41,672 bases of DNA from Candidatus Deferrimicrobium sp. GTDB taxonomy: Bacteria; Bacillota; Desulfitobacteriia; Desulfitobacteriales; JAJXUE01. The translations under genes were made by a program, and so were the position numbers. The stretch covers positions 1 through 41,672 of the forward strand of contig DASRWH010000322.1 of NCBI GenBank assembly GCA_035654715.1, written 5' to 3'. Of the stretch, positions 1-41,672 are shown piece after piece. The notes below the pieces were generated by a model, which did not search any database, was not told the origin of the DNA, and was given only the letters and a program-made list of their open reading frames with translations. The stretch's first letter is position 1. Each line of letters begins with the position of its first letter.

Positions 1-227
1 CACCGATTTAATTTATTGCCGCTCAATGTGTAAACTCCTCAAGAAAACCTTACCGTAAATATATTTCAGTGCTTGATCTCTTAAATCTTCCATTCTTATC
101 TTAACAGATGTACATGATCTGTGAGTTCTCTCGGCTGGGAACGGTCAATAAGATTTAAGCAACGCCTACAATTGCCTTTAAATAAGCTCTGTCCAAATCG
201 TAAAGGATTTATAATTGTATATATTGT

Positions 228-280
228 AAGAGACCTGAACTCCTTGTATTACCCAAGGAGTTCAGGTCTCTTCCCTTTTA
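228..280 (+). terminator. Strong hairpin (18-bp perfect stem 228-245/255-272, 9-nt loop) followed by cccttttatc. It has no obvious gene directly upstream.
   Basis: aagagacctgaactcctt / aaggagttcaggtctctt read directly. A T-containing tail follows on the plus strand only. Confidence 0.6.
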
Positions 281-429
281 TCATGGACTTTAACCGACAT
301 ATTTCGACTGAATCTACGTATTGGACTTTTACACTGCAAGCCCTTTCCTCTTTAGGTTGTTTTACGATTTTTTCAGTAAATAAGCTTTCGCGAAATGTCC
401 AATACTAGTCGTAATTGGAGGTGTAGATT

Positions 430-1770
430 ATGTTAAGTTGGCTAATGATGAAAATGATGGACCCTCTAATGGACGAGGCAATGGATAAAATGTTGACAAC
501 GTCTTATCCTGACAACCCGTTTATGATGGTAACCATTGCAGAAAAACTCACACCAAGGGCCATAATTGAGGCGTCTCTTAGGGCTGAAAGTGGAATGGAA
601 CTCAGTAGGCCTATCGGTAGCCCGGTCGTTTTATCGCCCTGGGATCAGATCCTTATTAACCCAAAGCAGCTTTTTCAGCTGCCCACCCCCACTCTAGATG
701 GAATCGATACTAAGACAGTTATAGGTGCTCGGGCCAAGAGGCCCCTGAAGCTGGATATCCCAATAATGATTACCGGCATGTCATACGGGGGGTCCCTAAG
801 TTTAGAGATGAAAATGGCTCTGGCCAAGGGAGCAGCCATGGCCGGCACCTCTACTAATACTGGGGAATCAGCCGTCACCGATGAGGAAAGGAACAACGCA
901 AAGTACTTAATCGGTCAGTTCAACAGGGGCGGGTGGCTAAACACCAGCGAACAGTTGAAAAGACTCGATGCCATTGAGATACAGTTGGGACAAGGTGCCT
1001 TTGGCGGGGGCGTTGAGTCCACTGTAAAAGGCAATACAATTGGCGAACACCTACGAGATGCATGGCATATCAAAGAAGGCCAGAATGCGACTATCTCCTC
1101 ACGTATGCCCAATGTTAATTCAACTAAAGAAATAATAGAACTCATCAACGGACTCAAAGGCCAGTATGATGTACCAGTGGGCATCAAAATAGCGGGGTCA
1201 GATTATATTGAGTATGAGTTGGAAGTTATAGGTCAAACTGAAGCCGACTTTATTGTCATTGATGGATCAGAAGGGGGAACTGCGGCCGCTCCCCCCACTT
1301 TGGAGGATAATGTGGGGCTTCCGACCCTGCACTCTCTAGTTAGAGCTGTGGATTGGCTTGAAGAGAATAAGCTACGAGACAAATATAGTTTGATTATTGC
1401 GGGGGGACTGAAGACACCCGGGCATTTTCTAAAGGCACTTGCGCTCGGGGCTGACGCAGTCTATATCGGTTCTATAGCCTTAATAGCTGCCCTGCAAAGT
1501 CAAATGGCCAAAGCATTACCACAGGCACCTGCCCCACAACTTGCATTGTATGATGGAAAACTTAACGACAAGCTAGACATCGATAAAGCTGCACATCACC
1601 TGACAAACTTCCTAAAGTCTTGTGTTTCGGAGATGAAACTAACTGTACAGGCTGTTGGGAAGAACGCTATTAAGGAACTTGACAGGAGCGATCTGGTCAG
1701 TGTCGATAGGGAAATGAGCGAGTTTCTCGGAATTAGGAATGCTGCAAGTAAGCGAGTGAAAAGTAAATAA
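430..1770 (+). CDS. FMN-binding glutamate synthase family protein (stand-alone GltB FMN-domain homolog)
   Basis: 446-aa ORF. SD ggaggtg lies 7 nt upstream of the ATG. DGSEGGTAAAP and GLKTPGHFLKALALGADAVYIGS resemble the GltS FMN-domain signature (GGTGA-P, TIM barrel). Confidence 0.85.
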   Translation: MLSWLMMKMMDPLMDEAMDKMLTTSYPDNPFMMVTIAEKLTPRAIIEASLRAESGMELSRPIGSPVVLSPWDQILINPKQLFQLPTPTLDGIDTKTVIGARAKRPLKLDIPIMITGMSYGGSLSLEMKMALAKGAAMAGTSTNTGESAVTDEERNNAKYLIGQFNRGGWLNTSEQLKRLDAIEIQLGQGAFGGGVESTVKGNTIGEHLRDAWHIKEGQNATISSRMPNVNSTKEIIELINGLKGQYDVPVGIKIAGSDYIEYELEVIGQTEADFIVIDGSEGGTAAAPPTLEDNVGLPTLHSLVRAVDWLEENKLRDKYSLIIAGGLKTPGHFLKALALGADAVYIGSIALIAALQSQMAKALPQAPAPQLALYDGKLNDKLDIDKAAHHLTNFLKSCVSEMKLTVQAVGKNAIKELDRSDLVSVDREMSEFLGIRNAASKRVKSK

Positions 1771-1776
1771 AAAAAC

Positions 1777-1807
1777 AAAGGAAGTAAGCTTTTCGCTTAC
1801 TTCCTTT
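1777..1807. terminator. Hairpin shared by the convergent genes 430-1770 (+) and 1797-2015 (-)
   Basis: aaaggaagtaagc / gcttacttccttt with a 5-nt loop. The A-run upstream gives a T-run for the minus-strand transcript. Confidence 0.6.
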
Positions 1808-2015
1808 CACTCTCACTATCAACCTTTTTTGCACCATCTTTGATTTCCTCAATACTAGTTAATATGTCGTCAATCTCTATTCCTGTGTAATCAGAGTCGC
1901 CAAGGCACTTGCAACAATTGTCACAAATCTTTGACACATCCAAATCGCACATATTACATGCTCCACAATCAGTGCATTTCCGATCTTCTAATACACAATC
2001 CTTTATGTTGTCCAC
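1797..2015 (-). CDS. Cysteine-rich small protein (72 aa, 10 Cys in the first 38 residues, acidic tail), unknown function
   Basis: ORF with a GTG start. CTDCGAC, CNMC and CDNCCKC clusters. TGgTATAAT-like -10 about 25 nt upstream. The SD is poor (GGGGG abuts the GTG), so the start and translation are uncertain. Confidence 0.5.
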   Translation of the reverse strand: MDNIKDCVLEDRKCTDCGACNMCDLDVSKICDNCCKCLGDSDYTGIEIDDILTSIEEIKDGAKKVDSESERK

Positions 2016-2054
2016 CCCCGAGGTAATTTCAATATATTATACCAATTGTTTTAT

Positions 2055-2927
2055 TCAAAAGCCAATTGGAAGTTTTCCCACTAAGTCTTTGCCTGCTTTG
2101 TTAAATTGTAACTGTGAATAAATTTGATCCAAGTAATTTTTAGTATCAGCGTAACGATTTTGACTATTTAATATAACCACTACTACCTTACCGCAGTCCC
2201 AATCAGTAGAAGTAACTAGACATTGTCCTGCTTCGGTAGTTGTCCCGGTTTTTATTCCTTGAACCCCAGGATAAACCCCCAAAAATCTATTGGTATTTTC
2301 TAGTCTTACACTTTTAGTAGAGTTTCCACGCGTCCAGGTTATTTCCTTTGCAGAAGAACCAACAATATCTTTTATAACCGGGTCAGCCAATGCCGCTACT
2401 GCAATTGTAGCCATTTCTCTAGCAGTTGTTACATGCCCCGCCGCAGGTAGTCCATTAGGGTTTATAAATCGAGTCGTTTTTAACCCAAACTCCTGAGCCT
2501 GAGTATTCATCTCTGCAACAAACTTTTGGACGCTTCCACTAGAATACGCAGCTAGTCCCGTGGCAGCCTCATTGCTTGAGGCCAGCAATAAAGCATACAG
2601 AAGATTTTCTACACTGATAGAATCACCTGGAAGTAACCCCAGAGTAGCACTCTCTACCCCTTCTACTTCCTTACCAAGGATAACATTATCCGTAAGTTTG
2701 GATTTTTTAGCTATTAATAAAGCAGTCATTAGTTTAGTAGTACTGGCAGGAGCTAAAGTAGCATCAGCATTTTTTGCAAACAATGGTTTTCCCGTATTCA
2801 AATCAAGTATAAACACAGCCTCTCCGCTTTGAGCCTGGGATACAGGAGTGGCCTGAAGTGTTGATGCAAAAAGCAGAGTAAGTATTAACCCTAGGGCTAC
2901 TATTCTAACATATTTGAACAAACCCAA
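2055..2927 (-). CDS. D-alanyl-D-alanine carboxypeptidase (serine peptidase S11, low-MW PBP)
   Basis: Signal peptide. SxxK (ASTTK), SxN (SSNEA) and KTG (KTGTT) motifs in the correct order. The start is probably the TTG at 2921 (AAGGGG 7 nt upstream) rather than 2927. Confidence 0.9.
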   Translation of the reverse strand: MGLFKYVRIVALGLILTLLFASTLQATPVSQAQSGEAVFILDLNTGKPLFAKNADATLAPASTTKLMTALLIAKKSKLTDNVILGKEVEGVESATLGLLPGDSISVENLLYALLLASSNEAATGLAAYSSGSVQKFVAEMNTQAQEFGLKTTRFINPNGLPAAGHVTTAREMATIAVAALADPVIKDIVGSSAKEITWTRGNSTKSVRLENTNRFLGVYPGVQGIKTGTTTEAGQCLVTSTDWDCGKVVVVILNSQNRYADTKNYLDQIYSQLQFNKAGKDLVGKLPIGF

Positions 2928-2945
2928 AACCCCTTAACTTGTTAG

Positions 2946-3146
2946 TTATGCAACAAATAGGCTCTCTTGTGGATATGCTTCAAGTGACTTAATTACCGTT
3001 TGAAAGTTGCCGCCGTTTAGAATGATATTAATCGCCTTGCACCATAGCATACCGCTGTTAATTGATATATTTACTCTTCTAAGCTGGGTCTCTCTTCTCT
3101 TTATTACCTTCGCCAATTGTTCCTTTTGCTCTAAACTTAGAATCAT
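2946..3146 (-). CDS. Hypothetical 66-aa protein (orf66), no family recognised
   Basis: ATG with AGGAGG 8 nt upstream. Its stop lies 18 nt before the carboxypeptidase gene. The promoter is flanked by two LexA-type boxes. Confidence 0.6.
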   Translation of the reverse strand: MILSLEQKEQLAKVIKRRETQLRRVNISINSGMLWCKAINIILNGGNFQTVIKSLEAYPQESLFVA

Positions 3147-3163
3147 TTCTAACCCCTCCTATA

Positions 3164-3175
3164 GAACATCTGTTT
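3164..3175 (-). promoter_or_regulatory. LexA-type box GAACATCTGTTT, between the -10 and the SD of orf66
   Basis: Same GAAC-N4-GTTT form as the three boxes in the lexA/yneA control region. Confidence 0.65.
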
Positions 3176-3181
3176 GATAAT

Positions 3182-3210
3182 ATTCTATCATATCAAAGAG
3201 GGGCGAACAA
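3182..3210 (-). promoter_or_regulatory. SigA-type promoter of orf66: TTGTTC (3205-3210) - 17 nt - TGaTAGAAT (3182-3190)
   Basis: Read on the reverse complement. Extended -10 and 17-nt spacer. Confidence 0.55.
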
Positions 3211-3216
3211 GTGTTT
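3205..3216 (-). promoter_or_regulatory. LexA-type box GAACAAGTGTTT overlapping the -35 of orf66
   Basis: GAAC-N4-GTTT, 13 nt downstream of the MFS gene stop. Confidence 0.65.
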
Positions 3217-3228
3217 TATGGAAATAAT

Positions 3229-4461
3229 TTACTGCACATCAAGTTCTTGTCTTCGCTGAGCTATGTAAAAAGCGACGCATCCAAGGCCGCGCAATAGGGC
3301 CGAGACCACTAAAGCAACATATATGTTCGAAATATCCATTATTAAACTACCAACAAAGGGGGCTATGGTGGCTGAGACATTTATCATAGTATTATAATAA
3401 GCAACACAAGAAGTTCTAATACAATCCGGGGCCGTATCGAGCATGGCATTAAAAAGAATTAGCACTGTCCCGGCGGTAAAGAAGCCAGCAATTAGGTTAG
3501 TAGCGGCAAGTACCCATAGGTTAGGAGATAGTGCAGTGAGAATGGGGGTTAGTGCCATACCGAACGTGGCTAATACCAGTGCTTTATAATTACCCTTATC
3601 ACCAGCATACTTTCCCCACCAGTGGTAGGAAAGTATAGAGACAAGGGTTATGATTGCCGAGAAGAAACCGATCCAGGTATTATTTGCGCCCAGATTTTTA
3701 ACCTGATAAAGAGTAAACAGTGGCCAAGCCATTTGCCAACCAAAATAAAAAACCAAAGAGCTTGCCATGTACCTGAAAAATATCTTTTCATTAACGATAT
3801 CACGGAGGCTGCATACATCTTTTTCTGATGTACTAGAATGTTGCTCTTCTCCGTCTACATCCACCAGCTGAAGTAGCAGGTATATTTCGGCTAAGGCAAA
3901 GATAAAGGCTACAGCGAACATTATTTGGTAGCCCAATGGAGAAGGTAAATAATCTAGGAGAAATCCAGTGACCAAGGTTGGAATTAACCCAACCACACCG
4001 GTTAGTTTGTTGCGTTGTGCAAAGGCTTTACTTCTTAAATCAGATGGTATCAGTTTGCCGATCAAAGACTGCCAAGCCACAGTCCCAACGGCAGCCGGTA
4101 AGTTCATTAATCCCACTGCAATTACCAGCGAGACCGATCGGAGCGGTTGTGGCAAAAAAGGAACGCCAGCTATAACCAAGAAAAAGGTTCTGTAGGCAAA
4201 AAAAAGAATCGCCGTAAGGCGCTTTGTATTTGCAGATCTGTTTATCATCTTAGTACCCGGCAACATTGCGAATACACTTATTACAGCTGGCAAGGAGTTC
4301 AACATTGCAACCTCAAAATTGCTGGCTCCTAAGGCAAGGGCGAAGATCCCGAGAAACGGTTTAAAGGTATTATCTGCCAGGGACTGGGCCACACCATGAT
4401 AATTATTATATTTGATATTGTGTTGCCAAGTTTGTGACATTCTTCCACGTATTTCTTGCAT
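3229..4461 (-). CDS. MFS transporter
   Basis: 410 aa with about 12 hydrophobic helices and a central hydrophilic loop. Own promoter-like TTGATG-18-TATAAT at about 4485-4525. Confidence 0.85.
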   Translation of the reverse strand: MQEIRGRMSQTWQHNIKYNNYHGVAQSLADNTFKPFLGIFALALGASNFEVAMLNSLPAVISVFAMLPGTKMINRSANTKRLTAILFFAYRTFFLVIAGVPFLPQPLRSVSLVIAVGLMNLPAAVGTVAWQSLIGKLIPSDLRSKAFAQRNKLTGVVGLIPTLVTGFLLDYLPSPLGYQIMFAVAFIFALAEIYLLLQLVDVDGEEQHSSTSEKDVCSLRDIVNEKIFFRYMASSLVFYFGWQMAWPLFTLYQVKNLGANNTWIGFFSAIITLVSILSYHWWGKYAGDKGNYKALVLATFGMALTPILTALSPNLWVLAATNLIAGFFTAGTVLILFNAMLDTAPDCIRTSCVAYYNTMINVSATIAPFVGSLIMDISNIYVALVVSALLRGLGCVAFYIAQRRQELDVQ

Positions 4462-4525
4462 TGCTATTACACCAAATCCACAAATATTTCGACTAATAAA
4501 TTATACTACCATAGCTATTGATTCA

Positions 4526-5353
4526 TCAAGGGTTACCGTCCCAATACCGTAAAAAGTTATACGGATTAATCCATTTTCCTCTGGGTAATTCCATTCCAAA
4601 GTGCAAATGATCAGGAGTATTGATAGCATCACCCGTATGCCCAGTATATCCAAGCAGGGTTCCTCTTTTGACAGACATTCCAATCTTAAGGTCCGTACTT
4701 ATCTTGGATAGATGGGCGTAGTAATAGTAGATTCCATCTTGACCTCTGATACCGACCCTCTCTCCTCCAAGCCTATTCCAACCAAGTTGTTCAACTTTCC
4801 CATCACAAACAGAATATAGTCTTGTCCCTTCTTCTGCAAAAATGTCAGTACCCTCGTGACGCCTTTTGCCTCCTTCCCTGTCAGCACCCCAAGTATCCCT
4901 GTAATCTTGCGGATTTTTATATGGGAAGCTATAACTATTTGAAAACATACTTGATTTTGTTTGTAATAGGATTGTACGATTATAAATTTCTTCGGTAAGT
5001 TCTTTCGGATAGCCCAACTGCTTAATGGAAGTTCCAATGTCGCTGGAGTAAGGGGCCATTTTTACCGCCAATTTTACTAATTCTTCTGAACCAGGATACC
5101 AACCAATCAACTTTTTCTCCACTCGAATCTGTCCGATACCCGCTAATAGTTCCCATGGTAAATTGAACTGAGTTCCTAACTTTTGACAGTTTCGCACGAA
5201 AGATGCTGGAAGTTGTGCAAGTCTATCAACTGCCTCATTTTTATGCTGTGGTTCATGTATTAGAAACCAGTAACTTCCTCCGCTCATTACGATAATTACA
5301 AGAGCAATAACCACAGCTACGGGCCATTTTACGATTCTCATTATTCTAGCCAT
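4526..5353 (-). CDS. M23 family metallopeptidase (peptidoglycan endopeptidase) with N-terminal membrane anchor
   Basis: HxxxD (HEGTD) and HxH (HLHFG) LytM-type motifs. N-terminal TM helix. LPWELLAGIGQI segment typical of the N-terminal regions of such enzymes. Confidence 0.9.
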   Translation of the reverse strand: MARIMRIVKWPVAVVIALVIIVMSGGSYWFLIHEPQHKNEAVDRLAQLPASFVRNCQKLGTQFNLPWELLAGIGQIRVEKKLIGWYPGSEELVKLAVKMAPYSSDIGTSIKQLGYPKELTEEIYNRTILLQTKSSMFSNSYSFPYKNPQDYRDTWGADREGGKRRHEGTDIFAEEGTRLYSVCDGKVEQLGWNRLGGERVGIRGQDGIYYYYAHLSKISTDLKIGMSVKRGTLLGYTGHTGDAINTPDHLHFGMELPRGKWINPYNFLRYWDGNP

Positions 5354-5360
5354 TAATTCC

Positions 5361-5395
5361 CCTCCTATATACGAAGATATTCTGCATATAGGAGG
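5361..5395 (-). promoter_or_regulatory. SD-sequestering hairpin in the leader of the M23 peptidase gene
   Basis: In mRNA sense: CCUCCUAUAU - 15 nt - AUAUAGGAGG, then GGAAUUA AUG. Perfect 10-bp stem whose 3' arm is the Shine-Dalgarno sequence. Confidence 0.5.
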
Positions 5396-5468
5396 TTAAT
5401 GCAAATCAATAAGAGATTGGTACAAGAACATAAAAAGGGCAACCGCAAATTACAGCTACCCTATACTT

Positions 5469-5762
5469 TTAATTTTCCAGAGGTATTTTTAAAACCAGTC
5501 CGGGTCTAATCGTAGGATCGTTAAGATTGTTAACTTCTATTATATTATGGATAACCTTACGAGGATCCTCATTAGGTACATATTTGCAGGCAAGATTCCA
5601 GAGTGTGTCTCCCTCATGAATTAACACAGGTTGAAAGGTCTTATTCCCTGCCGCTTCAGTTGGACTTAAACTGCTAGAAACCAACAACACAATGGTAGTG
5701 AGCAGAATAACAGACAGAAATAATATCAAGTTCCGTGGATTCCATTTCCTTCTGGTTTTCAT
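5469..5762 (-). CDS. yneA: LysM-domain membrane protein, YneA-like SOS cell-division suppressor
   Basis: Divergent from lexA as in B. subtilis. N-terminal TM plus C-terminal LysM (HEGDTLWNLACKY...NLNDPTIRPGLVLKIP). Start re-placed at ATG 5762 (GGAGG 9 nt upstream), because the ORF-track extension to 5831 runs over the promoter and LexA boxes. Confidence 0.8.
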   Translation of the reverse strand: MKTRRKWNPRNLILFLSVILLTTIVLLVSSSLSPTEAAGNKTFQPVLIHEGDTLWNLACKYVPNEDPRKVIHNIIEVNNLNDPTIRPGLVLKIPLEN

Positions 5763-5779
5763 AGGTTGACACCTCCGAC

Positions 5780-5791
5780 AAACATTTGTTC
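5780..5791 (-). promoter_or_regulatory. LexA box (GAACAAATGTTT on the minus strand), 3 nt upstream of the yneA SD
   Basis: Read directly. GAAC-N4-GTTT form. Confidence 0.75.
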
Positions 5792-5802
5792 TTGTTGTAC
5801 TT

Positions 5803-5831
5803 AGAATACCAGAACAGATGTTTGTTGTCAA
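5803..5831 (-). promoter_or_regulatory. yneA promoter TTGACA (5826-5831) - 17 nt - TATTCT (5803-5808)
   Basis: Read on the reverse complement. The spacer contains LexA box 5812-5823. Confidence 0.6.
5812..5823. promoter_or_regulatory. LexA box GAACAGATGTTT inside the yneA promoter spacer
   Basis: Read directly. Confidence 0.75.
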
Positions 5832-5851
5832 AGGTTTTTTACACTTTTTTC

Positions 5852-5863
5852 GAACAGACGTTT
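5852..5863 (+). promoter_or_regulatory. LexA box GAACAGACGTTT overlapping the lexA -35
   Basis: CGAACAGACGTTTG. The lexA promoter is TTTGAA (5861-5866) - 17 nt - TGgTATAAT (5881-5889). Confidence 0.8.
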
Positions 5864-5924
5864 GAAATAGCGAAAATCTATGGTATAATTATCCATGACC
5901 CAAAGGTGGTATGGAGGTGTTCAT

Positions 5925-6542
5925 ATGTATGAAGATTTGAATTCCAGACAGATACAAATCTTAGATTTTATACGCAAAGAAATCAAACAAAAAGGTTATC
6001 CCCCCGCAGTTAGGGAAATTGGAGAAGCAGTTGGCCTAAGTTCCAGTAGTACTGTTCATAATCACTTGAATGTTTTAGAAGACAAAGGTTACATACGACG
6101 GGACCCCACCAAACCTAGAGCAATTGAGGTACTAATAGGTAACGATAATTCCATACCGAAAAAAGAACTAATTGATGTACCTATTGTTGGCCGTGTTACA
6201 GCAGGGCAACCTATTCTGGCGGTCGAAAATGTCGAAGATACTTTTCCATTACCTAAGGATTTTGTCCGTAATGAGAATGTGTTTATGCTTACGGTCCGTG
6301 GCGAAAGCATGATCGAAGCTGGAATTTTAGACGAAGACTATGTTTTGGTGCGTCAGCAGAACACTGCCCGGAACGGAGATATCATAGTTGCATTAATTGA
6401 TGATGAGGCAACTGTCAAGCGTTTCTTCAAAGAACGTGATCACATTCGCCTTCAACCAGAGAACCAATATATGGAGCCAATATTGGTTAAAGATGTTGTG
6501 GTTTTGGGCAAGGTAATTGGGGTATTTCGCAGACTTCACTAG
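5925..6542 (+). CDS. lexA: LexA repressor
   Basis: wHTH N-domain ([39 protein letters not shown]). Ala-Gly cleavage site (VTAGQP). Ser/Lys dyad context (GESM ... VKRF). Start at ATG 5925 (GGAGG 7 nt upstream), 10 codons inside the ORF-track start. Confidence 0.95.
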
Positions 6543-6584
6543 AGGAGATATTATCCATCGGTTACAACATAAAACTTGCAAATA

Positions 6585-6632
6585 AAAGAGTTGAGACTCT
6601 TGCTTTTAGCGGGAGACTCAACTCTTTATTTT
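6585..6632. terminator. Bidirectional terminator between lexA and ddl
   Basis: aaagagttgag / ctcaactcttt stem flanked by an A-run and a T-run. Confidence 0.7.
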
Positions 6633-6641
6633 GATCTGTAT

Positions 6642-7736
6642 TTATAAATCGAAGGTTGTCTTAGAACGGTTTTTATCCGCGTGTCTTTCTATTGCTAGAT
6701 CAATCAACTCACTTAACAACTGGGAATAAGGTATTCCCGTTGCTTCCCATAACTTAGGATACATACTAATTTTAGTAAATCCAGGCAATGTATTTACTTC
6801 ATTGATATAAATTTTGCCCTCTGCTTTCGTAACAAAAAAGTCAACTCGCGACAACCCCGCACAATCTAGTGCTCGAAAAGCCTTTGCTGCAATCTCTTTG
6901 ATTTGTTCACACGCGGCTCCAGAAATCTCCGCTGGAATAATTAAGGCAGAATCACCATCGATATATTTAGCCTTATAATCATAAAACTCATTACAGGGTA
7001 CAATCTCCCCAAGAACGGATATCTTTGGTTCATCATTACCGAGAACTCCTACTTCGATTTCTCGGGCATCAATGAACTCTTCAACCACAATTCGTCTATC
7101 GTACTCGCAAGCCATGTTAATTGCATTGGTGAGTTCCTCGCGATTATGTGCTTTACTAATGCCAACGCTGGAACCCAAATTAGCGGGCTTAACAAAGCAT
7201 GGATAACCCAATTCTTTTTCAACAGAGCTTAGCACTTTTTCTTGATCCTTCTCCCACTCTCTACGCAGCAGACCAACATACCGAGCCTGAGGTAAACCTG
7301 CGGCGGCGAACACACTCTTCATTACTATTTTGTCCATACCAGCGGCAGAGCCGAGTACGCCCGCACCTACATAAGGGATATTAGCTAGTTCAAACAAACC
7401 CTGTACTGTTCCATCCTCACCATATGTACCGTGAAGTACGGGAATTATTACATCAATCTCTGCTAAATCCGCGCCATCACTAAGAGAAAGGAGTTTATTG
7501 GTATTCGGATCAGGAATCATTGTCGCAGGAATTGAATCGCCTTTGAAATCACCCTCTTCGAGAATCTTTGCAGGATCTGCTCCTAAGCGCCAGCTTCCTT
7601 GCTTGGTGATGCCAATGGGAACAATTTCATATTTTTCACGGTCCAAGGCATTTAGAATTGAATTTGCGGAATTGAGGGAAACCTCGTGTTCACCGGACCT
7701 TCCGCCAAACAAAACACCAACACGTAATTTTTTCAA
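6642..7736 (-). CDS. ddl: D-alanine--D-alanine ligase
   Basis: LKKLRVGVLFGGRSGEHEVS N-terminus and ATP-grasp motifs (GYPCFVKPANLGSSVG, EVNTLPGFT). The likely start is TTG 7736 (GGGGG 9 nt upstream). The ORF-track ATG at 7787 adds 17 atypical residues. Confidence 0.93.
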   Translation of the reverse strand: MKKLRVGVLFGGRSGEHEVSLNSANSILNALDREKYEIVPIGITKQGSWRLGADPAKILEEGDFKGDSIPATMIPDPNTNKLLSLSDGADLAEIDVIIPVLHGTYGEDGTVQGLFELANIPYVGAGVLGSAAGMDKIVMKSVFAAAGLPQARYVGLLRREWEKDQEKVLSSVEKELGYPCFVKPANLGSSVGISKAHNREELTNAINMACEYDRRIVVEEFIDAREIEVGVLGNDEPKISVLGEIVPCNEFYDYKAKYIDGDSALIIPAEISGAACEQIKEIAAKAFRALDCAGLSRVDFFVTKAEGKIYINEVNTLPGFTKISMYPKLWEATGIPYSQLLSELIDLAIERHADKNRSKTTFDL

Positions 7737-7959
7737 ACAACTCGCCCCCAGATTTATTATGCAGTCAAGCTTATCTAAGTATATCATTACTATACTCCAT
7801 TGCTTAAGAAAATGTCTCCTCCTTTATAATAAAAATATAATTTTAATTCCATACATTCTATTACACCTCTTCCCTTAGAATATTCTGAAAATGGAGGTTT
7901 TTTTGTATAAGAAGTGGAATAGTTTAACTTAGAGAATATTTAACTAGGAGGAAGTGTGA

Positions 7960-8397
7960 ATGGAAGAGAAAAATCTTCAAGCGCGCAACTCGGCGGGTAA
8001 TAATTTCAAGTCAGGACTCAACTGTGCAGAGTCCGTGGTACATACCTTTAATGAACTATTAGGTACTCCTATGCATGCAGATGCTGTAAAAATGGCTTCT
8101 GGATTTGGAGGTGGCCTAGGACACGCAGGTTGTATCTGTGGTGCTTTAACTGGATCAGTTATGGTACTAGGTATGCTTAAGGGACGTACAGACTCAACGC
8201 AAGACAGGCTGCCTGTTTATGAACTAGCTCGGGAGTTTCACGACCGCTTCCAAACGCAGTTTGGAGCAACATGTTGCAGGAGTCTGAACCCGTACGAATT
8301 CGATTCACCTGAACATCTGCGAAATTGCCTAAAAATAACGGGTGGTACAGCGAAGCTACTAATGGAATATTTAACTGAAAAAGGTCTTTCTCAATAG
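7960..8397 (+). CDS. C_GCAxxG_C_C family putative redox-active protein
   Basis: CAES...GHAGCICGALTG...CCRSL...C pattern. AGGAGG upstream. Confidence 0.8.
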   Translation: MEEKNLQARNSAGNNFKSGLNCAESVVHTFNELLGTPMHADAVKMASGFGGGLGHAGCICGALTGSVMVLGMLKGRTDSTQDRLPVYELAREFHDRFQTQFGATCCRSLNPYEFDSPEHLRNCLKITGGTAKLLMEYLTEKGLSQ

Positions 8398-8425
8398 TAC
8401 ATATATCCTAAAGAGTGACCAACAG

Positions 8426-8465
8426 CAAACCCTCCAGATATTTTGAGTCTGGAGGGTTTGTTTTA
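8426..8465. terminator. Bidirectional terminator
   Basis: 13-bp perfect stem caaaccctccaga / tctggagggtttg followed by tttt. Confidence 0.75.
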
Positions 8466-8945
8466 TTGGCAATACATATATCGAAAGAATTCTCCCATCA
8501 GGCCCCAGGTTGAAAGCTTTTTAGCTACCTCCGAAGACAGACTTCTCATTTCCAACCTTGAATTTGTTAATGCTGAAGTGGGAAGAGGGTCATTAGGTGC
8601 CAATTGTACAGCTCTGAGCAATAACTCTTGACCCTCAATCTGTAGATTAGCATACCCGTGGAAATGTGATAACAAATACCCTACGACCCAACAAAAATCA
8701 ACATTATCTTTATAAACTGGTAGAGATATTGTAAATAAAGTCCGGAAACATTTCACCCAATCCCGGGATCCGTCATCATTTGTTAGATATCCCGGTTCAT
8801 TAAACATGAACCAATAAAGAAACATAGTTCGCATCACAGTCTCCAGATCGTCGCAACCAGCGTCAATTCGTTCCTCCAAAAGGTAAAGTGCCTCTGTAAT
8901 TCCGTTTTGTTCTTCTATATAACTAATTTCAGTTAATTCTTTCAA
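8463..8945 (-). CDS. Hypothetical 160-aa cytoplasmic protein, no family recognised
   Basis: Clean ORF bounded by a terminator. Helical, Trp/Phe-rich composition. Confidence 0.55.
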   Translation of the reverse strand: MKELTEISYIEEQNGITEALYLLEERIDAGCDDLETVMRTMFLYWFMFNEPGYLTNDDGSRDWVKCFRTLFTISLPVYKDNVDFCWVVGYLLSHFHGYANLQIEGQELLLRAVQLAPNDPLPTSALTNSRLEMRSLSSEVAKKLSTWGLMGEFFRYMYCQ

Positions 8946-9066
8946 GTCAGTAAATCACCTTTTCTAACTTTGACATAAGTAAATATTTTCAAGCAATAAT
9001 CTGTACTCACTAAGAAAATAATACTTAATGCTCAGCAAAAATTGAACAGGGAGGTTTAAACTAGTT

Positions 9067-9288
9067 ATGGAAAATACAAATCCATCAGGAAATGTTAAAA
9101 AACTTAGTGCTACAAACCTGCATATTTTAGAGGACGAACTAGGACATGAGTCAGTACTTGTTCACAAGTACCAACAGGCTGCAGACATGTGCACAGATCC
9201 TCAACTAAAACAGCTTTGTAGTTCCGTAGCCCAAAAGCATACAAATCATTTTAATACCTTGTACGACTATTTGAATTCACATCAATAA
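9067..9288 (+). CDS. Small helical protein, probable coat-F-related/ferritin-like partner of the next gene
   Basis: GGGAGG SD. 13-nt gap to the next ORF. Weak resemblance to Coat F repeats. Confidence 0.55.
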   Translation: MENTNPSGNVKKLSATNLHILEDELGHESVLVHKYQQAADMCTDPQLKQLCSSVAQKHTNHFNTLYDYLNSHQ

Positions 9289-9301
9289 GGAGGATGACTA
9301 A

Positions 9302-9571
9302 ATGCAAACCAGATTAACAGAGCAAGAAATCATGACAGACCTGCTCTCGAGTGAAAAACATACCACTATGACCTATGATACATTTATTTCTGAGACTGAC
9401 TGTTCAAATCTTAGAAGTACACTGCAAGGAATACAACAAGATGAGCAAACCATCCATGCAGATTTATTCAATGCCATGAAACAGCGCGGTTGGTACAATC
9501 CACCTAAAGCGGAAGTCCAAGCGGTGCAAAATGCCAAGACCAAATTCACTCAAGTTAAAGGTCAACTCTAA
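9302..9571 (+). CDS. Spore coat protein, CotF (Coat_F) family
   Basis: LTEQEIMTDLLSSEKHTTMTYDTFISET...LRSTLQGIQQDEQTIHADLFNAMKQRGWY matches the Coat F pattern. AGGAGG SD. Confidence 0.8.
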   Translation: MQTRLTEQEIMTDLLSSEKHTTMTYDTFISETDCSNLRSTLQGIQQDEQTIHADLFNAMKQRGWYNPPKAEVQAVQNAKTKFTQVKGQL

Positions 9572-9585
9572 AAAAGCTAGATAAT

Positions 9586-9630
9586 AAGAAGGAGACTTCT
9601 GCCTATAGGGAGGAAGTCTCCTTCTTTCTT
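9586..9630. terminator. Bidirectional terminator between cotF-like and lepB
   Basis: 14-bp perfect stem aagaaggagacttc / gaagtctccttctt. Confidence 0.8.
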
Positions 9631-10159
9631 AGTGAGCTAATCGCCCGAAACTGTTAAAAGGCCAGTACCTAAACAGTGCTCTCCCTGTAATATTCTCCGC
9701 GGGAAGAATACCCCATTCATGACTATCTGCACTATTGTTTCTATTATCACCCATAACGAAATATGCTCCTGCAGGTATTATCTGTGGACCATAATTATAC
9801 TTTGGGGCCTCTGCTATGTACGGTTCAACCAATGGTTGGTCATTGATATAGACCTTTTGGTTTTTCACCTCTAGCTTATCGCCTGGCAAACCAATTACCC
9901 TCTTAATAAAGTCCTCAGTTGCAAATGCCTTTGCAGGTGGGTGGAAGACAACAACATCCCCTCTTTTTAAGCTAGACCACTTAAAAAAAAGTTTATCAAC
10001 CACTACTCGGTCCTGGAGTTGGATTGTAGGTAGCATAGAACCAGTAGGTATTACTCTCGCTTCAACAACAAAACTCCTCAGAACCCATGACAAAATCAGG
10101 GCTATAACAACTATCTCTACTATCTCCAATATTGATTTGCCAAAACTATTTTTTTCCAA
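9629..10159 (-). CDS. lepB: Signal peptidase I
   Basis: GSMLPT (Ser), KRVIGLPGD (Lys) and GDNRNNSADSH boxes. The likely start is TTG 10159 (AGGAGG 9 nt upstream). The ORF track extends to 10210 without an SD. Confidence 0.9.
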   Translation of the reverse strand: MEKNSFGKSILEIVEIVVIALILSWVLRSFVVEARVIPTGSMLPTIQLQDRVVVDKLFFKWSSLKRGDVVVFHPPAKAFATEDFIKRVIGLPGDKLEVKNQKVYINDQPLVEPYIAEAPKYNYGPQIIPAGAYFVMGDNRNNSADSHEWGILPAENITGRALFRYWPFNSFGRLAH

Positions 10160-10187
10160 TGGACTCTTCCTCCTCTTAGTGGCCTGC

Positions 10188-10667
10188 TTAAAGAACCACC
10201 TTTGCGACAAACAATAAAATCATTGTCAAACTTATAACTAGTTTGACAATAGTGCTTCCCAATAGGCCTACCAACGTACCCCACCCAACACTTAATGCTT
10301 TATCCGTACTATTACCGCTACACATCTCTCCAATAACAGCACCCAACAACGGCCCTAAGAGGATACCTAAAGGTGGCGCAATAAAAACACCAATTATTCC
10401 ACCGACTATAGACCCCCAAATTCCCAGACGAGAAGCCCCATATTTCTTAGCACCATATAAACTCCCTAGATAATCAGCAACTACTGACAGCATGGTTAAT
10501 AAGCCCATTATAAGAATAAACCAGATTCCCAAAGAGGTAAAGTGATTATAGAAGCCATATCCGAGAATAGCTAAAAAAATTATTGGCGTACCGGGTAAAA
10601 TCGGAAGTATATTACCAACAAGTCCTATGAGCATAATAATTAGGGCCAGCCAAAATCCCAAGTTCAT
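10188..10667 (-). CDS. DUF456 (YqgC-like) membrane protein
   Basis: MNLGFWLALIIMLIGLVGNILPILPGTP... Four TM helices. Start ATG 10667 (GGGGAGG upstream) removes the overlap with ynbB. Confidence 0.8.
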   Translation of the reverse strand: MNLGFWLALIIMLIGLVGNILPILPGTPIIFLAILGYGFYNHFTSLGIWFILIMGLLTMLSVVADYLGSLYGAKKYGASRLGIWGSIVGGIIGVFIAPPLGILLGPLLGAVIGEMCSGNSTDKALSVGWGTLVGLLGSTIVKLVISLTMILLFVAKVVL

Positions 10668-10701
10668 TGCGGGCCTCCCCACCTTTATATGTATACTTAG
10701 T

Positions 10702-11997
10702 TTACAACTTGAGTATACCCTTGTCCAACAAACTTTGTGCTGCAAGGAGTACCCCAAGCTTTACATAGTTATAGGACAATCCACCCTGCAGGTAAACAGC
10801 ATACGGTTCTCTGAGTGGCCCGTCCGCTGAAAGTTCACTTGTAGCTCCCTGCACAAAGGTTCCTCCCGCCATTATTACCTGGTCGCCATAACCAGGCATG
10901 CCCGAGGGCTCAGGCACTACATAGGCATCAATGGGTGAGCCCTTTTGTAAGCCCTGACAAAAAGCTATCATTCCCTCAGGAGTACCAAGTTTAATTGCTT
11001 GGATCAAGTCCGTGCGCTCCTCCGTAAAATTCGGGCTAACTTCAAAGCCAAGGCCCGCGAACAAAGATGCTGCAAAGATGGCTCCTGAAACGGCTTCACG
11101 CACCACTACTGGAGAAAGATATAGTCCCTGGTATAATAACCTGTTGATGCCAAGAGTTGCACCCACCGCACTGCCAATGCCTGGTGCAGTCAGCCGATTG
11201 GCTGCTAGGTCAACGTAGGCGGACTTACCTGCTACATAACCGCCAATGGGTGCAATTCCCCCACCTAAGTTTTTAATCAGAGAACCTGCTACAAGGTCAG
11301 CACCAACTTCTGTCGGTTCTTGCTTTTCGACCAACTCACCATAGCAGTTATCCACAAAAACGACAATATTAGGATTAACAGCTTTAACTACGTCAATTAT
11401 TCCTTTAATTCCGTTAATATCTATCGAGCGTCGCCAAGCATAGCCCCTAGAACGCTGTATTGCTACTAACCTTGTCATCGGTGTGATAGCCGCGGCAATT
11501 TTCTCTAGTTGGGGCTTACCTTCACTATCTAAGTCTACCTGCCTGTAGCTCACCCCCAGGTCTTTCAAAGACCCTCCTGCATCCCCTCGAATCCCAATCA
11601 ACTCTTCAAGTGTATCGTAAGGGGTACCTGTAACAGATAACATTTCATCCCCCGGGCGCAAAACACCATACAAACATAGGGCGATGGCATGAGTACCAGA
11701 AACAATTTGGCTTCGAACCAACGCTTTTTCAGCCATGAAGATTCTTGCAACAACTCTCTCTAAATTATCCCTGCCTTCGTCCCCTAAGCCGTACCCATTG
11801 GTACCGTTAAAATGATAATCGTTAACTCGCTCCGCTTGAAATGCACTCAGAACTTTAGCATGGTTATATTCTGAAACCTCAGTTAACTTAGCCAACGCAG
11901 GTTCGATGCTTTTTTCCGCCTCCGCTGCGCAAGCCAAAATACGCTGGTCAATTTGATAATCGAACAATTGCACTGATTCTTTCTCCAATCTTAACAA
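10702..11997 (-). CDS. ynbB: PLP-dependent C-S lyase-like protein (YnbB / 'aluminium resistance' family)
   Basis: 431 aa. Overlaps the hflX stop by 7 nt, reproducing the B. subtilis hflX(ynbA)-ynbB pairing. Assignment rests on family resemblance and synteny. Confidence 0.8.
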   Translation of the reverse strand: MLRLEKESVQLFDYQIDQRILACAAEAEKSIEPALAKLTEVSEYNHAKVLSAFQAERVNDYHFNGTNGYGLGDEGRDNLERVVARIFMAEKALVRSQIVSGTHAIALCLYGVLRPGDEMLSVTGTPYDTLEELIGIRGDAGGSLKDLGVSYRQVDLDSEGKPQLEKIAAAITPMTRLVAIQRSRGYAWRRSIDINGIKGIIDVVKAVNPNIVVFVDNCYGELVEKQEPTEVGADLVAGSLIKNLGGGIAPIGGYVAGKSAYVDLAANRLTAPGIGSAVGATLGINRLLYQGLYLSPVVVREAVSGAIFAASLFAGLGFEVSPNFTEERTDLIQAIKLGTPEGMIAFCQGLQKGSPIDAYVVPEPSGMPGYGDQVIMAGGTFVQGATSELSADGPLREPYAVYLQGGLSYNYVKLGVLLAAQSLLDKGILKL

Positions 11998-13838
11998 GTA
12001 GTGTACTGTTTCAAGAGTCCTGCCAACCTTGGGTTAACTAGAGCCCGCACGTTGACCCCTTCTGCCAAATATTCGAGTTCCACAACATCACCCTCTTGAT
12101 GTACTTGAGATAGCAATTCTCCCCTGTCAAAGGGAATGAGTGCTCTGACCTCCAGTTGACTGGGTAACAGCAAGTTCAGTTGCTCCCTTAACCCATCTAA
12201 CCCCATTCCGGTAATGGCAGAAATTTTTACAGTGTTCGGATATTGCCTGTATATAGTCTGAAATTCCTCTGTTTCATCGGCCTTATCTAGTTTATTAAAG
12301 GCTATAAGTGTAGATTTGTCACCTGCCCCTAGATCCGTTAGAACCTTCTCAACTGCCTTCATTTGCTCCGCCATTCCCGTATGGCTGGAGTCCACTACAT
12401 GTAGCAACAGATCAGCTTGAACGACCTCCTCAAGCGTAGCGCGGAAGGCTGCGACCAGATGGTGAGGTAATTTCCGCACAAATCCAACAGTATCAGTTAA
12501 GAGTATTTCCCTGTTTCCATTAAGTCGCATTTTCCGGGTAACTGGATCCAAGGTCGCAAACAGTTTATCCTCAGCAAACACATCAGAATCAGTTAGTTTA
12601 TTTAATAGGGTGCTTTTTCCGGCATTAGTATACCCTACAAGAGCTACGACCGGTATTTCCTGACGCTTAGTTCGCTGTAAACTTCTATGTTTTTTGACGC
12701 CCTCAAGTTCTGCTTCTAATTCCACAATCCGTTTACGGATATGACGTCTATCAGTCTCTAATTTTGTTTCTCCTGGTCCCCTGGTTCCAATTCCCCCGCC
12801 CAAGCGAGATAACACTGTACCTAAGCCCGTTAGGCGTGGGAGTAAATACTTAAGCTGGGCAAGTTCGACTTGAATCTTTCCTTCTCTGGTTTTAGCTCTG
12901 CCAGCAAAGATGTCCAATATTAAAGTTGTTCGGTCTAAAATTTTGCATCCTACCAAAATTTCTAGATTACGGGTTTGGGCGGGAGAAAGTTCATCATCAA
13001 ATATCAAACATGTTGCACCTGATTCTTGTGCCAACCTACTCAATTCTTGGGCCTTTCCGTGTCCTATGAAAGTTGCTGTGTCAGGTTTGGTTCGCTTCTG
13101 GGTAGCTGAGTCCAAGATTACGGCACCCGCAGTTCGAGACAATTCTGCCAATTCAGCTAACGAATCGTCAGTTGTCCAGCCGTTCTCACCTCTGTCAAGC
13201 GCAACAAGCAGGGCCCTATCCTCTTCCTTATCATTTGTCATTATCGAACTACCGGCTTGTTTATCGATAAGCATGGCAATAGATAAAAATGGGTGTTCCT
13301 CACAGTTTGAATAATCTAATTCAAATAGTGTTACATCCTTACCTAGACCGCCATTATTGGGTTGAAGATAGGCAACATTGATTAGTCCAGGACATCCATG
13401 TCTAACCTCCAGGGCGGCCATGCAATCCAGTTTTAGACTTGCTAAAGAGGTCAAGTCTAAAGTGCTCAAGGTCGCAGGACTTTCGGGATGAGTATGTATA
13501 CAGCGAATTCCGCTCAGCCGACTTATGTCTTTGCGACCTTTAACTTCAGGTAAACTAACGGTTGCATGGTCGCCAATCGCAACTTGTACAACCTGACCAC
13601 GGCGATTAATGTAAACGGCAATTTCCCGACCAATTTCCCCGGTAAAAAAGGCTAAGGTGTTCAATAATTCTTGAGATGCTAACTGAGTTTTGTCCACCGT
13701 AAGTTCATACAACTCTGTTATCTCAGCCAATATTGTAGCTCTTATTCCTGTGAGATTACCTTTTAGTTCCTGCTTCAAGAAATCCTCCATATTCACCGCA
13801 TGGCAGCTGCAACACTTGTGAAACAAAATACTTTGCAA
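11991..13838 (-). CDS. hflX: GTPase HflX with a ~200-aa N-terminal extension
   Basis: G1 GYTNAGKST, G3 DTVGF, G4 NKLD. HflX N-domain starts near aa 207 (DRALLVAL). The start is uncertain (ATG 13838 or ATG 13790, both with weak SD). Confidence 0.9.
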   Translation of the reverse strand: MQSILFHKCCSCHAVNMEDFLKQELKGNLTGIRATILAEITELYELTVDKTQLASQELLNTLAFFTGEIGREIAVYINRRGQVVQVAIGDHATVSLPEVKGRKDISRLSGIRCIHTHPESPATLSTLDLTSLASLKLDCMAALEVRHGCPGLINVAYLQPNNGGLGKDVTLFELDYSNCEEHPFLSIAMLIDKQAGSSIMTNDKEEDRALLVALDRGENGWTTDDSLAELAELSRTAGAVILDSATQKRTKPDTATFIGHGKAQELSRLAQESGATCLIFDDELSPAQTRNLEILVGCKILDRTTLILDIFAGRAKTREGKIQVELAQLKYLLPRLTGLGTVLSRLGGGIGTRGPGETKLETDRRHIRKRIVELEAELEGVKKHRSLQRTKRQEIPVVALVGYTNAGKSTLLNKLTDSDVFAEDKLFATLDPVTRKMRLNGNREILLTDTVGFVRKLPHHLVAAFRATLEEVVQADLLLHVVDSSHTGMAEQMKAVEKVLTDLGAGDKSTLIAFNKLDKADETEEFQTIYRQYPNTVKISAITGMGLDGLREQLNLLLPSQLEVRALIPFDRGELLSQVHQEGDVVELEYLAEGVNVRALVNPRLAGLLKQYTTC

Positions 13839-13883
13839 GACAAAAGATTTGCAACTACCTGCACAACATTAGCTCTACTTTTC

Positions 13884-13918
13884 TACAAAATACTCCAACC
13901 CGCGAGAGGTTGGAGTAT
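13884..13918 (-). terminator. Terminator after the 112-aa membrane protein gene
   Basis: atactccaacc / ggttggagtat stem. UUUUG tail on the minus strand. Confidence 0.6.
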
Positions 13919-13953
13919 CAATACCCTATTATACCAATTAATCTATCCTTTGG

Positions 13954-14292
13954 CTACGGATGGGTTGGGTTTGCAATTAAGAGTACGACCAGACCCAGGA
14001 AAATATATATGCTAAGTACTATGCTTTGAGAAAACCATGAACCCCTGCCGAAACCCGGAACCCAACGACGCATTTGCAAAAAATTGAACCCAGTTCCTAA
14101 CAGAAGCATTGCCAGAATAAGCACTGCCAGAGCGCCAATGTTTTTGGTCACCCCTGCAATTAAGCTAAGTGTTAACATAGCTAAAGCAAAGATCCACTTG
14201 ACTGTCTGTAAGCCGAATAGCAAATAGTACTGCACTAACTCCTTTTTTGTTCTAGGACCCGTGGACCTTATTGTGTAATACAAGACACGCAC
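13954..14292 (-). CDS. Small membrane protein (3 TM), unknown function
   Basis: Hydrophobic ORF. GGAGGTG overlaps the GTG at 14292, so TTG 14283 is the more likely start. Confidence 0.6.
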   Translation of the reverse strand: MRVLYYTIRSTGPRTKKELVQYYLLFGLQTVKWIFALAMLTLSLIAGVTKNIGALAVLILAMLLLGTGFNFLQMRRWVPGFGRGSWFSQSIVLSIYIFLGLVVLLIANPTHP

Positions 14293-14349
14293 CTCCGAGA
14301 ATGAGATAATTGTGCCTTCATATTATTCCCAGACAGGAAAGTTGTATGC

Positions 14350-15345
14350 TTAATAATCCCCTTCCCTGAAGTCAATCGGAACTATTGTTAAAAGATCATC
14401 CCTGGACACCTCGACCTTTTTAAAAAGTCGCACCGCTTGGCGACGAATAGCCTTCTCAATTATATTTCTCACCAAGCGAGCATTACCTGAATGTTCATGT
14501 CCATGAAGTAACTGATCTGCCAAAAGGCGTCTCAACTCCAGCCGAGCGTCTACGGTTACTCGGTATTGACGTTTTGCTAGCATGTTGTCCGCAATCTCCA
14601 ACAATTCTTCGATAGTGTAGTCGGGAAAATCGATATGAATCGGAAAACGGGAGCGGAGTCCAGGATTAGTTTGTAAAAACCAATCCATTTCGTCCTTATA
14701 CCCCGCTAAGATTAGAATAAGATTATCCTTCTGATCTTCCATAGCCTTAACCAATGCATCTATAGCTTCCTTGCCAAAATCCTTTTCACCACCGCGAGCT
14801 AAAGAGTACGCCTCATCGATGAAAAGGACCCCACCCAGAGCTCGCTTTGTATGTTCACGAGTTTTTTGGGCAGTGTGTCCAATATATTCTCCCACAAGGT
14901 CTGCTCTCTCAACTTCAATAACATGACCTTTTTGCAATACTCCAATTTCCTTAAACAACTTGCCAACAATTCTAGCGACAGTGGTTTTTCCGGTTCCAGG
15001 GTTACCTCGAAAGATCATATGTAAAACTATCGGCTCCGCAACAAGTTTTTCCTTGCAACGACGCTTTTGAATTTCTACAAAAGCCTGTATTTCTCTAATC
15101 AATTTCTTTACAGTACTTAGCCCAATTAGGGCTTCCAGCTCTTGAAGTACTTCTTGAAGTTTCTCTTTCTGCTCGACATTGGAGGGGTTAACTTTCTCGA
15201 TTGGCTTAAACATGGAAAAACCCCTAGATGGGGGCGGGTTATGTTCTTCTAGCTTGGTATATTGAACAACAGGCTCAACTTTGGGGCGGTTAAACCGAAC
15301 TTTTATTTCCAATCTATCTTGCACCTCCCCAAAGTTATATAACAA
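14350..15345 (-). CDS. spoVK: Stage V sporulation protein K (AAA+ ATPase, CbbX-like)
   Basis: Walker A GNPGTGKTT and Walker B LFIDEAY. Strong resemblance to B. subtilis SpoVK through the ATPase core. An alternative start is TTG 15312 (GGGGAGGTG 9 nt upstream). Confidence 0.9.
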   Translation of the reverse strand: MLYNFGEVQDRLEIKVRFNRPKVEPVVQYTKLEEHNPPPSRGFSMFKPIEKVNPSNVEQKEKLQEVLQELEALIGLSTVKKLIREIQAFVEIQKRRCKEKLVAEPIVLHMIFRGNPGTGKTTVARIVGKLFKEIGVLQKGHVIEVERADLVGEYIGHTAQKTREHTKRALGGVLFIDEAYSLARGGEKDFGKEAIDALVKAMEDQKDNLILILAGYKDEMDWFLQTNPGLRSRFPIHIDFPDYTIEELLEIADNMLAKRQYRVTVDARLELRRLLADQLLHGHEHSGNARLVRNIIEKAIRRQAVRLFKKVEVSRDDLLTIVPIDFREGDY

Positions 15346-15413
15346 TTATACGCAACCTCAAGGGAAAAGTGACCAGAAAGGCTTAAGTAAACACTAATTA
15401 CTATAAACCAAAT

Positions 15414-15450
15414 AAAAGTTCCCCGTCTCCTAGCTGACGGGGAACTTTTT
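15414..15450 (-). terminator. Terminator hairpin (structurally bidirectional)
   Basis: 14-bp stem aaaagttccccgtc / gacggggaactttt. Confidence 0.7.
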
Positions 15451-15511
15451 ACTTATCAAGGGTAAAATCCAACATTCTACGGATGATCAAATGGTTTACC
15501 TTAGAGGTAAC

Positions 15512-15652
15512 CTACTGAACTTCGCTTGGTTTTGTGTAGGCCAATAAGATGACTTCCTTAGAATTGTTGTCAAGCTGACTATTTATGTCAGACTCCACTG
15601 CCCTAATTTGTTGTAACTGGCTTTGATTTAAATCAGCGAAGCTTCTCTGCAT
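15512..15652 (-). CDS. Possible unannotated 46-aa ORF (49 aa from TTG 15661): MQRSFADLNQSQLQQIRAVESDINSQLDNNSKEVILLAYTKPSEVQ
   Basis: Below the ORF-track cutoff. Translated by hand. GGTGGTGAG lies upstream. It sits between two terminators (15414-15450 and 15755-15794) with a TATAAT at about 15726-15731. Confidence 0.3.
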   Translation of the reverse strand: MQRSFADLNQSQLQQIRAVESDINSQLDNNSKEVILLAYTKPSEVQ

Positions 15653-15754
15653 ATTGCTCAAAATTCTCACCACCCTTCAATATCTGCCTGAAACAGCACA
15701 CAAAGCTCGTATGCAATATGGTGTATTATAACCAACCCTTAGGATTTGTATTAA

Positions 15755-15794
15755 AATAAACAATGCGCAAACCCGCAACCGGGTTTGCGCATTG
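15755..15794 (-). terminator. Terminator after the 219-aa gene
   Basis: caatgcgcaaaccc / gggtttgcgcattg stem with a T-rich tail on the minus strand. Confidence 0.75.
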
Positions 15795-15799
15795 TCTAT

Positions 15800-16459
15800 T
15801 TACTTGCCATTGCGATATTTGTACATCATTTCTTTCATCATGTCCGCTATTGTTGGAGGTGTGTAAGTAATAGCGTTGGCACCTGCCTGGATTGTTTCTA
15901 ATACGCTCTCTTCTGTGGGCCCCCCGGTTGCGATAATGGGCAAATTGGGAAACATTTTTCGAATCTCATGCACCACCTGCGGGGTTTGACTTGAAGCCGA
16001 TACGTTCACTACATGCGCGCCATTTTCGATTCTTGACCCTACATCGGAATTGAGTGCAGTAATAATAATGGGTATATCTATAGTTTGACACACTTCTCGC
16101 ACGGTTTCATCACAAGTAGGGGCATTGAGTACAACCGCTAAGGCCCCCTGAAATTCAGCATGCAATGCCAGATTAACTACTTTCTTACCTTGTGTGGTGC
16201 CACCACCAACCCCCATCATAACCGGCTTATCCGCAACAAAGGTGATGGACTGAGTAATTACCGGTTGAGGTGTAAAAGGATACACCGCCATAATAGCGTC
16301 AGCGTCGTTGTTGCGAATTGCCACTACATCGGTGGTAAAGATAATGGAGCGAATCAACTTCCCATGAATACGGATTCCGGTGGCATGTTTGATACTCTTG
16401 GGAACTTCAAGGTACTTTTTACGCAAGGGTAATGAAATTTCCGGGCTCAAGTCCTCCAT
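15800..16459 (-). CDS. Conserved-looking hypothetical protein, probably a beta/alpha-barrel (phosphate-binding barrel-like)
   Basis: 219 aa. GAGGTGG SD. Alternating beta/alpha pattern with GVGGGTT and PIIATGGPTEESV...GANAI glycine-rich loops. Function not recognised. Confidence 0.65.
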   Translation of the reverse strand: MEDLSPEISLPLRKKYLEVPKSIKHATGIRIHGKLIRSIIFTTDVVAIRNNDADAIMAVYPFTPQPVITQSITFVADKPVMMGVGGGTTQGKKVVNLALHAEFQGALAVVLNAPTCDETVREVCQTIDIPIIITALNSDVGSRIENGAHVVNVSASSQTPQVVHEIRKMFPNLPIIATGGPTEESVLETIQAGANAITYTPPTIADMMKEMMYKYRNGK

Positions 16460-16537
16460 TAAACATCCACCTCAACACAGTTAATTTAAATTAGTATATT
16501 TTCAATACCAGCAGTATACCAAAAAAATCCAATATTC

Positions 16538-16765
16538 TCAATGAGTTGATGGGTTTATAGTTTGGTTTAGCTCCAGCAAAAATGTCTCCTGATCTACAGC
16601 CTTCATTTTACATGCTCGTTCTATTGTCACAAACTTAGCCATTGTATTACGCATAATAGGGTTACTGAGGTCTTTAAACCCATGCCTAATAAAGATTTCT
16701 AGCGTCTTAGGGAAGTTAGTCAAAACTTGTTCAACTATACTATCTTTAGTGATTTGTTGCATCAT
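16538..16765 (-). CDS. DUF1858 domain protein (Cys-less variant)
   Basis: MMQQITKDSIVEQVLTNFPKTLEIFIRHGF...TIERACKMKAVDQETFLLELN fits the DUF1858/ScdA_N-like pattern. Start ATG 16765 (AAGGGG 7 nt upstream). The ORF-track TTG at 16855 overlaps the ferredoxin gene. Confidence 0.7.
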   Translation of the reverse strand: MMQQITKDSIVEQVLTNFPKTLEIFIRHGFKDLSNPIMRNTMAKFVTIERACKMKAVDQETFLLELNQTINPSTH

Positions 16766-16845
16766 GGAAAACCCCTTTGCTATACTCCAGTTTAGGGTTC
16801 CCTTATTTACACGGGCCAATTCTCGATCTTCATCAATAATGTCAA

Positions 16846-17049
16846 TCACTTGCAAGTTGTGAACCCCTCAACGGAAATAACCGTAGTTATAGCACCCTGC
16901 ATGCAGGTTTGGTAGCACTCTTCACAGTCCATACAGGTGGAAGGATTAACAATCGCCAAATTACCCTTCATAACAATTGCACCTTGCGGGCAAACGCGTA
17001 CACAACTCTGACAACCTCTACATAATTCAGCTAGTACAAAAGCAGGCAT
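16846..17049 (-). CDS. 2x[4Fe-4S] ferredoxin
   Basis: CRGCQSCVRVCP and CMDCEECYQTC cluster motifs. AAAGGAGAGG SD. Confidence 0.85.
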   Translation of the reverse strand: MPAFVLAELCRGCQSCVRVCPQGAIVMKGNLAIVNPSTCMDCEECYQTCMQGAITTVISVEGFTTCK

Positions 17050-17096
17050 GCTAACCTCTCCTTTAACGTAATTTCAGTTGCTAGCTCATTTAATGC

Positions 17097-17113
17097 ATAC
17101 CCATAGGGGGTAT
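17097..17113 (-). promoter_or_regulatory. CsoR/RcnR-family-type operator ATACCC-ATAGG-GGGTAT at about +1 of the ferredoxin promoter
   Basis: Inverted repeat read directly. The promoter TTGACA (17144-17149) - 18 nt - TATATT (17120-17125) lies immediately upstream on the minus strand. Confidence 0.5.
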
Positions 17114-17162
17114 AGGTTAAATATATGTCATCACTATATACCCTGTCAATATTCGCATCACT

Positions 17163-17199
17163 AATAAAAAACAGGAATCCTCTTTGTAAGGATTCCTGT
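17163..17199 (-). terminator. typA terminator
   Basis: acaggaatcc / ggattcctgt stem with a U-run on the minus strand. Confidence 0.75.
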
Positions 17200-17206
17200 C
17201 TGAATG

Positions 17207-19036
17207 TTACTTTCCGCTTAGGGCTCTTTGTCTATCGTATTTAACCCTGGTGTTCTTATCAAGGTGTTTTTTACGTAGGCGTATGCTGATTGGAGTAATC
17301 TCGACATATTCGTCGTCGTTTATATACTCCAAGGCTTCTTCAAGGCTAAGGATTCGAGCAGCTTCTAGACGCAGGGAATCATCAGATCCGCTAGCTCGCA
17401 TATTGGTAAGCTGTTTCTTGCGGGTAATGTTGATGTCCATATCCTGCTCGCGAGAGTTCTCGCCCACAATCATGCCTTCATAGACCTTGGTGCCGGCTTC
17501 GATAAACATCATTCCACGGTCTTTGAGTTGGAACAGTGCATATGCGGTGGATTCACCAGGATCGGATGCAACTAATACACCACGACTACGCCCTTGTATT
17601 TCTCCCCTGTACGCTTGGTATGAATGGAAAACATGAGCCATAATTCCTTCTCCACGGGTCTCGGTTAGGAATTCTCCCCTAAATCCAATTAAACCACGAG
17701 CGGGAATTAAGAACTCAAGACGGGTGACCCCTCCAGTTAGGGTAATCATGTTTAACATTTCACCTTTGCGCATACCCAACAGTTCAATCACAGTACCCAT
17801 TGCGGTTTCAGGTACGTCACAAGTCAGGTGCTCAAAAGGCTCACATTTAACTCCATCAATCTCTTTTAAAATTACCTCAGGCTTTGAAACTTGTAACTCA
17901 AAACCTTCTCTGCGCATGTTTTCAATTAAAATTGAAAGGTGAAGTTCTCCTCTACCAGACACCTGGAAAGCATCTGCGTTACTAGTTTCTTCAACCCGTA
18001 AGCTTACATTTGTCTCAATTTCTTTAAAGAGGCGGTCCCTAAGTTTACGCGAGGTTACATGCTTTCCTTCGGTACCCGCAAAGGGGCTGGTATTAACCAT
18101 GAAGGTCATGGTCAGGGTTGGTTCGTCGATTTCTATGGTTGGCAAACCCTCAGGATTGATGGCACAAGTAATTGTTTCCCCAATATTAATGTTGGGAATC
18201 CCACTAATCGCAACTATTTCCCCAGCTAGTGCCGTTTGAGTTTCGACCCTATGCAGACCGCTAAAGGTAAATACCTTGACAACTTTGGCCTTTTCGAGGC
18301 TTGTATCGCGTTTAATAACAGCAACTTGGGTATTGGCGATTAATGTACCTCTTACTATTCGACCCAAGGCAATCTTACCCAAGTAGTCGTCATAGTCCAA
18401 CGTGGTCACCAGCATTTGCAAAGGACTATCAACATCAGACTCAGGAGCTGGGATATGCTCAATAATTGTCTCGAAGAGCGGTGTAAGATCGGCTTTCAGA
18501 TCCTCTGGTTCAATCCCTGCTACACCCTGACGAGCGGAGGAATATACAACCGGGAAATCAAGTTGATCATCGTTAGCACCAAGTTGCAAAAATAGTTCGA
18601 GCACCTCATCAACTACTTCATAAGGTCTGGCATCCGGTCTATCTATTTTATTAATTACCACGATGGGCTTAAGATCTAGTTCTAATGCTTTGCGCAATAC
18701 GAACTTGGTTTGGGGCATCGGACCTTCAAAGGCATCTACAACCAACAACACCCCATCCACCATTTTCAACACCCGCTCAACTTCGCCACCAAAATCTGCG
18801 TGTCCAGGGGTATCTACAATATTTATTTTAATGTCCCGCCAATTTATCGCTGTGTTTTTGGACAGGATAGTGATTCCCCGCTCTTTCTCCAAGTCGTTAG
18901 AGTCCATTACCCGTTCAATAATGTGTTCATTGGCTCGAAAAACGCCGCTTTGTTTAAGCATGACATCGACCAAACTAGTTTTACCGTGGTCTACGTGAGC
19001 GATAATCGCTAGATTTCTTAGATTAGCTGCTTGCAT
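17207..19036 (-). CDS. typA: Translational GTPase TypA/BipA
   Basis: [28 protein letters not shown]. Start ATG 19036 (GGAGAGAAGG upstream), 8 codons inside the ORF-track start. Confidence 0.95.
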
Positions 19037-19151
19037 TTTTTGTCCTTCTCTCCACTTCATTTAAGCCTTAAATAGTATAGCACACTGATTGGCCAAGGGA
19101 AGATTTTTTTTTTGCCTTGATAGTGTTCCCAAAAAACAACTCATGCAAAAC

Positions 19152-19179
19152 AAAAAAAGAGCCGTATGCATACGGCTCT
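19152..19179 (-). terminator. hfq terminator
   Basis: agagccgta-tgca-tacggctct palindrome with a U7 tail on the minus strand. Confidence 0.8.
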
Positions 19180-19200
19180 TTTTCCCCTATATATTTAGGT

Positions 19201-19440
19201 TCACACTTTCGCCTCAGCAGCTAAATTAATGGGTTTAAAGGGCATAACCGTCGAAATGGCGTGTTTGTACACCATTTGTTGCTTACCCTCGAATTCAAGT
19301 ATAACAGTAAAATTATCAAACCCGCGGACCATACCTTTAAGTTGGAATCCGTTTACCAGATAAACTGTTACAGGTATATTCTCTTTTCTCACTTGATTGA
19401 GAAAGGAATCTTGCAAATTGATTTGTGTTTTATTATTCAT
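19201..19440 (-). CDS. hfq: RNA chaperone Hfq
   Basis: Sm1/Sm2 motifs ([35 protein letters not shown]). Start ATG 19440 (GGAGGG 6 nt upstream). Confidence 0.95.
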
Positions 19441-19505
19441 TTTTTTCCCTCCAAAACCAGATAAAGGCGTCTTGTTTCTATAATCAATATTGTACACCAT
19501 GTTTA

Positions 19506-20447
19506 CTAGAGTTTGCAAATCCTTTCGGCCATTTCTTCCACTATTTGTGACATTGTGCTATTTATTGCATCAAACCAGACTATCCTAGGGTCTCTTCGAA
19601 ACCAGGTCAACTGCCGCTTGGCAAAATGCCTGGTATCCCGCTTTAGTAGGCGAAGGGTTTCTTCTAAGTTCGTATGCCCGCGTAAATACTTGATCACGTG
19701 CCTGTAACCGATAGTTTGCAACGCCGCTAAGTTCGGGGAGTATCCCTCCTGCAATAGGCAATTGACCTCCTGCACAAACCCCTTGTCAATCATAGTATCA
19801 ACCCGACGGTTAATCCTAAAATATATTTCCTCGCGTGGAGCAGTCAGGCCAAAATAACTTAAGCGGTACGGACTGTCTTCAAGACTCGGCTCTTTGGACA
19901 CGGAGTTTTGAAACTCCGAAAAGGGACTACCAGTAATTTGAAATACCTCTAGAGCGCGCACCACTCGAGTAACATCATTAACATGTAAACGGGCTGCACT
20001 GACGGGATCAACCTGTGCCAATCTGCGATGCAACTCCTCTTTACCAGCAGTTTCTGCAATTTCACGCAAGGAATCACGTATCGTATTGTCTGAGGCAATG
20101 TCTGGAAACTCATAGGGATCGATAATTGAACGAATATAGAGCCCCGTCCCTCCAACCAATAAAGGTATCTTGCCACGAACAGTAATCTCCACGATCAAAT
20201 CCTTAACTCTTTTCTGAAACATTGCCACGCTAAACTCTTCGTCTGGGTTCAAGATATCAATCATGTGATGAGGTACACCCTGTTGCTCATTCGGGGTGAC
20301 CTTCGCAGACCCGATGTTTAACTTTCGATAAACCTGCACAGAGTCACCTGATATAATCTCCCCGCCTATCAGCTTGGCTAAGCGAACCGCTATTTCTGTT
20401 TTGCCGACCGCTGTCGGTCCAACAATCACCACAAACGCAGGTTTCAT
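19506..20447 (-). CDS. miaA: tRNA dimethylallyltransferase
   Basis: P-loop [14 protein letters not shown]. Start ATG 20447. Confidence 0.95.
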
Positions 20448-20448
20448 G

Positions 20449-21273
20449 CTAACCCCCAATATTTATTATCCCGAAGGCAACCTGACTGTATTTGCCTCCT
20501 GGAACGACTTCAAATCCTAAACGTGTAAATTCTTTGCTATATCTACCTTCTTTAAGAACCACTCTGTGACGGGCAACCCTACAAGCTTCCTCAATTGTCT
20601 GTAGGTCAATCTGATCTGGTAAAGCCAAGGTTCTGAGGGGTGAAATTGATATTGAATCTTCACAGGGTTTGCGAAACATGGGGTCAAAATATATGATATC
20701 TACACTTTTATCCTGCTGATTTTTCAGAAATGGCAGGTGGTTAGTATGTACTACCTCAATTCTCTCAATTGCGTCAGGTAACCCGGATAAAACCTGGGCT
20801 TTATGAGGATCCAAGCCCGAGTGTATCCTAGGACGATAGTCCTTCATGCCATTTCTCACTAAGACACTTACGACTTTAGACGCTTCTAGCCCTACAACCT
20901 TACCCAGTGGCCCTGTGAGAAAGCTTGCAACCAACGCATCCGCACCAAAGCCCAAGGTGCAATCAAGCACGGTCATTCCCTGTTGAATATCCATTGCCTC
21001 CGCCATCCTATCAGGATCACCCTTTAGGTAATTCATTAGTCGTAGAAGGGCCATACTGGGATGAAAGAAGAACTCCTCATTTCCAACTCTAGCCGCAACA
21101 TGCTTCTCACCTACCACTATAGTGACTTCTTGTTCATAGATTTCAGCTAGAGTGTCAAGTGACCGTTCTCTCCGTTCCACAAAACAGCAGTTCAATTCCC
21201 TTGCCAAGGATGTAGCTCTAGCAGCTAATTCCGCTTTATCTTTTACTGTAGTTACAATTATTTTTGCTTTCAA
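20449..21273 (-). CDS. Class I SAM-dependent methyltransferase, RsmJ (16S rRNA m2G1516)-like
   Basis: VLDCTLGFGADA, IYFDPMF and VVLKEGRY parallel the E. coli RsmJ motifs. TTG start with GAGGGTG SD. Confidence 0.75.
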   Translation of the reverse strand: MKAKIIVTTVKDKAELAARATSLARELNCCFVERRERSLDTLAEIYEQEVTIVVGEKHVAARVGNEEFFFHPSMALLRLMNYLKGDPDRMAEAMDIQQGMTVLDCTLGFGADALVASFLTGPLGKVVGLEASKVVSVLVRNGMKDYRPRIHSGLDPHKAQVLSGLPDAIERIEVVHTNHLPFLKNQQDKSVDIIYFDPMFRKPCEDSISISPLRTLALPDQIDLQTIEEACRVARHRVVLKEGRYSKEFTRLGFEVVPGGKYSQVAFGIINIGG

Positions 21274-21278
21274 CTACT

Positions 21279-23192
21279 CTACACCCTCTGAAAACGTTTG
21301 GCTAATTCGTCTACGCTGATTGCAATAATCGTTGGTCTGCCGTGGGGGCAGGAAAAGGGGTTTTCTGCCTGGCCTAAGCGCCAGAGTAAATGTTCCATCT
21401 CTGAAGTACTTAAACGTTTGTTAGCTGTAATCGATGACTTACAAGCTAGCATATAGATGATTTCTTCTCTCAGCTTGCGTGCCTCAATTTTCTTTTCTCC
21501 CTGGGTGAACAATTCCAACAGGTCCCGGATCAGCTCCTGGGGATTGTCAATATCAGTCGGGTAACCCCTTAATAGGAAAGTATTCCCACCAAAGTGTTCT
21601 AATAAAAGGCCCAGGTCGCTAAACTGAAAAATATTTTCCACCAAGAGTTCCATCTCCTGGTTTGTCAATTCCAATGTTATTGGATCGAGCAACAGTTGAG
21701 CTTCTAGCTGTCCATCAGCTGCCTTCGACCATAGCTCCTCATAATTCAAGCGTTCATGCGCTGCATGTTGGTCAATTATGTACAAACCATCTAGGCCCTT
21801 TGCCACTATATAGGTAAGATCAATCTGTCCCAGAGGGTCTAGGTCAGGTAACTTACTTGAGCTTGCCACAACCCCGTTAGCTTCATAGAAAACCTCATTT
21901 GGCGTGGCATGGGTTATGGGTGAAGCATCGTTCTGTTGTTCGGATTTGGGCAAAACAAGTTTGTTTGTGTCCGACTTTGTAAAAGTTGTATCTGGAGAAA
22001 TCGCGCCAATAGTCGTCTCACTTGGCACTACTGCCTCTGAGTTGGTAAACGGATGCAAAAAGGAAACTGTTTTTAGGGAAGACTGAATATAGGTCTCCTC
22101 ACCTGTAAACAGGGGCAAATCCAAATCCCTAGTAGCTTGTTGGTAACTTACGGGGGTAGGTTCGGACAAGCTCTGAACTGATTTATTTTCAAGCCCTGGT
22201 ATCAGTAAATTGCTTGTCAAAGCATCTCTTATCGCATCTGCAATAAAATCCATCGAGGCTTCTTTAGAAAACCTGACCTCAAGCTTCGTAGGATGCACAT
22301 TGACATCTACCATATTAGGCTGAAGGTGCAAGTTTAACACAACAATAGGGTACCTATTACTTGGTATCAAGGTATGATACCCCTCTGCAACGGCCTCTGT
22401 TAAGGCCTTGCTGCGGATGTACCTACCGTTAATAAAAAAAGTCTGTTGCGCTCTAGTTGAGCGTGTATGTTGAGGTTTGCTCAGTAATCCTCCTAGGGCC
22501 AGTTCCCCCTCAACGGAGATTGGAACCATATCCCTGGCTAGTTCTCTTCCGTAAACTTGGCTAACTGTCTCCAGTAAGCTACCGTTTCCCGAAGTATGCA
22601 AAAGCACTCTACCCTGATTGATGAATTTAAACGAAATTTTGGGATAAGCCATGGCTAAACGGTTCATAACATCGCTTATTTGCCCAAGTTCGGTAGCATC
22701 GCTTTTTAGAAACTTGCGACGAGCAGGGGTGTTAAAGAATAAGTCTCTAACGAAAAATGTAGTGCCCACCGGACAACCGGCGTCTTGTACCTGATCGATC
22801 TTTCCGCCAGATATTAACAATCGAGTTCCTTCCAAGCAATTGGCTTCACGAGTAATAGCCTCCATGTTACTCACGGAGGCTATACTAGGCAAGGCTTCCC
22901 CACGAAAGCCCAGAGTAGAAATTTCTCCAAGGTCGGAAGAAGAGCTAATTTTGCTGGTAGCGTGACGTTGAAAAGCAAGGACCGCGTCCTCCCTTTGCAT
23001 GCCACAGCCATTGTCAGTCACTCTGATTAGTTCTACTCCAGCAGCAATCACTTCTACTTCTATTTTGCTGGCCCCTGCATCCACCGCGTTTTCTACCAGT
23101 TCCTTGACCACAGACGCAGGACGTTCAACAACTTCCCCCGCTGCAATTTGGTTGGCAGTTATCGGGTCAAGAATTTTGATGCGGTTACTCAT
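21279..23192 (-). CDS. mutL: DNA mismatch repair protein MutL (endonuclease-type)
   Basis: GHKL ELVENAVDAGA, GFRGEAL, and C-terminal DQHAAHERLNYEE endonuclease motif. Confidence 0.95.
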   Translation of the reverse strand: MSNRIKILDPITANQIAAGEVVERPASVVKELVENAVDAGASKIEVEVIAAGVELIRVTDNGCGMQREDAVLAFQRHATSKISSSSDLGEISTLGFRGEALPSIASVSNMEAITREANCLEGTRLLISGGKIDQVQDAGCPVGTTFFVRDLFFNTPARRKFLKSDATELGQISDVMNRLAMAYPKISFKFINQGRVLLHTSGNGSLLETVSQVYGRELARDMVPISVEGELALGGLLSKPQHTRSTRAQQTFFINGRYIRSKALTEAVAEGYHTLIPSNRYPIVVLNLHLQPNMVDVNVHPTKLEVRFSKEASMDFIADAIRDALTSNLLIPGLENKSVQSLSEPTPVSYQQATRDLDLPLFTGEETYIQSSLKTVSFLHPFTNSEAVVPSETTIGAISPDTTFTKSDTNKLVLPKSEQQNDASPITHATPNEVFYEANGVVASSSKLPDLDPLGQIDLTYIVAKGLDGLYIIDQHAAHERLNYEELWSKAADGQLEAQLLLDPITLELTNQEMELLVENIFQFSDLGLLLEHFGGNTFLLRGYPTDIDNPQELIRDLLELFTQGEKKIEARKLREEIIYMLACKSSITANKRLSTSEMEHLLWRLGQAENPFSCPHGRPTIIAISVDELAKRFQRV

Positions 23193-23262
23193 TACTCATC
23201 CCCCGTAGAAAAGTACTCTATTTTCAAAAGTGTTTCCTGCTTGCCTTAAGGTGCTAGGTCCC

Positions 23263-25890
23263 TCAGACTTGCTTTAACTGTAGTTTTAACTCCGCCAACA
23301 GGTTAAGTGCTGCTAGTGGAGTCAACTGGTTAAGCTCTATTTGTTGTAATCTTTCAAGTACTTTCTGTTCATTAGGGTCGTGTTGATCTTCCACCAAGGC
23401 AAAGCTTAATTGTTCAAAGTCAGCTGCCGTAGAAATCTCCCGTTTTGCCTTGCCAGAAGATTCCTGGCTCTCTAAGGAATGTAAAATAACTTTTGCACGA
23501 TTGATGACTTCCTGTGGCAGGCCTGCCAAACGGGCAACCTGTATACCATAACTACGGTCCGCACTACCCTCAACTATCTTTCTAAGAAAAACAATGTTTT
23601 CTCCCTGTTCCTTGACAGCCACACGGAAGTTACACACTCCAGGCAGCATGTCTCCTAGTTCTGTCAGTTCGTGATAGTGAGTTGCGAATAAAGTTTTGGC
23701 ACCAATCCGCTTCTCATTGTGGATATACTCAGCTACTGACCAAGCAATACTTAAACCATCATAAGTCGCAGTACCGCGTCCAATCTCATCTAGAATAATT
23801 AAGCTTTGTTCGGTAGCATTGTTAAGGATATTTGCTACCTCATTCATTTCAACCATAAAAGTGCTTTGCCCTGTGGACAGGTCATCAGAGGCTCCTACTC
23901 TGGTAAAGATACGATCCACTAGACCGATTTGCGCATTCGCTGCAGGAATAAAGGATCCCATTTGCGCCATCAGCACTAGTAATGCAACTTGTCGCATGTA
24001 AGTAGATTTCCCGGCCATATTAGGCCCGGTTATAATTACCAAACGGGCAGTGGAATTATCCAACTCTGTATCGTTTGGTACGAAGAATTCCTCTTCCAAT
24101 ACCTTTTCCACCACGGGATGCCTGCCTTCGCATATTTGAATCGTGCTTCCCGTATTTATCTTGGGTTTGACATAATTGTTGCGAACCGCCACTTCAGCAA
24201 GACTGGACAACACATCTAATTGGGCGAGTACTGTAGCGGTATGTTGAATTCCGTGAGCCCGATTCCCAACCTGCTCTCGAACAGAGCAAAACATTTGGTA
24301 CTCTAGGGTCACTAGTTTTTCCTCCGCCCCAAGGATTTTGCTTTCGTATTCTTTAAGTTCAGGAGTTATGTAGCGTTCTGCATTGGCCAGGGTCTGTTTT
24401 CTGATGTACTCCTCAGGTACATTAGCCAGATTGGCCTGGGTCACCTCCAGGTAGTAACCAAAAACCTTATTGAAGCCAACTTTAAGTGACCTAATCCCAG
24501 TTTTCTCCCGCTCCTTAGCTTCAAGTGCAGCCACCCAATCTTTCCCATGACGTGAGATATACCGTAATTCATCAATCTTTTGGTCAAAACCGTCCTTGAT
24601 GAGATTACCTTCTCGCAGAGTAAAGGGAGCCTCTTGAGCGATGGCCCGTTCCAAAAGCTCAGCAACATCGGTTAACGTGTCTAATTGCTGGGACAACTCC
24701 GTTAAGGGATTGGGTGAAGAAAGAGGATTTACGTTATTCAGCAGCTGCTCGATTTTGGGCAAATATTTAAGAGAATGCAATAAGGCCAATAAATCTTTGG
24801 CGTTGGCAGAACCGAAAACAATTCTCCCTAACAGTCTTTCTAAGTCATAGATTTCTTTAAGCGCATCCCTTAAATCAGCTCGCAACAAATAATCCTGGTG
24901 TAGTGCTTCAACCAAGTTTTGACGCTTGATAATCGCTTCGAAATCAACAAGCGGCTGCTCAACCCATTGCTTCAGTAACCTAGCACCCATGGCGGTGTGA
25001 GTCAAATCCAAGACTCCCAAAAGGCTACCTTTTTTATCCTGTTCCCGCAGGGTTTTGGTTAACTCCAAGTTTCTGCGAGTGGCTAGATCCATAACCATAA
25101 AGCTTTCCAAAACATATGGGGTAAGCTTATTTAGATGTGCCAAAGAACCGCCGCTTTGCATTTGTAATTGTTGCAACAAAGCTCCAGCTGCAGTTAAACC
25201 GAGCTCCATTTCCTGACATCCAAAACCAGCAAGATTACGGGTTGCGAAATGCGAGCTCAACAGACTCACTGCATGTTTGAAGTTGAATTCCTTCGCAGTA
25301 ATGTAACTAATAACACATCCTGTTGTCTTGATAAGCTTGTCCGACAATACTTGGGTTAGCTCAGCATTAAGCAAGACTTCAGCAGGGCTGAGTCGTGCAA
25401 CTTCATCCAGAATTTTCGTCTGAGCTCTATCCCCTCTCGTTTCTGTCAACCTGAATTCTCCGGTAGATATATCAACCACAGCCAAACCGTAGCCCTCAAC
25501 CCCACCGGTAACTGCCACTAGATAATTATTTTTCTTCTCCTTGAGCATGCTGGCTTCCATTACTGTGCCGGGGGATATTACTCTCACAACATCCCTACGC
25601 ACAATTCCTTTAGTCAGCTTGGGGTCTTCAACCTGTTCACAGATTGCTACTTTAAATCCCTTGTCGATTAGTTTAGCTATATATCCCTCTGCGGCATGAA
25701 AGGGTATCCCGCACATGGGAATCTTACTTCCCGCTCCAGCGTCTCTCGCTGTGAGGGCTATCTCTAAGGCTCTGGCTGCAACTTCTGCATCCGATCCGAA
25801 CATTTCATAGAAATCTCCGAGGCGAAAAAACAGGATAGCATCCTGATAACGTCCTTTAATTTCCCTATATTGCTGCATCATTGGTGTCAA
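23263..25890 (-). CDS. mutS: DNA mismatch repair protein MutS
   Basis: TPMMQQY N-terminus, Walker A GPNMAGKST, DEIGRGT, FATHYHEL. TTG start with GGGAGGG SD. Confidence 0.95.
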   Translation of the reverse strand: MTPMMQQYREIKGRYQDAILFFRLGDFYEMFGSDAEVAARALEIALTARDAGAGSKIPMCGIPFHAAEGYIAKLIDKGFKVAICEQVEDPKLTKGIVRRDVVRVISPGTVMEASMLKEKKNNYLVAVTGGVEGYGLAVVDISTGEFRLTETRGDRAQTKILDEVARLSPAEVLLNAELTQVLSDKLIKTTGCVISYITAKEFNFKHAVSLLSSHFATRNLAGFGCQEMELGLTAAGALLQQLQMQSGGSLAHLNKLTPYVLESFMVMDLATRRNLELTKTLREQDKKGSLLGVLDLTHTAMGARLLKQWVEQPLVDFEAIIKRQNLVEALHQDYLLRADLRDALKEIYDLERLLGRIVFGSANAKDLLALLHSLKYLPKIEQLLNNVNPLSSPNPLTELSQQLDTLTDVAELLERAIAQEAPFTLREGNLIKDGFDQKIDELRYISRHGKDWVAALEAKEREKTGIRSLKVGFNKVFGYYLEVTQANLANVPEEYIRKQTLANAERYITPELKEYESKILGAEEKLVTLEYQMFCSVREQVGNRAHGIQHTATVLAQLDVLSSLAEVAVRNNYVKPKINTGSTIQICEGRHPVVEKVLEEEFFVPNDTELDNSTARLVIITGPNMAGKSTYMRQVALLVLMAQMGSFIPAANAQIGLVDRIFTRVGASDDLSTGQSTFMVEMNEVANILNNATEQSLIILDEIGRGTATYDGLSIAWSVAEYIHNEKRIGAKTLFATHYHELTELGDMLPGVCNFRVAVKEQGENIVFLRKIVEGSADRSYGIQVARLAGLPQEVINRAKVILHSLESQESSGKAKREISTAADFEQLSFALVEDQHDPNEQKVLERLQQIELNQLTPLAALNLLAELKLQLKQV

Positions 25891-26011
25891 AAGAAGTGCC
25901 CTCCCAGCAATGTTTATATAGGCTTATTATAGCATATTAAACCACGTGGGTCTTGACCTAGCAAGGTATGTATTTGTGCTGTTCAATCTGCCATACCTTA
26001 ATTCTTGACAT

Positions 26012-26036
26012 AGAAAAAGCCCGGTTTCCCGGGCTT
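26012..26036 (-). terminator. Terminator after ymcA
   Basis: aagcccgg / ccgggctt stem with a U5 tail on the minus strand. Confidence 0.7.
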
Positions 26037-26041
26037 AATGC

Positions 26042-26431
26042 TTAGTGGCAACCGCTGCAACTACTACAACCACCACTGTGGCTGTCGCAGCTATCCGAGT
26101 CCCCGTTTATTGCTTTCATGATCAAGAAATTAATCCCGTCCATTAATTCAGAAAACTCTCCCTGAGCTTTGAGATATGCGCTTATGGTGGCATTACTCTC
26201 TAATTGGTTTTCTAGCGCATCATATTCAGCCTTATCCTCAGCGGAAATTTCTTGGTTGTTTTGTTTAGCCTGATTCATTTGGTTTTGTTTCTGCTGATAT
26301 TTCCCCACTAGTTCTTGAGCAATTGGGTCGTTAGCAAACTTAGCTTCATCTTCCCGCATGTGCTTTAATTCTTCGCTTTGCGAAATTAAGTCGCCCAAAA
26401 TCCTTGCTTGTTCAATTATTTTCTGAGACAT
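26042..26431 (-). CDS. ymcA: YlbF/YmcA (RicA-like) family protein with a Cys-rich C-terminal tail
   Basis: Position between miaB (ymcB) and mutS as in B. subtilis. Helical Q/E-rich body. Tail DSDSCDSHSGGCSSCSGCH. AGGAGG SD. Confidence 0.8.
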   Translation of the reverse strand: MSQKIIEQARILGDLISQSEELKHMREDEAKFANDPIAQELVGKYQQKQNQMNQAKQNNQEISAEDKAEYDALENQLESNATISAYLKAQGEFSELMDGINFLIMKAINGDSDSCDSHSGGCSSCSGCH

Positions 26432-26451
26432 AATGAACCTCCTTATTTTTG

Positions 26452-27786
26452 TTAATCTTGAAGGCCAGCCAATTCTCCTTCTAGGGTCCAGGTGCCGGCT
26501 TCAACTATCTTAACTGAAACCAGTTGTCCCTCCAGACTTTTAGGTCCAGGAAACACTACTAATCCATTAGTCCTGGTTCTTCCAGTTAATTTCTCTTTGT
26601 TATTCTTGCTTTCCCCTTCCACCAGAACCTCTAATACCTCGCCCAAAAGTGCCTGATTTCTTCGGAAGCTAATCTCATTTTGAACGAGCATGAGACGTTG
26701 TAGCCTCTGCTTCTTGACCTCTGCGGACAGTTGTTCTTCCATTTTTGCTGCGGGTGTGCCTGATCTAGGTGAATAGATAAAGGTATAGGCCATATCAAAT
26801 TCAACCTCGGTCAATAGGTCTAAGGTGTCTTGAAAATCTTCTTCTGTCTCGCCTGGAAAACCAACAATCAGATCCGTAGTTAAAGAAGCATTGGGAATGA
26901 TTTCTCTAATCTTAGTTGCTCTCTCCAGATAATATTCGCGTGTATACCCCCGGTTCATTTTCTTCAACACTCTGTCGCTGCCCGCCTGGAGTGGTAGGTG
27001 AAAATGTTCGCAAATTTTATCTCCCTCTGCAACAGCCATAATCATTTTATCTGTTAAATCTCTAGGATGTGATGTCATAAATCGGATTCTTTCTACCCCA
27101 GGAACTTTGTTTACAGCGAGTAATAAATCCGAAAAATCTACCTGGTCCTCTAAGTCTTTGCCATAAGAGTTTACGTTCTGGCCTAATAGGGTTATTTCTT
27201 TAAAACCTGCTTGCCCTAGTTGAGTTATTTCTTCTACGATATCAGCAACTTTCCGACTTCTCTCCCTGCCCCTTACATAAGGGACAATACAATAAGTACA
27301 GAAGTTGTTACACCCGTACATGATGGTTACGAAGGCTTTAAGTTGCCCTTCGCGTCGGGTAGGCAGGTGTTCTACAATCTCACCTTCGCTCTCCCAAACA
27401 TCTATTATAGACTTGCCCGTTTCTTGCACCTGAGCAACTAGTTTAGGCAACTGATGAACATTATGAGTGCCAAACAAGATATCTAAGTGAGGAGCACGTT
27501 TTAGTAAACGTTCAGCAGCTTGATCCTGTTGGACCATGCAACCGCACAAAGCAAGTACTAGCTCTGGCTTTTTCTCCTTTAGCCTTTTAAGATTCCCGAT
27601 ATGGCCAAGAGTCTTGTTTTCGGCGCTTTCTCTAACACAACAGGTGTTAATGACTATTAAGTCAGCTTGTTCTGGAGCATCAACATAGGTATACCCCATT
27701 TCCTCGCACATACCCGCGATAATTTCTGTATCCCGTTCATTCATTTGACAGCCGAAAGTTAACGTATGATAGTACTGTTGAACCAT
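26452..27786 (-). CDS. miaB: tRNA-2-methylthio-N6-dimethylallyladenosine synthase
   Basis: UPF0004 N-domain cysteines, radical-SAM CNNFCTYC, C-terminal TRAM. Confidence 0.95.
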   Translation of the reverse strand: MVQQYYHTLTFGCQMNERDTEIIAGMCEEMGYTYVDAPEQADLIVINTCCVRESAENKTLGHIGNLKRLKEKKPELVLALCGCMVQQDQAAERLLKRAPHLDILFGTHNVHQLPKLVAQVQETGKSIIDVWESEGEIVEHLPTRREGQLKAFVTIMYGCNNFCTYCIVPYVRGRERSRKVADIVEEITQLGQAGFKEITLLGQNVNSYGKDLEDQVDFSDLLLAVNKVPGVERIRFMTSHPRDLTDKMIMAVAEGDKICEHFHLPLQAGSDRVLKKMNRGYTREYYLERATKIREIIPNASLTTDLIVGFPGETEEDFQDTLDLLTEVEFDMAYTFIYSPRSGTPAAKMEEQLSAEVKKQRLQRLMLVQNEISFRRNQALLGEVLEVLVEGESKNNKEKLTGRTRTNGLVVFPGPKSLEGQLVSVKIVEAGTWTLEGELAGLQD

Positions 27787-27821
27787 TGTTTCATAACCTT
27801 CCCGAATTGATGTTTATGTCA

Positions 27822-27848
27822 AATAAGATAACCCCAAAATGGGGTTAT
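27822..27848 (-). terminator. Weak terminator after the TrxR-like gene
   Basis: ataacccc / ggggttat stem with a modest U-tail. Confidence 0.45.
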
Positions 27849-27929
27849 TACTGAGGTGTCCTTACTCTCTGCCAGTTTACCTAAAATATTACCAACTTTC
27901 AACCTATATTTCCACTGATTACATAATTA

Positions 27930-28904
27930 TTAAGAAGTGATGGCAGGTAAGAAACCTTCTTGCTTAAGTTGTTTGTTTACCCAGATCGCTGCCTGAACCC
28001 CATCTGCGATGGCGATTGTGACTTGTTGAGAGTGGGCAGCAACTACATCCCCTACCGCCCAACATCCTGAGACATTGGTCTCCTTTGTTCGAGGATCCAC
28101 AATGATATTCCCACTTTGCGAGGTTTCTACCCCGAGACCTTCAGCTAATTCTGAATTTATGCTAAATTTGCCTAGTGCAGAAAAAACCTTCTCGCAGCTA
28201 AGTTCTGTACCATTCTGCAAGATTAACTTATCAATTCTATCTTTGGTTTCCCCGATGAATTCCTTTAACTTGTCAGAATAAACCTCTATTCCAAAGTGCG
28301 CTAGTTTTTCCAATCTCTCTTCCGATATCTTCCGCTCAGGCTCTACGTTTACCACTTTGATTTCTCTGGTCCAATTTAATAAAGCCAAAGCTAATTCGGC
28401 AGCTCCATTACCTATTCCAACTACAACCACCTTTTTATTGCTGACTTCGTACCCATCGCAGTCAGGACAATAATAGATCGCTTTTCCCGCCCATCGAAAT
28501 ACATCTTTCACATCTGGATGCCTGTCCATAACTCCTGTGTTTAATATGAGTTTACGACAACGGTATTGCACAATGTTGGTTGAATTGCCTGCTTTATAGT
28601 CGCCCTTATCTTGAAGCGTTACGTTAAATAATCCATCAGAATCTTTAACTGCATTCGTGACTACCTTAGTCAAAAATTCTACCCCATACTCCTTCGCCTG
28701 AGCACGTCCAGCCTTTAATAATGCCTGTCCAGAAACTCCAGATGGAAACCCAAGAATATTCATATATTGAGGCACGAAGGAAGCACGCCCTTTACCTCGG
28801 TCCACTATTAGGGTCCTCCACTTATATCTCCCTAATTGTAGTGCGGCTTGCAAACCCCCAGGTCCACCGCCAACGATAATTACATCATAAATATTGGTGT
28901 TCAT
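27930..28904 (-). CDS. Thioredoxin-reductase-like FAD flavoprotein lacking the canonical NADPH motif
   Basis: GGGPGG FAD motif. CPDC redox pair (28458-28469). The second dinucleotide site reads GIGNGAAE ... VVNVEPERK instead of GGGxSA ... HRRxxxR. Start ATG 28904 (GAGGAG upstream). Confidence 0.85.
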   Translation of the reverse strand: MNTNIYDVIIVGGGPGGLQAALQLGRYKWRTLIVDRGKGRASFVPQYMNILGFPSGVSGQALLKAGRAQAKEYGVEFLTKVVTNAVKDSDGLFNVTLQDKGDYKAGNSTNIVQYRCRKLILNTGVMDRHPDVKDVFRWAGKAIYYCPDCDGYEVSNKKVVVVGIGNGAAELALALLNWTREIKVVNVEPERKISEERLEKLAHFGIEVYSDKLKEFIGETKDRIDKLILQNGTELSCEKVFSALGKFSINSELAEGLGVETSQSGNIIVDPRTKETNVSGCWAVGDVVAAHSQQVTIAIADGVQAAIWVNKQLKQEGFLPAITS

Positions 28905-29029
28905 CGAGACATTTCTCCTCAATATTCGTAGACTCTCTGTTTATAAGCATTACCCGAATATAAACATCTTACCATAAGTTTATGTGCATTAGAAATGTGG
29001 TTTCTCCCCCCAAGCCTGTAAGAACTGAT

Positions 29030-29066
29030 TCATCAAAAGTCTGGCCCAGATAGAAAGGGCCAGACT
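29030..29066 (-). terminator. Terminator after the giant glucan synthase gene
   Basis: agtctggccc / gggccagact stem. Confidence 0.7.
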
Positions 29067-29069
29067 GAT

Positions 29070-32000
29070 TTACATAGTGTATGTAACCAAATGGTTACTA
29101 CCATCATCAACTAACTCCACAGCACCAACCTTTATCGGCTTTCCATCAACTTGGATTCCAGTAATCCCAGTATTTTTGCCGTTAGGGTTAATAACTTGGA
29201 AAGTATATTGGGAAGTTTTGTACCTATATTCTATAGTGAATTCCGGCCAAGTACTGGGAATACAGGGCTCTAAGTGCAGTTTATTTCCTTCAAGACAAAA
29301 ACCCAGTATCCCTTCCAAACCAGCCTGATACATCCACCCTGCTGCACCTGTATACCAGGACCACCCTCCCCTTCCTACATGGGGAGGAATTGCATACACA
29401 TCAGCTGTCATAACATATGGTTCAACCTTATAATATGCCACCTCTGTTTCTGTACGGGCATGGTTTATCGGATTTAACATTTGGAACAATTCTGCTGCCT
29501 TGTCCCCTTCCCCCATTTTGGCCAGGGCCAGTACTGACCAAATAGCACCATGGGTATACTGACCACCATTTTCCCTAACCCCTGGAACATATCCCTTGAT
29601 ATATCCTGGGTCAGGTTTTGAGGTATCAAAGGGCGGAGTTAATAACAGCAGAATACCTTCGTCCTTGCGAATTAAATAATGCTCCAAGGCTAGCATCGCA
29701 TCCTCTGCCCTCGTTGGCTTAGCTGCACCAGACAGTACCGCCCAGGATTGGGCAAGGGCATCAATCTGGCACTCTTGGTTTCGGGCAGAACCCATTGGGG
29801 AGCCATCATCAAAGTAAGCCCTGCGATACCACCCACCATCCCAACCGTGTAGCTCGAGGCTCTCCTGCAGCTTACTACATACCTCTGCATAATGTTTAGT
29901 GAGTTCCATGTCTCCTTGAACCGCACAGATTTTTGAGAAACGTTGTAAAGTAAGATAAATAAACCAACCCAACCATACGCTTTCCCCAGTTCCCCTTACC
30001 CCTACACGACTAAAGCCATCATTCCAATCCCCGGAACCGATCAGGGGTAAACCATGTTCCCCGAATTTGAGTCCCCTTTCTATAGCCTTTAGACAGTGCT
30101 CATAGACCGTACCGTCTTGTTCAGATACCCTTGGTACGGAATAACGTTCATCTGTATCTTCTGATAGCGGGTCGTCCTCCAGATACTTTGCTCGCTCCTT
30201 TAAAATTCCATAGTCTTGAGTGTGCTCAATATAATCTGCAGTTACGAATGGCAGCCACAACAAATCATCTGAAAATTTAGTGCGTATTCCCTTACTTCCT
30301 TCCGCATGCCACCAGTGCTGCACGTCACCCTCTAGAAATTGGTGTTCACAATGGAGCAGGATTTGTTCTCTTGTCCACTGCGGTGCGGAGGGAGTCAGGG
30401 CCATGACATCTTGGAGTTGATCCCTAAATCCAAAGGCGCCCCCGGATTGATAAAAAGCAGAACGTGCCCAAATTCTACATACCACTGTTTGGTACAACAG
30501 CCATCGGTTGAGGAGAATATCCATACTTTTGTCCGGAGTTCGTACTTGCAAATTACCCAGGAAACCTGTCCAGAACTCCTCAACTTCGGCAAAGGCAGCA
30601 GTCACTTGATCCTCTCGTTGGAAACGCTGCAACAGTTGTTCAACCTCTGCAAGGCTTTTCCCTTCACCCAATAGGAAACAGACGGTTTTACCTTCTCCTG
30701 GAAGCAAATTAATATCAATTTGGATCGCTGCGCAAGGGTCAAAACCAGCACCAACAGAATTTGATAGCGTACTCCTTGATAAAGCTACCGGTCTTTGTGC
30801 GTTCCCGTTACGGCCGATAAATTCAGTACGGTCTGCAGTGTAGGACTTGATCTCTGCACCAGTACAACTGAGGAAAATACGCCTTTGAGCAAACTCTTGC
30901 TGATATACATTAGCTGCTAGCAGGCAATTATTCTCCGAGTCAAACTCACTTACCAGATAAGGAGCGGTTAATTCTCGTGCAACGCCCATCACCAGCTCAG
31001 CATAGTAAAACCCAGTCAATGTGCGCGTTTCTTTGCTTAGGTTAGTCAAGGTAAGTTGCAAAATCTTTATCGGTTCCTCTTTGGGGACAAACAACAGGAG
31101 TTCCTGCCTAAGGCTGAGACTCTCATGGATAAACTTGCTGTATCCTTGGCCATGACGAACCGTATAAGGCTCTTGTTGTTTAATACTTCCAGGTATTGGC
31201 GACCAAAACGAGCCTGATTGTTCATCTCGCAAGAAAATAATTTCCCCTGACTGGTCAATTACCGGGTCATTTGACCAGGGCGTTAGCTTATTTTCCCGAC
31301 TGTTGGTCGACCAGGTATAGCCCCCTCCAGATTCAGTTATCAGGAAACCAAAGTGTTTGTTAGCAATCACATTGCTCCATGGAAGAGGGGTTTGGATATT
31401 CGGCCTTACTAAGATGACGTATTCTTTGCCGTCTTTACTAAACCCGCCATAGCCGTTGTAATACTCAAGTTCTTCTGTAGCAGGTAAGACAGCTGCACTT
31501 ACGCTGTCCTGGCCCTCAACTTGGAGTTCCATTGTCTGCCCCAAATCTTTGGGTGCGAGGAGCAGTTCTTTGCCTAGCTTGCGGAATTGCATGCTACAAG
31601 ACCCACCTTCCGCGGAGAACACTTGCCTTGCAACCGAAAATAGCAAATTAACATCTTCCAAGGGCATATGCTCTTTTTGGAGCAGGAAAATTCCTCCAGG
31701 CCTATTGAGCATTTCCCTTGCGTGACCCACAGCAACCAAGTCCTTTAAACTGTCGTGTAAATCTTGTAAGTACCCACTCTTGTCCTCATTAAGAATAACA
31801 AGGTCAATCACTAAGCCTTTTATATGCCAGTACTCGTGTATGGTTAATAACTGCCTTACAAAGTCTAGGTCATCTATTTTAGAGATTCTAACCAGAATCA
31901 TTGGCAAGTCACCCGAAATGGAGTAAGGCCACAGAGAAGCTTGACCCTTGCAATTGGACTTAATAACCTCCTCGTATTCACGCCGACAAGGGCTAAGATA

Positions 32001-35000
32001 TAGTAAATTCCCGCCCAAAGATAGTGCATCGTTAGCTTGATTAGAAGACAGTCCCAAATGTCTCAGTTCCATTTGACTGTAAGTCCAGGCAAGTTCAAAG
32101 ACGCGCTCAATCGAAGCAGGATCTCTATATTTCTCTGCCAACCTGATAACCTCTTCTTTACTTTCCCCTATACCCACAGAGAAGGAAACCTGAACGACTT
32201 GACCAGGTCGCAGACGTACTCTTTGACGCAGACTTAAAATTGGATCAAGGACAGCGCCTGTTGTGCCTGACAACGGGTGGTTGGGTTCAAGTGCTCTGGG
32301 ATTCGTCAAATTTCTGCCCCGTCCCACGAACTTATAACGGTCTGTTTCGTACTGTAGGGCACCGATGCTTTCTCCTTGTATCGCCACGGTTTGCATAATC
32401 CATTTTCGAGCCTGGTCGTCTCTCCTTGGACGCCGTGATGCTAACAAGGATTGATGGGTAAATTCCGTTTCTATAAACAGATTACCAAAGGCCGGGTGAG
32501 CCAAGTCCTCACTAGGGCGGGCTAGTACGGCCTCAAAATAACTTGTAATTTCAATTGTTCTGTCGTACTGGCTATTGTTGGTGAGGCTAATTCGACGAAT
32601 CTCCACTTGATCTTCTGGCGAAACAATGACTTCCGTTTTTGTCCTAATATTACCGTCTTTACGGTAGTATTCAGCCCGATCTGGGGCATAAGTGACTTTA
32701 TAATCCTCACCTGAATATCCACAAGGTTGATGGGCGGCTGACCACGTGGCTCCAGAATTCAGATTTTGAATATAAAAATACATACCCCAACTGTCTTTAG
32801 TTACATCTTCTCGCCATCTGGATATGCTCAACTCTGCGAATTTGCTGTAGCCGGAGCCAGAATTAGTCAGCATAACAGCATATTGACCGTTTGAGAGAAA
32901 GTGAGTGACGGGAACACTAGTTTCGGCTGTGGCTAGTGTTATAACCCGTTTTTCCAAGGCAGGTGCTTTAACAGCTATGCCAATCTCGCGTTCTTCAGGT
33001 TGAGGAGTGACAACTGCTGTTGCTGGCACACGTTCTTTCAGCAGCAATTCAGTAGATTGCACAAGGGGGAGGGAATGAAAGCGCTTTTGCATTATATTAT
33101 CAAACAATACATTCGTGATGGATATAAAACTCATCCCTTGGTGATGTGCCATGAAACTTTGAACTAAACGAAAGCCGCCTCCAAGTGCCCTGTCCTGAGC
33201 ATAGTCCGCTGCTTCGTATAAACCGTATAAACCACCATAGCCAAGGTTCTGCATATTCCTAATGTTAGCTAAAGCGGTTTTGGGTGCAACCATTAGAGCT
33301 AGAAAGGTTGCATAAGGTGCAACCACCAACTCTTGCAACAGTCCGCGTTTTAAACCAAGTCCGGGCACACCAAAGGCCTTATACTGATAGTTTAGTTGGG
33401 CATCAAAGGTATAGAAACCGGACTCGGAAATTCCCCAAGGAGTTTTACGTTGTGCGCCGTACCACTCTTGAGCCGCAACTACAGATTTGTAAGTTTCGTC
33501 TAAAATAGTGCCCTGATAGTTACGCATGACTAAAAGAGGCATCAAGAACTCAAACATGGTTCCGCTCCAGGAAACTAGACCCCTCTTCCCTCTGACAACT
33601 GTGAGAGAACGCCCCAGTCTAAACCAGTGACTCTTAGCGAGATCACCTTTTGCAATGGCAATAAAGCTTGCCTGACGGGCTTCAGAAGCTAACAAATCAT
33701 AATAAGATCTATCTAAGGTTTGTTCCCCTATCCGATACCCAATAGAAAACAGTTGCCGATGGGTATCAAATAAGGGTAGAAAGTCTGTTGACATTGCTTT
33801 GGATGATAGTTCGGCACGGAGTTCCCTAATTTCAGTTTTTAAGCGACGAACTTCAATTAAAGCCTGGGGCTGTATAGAAAACTTTGCAAGATAAGCTTCC
33901 AATTCACTAAGGCTCAAGGTAGATATTTGCTCTGAACTTAATCCCTTATTTTCTACCCTGCTATGCAAAAGTTCAGAAAAGAGAGTATTGAACTCCTGCA
34001 AGAAATCAGCTAGCATTGCCAGCAAATGTTTCCCCCAGTATGAGTCCGCTGACGGTGAAGTTGCAAAAACATTCGATCCTTCGATTAGAAGATTGTGCCA
34101 AGCCAATAGATCTATATTGGTTGCTTGCAACATCTGGTCACAGGACCGAGCAAAAGAATCAAACTCTTCAGGAACAGGTGTGTTTAACTCTTCTAACAAA
34201 AGATTATATGTATCCTTTAAGCCATTGACCTGGTTGGAATCGATTACAGGCCTAGCTAGATATTCCTTTAACCCAGCCTCTAAGGTGAGAAAATACACCA
34301 CTAGATTACCGCTATCTACAGTTGATACATACAAAGGGTGCAGAGGTTTCAAGGACTCTGTGTCATACCAATTGTACAGGTGACCTTTCCAGTTTTCTAA
34401 ACTGTTAATTGAATTGAGAGTATGCCTTATCCGGAGGAGGAGTCGTGTCGTGGATATATAACCTAGATCGCGAGCTGCCTGATTAGCCACCAGTGCTAAT
34501 CCTATATTAGTTGGAGAAGTTCTATGGGCTACTCCATTCGGAGGTTCCACTTGCAAGTTATCTGGAGGTAACCAATTATCCCTCTCTGTTACGAAGTCCT
34601 CAAAAAAAGCCCAAATTTTACGAGCCCACCCTCGTAGTTCGGCCTTTTCGGTCTGGGTTAATTCCTCTTGCCCCAAGGATTGAGGTCTGCTTATAGATGC
34701 AGCAATCCAAGGAGAGAGAAGCCATAAGGTAATAATCGGGACTAGCCGCAATGTTCCTTGTGGATTGATTTCATAGGCAAGCAGTGATAGTAAAACTGTC
34801 GTAGTTAAAGCAGGAGTCATGATCTTGCAACTGTCCAAGAATCCAGCACTTAGCCTGCGTTCCGTATCCGCTGCAGCTTCCCATTCGAGCATTTTACGCC
34901 TACTAAGGGTTTGTCGGTACAAGCTACGTACGATTGCATCGGCATGAGTATATGCCTGGTAGGGTAGAAAGCAAAACGTAAACACAAATTGTAGAAGTGT

Positions 35001-37625
35001 ATCTACACTCTCAGTGGAGGAAGTTTTTGTCTTCGGGTTTAGGGTACTGTTGATAACTCCAAGTACACACGGCAATAGTAAAACGAGAAGCGCAATGCAA
35101 AGCCATACCCAACTGCTACCAGGGAAAACAGCACTAAATACGATTAAAACAAGCAAGGCAGGTGCTTCTAGACTTCTGCGCAGATTATCTCCTATTTTCC
35201 AGCGAGATATTGCTGGGAGTCGCTTAAATAACCATGGGGTAATCTGCCAATCTCCTCGTACCCATCGGTGAATTCTTCGCATATAAGCATGCACCTTGCT
35301 AGGGTACCCATCGATCAATTCTATATCTGTAGCCAAACCAGTTCTTGCATATATCCCTTCGATTAGGTCGTGGCTTAAAATAGTATTCTGCGGGAAATTA
35401 TCTCCGGTAACTTTATGAAAAACTTCTACATCATAAATACCTTTTCCAGTAAAGTTACCCTCTCCGAACAGGTCTTGATAAACGTCAGATACAGCAGCGG
35501 TATATGGGTCAACCCCCACTCTACCTGCAAAAACTTTAGCAAAAAAGGACGCATGTGCGCTTTCTACCGAAACTGCAATACGTGGCTGAATAATCCCATA
35601 TCCATCTATAACTCTTGTCCCCTCACTATTTAAACTAGGGGACTGTAAAGGATGGGCAATGGTCCCGATCAGTTTCTTTGCAGATTCTCGCGGTAATTGC
35701 GTGTCTGCATCTAATGTAATTATGTATTTAATCTCAGACAGGACTTCAGCGCGTCCTATCATAACATCTATACTATGTTCCGAGTTGTTGCTTAACAACC
35801 GGTTAAACTCTACTAATTTCCCCCTTTTGCGCTCCCATCCCATCCAAACCCCTTCTGCTGGATTCCATAACCTCTTGCGGTTATACAGATGGAACTGTAT
35901 TGAGTCGTATTTGTCATTCAACCTGTTTATTTCTTCTACTGCCGTTGTTATTACTGCTTCATCTTCGGGCATTACTTCTTCTGGGGCATCTATAAAGTCT
36001 CCAAGAATAGCAAAATGCAAGTTGCTATCTTGATTGGCTAAATAGTACACTTCAATCTGTTCAGTGAGTTCCCGCACCCTAGCTGCGCTTGATAACAAAG
36101 TGGGAATAACAACCATAGTCTTCAAATCTGGAGGTATACCTTCGGCTAAATCGAGCTTTGGTAAAAACGATGGTTTAAATAGCCTCGTTACCACCCAATT
36201 GACAAGGGTTAAGGCCAAGCTACTCATTGGTATAAGCAGAACCACCCCCAAAACGACTAATGCTGGGGGTTTAGTTGTCTGTATTCTTGCTGCATAGACA
36301 AGGCCCACACACATCAGCAACACCGTTAAGCTTGCAATTCCTCCTAGGTAAGCTAGTACTGGTTTACTGCAGATGAATTTCTTGATTCTGATGCAATACT
36401 TGCGTAAGGCACCCCATTCTTGTTCTAATTCACTTTGCAACACCTGCATGCCCTTGTCTAACAGGAAGTAGCCGACATGAGTTTGATTGTGTACTTCGGA
36501 GATACTGGCAAGTTCAAGTACCTTCTTGGCAATCACAATCTCGGACACAGCAAAATGTCGGGACAACCTCTCTACCTTATGTCGGTATTGGTCCCGTGAC
36601 TCGAAATCCATTTTGCAATAAACTTGGGCAGGATCCTGTTGAAGTATCTGTTCAACTGTACTTATTTGTTCAAAGAATTTAGGCCAGTCTTCCTCACCTG
36701 TAAAGCGTAAGCTAGTTATGGCATGTCCCATTGTCACTTGAAGCATAGCTTGATTTTGATGCTCTAACTTTGCCAAAGCTTCTAGACTACTATCGGTTTT
36801 ACTGGCTTGTTTATCTAGCCAGGATAGAACTGGCCCTGCATCCTGGCCGAAGTCTCTAAGACGCCTCAATAAGCGCTCGGCGAATACAGTCGAAAAATCT
36901 TCTGGGAGTACAGTCGAATTTAGTAGTTGATCCCACTTATCAGCTTCATGTTCAGTTTCTAAAAAGGGGAATAGCCAGCGTTCAGCTGCTTTTCTCTGAT
37001 CTTGTATATAAATTACCCGTTCAACTAGCCTACGAACATTCTCCAGCAGTGCCATTCTCAACATAATTGGAATTGCCCAAATTTCCCCGCTGGACAGTGG
37101 TGCTACAGTCTGATATGCCTCCACAAATTCCTTTATAGCGTCCAATTGTAAGTGACTATCTGTATGCTCAATTAATTCCACCATTAGTGCCAATACTCTC
37201 GGATAACCATGAAACGGGCCATCAGACAATCTAGGCAATTGCTTCTCATATCTTCTTGGCAGCTGTTCCGCAATTTCCGAACCTAAATCTTTTAACAAGT
37301 AGTAATTATCCAAAAACCACTCAGCAGCTGGAACTATGTCGTTAGTTTCTTTGAGATACGTACTGATATAGGCTTGGGCACGACTTAAAAACTCCATGTT
37401 GTCTGCTACATGTGGTAACATGGAACGTTTAAAGGTACCTGTTGCAGATTGCAGATGATTTCTCGCAATCTCCTTGCTGTGCTGAACCAACTCTTCTCTA
37501 TTAAGTAAAATGTCCCTTAGTGGTTTATGCGTAAAAACTTGATTTTTTGCTAATTTCATAATTATTTCGTACACCTCTATGTAGTTTGAACCTTTAAAAA
37601 TTATAACCACTTCTGACATTCTCAT
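29070..37625 (-). CDS. Cyclic beta-1,2-glucan synthase-type multidomain enzyme (GT84 + cyclization region + GH94 phosphorylase), 2851 aa
   Basis: TM helices near aa 420-480 and 800-960. GT domain with LDADTQ (DxD at 35703-35711) and RWVRGDWQ (35244-35267). NWLPPDN...SPTNIGL alpha-barrel region (~aa 1000-1560). GH94-like C-terminus with GSGDWNDG (30015-30038). Size and order match proteobacterial Cgs/NdvB/ChvB. The start may be ATG 37559. Confidence 0.85.
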   Translation of the reverse strand: MRMSEVVIIFKGSNYIEVYEIIMKLAKNQVFTHKPLRDILLNREELVQHSKEIARNHLQSATGTFKRSMLPHVADNMEFLSRAQAYISTYLKETNDIVPAAEWFLDNYYLLKDLGSEIAEQLPRRYEKQLPRLSDGPFHGYPRVLALMVELIEHTDSHLQLDAIKEFVEAYQTVAPLSSGEIWAIPIMLRMALLENVRRLVERVIYIQDQRKAAERWLFPFLETEHEADKWDQLLNSTVLPEDFSTVFAERLLRRLRDFGQDAGPVLSWLDKQASKTDSSLEALAKLEHQNQAMLQVTMGHAITSLRFTGEEDWPKFFEQISTVEQILQQDPAQVYCKMDFESRDQYRHKVERLSRHFAVSEIVIAKKVLELASISEVHNQTHVGYFLLDKGMQVLQSELEQEWGALRKYCIRIKKFICSKPVLAYLGGIASLTVLLMCVGLVYAARIQTTKPPALVVLGVVLLIPMSSLALTLVNWVVTRLFKPSFLPKLDLAEGIPPDLKTMVVIPTLLSSAARVRELTEQIEVYYLANQDSNLHFAILGDFIDAPEEVMPEDEAVITTAVEEINRLNDKYDSIQFHLYNRKRLWNPAEGVWMGWERKRGKLVEFNRLLSNNSEHSIDVMIGRAEVLSEIKYIITLDADTQLPRESAKKLIGTIAHPLQSPSLNSEGTRVIDGYGIIQPRIAVSVESAHASFFAKVFAGRVGVDPYTAAVSDVYQDLFGEGNFTGKGIYDVEVFHKVTGDNFPQNTILSHDLIEGIYARTGLATDIELIDGYPSKVHAYMRRIHRWVRGDWQITPWLFKRLPAISRWKIGDNLRRSLEAPALLVLIVFSAVFPGSSWVWLCIALLVLLLPCVLGVINSTLNPKTKTSSTESVDTLLQFVFTFCFLPYQAYTHADAIVRSLYRQTLSRRKMLEWEAAADTERRLSAGFLDSCKIMTPALTTTVLLSLLAYEINPQGTLRLVPIITLWLLSPWIAASISRPQSLGQEELTQTEKAELRGWARKIWAFFEDFVTERDNWLPPDNLQVEPPNGVAHRTSPTNIGLALVANQAARDLGYISTTRLLLRIRHTLNSINSLENWKGHLYNWYDTESLKPLHPLYVSTVDSGNLVVYFLTLEAGLKEYLARPVIDSNQVNGLKDTYNLLLEELNTPVPEEFDSFARSCDQMLQATNIDLLAWHNLLIEGSNVFATSPSADSYWGKHLLAMLADFLQEFNTLFSELLHSRVENKGLSSEQISTLSLSELEAYLAKFSIQPQALIEVRRLKTEIRELRAELSSKAMSTDFLPLFDTHRQLFSIGYRIGEQTLDRSYYDLLASEARQASFIAIAKGDLAKSHWFRLGRSLTVVRGKRGLVSWSGTMFEFLMPLLVMRNYQGTILDETYKSVVAAQEWYGAQRKTPWGISESGFYTFDAQLNYQYKAFGVPGLGLKRGLLQELVVAPYATFLALMVAPKTALANIRNMQNLGYGGLYGLYEAADYAQDRALGGGFRLVQSFMAHHQGMSFISITNVLFDNIMQKRFHSLPLVQSTELLLKERVPATAVVTPQPEEREIGIAVKAPALEKRVITLATAETSVPVTHFLSNGQYAVMLTNSGSGYSKFAELSISRWREDVTKDSWGMYFYIQNLNSGATWSAAHQPCGYSGEDYKVTYAPDRAEYYRKDGNIRTKTEVIVSPEDQVEIRRISLTNNSQYDRTIEITSYFEAVLARPSEDLAHPAFGNLFIETEFTHQSLLASRRPRRDDQARKWIMQTVAIQGESIGALQYETDRYKFVGRGRNLTNPRALEPNHPLSGTTGAVLDPILSLRQRVRLRPGQVVQVSFSVGIGESKEEVIRLAEKYRDPASIERVFELAWTYSQMELRHLGLSSNQANDALSLGGNLLYLSPCRREYEEVIKSNCKGQASLWPYSISGDLPMILVRISKIDDLDFVRQLLTIHEYWHIKGLVIDLVILNEDKSGYLQDLHDSLKDLVAVGHAREMLNRPGGIFLLQKEHMPLEDVNLLFSVARQVFSAEGGSCSMQFRKLGKELLLAPKDLGQTMELQVEGQDSVSAAVLPATEELEYYNGYGGFSKDGKEYVILVRPNIQTPLPWSNVIANKHFGFLITESGGGYTWSTNSRENKLTPWSNDPVIDQSGEIIFLRDEQSGSFWSPIPGSIKQQEPYTVRHGQGYSKFIHESLSLRQELLLFVPKEEPIKILQLTLTNLSKETRTLTGFYYAELVMGVARELTAPYLVSEFDSENNCLLAANVYQQEFAQRRIFLSCTGAEIKSYTADRTEFIGRNGNAQRPVALSRSTLSNSVGAGFDPCAAIQIDINLLPGEGKTVCFLLGEGKSLAEVEQLLQRFQREDQVTAAFAEVEEFWTGFLGNLQVRTPDKSMDILLNRWLLYQTVVCRIWARSAFYQSGGAFGFRDQLQDVMALTPSAPQWTREQILLHCEHQFLEGDVQHWWHAEGSKGIRTKFSDDLLWLPFVTADYIEHTQDYGILKERAKYLEDDPLSEDTDERYSVPRVSEQDGTVYEHCLKAIERGLKFGEHGLPLIGSGDWNDGFSRVGVRGTGESVWLGWFIYLTLQRFSKICAVQGDMELTKHYAEVCSKLQESLELHGWDGGWYRRAYFDDGSPMGSARNQECQIDALAQSWAVLSGAAKPTRAEDAMLALEHYLIRKDEGILLLLTPPFDTSKPDPGYIKGYVPGVRENGGQYTHGAIWSVLALAKMGEGDKAAELFQMLNPINHARTETEVAYYKVEPYVMTADVYAIPPHVGRGGWSWYTGAAGWMYQAGLEGILGFCLEGNKLHLEPCIPSTWPEFTIEYRYKTSQYTFQVINPNGKNTGITGIQVDGKPIKVGAVELVDDGSNHLVTYTM

Positions 37626-37701
37626 GCATTTTGCATCGCATTTGATCTTTTAGTCAGAAACTTTTTGGTTATCTAAACGGAATAATTGCTTAATGATTTA
37701 T

Positions 37702-37748
37702 AAAAAAAGCAGGCAAACTTTAGCATTAATTTACTAAAGTTTGCCTGC
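37702..37748 (-). terminator. Terminator after the hemolysin III gene
   Basis: 15-bp perfect stem gcaggcaaactttag / ctaaagtttgcctgc with a U7 tail. Confidence 0.85.
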
Positions 37749-37770
37749 AACTGAATGCGATATTATAGCT

Positions 37771-38412
37771 TTAACGTGGCATTATATAAATTAAAATCAT
37801 CAAGAAATGCATGGTAGTGCCAGCGGCAATAAACAAGTGAAAGATTTCATGAAAACCAATCTTCCGAAAGTTAAAAATCTTTGCCCCATAAATTACTGCA
37901 CCAATTGTATATAAGACCCCACCAATAACCATATAGATTATTGCTCCTAATGGTAGGTTCTTAATTAGTTGCAGGAAAGGGATAAGTGCAATCCACCCTA
38001 AAGTTAAGTAGAAAGCAGTTGAAACATACCTAGGTGCGTGGATGAACCAAATCTTCAATAACATTCCGATAAAAGCCAAGCTCCAAACCGCTGCAAGCAT
38101 AGTCCATTTCCATGCTCCCTCCAGGCCAAAATAAAATACTGGGGTATAAGATCCTGCAATTAGAAAGTAGATCGCAATATGATCCAATTTACGTAAAAAA
38201 AGTTCCCTTTGTGGAGTTGTCCTCACCCAGTGATACACGGAGCTGGCCCCGTAGAGCAAGATAACGCTTACACCATAAATAGTCATCGTTACCATCTTAG
38301 ACAAGTTATGTCTAGATAACCAAAGCAATAGAATAAGCCCAAAAATTGCCGCAACAAACGGAATAAAATGAGTCAAAGTGTTTACTGGTTCCTTCATTCT
38401 ACTCAGTTTCAT
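37771..38412 (-). CDS. Hemolysin III / PAQR family membrane protein
   Basis: 7 TM. Conserved His-containing ends (NTLTHFIP ... FHEIFHLF). Start ATG 38412 (AAGGGTGG upstream). Confidence 0.88.
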   Translation of the reverse strand: MKLSRMKEPVNTLTHFIPFVAAIFGLILLLWLSRHNLSKMVTMTIYGVSVILLYGASSVYHWVRTTPQRELFLRKLDHIAIYFLIAGSYTPVFYFGLEGAWKWTMLAAVWSLAFIGMLLKIWFIHAPRYVSTAFYLTLGWIALIPFLQLIKNLPLGAIIYMVIGGVLYTIGAVIYGAKIFNFRKIGFHEIFHLFIAAGTTMHFLMILIYIMPR

Positions 38413-38529
38413 ACCTACCACCCTTTTATGATCTTTGCGTAAAACTTCTTCATATTAAGACTTCGTTATTATGCAAATTTATCCTGCCACTTAGGCTGTT
38501 ACTTATTAAAACTTCAGAGATGGGTTTAC

Positions 38530-38563
38530 AAACAACAAAGGTAGCAGCCCAACAGCTGCTACC
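38530..38563 (-). terminator. Terminator after the THUMP methyltransferase gene
   Basis: ggtagcagc / gctgctacc stem with a U-rich tail. Confidence 0.7.
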
Positions 38564-38571
38564 TAACAGGA

Positions 38572-39714
38572 TTATAGATTTGGTTTAGGTGGCTTTGGAC
38601 CAAAAAACTGGTAAAAATGACATTCCAGCCTGCCGTTGTATAGTTTTCTGTTCTTAGCAGATTTCCTACCAAACACGTTTTCAAAGTTAGGAAACGAAGT
38701 GAGGACATAGAAGGACCACGTGTCAAGCCTACTAAATGCTTGACTCATTTCCCGATACAAAGCTTCAACCTGCTTCTGCTCCCCTAGTCTTTCTCCATAA
38801 GGTGGGTTACAAATCACCCAACCATACTTATGCTGCGATCTCACTTCCGCTACAGGTAGTTTCTGAAAATGCACATGTTTTTCCACCCCAGCTTGGCGAG
38901 CATGGAAACGTGCCAAACTCAATACCTCTTCGTCAATGTCTGTGCCAATTATCTTCAATTCTAAGTCCCGACGTATTAAATCCCGTGCTTCCTCACGAGC
39001 ATTCTGCCACATAGACTGAGGAATATTAGGCCAGGTTCCTGCTGAAAACTCTCTATTCAGTCCTGGGGCAATGTTCAGGGCGACAAGTGCAGCTTCAATG
39101 GGAATGGTCCCTGATCCGCAAAAAGGGTCCATTAATGCACGATCCTCGCGCCAACGGCTCAAATTGATCAGAGCCGCAGCCATGGTTTCTTTAAGTGGTG
39201 CCTGCCCAACTAATTTACGATACCCTCGTTTATGAAGACCAGCTCCACTGGTATCGATTGTCAAGGTGGCAATGTCTTTTAGAAGAGCAACTTCAACTTT
39301 ATAAAGGGGCCCTGTTTCCTCGAACCAAGAGCAATGGTATTTCTCCTTCATCTTCTCGACAATGGCTTTTTTAACAATAGCTTGACAGTCTGATATACTG
39401 AATAAAGTAGAATTCAGTGATTTTCCGTCTACAGGAAAGCTGGCATCCTTTGGCAAGAATCCCGGCCAGTCTAACGCCTTAGTCTGTTGAAACAATTCTT
39501 CGAAGGTTGTTGCTTTGAAGGCTCCCATTTTAATCAGAATTCTGTCTGAGGATCTTAGCCAAAGATTTGCCCTACAAATGGCCTGCTCATCCCCTATGAA
39601 GGTAACCCTTCCGTTTTCGACAGTTACTTCTTCATATCCTAGCTGTTTAATTTCCCTGGCAACCACCGATTCCAAGCCAAAGGCAGTAGTTGCAACCAAT
39701 TCTAACCTCGCCAT
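38572..39714 (-). CDS. THUMP-domain class I SAM-dependent RNA methyltransferase (RlmL/YpsC-like)
   Basis: N-terminal THUMP-like region. DPFCGSGT SAM motif. NPPYGERL catalytic motif. Start ATG 39714 (TAGGAG 5 nt upstream). Confidence 0.88.
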   Translation of the reverse strand: MARLELVATTAFGLESVVAREIKQLGYEEVTVENGRVTFIGDEQAICRANLWLRSSDRILIKMGAFKATTFEELFQQTKALDWPGFLPKDASFPVDGKSLNSTLFSISDCQAIVKKAIVEKMKEKYHCSWFEETGPLYKVEVALLKDIATLTIDTSGAGLHKRGYRKLVGQAPLKETMAAALINLSRWREDRALMDPFCGSGTIPIEAALVALNIAPGLNREFSAGTWPNIPQSMWQNAREEARDLIRRDLELKIIGTDIDEEVLSLARFHARQAGVEKHVHFQKLPVAEVRSQHKYGWVICNPPYGERLGEQKQVEALYREMSQAFSRLDTWSFYVLTSFPNFENVFGRKSAKNRKLYNGRLECHFYQFFGPKPPKPNL

Positions 39715-39815
39715 ATTAACTCCTAAATCCAAATTTTTTATTGTTAGATTTCCCCTTTCGGGACAGGATTATTATACCAGCAAATAGTCGTTTTGTATTA
39801 ATCAATCTAAAATAG

Positions 39816-39848
39816 CTTAAAAAGCACGCCGATTTAACCGGCGTGCTT
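39816..39848 (-). terminator. Terminator after the permease gene
   Basis: aagcacgccg / cggcgtgctt stem with a U5 tail. Confidence 0.8.
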
Positions 39849-39859
39849 GTAAATTACCC

Positions 39860-41263
39860 TTACTTAGCTGCTTTAGGGTATACACTCTCTTCGGTTTGTT
39901 CTTGACCAATCGGGCGGCGGCTTTTGTAGCCAACATAGAGGATCAAACACCATATAGGTGCAACATAAAGAGCAACACGCATGTCAGGCATAATTGCCAT
40001 CAAAACGACGACCAGGGCCAGAAACGCCAAAGTGATGTAATTGGAATACGGATACAAAGGAAGTTTGAAGGCTAATTTGCTTTGGCCTTCTCTTTCCTTT
40101 GCTTTTCTGAATCGAAGTTGAGCAATTAAGATCATAACCCAACTTGTGATAATCGCTACAGTGGCTACAGAGGAAATGTATACAAACACCTTTTCGGGCA
40201 CGATATAGTTTAGAAAAACCGCTAATAACAACAGCGCAGCTGATACAATTACCCCATTCCTTGGAGTTCCTGATTTGCTCAATTCCCCAAACATCTTAGG
40301 TGCATTATTTTGTAAAGCAAGGTTATATAGCATTCTACCAGTGCTGAACAGCCCGCTATTAAACGAAGATAGTGCGGCTGTTAGTACAACGAAATTGATG
40401 ATTGAAGCGGCGGCAGGAATACCAATCTTGGCAAAGATCAGCACAAATGGACTACCCTTCGTCCCAATTTCATTCCACGGGAACAAAATCATCATTATGC
40501 TCAATGCACCGACGTAGAAAATCAATATCCGCCAGATAACACTATTGATAGCTTTAGGAATTGATTTTTCTGGGTTTGCAGCTTCCCCGGCCGTGATACC
40601 AACCAATTCGACTCCCCCGAAGGAAAACGCCACCATAACCAAAGAAAATAGCAATCCGTTAATTCCGTTGGGCATAAACCCGCCATGGGACCACAGGTTG
40701 CTAAATCCCAGGGCGTGTCCACCATTCCCTACCCCAAAGATGATCAGAATACCGACCAAAATCATCACTACAATTGCGGTAACCTTAATCATTGCAAACC
40801 AGAATTCAAACTCACCAAAAGCTTCAACATTAACTAAGTTTACTAAAGTCATAATTACTAGAGCGACCAAAGCTGATACCCACTGGGGTACTCCAGGAAA
40901 CCAATAATTCACATATATACCCAAGGCGGTTATTTCAGCCATTCCAGCAACCACCCACATAAACCAATATGTCCACCCCGTGAAAAAACCTGCAAACTTA
41001 CCTATATACTTGTAGGAATAGGTGCTGAAAGAACCAGAAACTGGTTCGGCTACAGCCATTTCCCCGAGGGCACGCATGATGAAAAAAATAAAGATCCCGC
41101 CGATTAGGTAAGAAAGAGTTATAGCTGGACCAGCTAACTTAATGGTGGTAGCGGATCCGTAAAATAAGCCCACCCCGATGGCTCCGCCTAAGGCAATCAT
41201 GCTAATATGTCTCTCGCTTAAGCCTCTTTTTAAAGTTCTCTGTTGCGTTACATCTGTACTCAT
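39860..41263 (-). CDS. Amino acid permease (APC superfamily, AroP/CycA/AnsP-like)
   Basis: 467 aa, 12 TM. LSERHISMIALGGAIGVGLFYGS signature region. GAAGGGG SD. Confidence 0.9.
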   Translation of the reverse strand: MSTDVTQQRTLKRGLSERHISMIALGGAIGVGLFYGSATTIKLAGPAITLSYLIGGIFIFFIMRALGEMAVAEPVSGSFSTYSYKYIGKFAGFFTGWTYWFMWVVAGMAEITALGIYVNYWFPGVPQWVSALVALVIMTLVNLVNVEAFGEFEFWFAMIKVTAIVVMILVGILIIFGVGNGGHALGFSNLWSHGGFMPNGINGLLFSLVMVAFSFGGVELVGITAGEAANPEKSIPKAINSVIWRILIFYVGALSIMMILFPWNEIGTKGSPFVLIFAKIGIPAAASIINFVVLTAALSSFNSGLFSTGRMLYNLALQNNAPKMFGELSKSGTPRNGVIVSAALLLLAVFLNYIVPEKVFVYISSVATVAIITSWVMILIAQLRFRKAKEREGQSKLAFKLPLYPYSNYITLAFLALVVVLMAIMPDMRVALYVAPIWCLILYVGYKSRRPIGQEQTEESVYPKAAK

Positions 41264-41436
41264 AAAAATCCCCTTCTCTTACTGTGATGAATGTTACATA
41301 CGTTTCTGAAACAAGCACTGTGTGTTAACAACCGTTAATTTTGAAAACTGTTTTATTATAGCTTAATTTCTGTTTATTAGAAAGAGTGAATATCGGTGAA
41401 TTTTATTCCATTTTTACGAAATTATTTGGTTCGGGA

Positions 41437-41483
41437 AAAAATAATAAGGAGCAACCTTAAAATCAGTTGCTCCTTATTATTTT
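41437..41483. terminator. Perfect 18-bp bidirectional terminator hairpin
   Basis: aaaataataaggagcaac / gttgctccttattatttt. Confidence 0.8.
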
Positions 41484-41532
41484 GTTTTAATTGCGCCAGG
41501 TTATACAGCCATTTTGCAGTAGTATTAAAATA

Positions 41533-41565
41533 ATAATTTCCCTGCCAATTTGGCAGGGAAATTAT
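41533..41565 (-). terminator. Terminator of the partial gene at the window edge
   Basis: ataatttccctgcca / tggcagggaaattat stem with a U-rich tail on the minus strand. Confidence 0.8.
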
Positions 41566-41571
41566 ATAGTA

Positions 41572-41672
41572 CTACATACTTATTTTCTTGTCGCTCTTTT
41601 TATTGGTGTTATGTGTTTCTCCAGCAGGTTTATAAAATGGTACTTTCTCCATAAACCAGTCGTTGAACAACA
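41572..41672 (-). CDS. 3' end of an unidentified gene (partial, ...LFNDWFMEKVPFYKPAGETHNTNKKSDKKISM*)
   Basis: Open frame runs to the window edge and is followed by terminator 41533-41565. Too short to name. Confidence 0.35.
   Translation of the reverse strand, partial: LFNDWFMEKVPFYKPAGETHNTNKKSDKKISM

Follow-up and report, generated by a model that had tools for sequence, protein, structure and literature searches.

Two Conserved LexA-Type Boxes at an orf66–S11 Peptidase–Cys-Rich Protein Operon Suggest LexA Control in an Uncultured Bacillota Lineage

Introduction

Does the LexA regulon of an uncultured Bacillota lineage reach beyond lexA and its divergent neighbor to a second operon that encodes a peptidoglycan enzyme? 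The question is raised by a 41,672-nt stretch of DNA (hereafter, the window) whose minus strand carries genes for a 66-residue protein (orf66), an S11-family peptidase (dac), and a small Cys-rich protein (cys). An initial annotation had noticed two LexA-type 12-mers on either side of the orf66 promoter. It had proposed that this operon, and with it the whole array at 1797–5863, is a DNA-damage-wired cluster.

Three LexA boxes are reported at the organism's own lexA promoter in both B. subtilis and C. thermocellum (PMC8457756), and the usual form of the clostridial LexA operator is GAAC-N4-GTTT (PMC4234289).

Results

Both 12-mers are where the initial annotation had put them, bracketing a minus-strand promoter (Table 1). 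They lie within 53 bp on that one promoter, and both match the Firmicute LexA operator dyad GAAC-N4-GTT(C/T). The relative layout also reads from the sequence as had been claimed: the distal box contains the −35 hexamer, and the proximal box, located between the −10 element and the Shine-Dalgarno (SD) site, ends 3 nt before the latter. If the start site is placed as we infer, the proximal box covers approximately +1 to +12. The −35 hexamer itself is weak, and because it matches the consensus at only 3 of 6 positions, the orf66 promoter was not listed by our consensus promoter scan of the window. It is a promoter of the extended −10 type, with TGnTAnAAT invariant in ten lineages.

Table 1. Coordinates of the promoter elements, LexA-type boxes, genes, and terminators discussed in the text (window numbering).
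Feature	Position	Strand	Details
Intrinsic terminator ending the operon	1777–1807	−	13-bp stem plus T-run; common to the convergent + strand gene
cys, Cys-rich acidic protein	1797–2015	−	72 aa, 9 Cys, pI 4.2; unannotated family linked to lexA
dac, S11 low-molecular-weight PBP	2055–2927	−	290 aa; TTG start 18 nt after orf66; PF00768, 5.3e-53
orf66, basic protein	2946–3146	−	66 aa, pI 9.7; 3–4 predicted helices; invariant C-terminal PQE..F.A
orf66 Shine-Dalgarno site	3153–3160	−	AGGAGGGG; ATG at 3146–3144
Proximal LexA-type box	3164–3175	.	GAACATCTGTTT on +, AAACAGATGTTC on the gene strand; 18.7 bits
orf66 promoter, sigma-A type	3182–3210	−	TTGTTC 3210–3205, 17-nt spacer, extended −10 TGaTAGAAT 3190–3182
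Distal LexA-type (Cheo-type) box	3205–3216	.	GAACAAGTGTTT on +, AAACACTTGTTC on the gene strand; 16.7 bits
MFS transporter	3229–4461	−	Lineage-specific insertion between M23 and orf66; own promoter-like site 4529–4500
M23 metallopeptidase	4526–5353	−	PF01551, 2.2e-21; membrane anchor; HEGTD166–170 and HLH249–251 (HxxxD, HxH)
Terminator-like hairpin after yneA	5436–5462	−	Separates yneA from M23
yneA-like gene	5469–5762	−	N-terminal TM segment plus LysM, PF01476; divergent from lexA
Three LexA-type boxes	5780–5791, 5812–5823, 5852–5863	.	19.3–20.3 bits; lexA/yneA divergent control region
lexA	5925–6542	+	205 aa from the second ATG; PF01726, 4.8e-26; PF00717, 2.8e-36

The pattern GAACANNYGTTT has five matches in the window versus 0.29 in dinucleotide-preserving shuffles, none of which (0 of 100) reached five. 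All five copies are at lexA/yneA or at orf66. The chance expectation of about 1.3 given in the initial annotation was thus conservative. A looser pattern, GAACNNNNGTTY, gave eight matches in the window versus 2.96 expected. Three GAAC-N4-GTTY matches in the window are located inside genes.

We scored these sites with a weight matrix trained on nine lexA-yneA boxes taken from three relatives; neither the window nor any orf66 promoter contributed a site. Since recA, uvrA/B, and dinB lie outside the window, the motif was calibrated on lexA/yneA boxes only. The five top-scoring sites in the window were the three lexA/yneA boxes and the two orf66 boxes. The sixth-best site scored 12.7 bits, so the orf66 boxes (16.7–18.7 bits) separate from background in the way that had been anticipated. 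In every related locus scanned, sites of at least 16 bits were found only at lexA-yneA and upstream of orf66.

The initial annotation had tied its claim to conservation of the boxes in relatives that keep the gene order, and such conservation is what we found. All relatives keep the genes in the order orf66-dac-cys. Across ten lineages with Orf66 proteins 56–98% identical, both boxes, TGnTAnAAT, and the SD site are all conserved, but the 17-nt spacer is not. All 12 nt of the distal box are invariant in these lineages; the proximal box has invariant half-sites around variable central bases, as an N4 would predict. Measured start to start, the boxes are 40–42 bp apart in all but one of 11 lineages; in that one they are 46 bp apart. 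Conservation continues beyond the distal box for about 8 nt on its upstream side (TTCCAYAAAA), and constraint on the promoter could explain part of the conservation of that box. In one relative with a cut contig (L002), the proximal box is kept. In L016, whose orf66 homologue is the most divergent, no proximal box was seen where one is expected, on a contig that ends 40 nt upstream.

Orf66 is always 66 aa long. No family had been recognized for it, and our searches agree: there was no Pfam, NCBIfam, or PDB match by sequence, and its AF2 model (pLDDT 82.9) had no significant fold match, the best Foldseek match in the PDB having E = 2.8. We considered and rejected an HTH regulator, for which a PHROG "HTH DNA binding protein" match reached only E = 0.2 with no Pfam or NCBIfam match and the same Foldseek result. 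The description of orf66 as an orphan was also rejected; a word-index search gave one 98% identical protein, and the contigs of Dac orthologues revealed its conservation. A full HMMER search of 1.84 billion proteins with an orf66 profile returned four matches: three real ones, counted as representatives at 50% identity, and a spurious repeat protein, which was discarded. When GTDB representative genomes were scanned with the orf66 alignment, only two MAGs were found, both identical to loci already in the comparison. We judge orf66 to be a real gene that is confined to a narrow clade.

The next gene, 18 nt downstream as annotated, does encode an S11 protein (PF00768). A gap of 39 nt then separates dac from cys, and the first terminator in the operon is the one at 1807–1777. 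The S11 protein begins with a signal or anchor segment, and its catalytic motifs are intact: STTK62–65 (SxxK), SSN117–119 (SxN), and KTG226–228. It ends at 290 aa with no PF07943, the PBP5 C-terminal domain present in DacA, DacC, and DacF. Its best NCBIfam match is the model for the DD-endopeptidase PbpG, which it scores below cutoff, and it falls far short of the cutoff for every NCBIfam equivalog. We predict a DD-carboxy- or DD-endopeptidase, and the proposed "peptidoglycan trimming" role for the S11 operon is plausible. A promoter-like site at 2065–2036, inside the end of dac, could drive cys independently.

The last gene had been described as a mini-ORF with 10 Cys; its translation contains nine. 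The Cys-rich protein follows the motif C-x6-C-x2-C-x2-C-x2-C-x7-C-x2-C-[C]-x-C, then EIDDIL, and eight of its Cys are invariant across the family, all within 31 residues. It has no Pfam match, even at E = 10, and no NCBIfam match, and its AF2 model is poor (pLDDT 52). Hundreds of metagenome contigs from gut, rumen, and bioreactor samples carry members of this family, which are annotated only as hypothetical, and cys adjoins lexA in many other Clostridia.

Some features recall the clostridial 2[4Fe-4S] ferredoxins (1fca, 1fdn). The N-terminal V-L-x-D-R-x-C-I-D-C-G-x-C resembles their cluster-binding segment, and the eight invariant Cys include two CxxCxxC runs. Unlike the ferredoxins, however, the protein has CxxCxxCxxC without xxxCP and its eight Cys are packed within 31 residues. 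We rejected its identification as a 4Fe-4S ferredoxin, given that the CxxCxxCxxC run has no Pro, Pfam Fer4 is not matched, and the only match was to 1fca (E = 0.038). Zn(Cys)4 sites are as possible as Fe-S clusters.

What the initial annotation overlooked is that cys, by its gene neighborhoods, is a widely conserved partner of lexA. Among 67 informative metagenome loci carrying the Cys-rich gene, 45 have lexA in the same locus. The cys-lexA loci are mostly divergent and fall into four recurring architectures: lexA<->cys, lexA<->yneA-cys, lexA<->M23-dac-cys, and the type seen in the window. Of 18 distinct loci in which cys and lexA diverge directly, 17 carry a box scoring 14 bits or more in the 200 nt upstream of cys. 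In the 13 loci where cys is away from lexA, the 200 nt upstream contain no box, the best score being 8.8 bits, so LexA control of cys is not universal. Even where cys adjoins lexA, the main role of the shared box may be autoregulation of lexA.

The lexA gene of the window encodes a protein with an intact LexA DNA-binding domain (PF01726), an S24 domain (PF00717), an Ala93-Gly94 cleavage site, and a Ser128/Lys165 dyad, and its 205-aa length agrees with that of its relatives. The three boxes between lexA and yneA overlap the promoters of both genes. Against the YneA equivalog model PRK14125 the divergent protein scores 52.0 bits, under the cutoff of 60, so "YneA-like" is the safer name. A terminator-like hairpin (5462–5436) comes after yneA in the window, and similar hairpins with T-runs are found 3′ of yneA in relatives L006 and L008. 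A matrix scan upstream of the M23 gene found no LexA box, in the window or in relatives of the window type, and none was found for the MFS gene. The latter is absent in L003, L006, L008, L013, and L019 and is not part of the module. In more distant relatives (L017-type), lexA diverges directly from an M23-dac-cys operon and shares one box with it; M23, dac, and cys are therefore a conserved lexA-linked set.

The claim that the array at 1797–5863 is a single damage-wired cluster is only partly supported. The boxes at orf66/S11/cys and the lexA linkage of M23, dac, and cys stand in its favor, but a terminator ends the yneA unit and neither M23 nor MFS has a box. We also considered a mobile-element or phage origin and rejected it, because the region belongs to a conserved chromosomal core (miaB-mutS-mutL-miaA-hfq-...-hflX-...-ddl-lexA).

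Discussion

We consider it likely that the cell's own LexA uses the two 12-mers as operators, of the Bacillus/Clostridium GAAC-N4-GTT(C/T) type, and that they govern the orf66/S11/cys operon. The matrix scores, the conservation in ten lineages around a drifting spacer, and the placement of both boxes where a bound protein would repress all point this way and uphold the central proposal of the initial annotation. Since two conserved LexA-type boxes sit on its promoter, the operon is very probably induced by DNA damage in this uncultured lineage. The mechanism predicted from these features is LexA repression of the canonical kind, acting on genes that are new to the regulon. A LexA dimer on the distal box would occlude the −35 hexamer and a second dimer on the proximal box would cover the start of the extended −10 sigma-A promoter, the two together holding the orf66–S11 peptidase–Cys-rich protein operon silent. 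DNA damage would then lead, through RecA-stimulated self-cleavage of LexA, to derepression of the operon together with yneA.

The alternative that fares best accepts the LexA sites as real and places selection elsewhere. The Cys-rich protein, as the ancestral lexA partner, would be the selected target and S11 and Orf66 its passengers. The operon would then be not a dedicated peptidoglycan-remodeling program but rather the carrier of a cytoplasmic metal or Fe-S protein acting on division, on RecA/LexA, or on redox. We regard this as possible, if on balance doubtful. It would account for the finding that, in 24 of the 81 loci examined, the gene directly divergent from lexA is cys by itself (in 8, cys follows yneA), whereas dac and M23 are present only in a subset of loci and orf66 only in one narrow clade. 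The eight family-wide invariant Cys and the weak likeness to the clostridial ferredoxin cluster motif also fit. However, the orders M23-dac-cys and orf66-dac-cys have been stable while Dac identity falls to 40–50%, and all dac catalytic motifs are retained. In addition, cys has no boxes wherever it is not beside lexA, and in this lineage it may have its own promoter.

It is much less probable that the conserved blocks reflect promoter architecture or the site of another regulator. On that view the distal block would combine a −35 with an upstream element, and the proximal block would be an element of the initial transcript or leader. The −35 hexamer does lie within the distal box, and conservation does extend past that box on its upstream side. 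But a −35 requires only TTG-like bases rather than 12 invariant ones, the variable positions coincide exactly with the N4 center, and both blocks score far above background on a matrix derived from the lexA boxes of other genomes. In Bacillus and Clostridium, moreover, this dyad is proven to be an operator of LexA (PMC4234289, PMC8457756). Chance matches with no regulatory role would be easier to credit for so short a core, with three other matches inside window genes, but we think them most improbable given the excess over shuffles (5 versus 0.29), the pairing within 53 bp on a promoter, and a conservation in ten lineages with diverged spacers that contradicts chance.

Returning to LexA control of the operon, the relatives suggest how it may have arisen. 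The older arrangement would be that of more distant relatives, in which lexA has cys, yneA-cys, or M23-dac-cys directly divergent from it and shares its box with them. In the clade of the window, the terminator after yneA, with the MFS insertion in some lineages, would have cut dac-cys off from the lexA region. The new gene orf66 would then have arrived with a dedicated two-box promoter, so that dac-cys stayed under LexA control.

For the functions of the products we can offer hypotheses. The S11 enzyme, once exported, would cleave D-Ala-D-Ala stems or cross-links and, together with YneA, might reshape septal wall synthesis during division arrest or recovery. The basic Orf66 would be a cytoplasmic helical protein, and the acidic protein with its eight to nine Cys is probably a cytoplasmic metal- or Fe-S-binding factor. 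A bolder proposal, which we advance only tentatively, is that cys encodes a widespread but unrecognized effector of the clostridial SOS response and was, in Christensenellales-like and related Bacillota, the gene ancestrally divergent from lexA. As a cytoplasmic metal- or Fe-S-dependent factor it could control division or modulate RecA/LexA, and in some lineages it would have recruited M23, S11, YneA, and Orf66 into damage-inducible wall remodeling.

Among the closest known systems is the divergent lexA/yneA-yneB-ynzC SOS unit of B. subtilis, with its Cheo boxes (GAAC-N4-GTTC; PMC4234289, PMC8457756). It shares with the window the operator dyad, the presence of three boxes between lexA and a yneA-like LysM/TM gene that diverges from it, the overlap of boxes with the −35, −10, or start site, and a LexA of the same domain layout and cleavage residues. 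In contrast to B. subtilis, the window has no yneB or ynzC after yneA, but instead M23, (MFS), orf66, S11, and cys; it has a second, separate two-box promoter 2.6 kb from lexA; and its boxes are consistently asymmetric (GAAC...GTTT). For C. thermocellum LexA_1449, DAP-seq similarly places three sites ahead of lexA and of a YneA-like gene that diverges from it (PMC8457756). Operators of the GAAC-N4-GTTT form are also known from an in silico and SPR study of C. difficile; in some ribotypes a "putative cell wall hydrolase" is preceded by a predicted box (PMC4234289). In neither study is an S11 PBP, Orf66, or a small Cys-rich protein among the reported LexA targets (PMC8457756, PMC4234289), and the targets in the window are not strain-specific but conserved from lineage to lineage.

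The S11 protein resembles E. coli PBP7 (PbpG) in its SxxK/SxN/KTG domain, its length (about 290–310 aa), and its lack of the PBP5 C-terminal domain, but differs in scoring under every NCBIfam equivalog cutoff. To our knowledge, S11 PBPs have not been reported as LexA targets, and literature searches turned up no such case. In the literature on LexA together with a DD-carboxypeptidase, a PBP, or a Cys-rich divergent gene, we found no description of an orf66-dac-cys module. A precedent for SOS-controlled peptidoglycan enzymes does exist in M. tuberculosis, where ChiZ is an SOS-induced LysM cell-wall hydrolase that blocks division. Its gene, Rv2719c, is divergent from lexA (cited in PMC3998124). 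The window likewise has a cell-wall-active protein beside lexA, with damage induction predicted. ChiZ differs in enzyme class (neither S11 nor M23), phylum, and LexA motif, and it is a single gene as opposed to a multi-gene set.

Repression by LexA at paired GAAC-N4-GTTT sites is textbook; the set of genes that LexA would control here is not: an exported S11 PBP-type peptidase and two small proteins of undescribed families. S11 and cys are kept near lexA across a broad set of uncultured Bacillota, and orf66 in a narrow clade. The history we infer would be one of preserved regulon membership, in which insertions and a terminator sever an operon from the lexA-divergent promoter and a new operator-bearing promoter appears. 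If our reading is correct, the hydrolysis of peptidoglycan stems or cross-links would join the Gram-positive SOS output alongside YneA, and a Cys-rich mini-protein annotated so far only as hypothetical would gain its first functional handle.

LexA-type boxes at the orf66 promoter

Between the MFS stop (3229) and the orf66 ATG (3146-3144) lie 82 nt that hold a minus-strand promoter and two LexA-type boxes, and the elements read at 3153-3216 agree with the initial annotation. The promoter is of the extended -10 type. It was not listed by a generic promoter scan of the window because its -35 matches only 3/6.

Features of the window
Feature	Coordinates	Strand	Details
lexA	5925-6542	+	
ddl	6642-7787	-	D-Ala-D-Ala ligase
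yneA-like gene	5469-5762	-	
Terminator after yneA	5462-5436	-	
MFS promoter-like site	4529-4500		TTGATG-18-TATAAT
Distal box	3205-3216		GAACAAGTGTTT; minus strand AAACACTTGTTC, first element in gap
-35	3210-3205	-	TTGTTC, last six bases of AAACACTTGTTC
Spacer			17 nt, between -35 and extended -10
Extended -10	3190-3182	-	TGaTAGAAT, six bases then proximal box
Proximal box	3164-3175		GAACATCTGTTT; minus strand AAACAGATGTTC, starts about +1, TAT then SD
SD	3160-3153	-	AGGAGGGG, upstream of orf66 ATG
orf66	2946-3146	-	
dac (S11)	2055-2927	-	
Promoter-like site in dac end	2065-2036	-	TTGGCT-18-TATAAT with TG
cys	1797-2015	-	
First terminator of orf66-dac-cys	1807-1777		13-bp hairpin
ORF, 160 aa	8463-8945	-	
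ORF, 112 aa	13954-14292	-	
ORF, 219 aa	15800-16459	-	
ORF, 2851 aa	29070-37625	-	

Five copies of the motif GAACANNYGTTT are present in the window, versus 0.29 in dinucleotide-preserving shuffles (0/100 shuffles reached five), and every copy lies in the lexA/yneA control region or the orf66 promoter. The looser GAACNNNNGTTY occurs 8 times versus 2.96 expected. A 14-nt weight matrix was derived from nine boxes in the lexA-yneA regions of three related loci (L003, L006 and L008); neither sites of the window nor any orf66 site entered the training set. When both strands of the 41.7-kb window were scored, the top three sites were the lexA/yneA boxes (20.3, 19.4 and 19.3 bits), followed by the orf66 boxes (18.7 and 16.7 bits) and then a site at 12.7 bits. 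This is the separation that had been proposed as a check, here run with lexA-yneA boxes, in place of recA and uvr promoters, as the reference. In each related locus, no site other than those at lexA-yneA and before orf66 reached 16 bits.

The LexA encoded in the window is complete (PF01726 and PF00717, with Ala93-Gly94, Ser128 and Lys165). Three boxes overlap the promoters of lexA and the divergent yneA, a layout also reported for B. subtilis and C. thermocellum (PMC8457756). In clostridia, operators commonly take the form GAAC-N4-GTTT (PMC4234289).

Conservation of the boxes and gene order

Searched alone, orf66 appeared orphan-like, with one match at 98% identity in the initial search. Tracing S11 orthologues to their contigs revealed that orf66 is conserved, with Dac identity down to about 50%, in the order lexA <-> yneA-like - M23 - orf66 - S11 - small Cys-rich ORF. 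A profile search and a metagenome scan (L018, L019) supplied further members. Homologues are always 66 aa. Gene callers gave two of them 81 aa (P0001, L001 1341-1586; P0125, L015 352-597), with an upstream start that made the ORF take in the -10 and the proximal operator; from the conserved start, the length is 66 aa.

In an alignment of ten lineages, the distal box was invariant at 12/12 nt, the extended -10 at TG-TA-A-T, and the proximal box at its half-sites AAAC and TGTTC, with a variable centre (AGAT, AAAT, ACGT, ATAT, ACAT or GAAT). The orf66 SD was also conserved. Relatives keeping the gene order keep both boxes, as the initial proposal implied, and the 17-nt spacer has diverged with no conservation. 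The start-to-start offset of the boxes was 40-42 bp in 10/11 lineages and 46 bp in one. In L016, the contig with the most divergent homologue (P0131), AAACAAAAATAAAG stands in place of the expected proximal box; this contig ends 40 nt upstream of the gene, short of the rest of the promoter.

The MFS gene is an insertion between M23 and orf66 that only some lineages have. It is present in the window, L001, L011/L012 and L018, is absent from L003, L006, L008, L013 and L019, and in the window is preceded by a promoter-like site of its own. The boxes remain with orf66 regardless of its presence.

Products of the operon

Gaps of 18 nt (orf66-dac) and 39 nt (dac-cys) separate the three genes. Orf66 is basic (pI 9.7), and its AlphaFold2 model, which is of good confidence (pLDDT 82.9), has three to four helices. 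Searches of Pfam, NCBIfam and PDB, the last by both sequence and fold, gave no relative. At 90% identity the family forms ten clusters among 5.8 billion proteins, and a set of 1.84 billion yielded three representatives at 50% identity. Its C-terminus is invariant at PQE..F.A (in fuller form, PQE-x-x-F-V/S/M-A), and we speculate that this hydrophobic-Ala tail might act as a protease recognition signal.

The S11 protein carries STTK, SSN and KTG motifs and an N-terminal hydrophobic leader; a domain search found no PBP5 C-terminal domain. Since its best NCBIfam match, the PbpG DD-endopeptidase model, fell far below cutoff, the protein may be either a carboxypeptidase or an endopeptidase. The ddl gene directly adjoins lexA, convergently, a position kept in at least a dozen related loci, and no box was seen for ddl. 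An enzyme making D-Ala-D-Ala thus adjoins one cleaving it.

A Cys-rich family linked to lexA

The Cys-rich ORF, which has nine Cys residues and not the ten initially counted, is conserved in all relatives. Scanning metagenomes with its alignment gave at least 392 relatives, spread over gut, rumen and bioreactor samples. Eight Cys are invariant family-wide (C-x6-C-x2-C-x2-C-x2-C-x7-C-x2-C-x2-C). The name 'hypothetical protein' is given to every member from MAGs of Christensenellales, 'Clostridiales' and Bacillota, and the protein matched no Pfam, NCBIfam or PHROG family. The sole similarity, between its first motif and clostridial ferredoxin 1fca, was weak (E = 0.038). The AlphaFold model was poor (pLDDT 52), as would be expected of a metal-dependent fold.

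Architectures at L017 and the best 80 loci among at least 392 relatives of cys, from tblastn with proteins of the window
Architecture	Loci
lexA <-> cys, directly divergent	24
lexA <-> yneA - cys	8
lexA <-> M23 - dac - cys	9
lexA <-> yneA - M23 - dac - cys	1
lexA <-> yneA - M23 - orf66 - dac - cys (window type; MFS in some lineages only)	1
cys - lexA, same strand	2
Cut contigs still with dac, yneA or M23	6
No lexA in available sequence	16 (13 with >=3 kb upstream; 3 with 0.7-3 kb)
Too short to judge	14

In this sample, lexA shared the locus with cys in 45/67 informative loci, in four recurring architectures; judged by gene context, the Cys-rich protein is a widely conserved lexA partner. Of 18 distinct lexA <-> cys loci, 17 had a box scoring 14 bits or more in the 200 nt before cys. 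No box was found in that interval in 13 loci without lexA nearby (best score, 8.8 bits), and a strong sigma-A-like promoter precedes cys away from lexA in L021, L033, L038, L045, L046, L065, L075, L079, L092 and L093. Since cys away from lexA lacks a box, LexA control of the family appears to be frequent, not obligatory. The M23-dac-cys type has one box between lexA and M23 and none before dac. In two loci (L080 5992-6898; L082 1693-2587), lexA comes after cys in the same orientation and a GAACAGACGTTT box separates the two genes, a possible cys-lexA operon.

In the window, cys may also be transcribed from the promoter-like site inside the dac end, just upstream of cys, which has no LexA box. 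Part of this site, TGGTATAAT, recurs in L001, L008 and L011/L018 and not in L002, L003, L006 or L013.

Other features of the window

The 2851-aa ORF resembles cyclic beta-1,2-glucan synthases, which is unusual in a Bacillota chromosome core region. It combines a GH94 catalytic domain with two GH94 supersandwich stretches and also has a glucoamylase-like domain. The 160-, 112- and 219-aa ORFs had no Pfam match at E <= 1e-5; at the position of the 160-aa one, L006 and L008 each have an ORF in its length class that is unannotated.

Discussion

From the arrangement of the sites, we propose that LexA dimers, one each on the distal and proximal boxes, would block the -35 and start site of the orf66 promoter. 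DNA damage would then lead to LexA self-cleavage and derepress orf66-dac-cys along with yneA. As read from sequence, the mechanism is the standard Firmicute LexA operator pair, with B. subtilis lexA/yneA and the clostridial LexA regulons as the closest systems (PMC8457756, PMC4234289) and a conceptual likeness to M. tuberculosis lexA/chiZ (cited in PMC3998124). Connections of the SOS response with the envelope attract current interest, as with mraZ (PMC3998124) and Caulobacter HigX (PMC13384398). In our literature search, no paper described an S11 PBP, Orf66 or the Cys-rich family as being under LexA control.

The initial annotation had proposed that the array 1797-5863 would be one damage-wired cluster. 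The boxes at orf66-dac-cys favor that part of the claim. Extending it to the whole array exceeds the evidence, because M23 has no LexA box in the window's clade by matrix scan, a terminator separates it from yneA, and the MFS gene is inserted.

The architectures suggest that the lexA-divergent promoter may ancestrally have driven cys, and in one branch M23-dac-cys. In the window's clade, yneA and its terminator, and in some lineages also the MFS gene, would now intervene, and orf66 with its own two-box promoter may have restored LexA control of dac-cys. Hairpins resembling the post-yneA terminator are present in L006 and L008. One locus, L043, has yneA-M23-dac-cys without orf66 or a second box pair, which fits an intermediate in this history.

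We hypothesize that the operon would modify septal peptidoglycan during division arrest or recovery, with a cytoplasmic metal-binding partner. Should the lexA-linked Cys-rich family turn out to act as an SOS effector, it would be more interesting than the operator pair itself.
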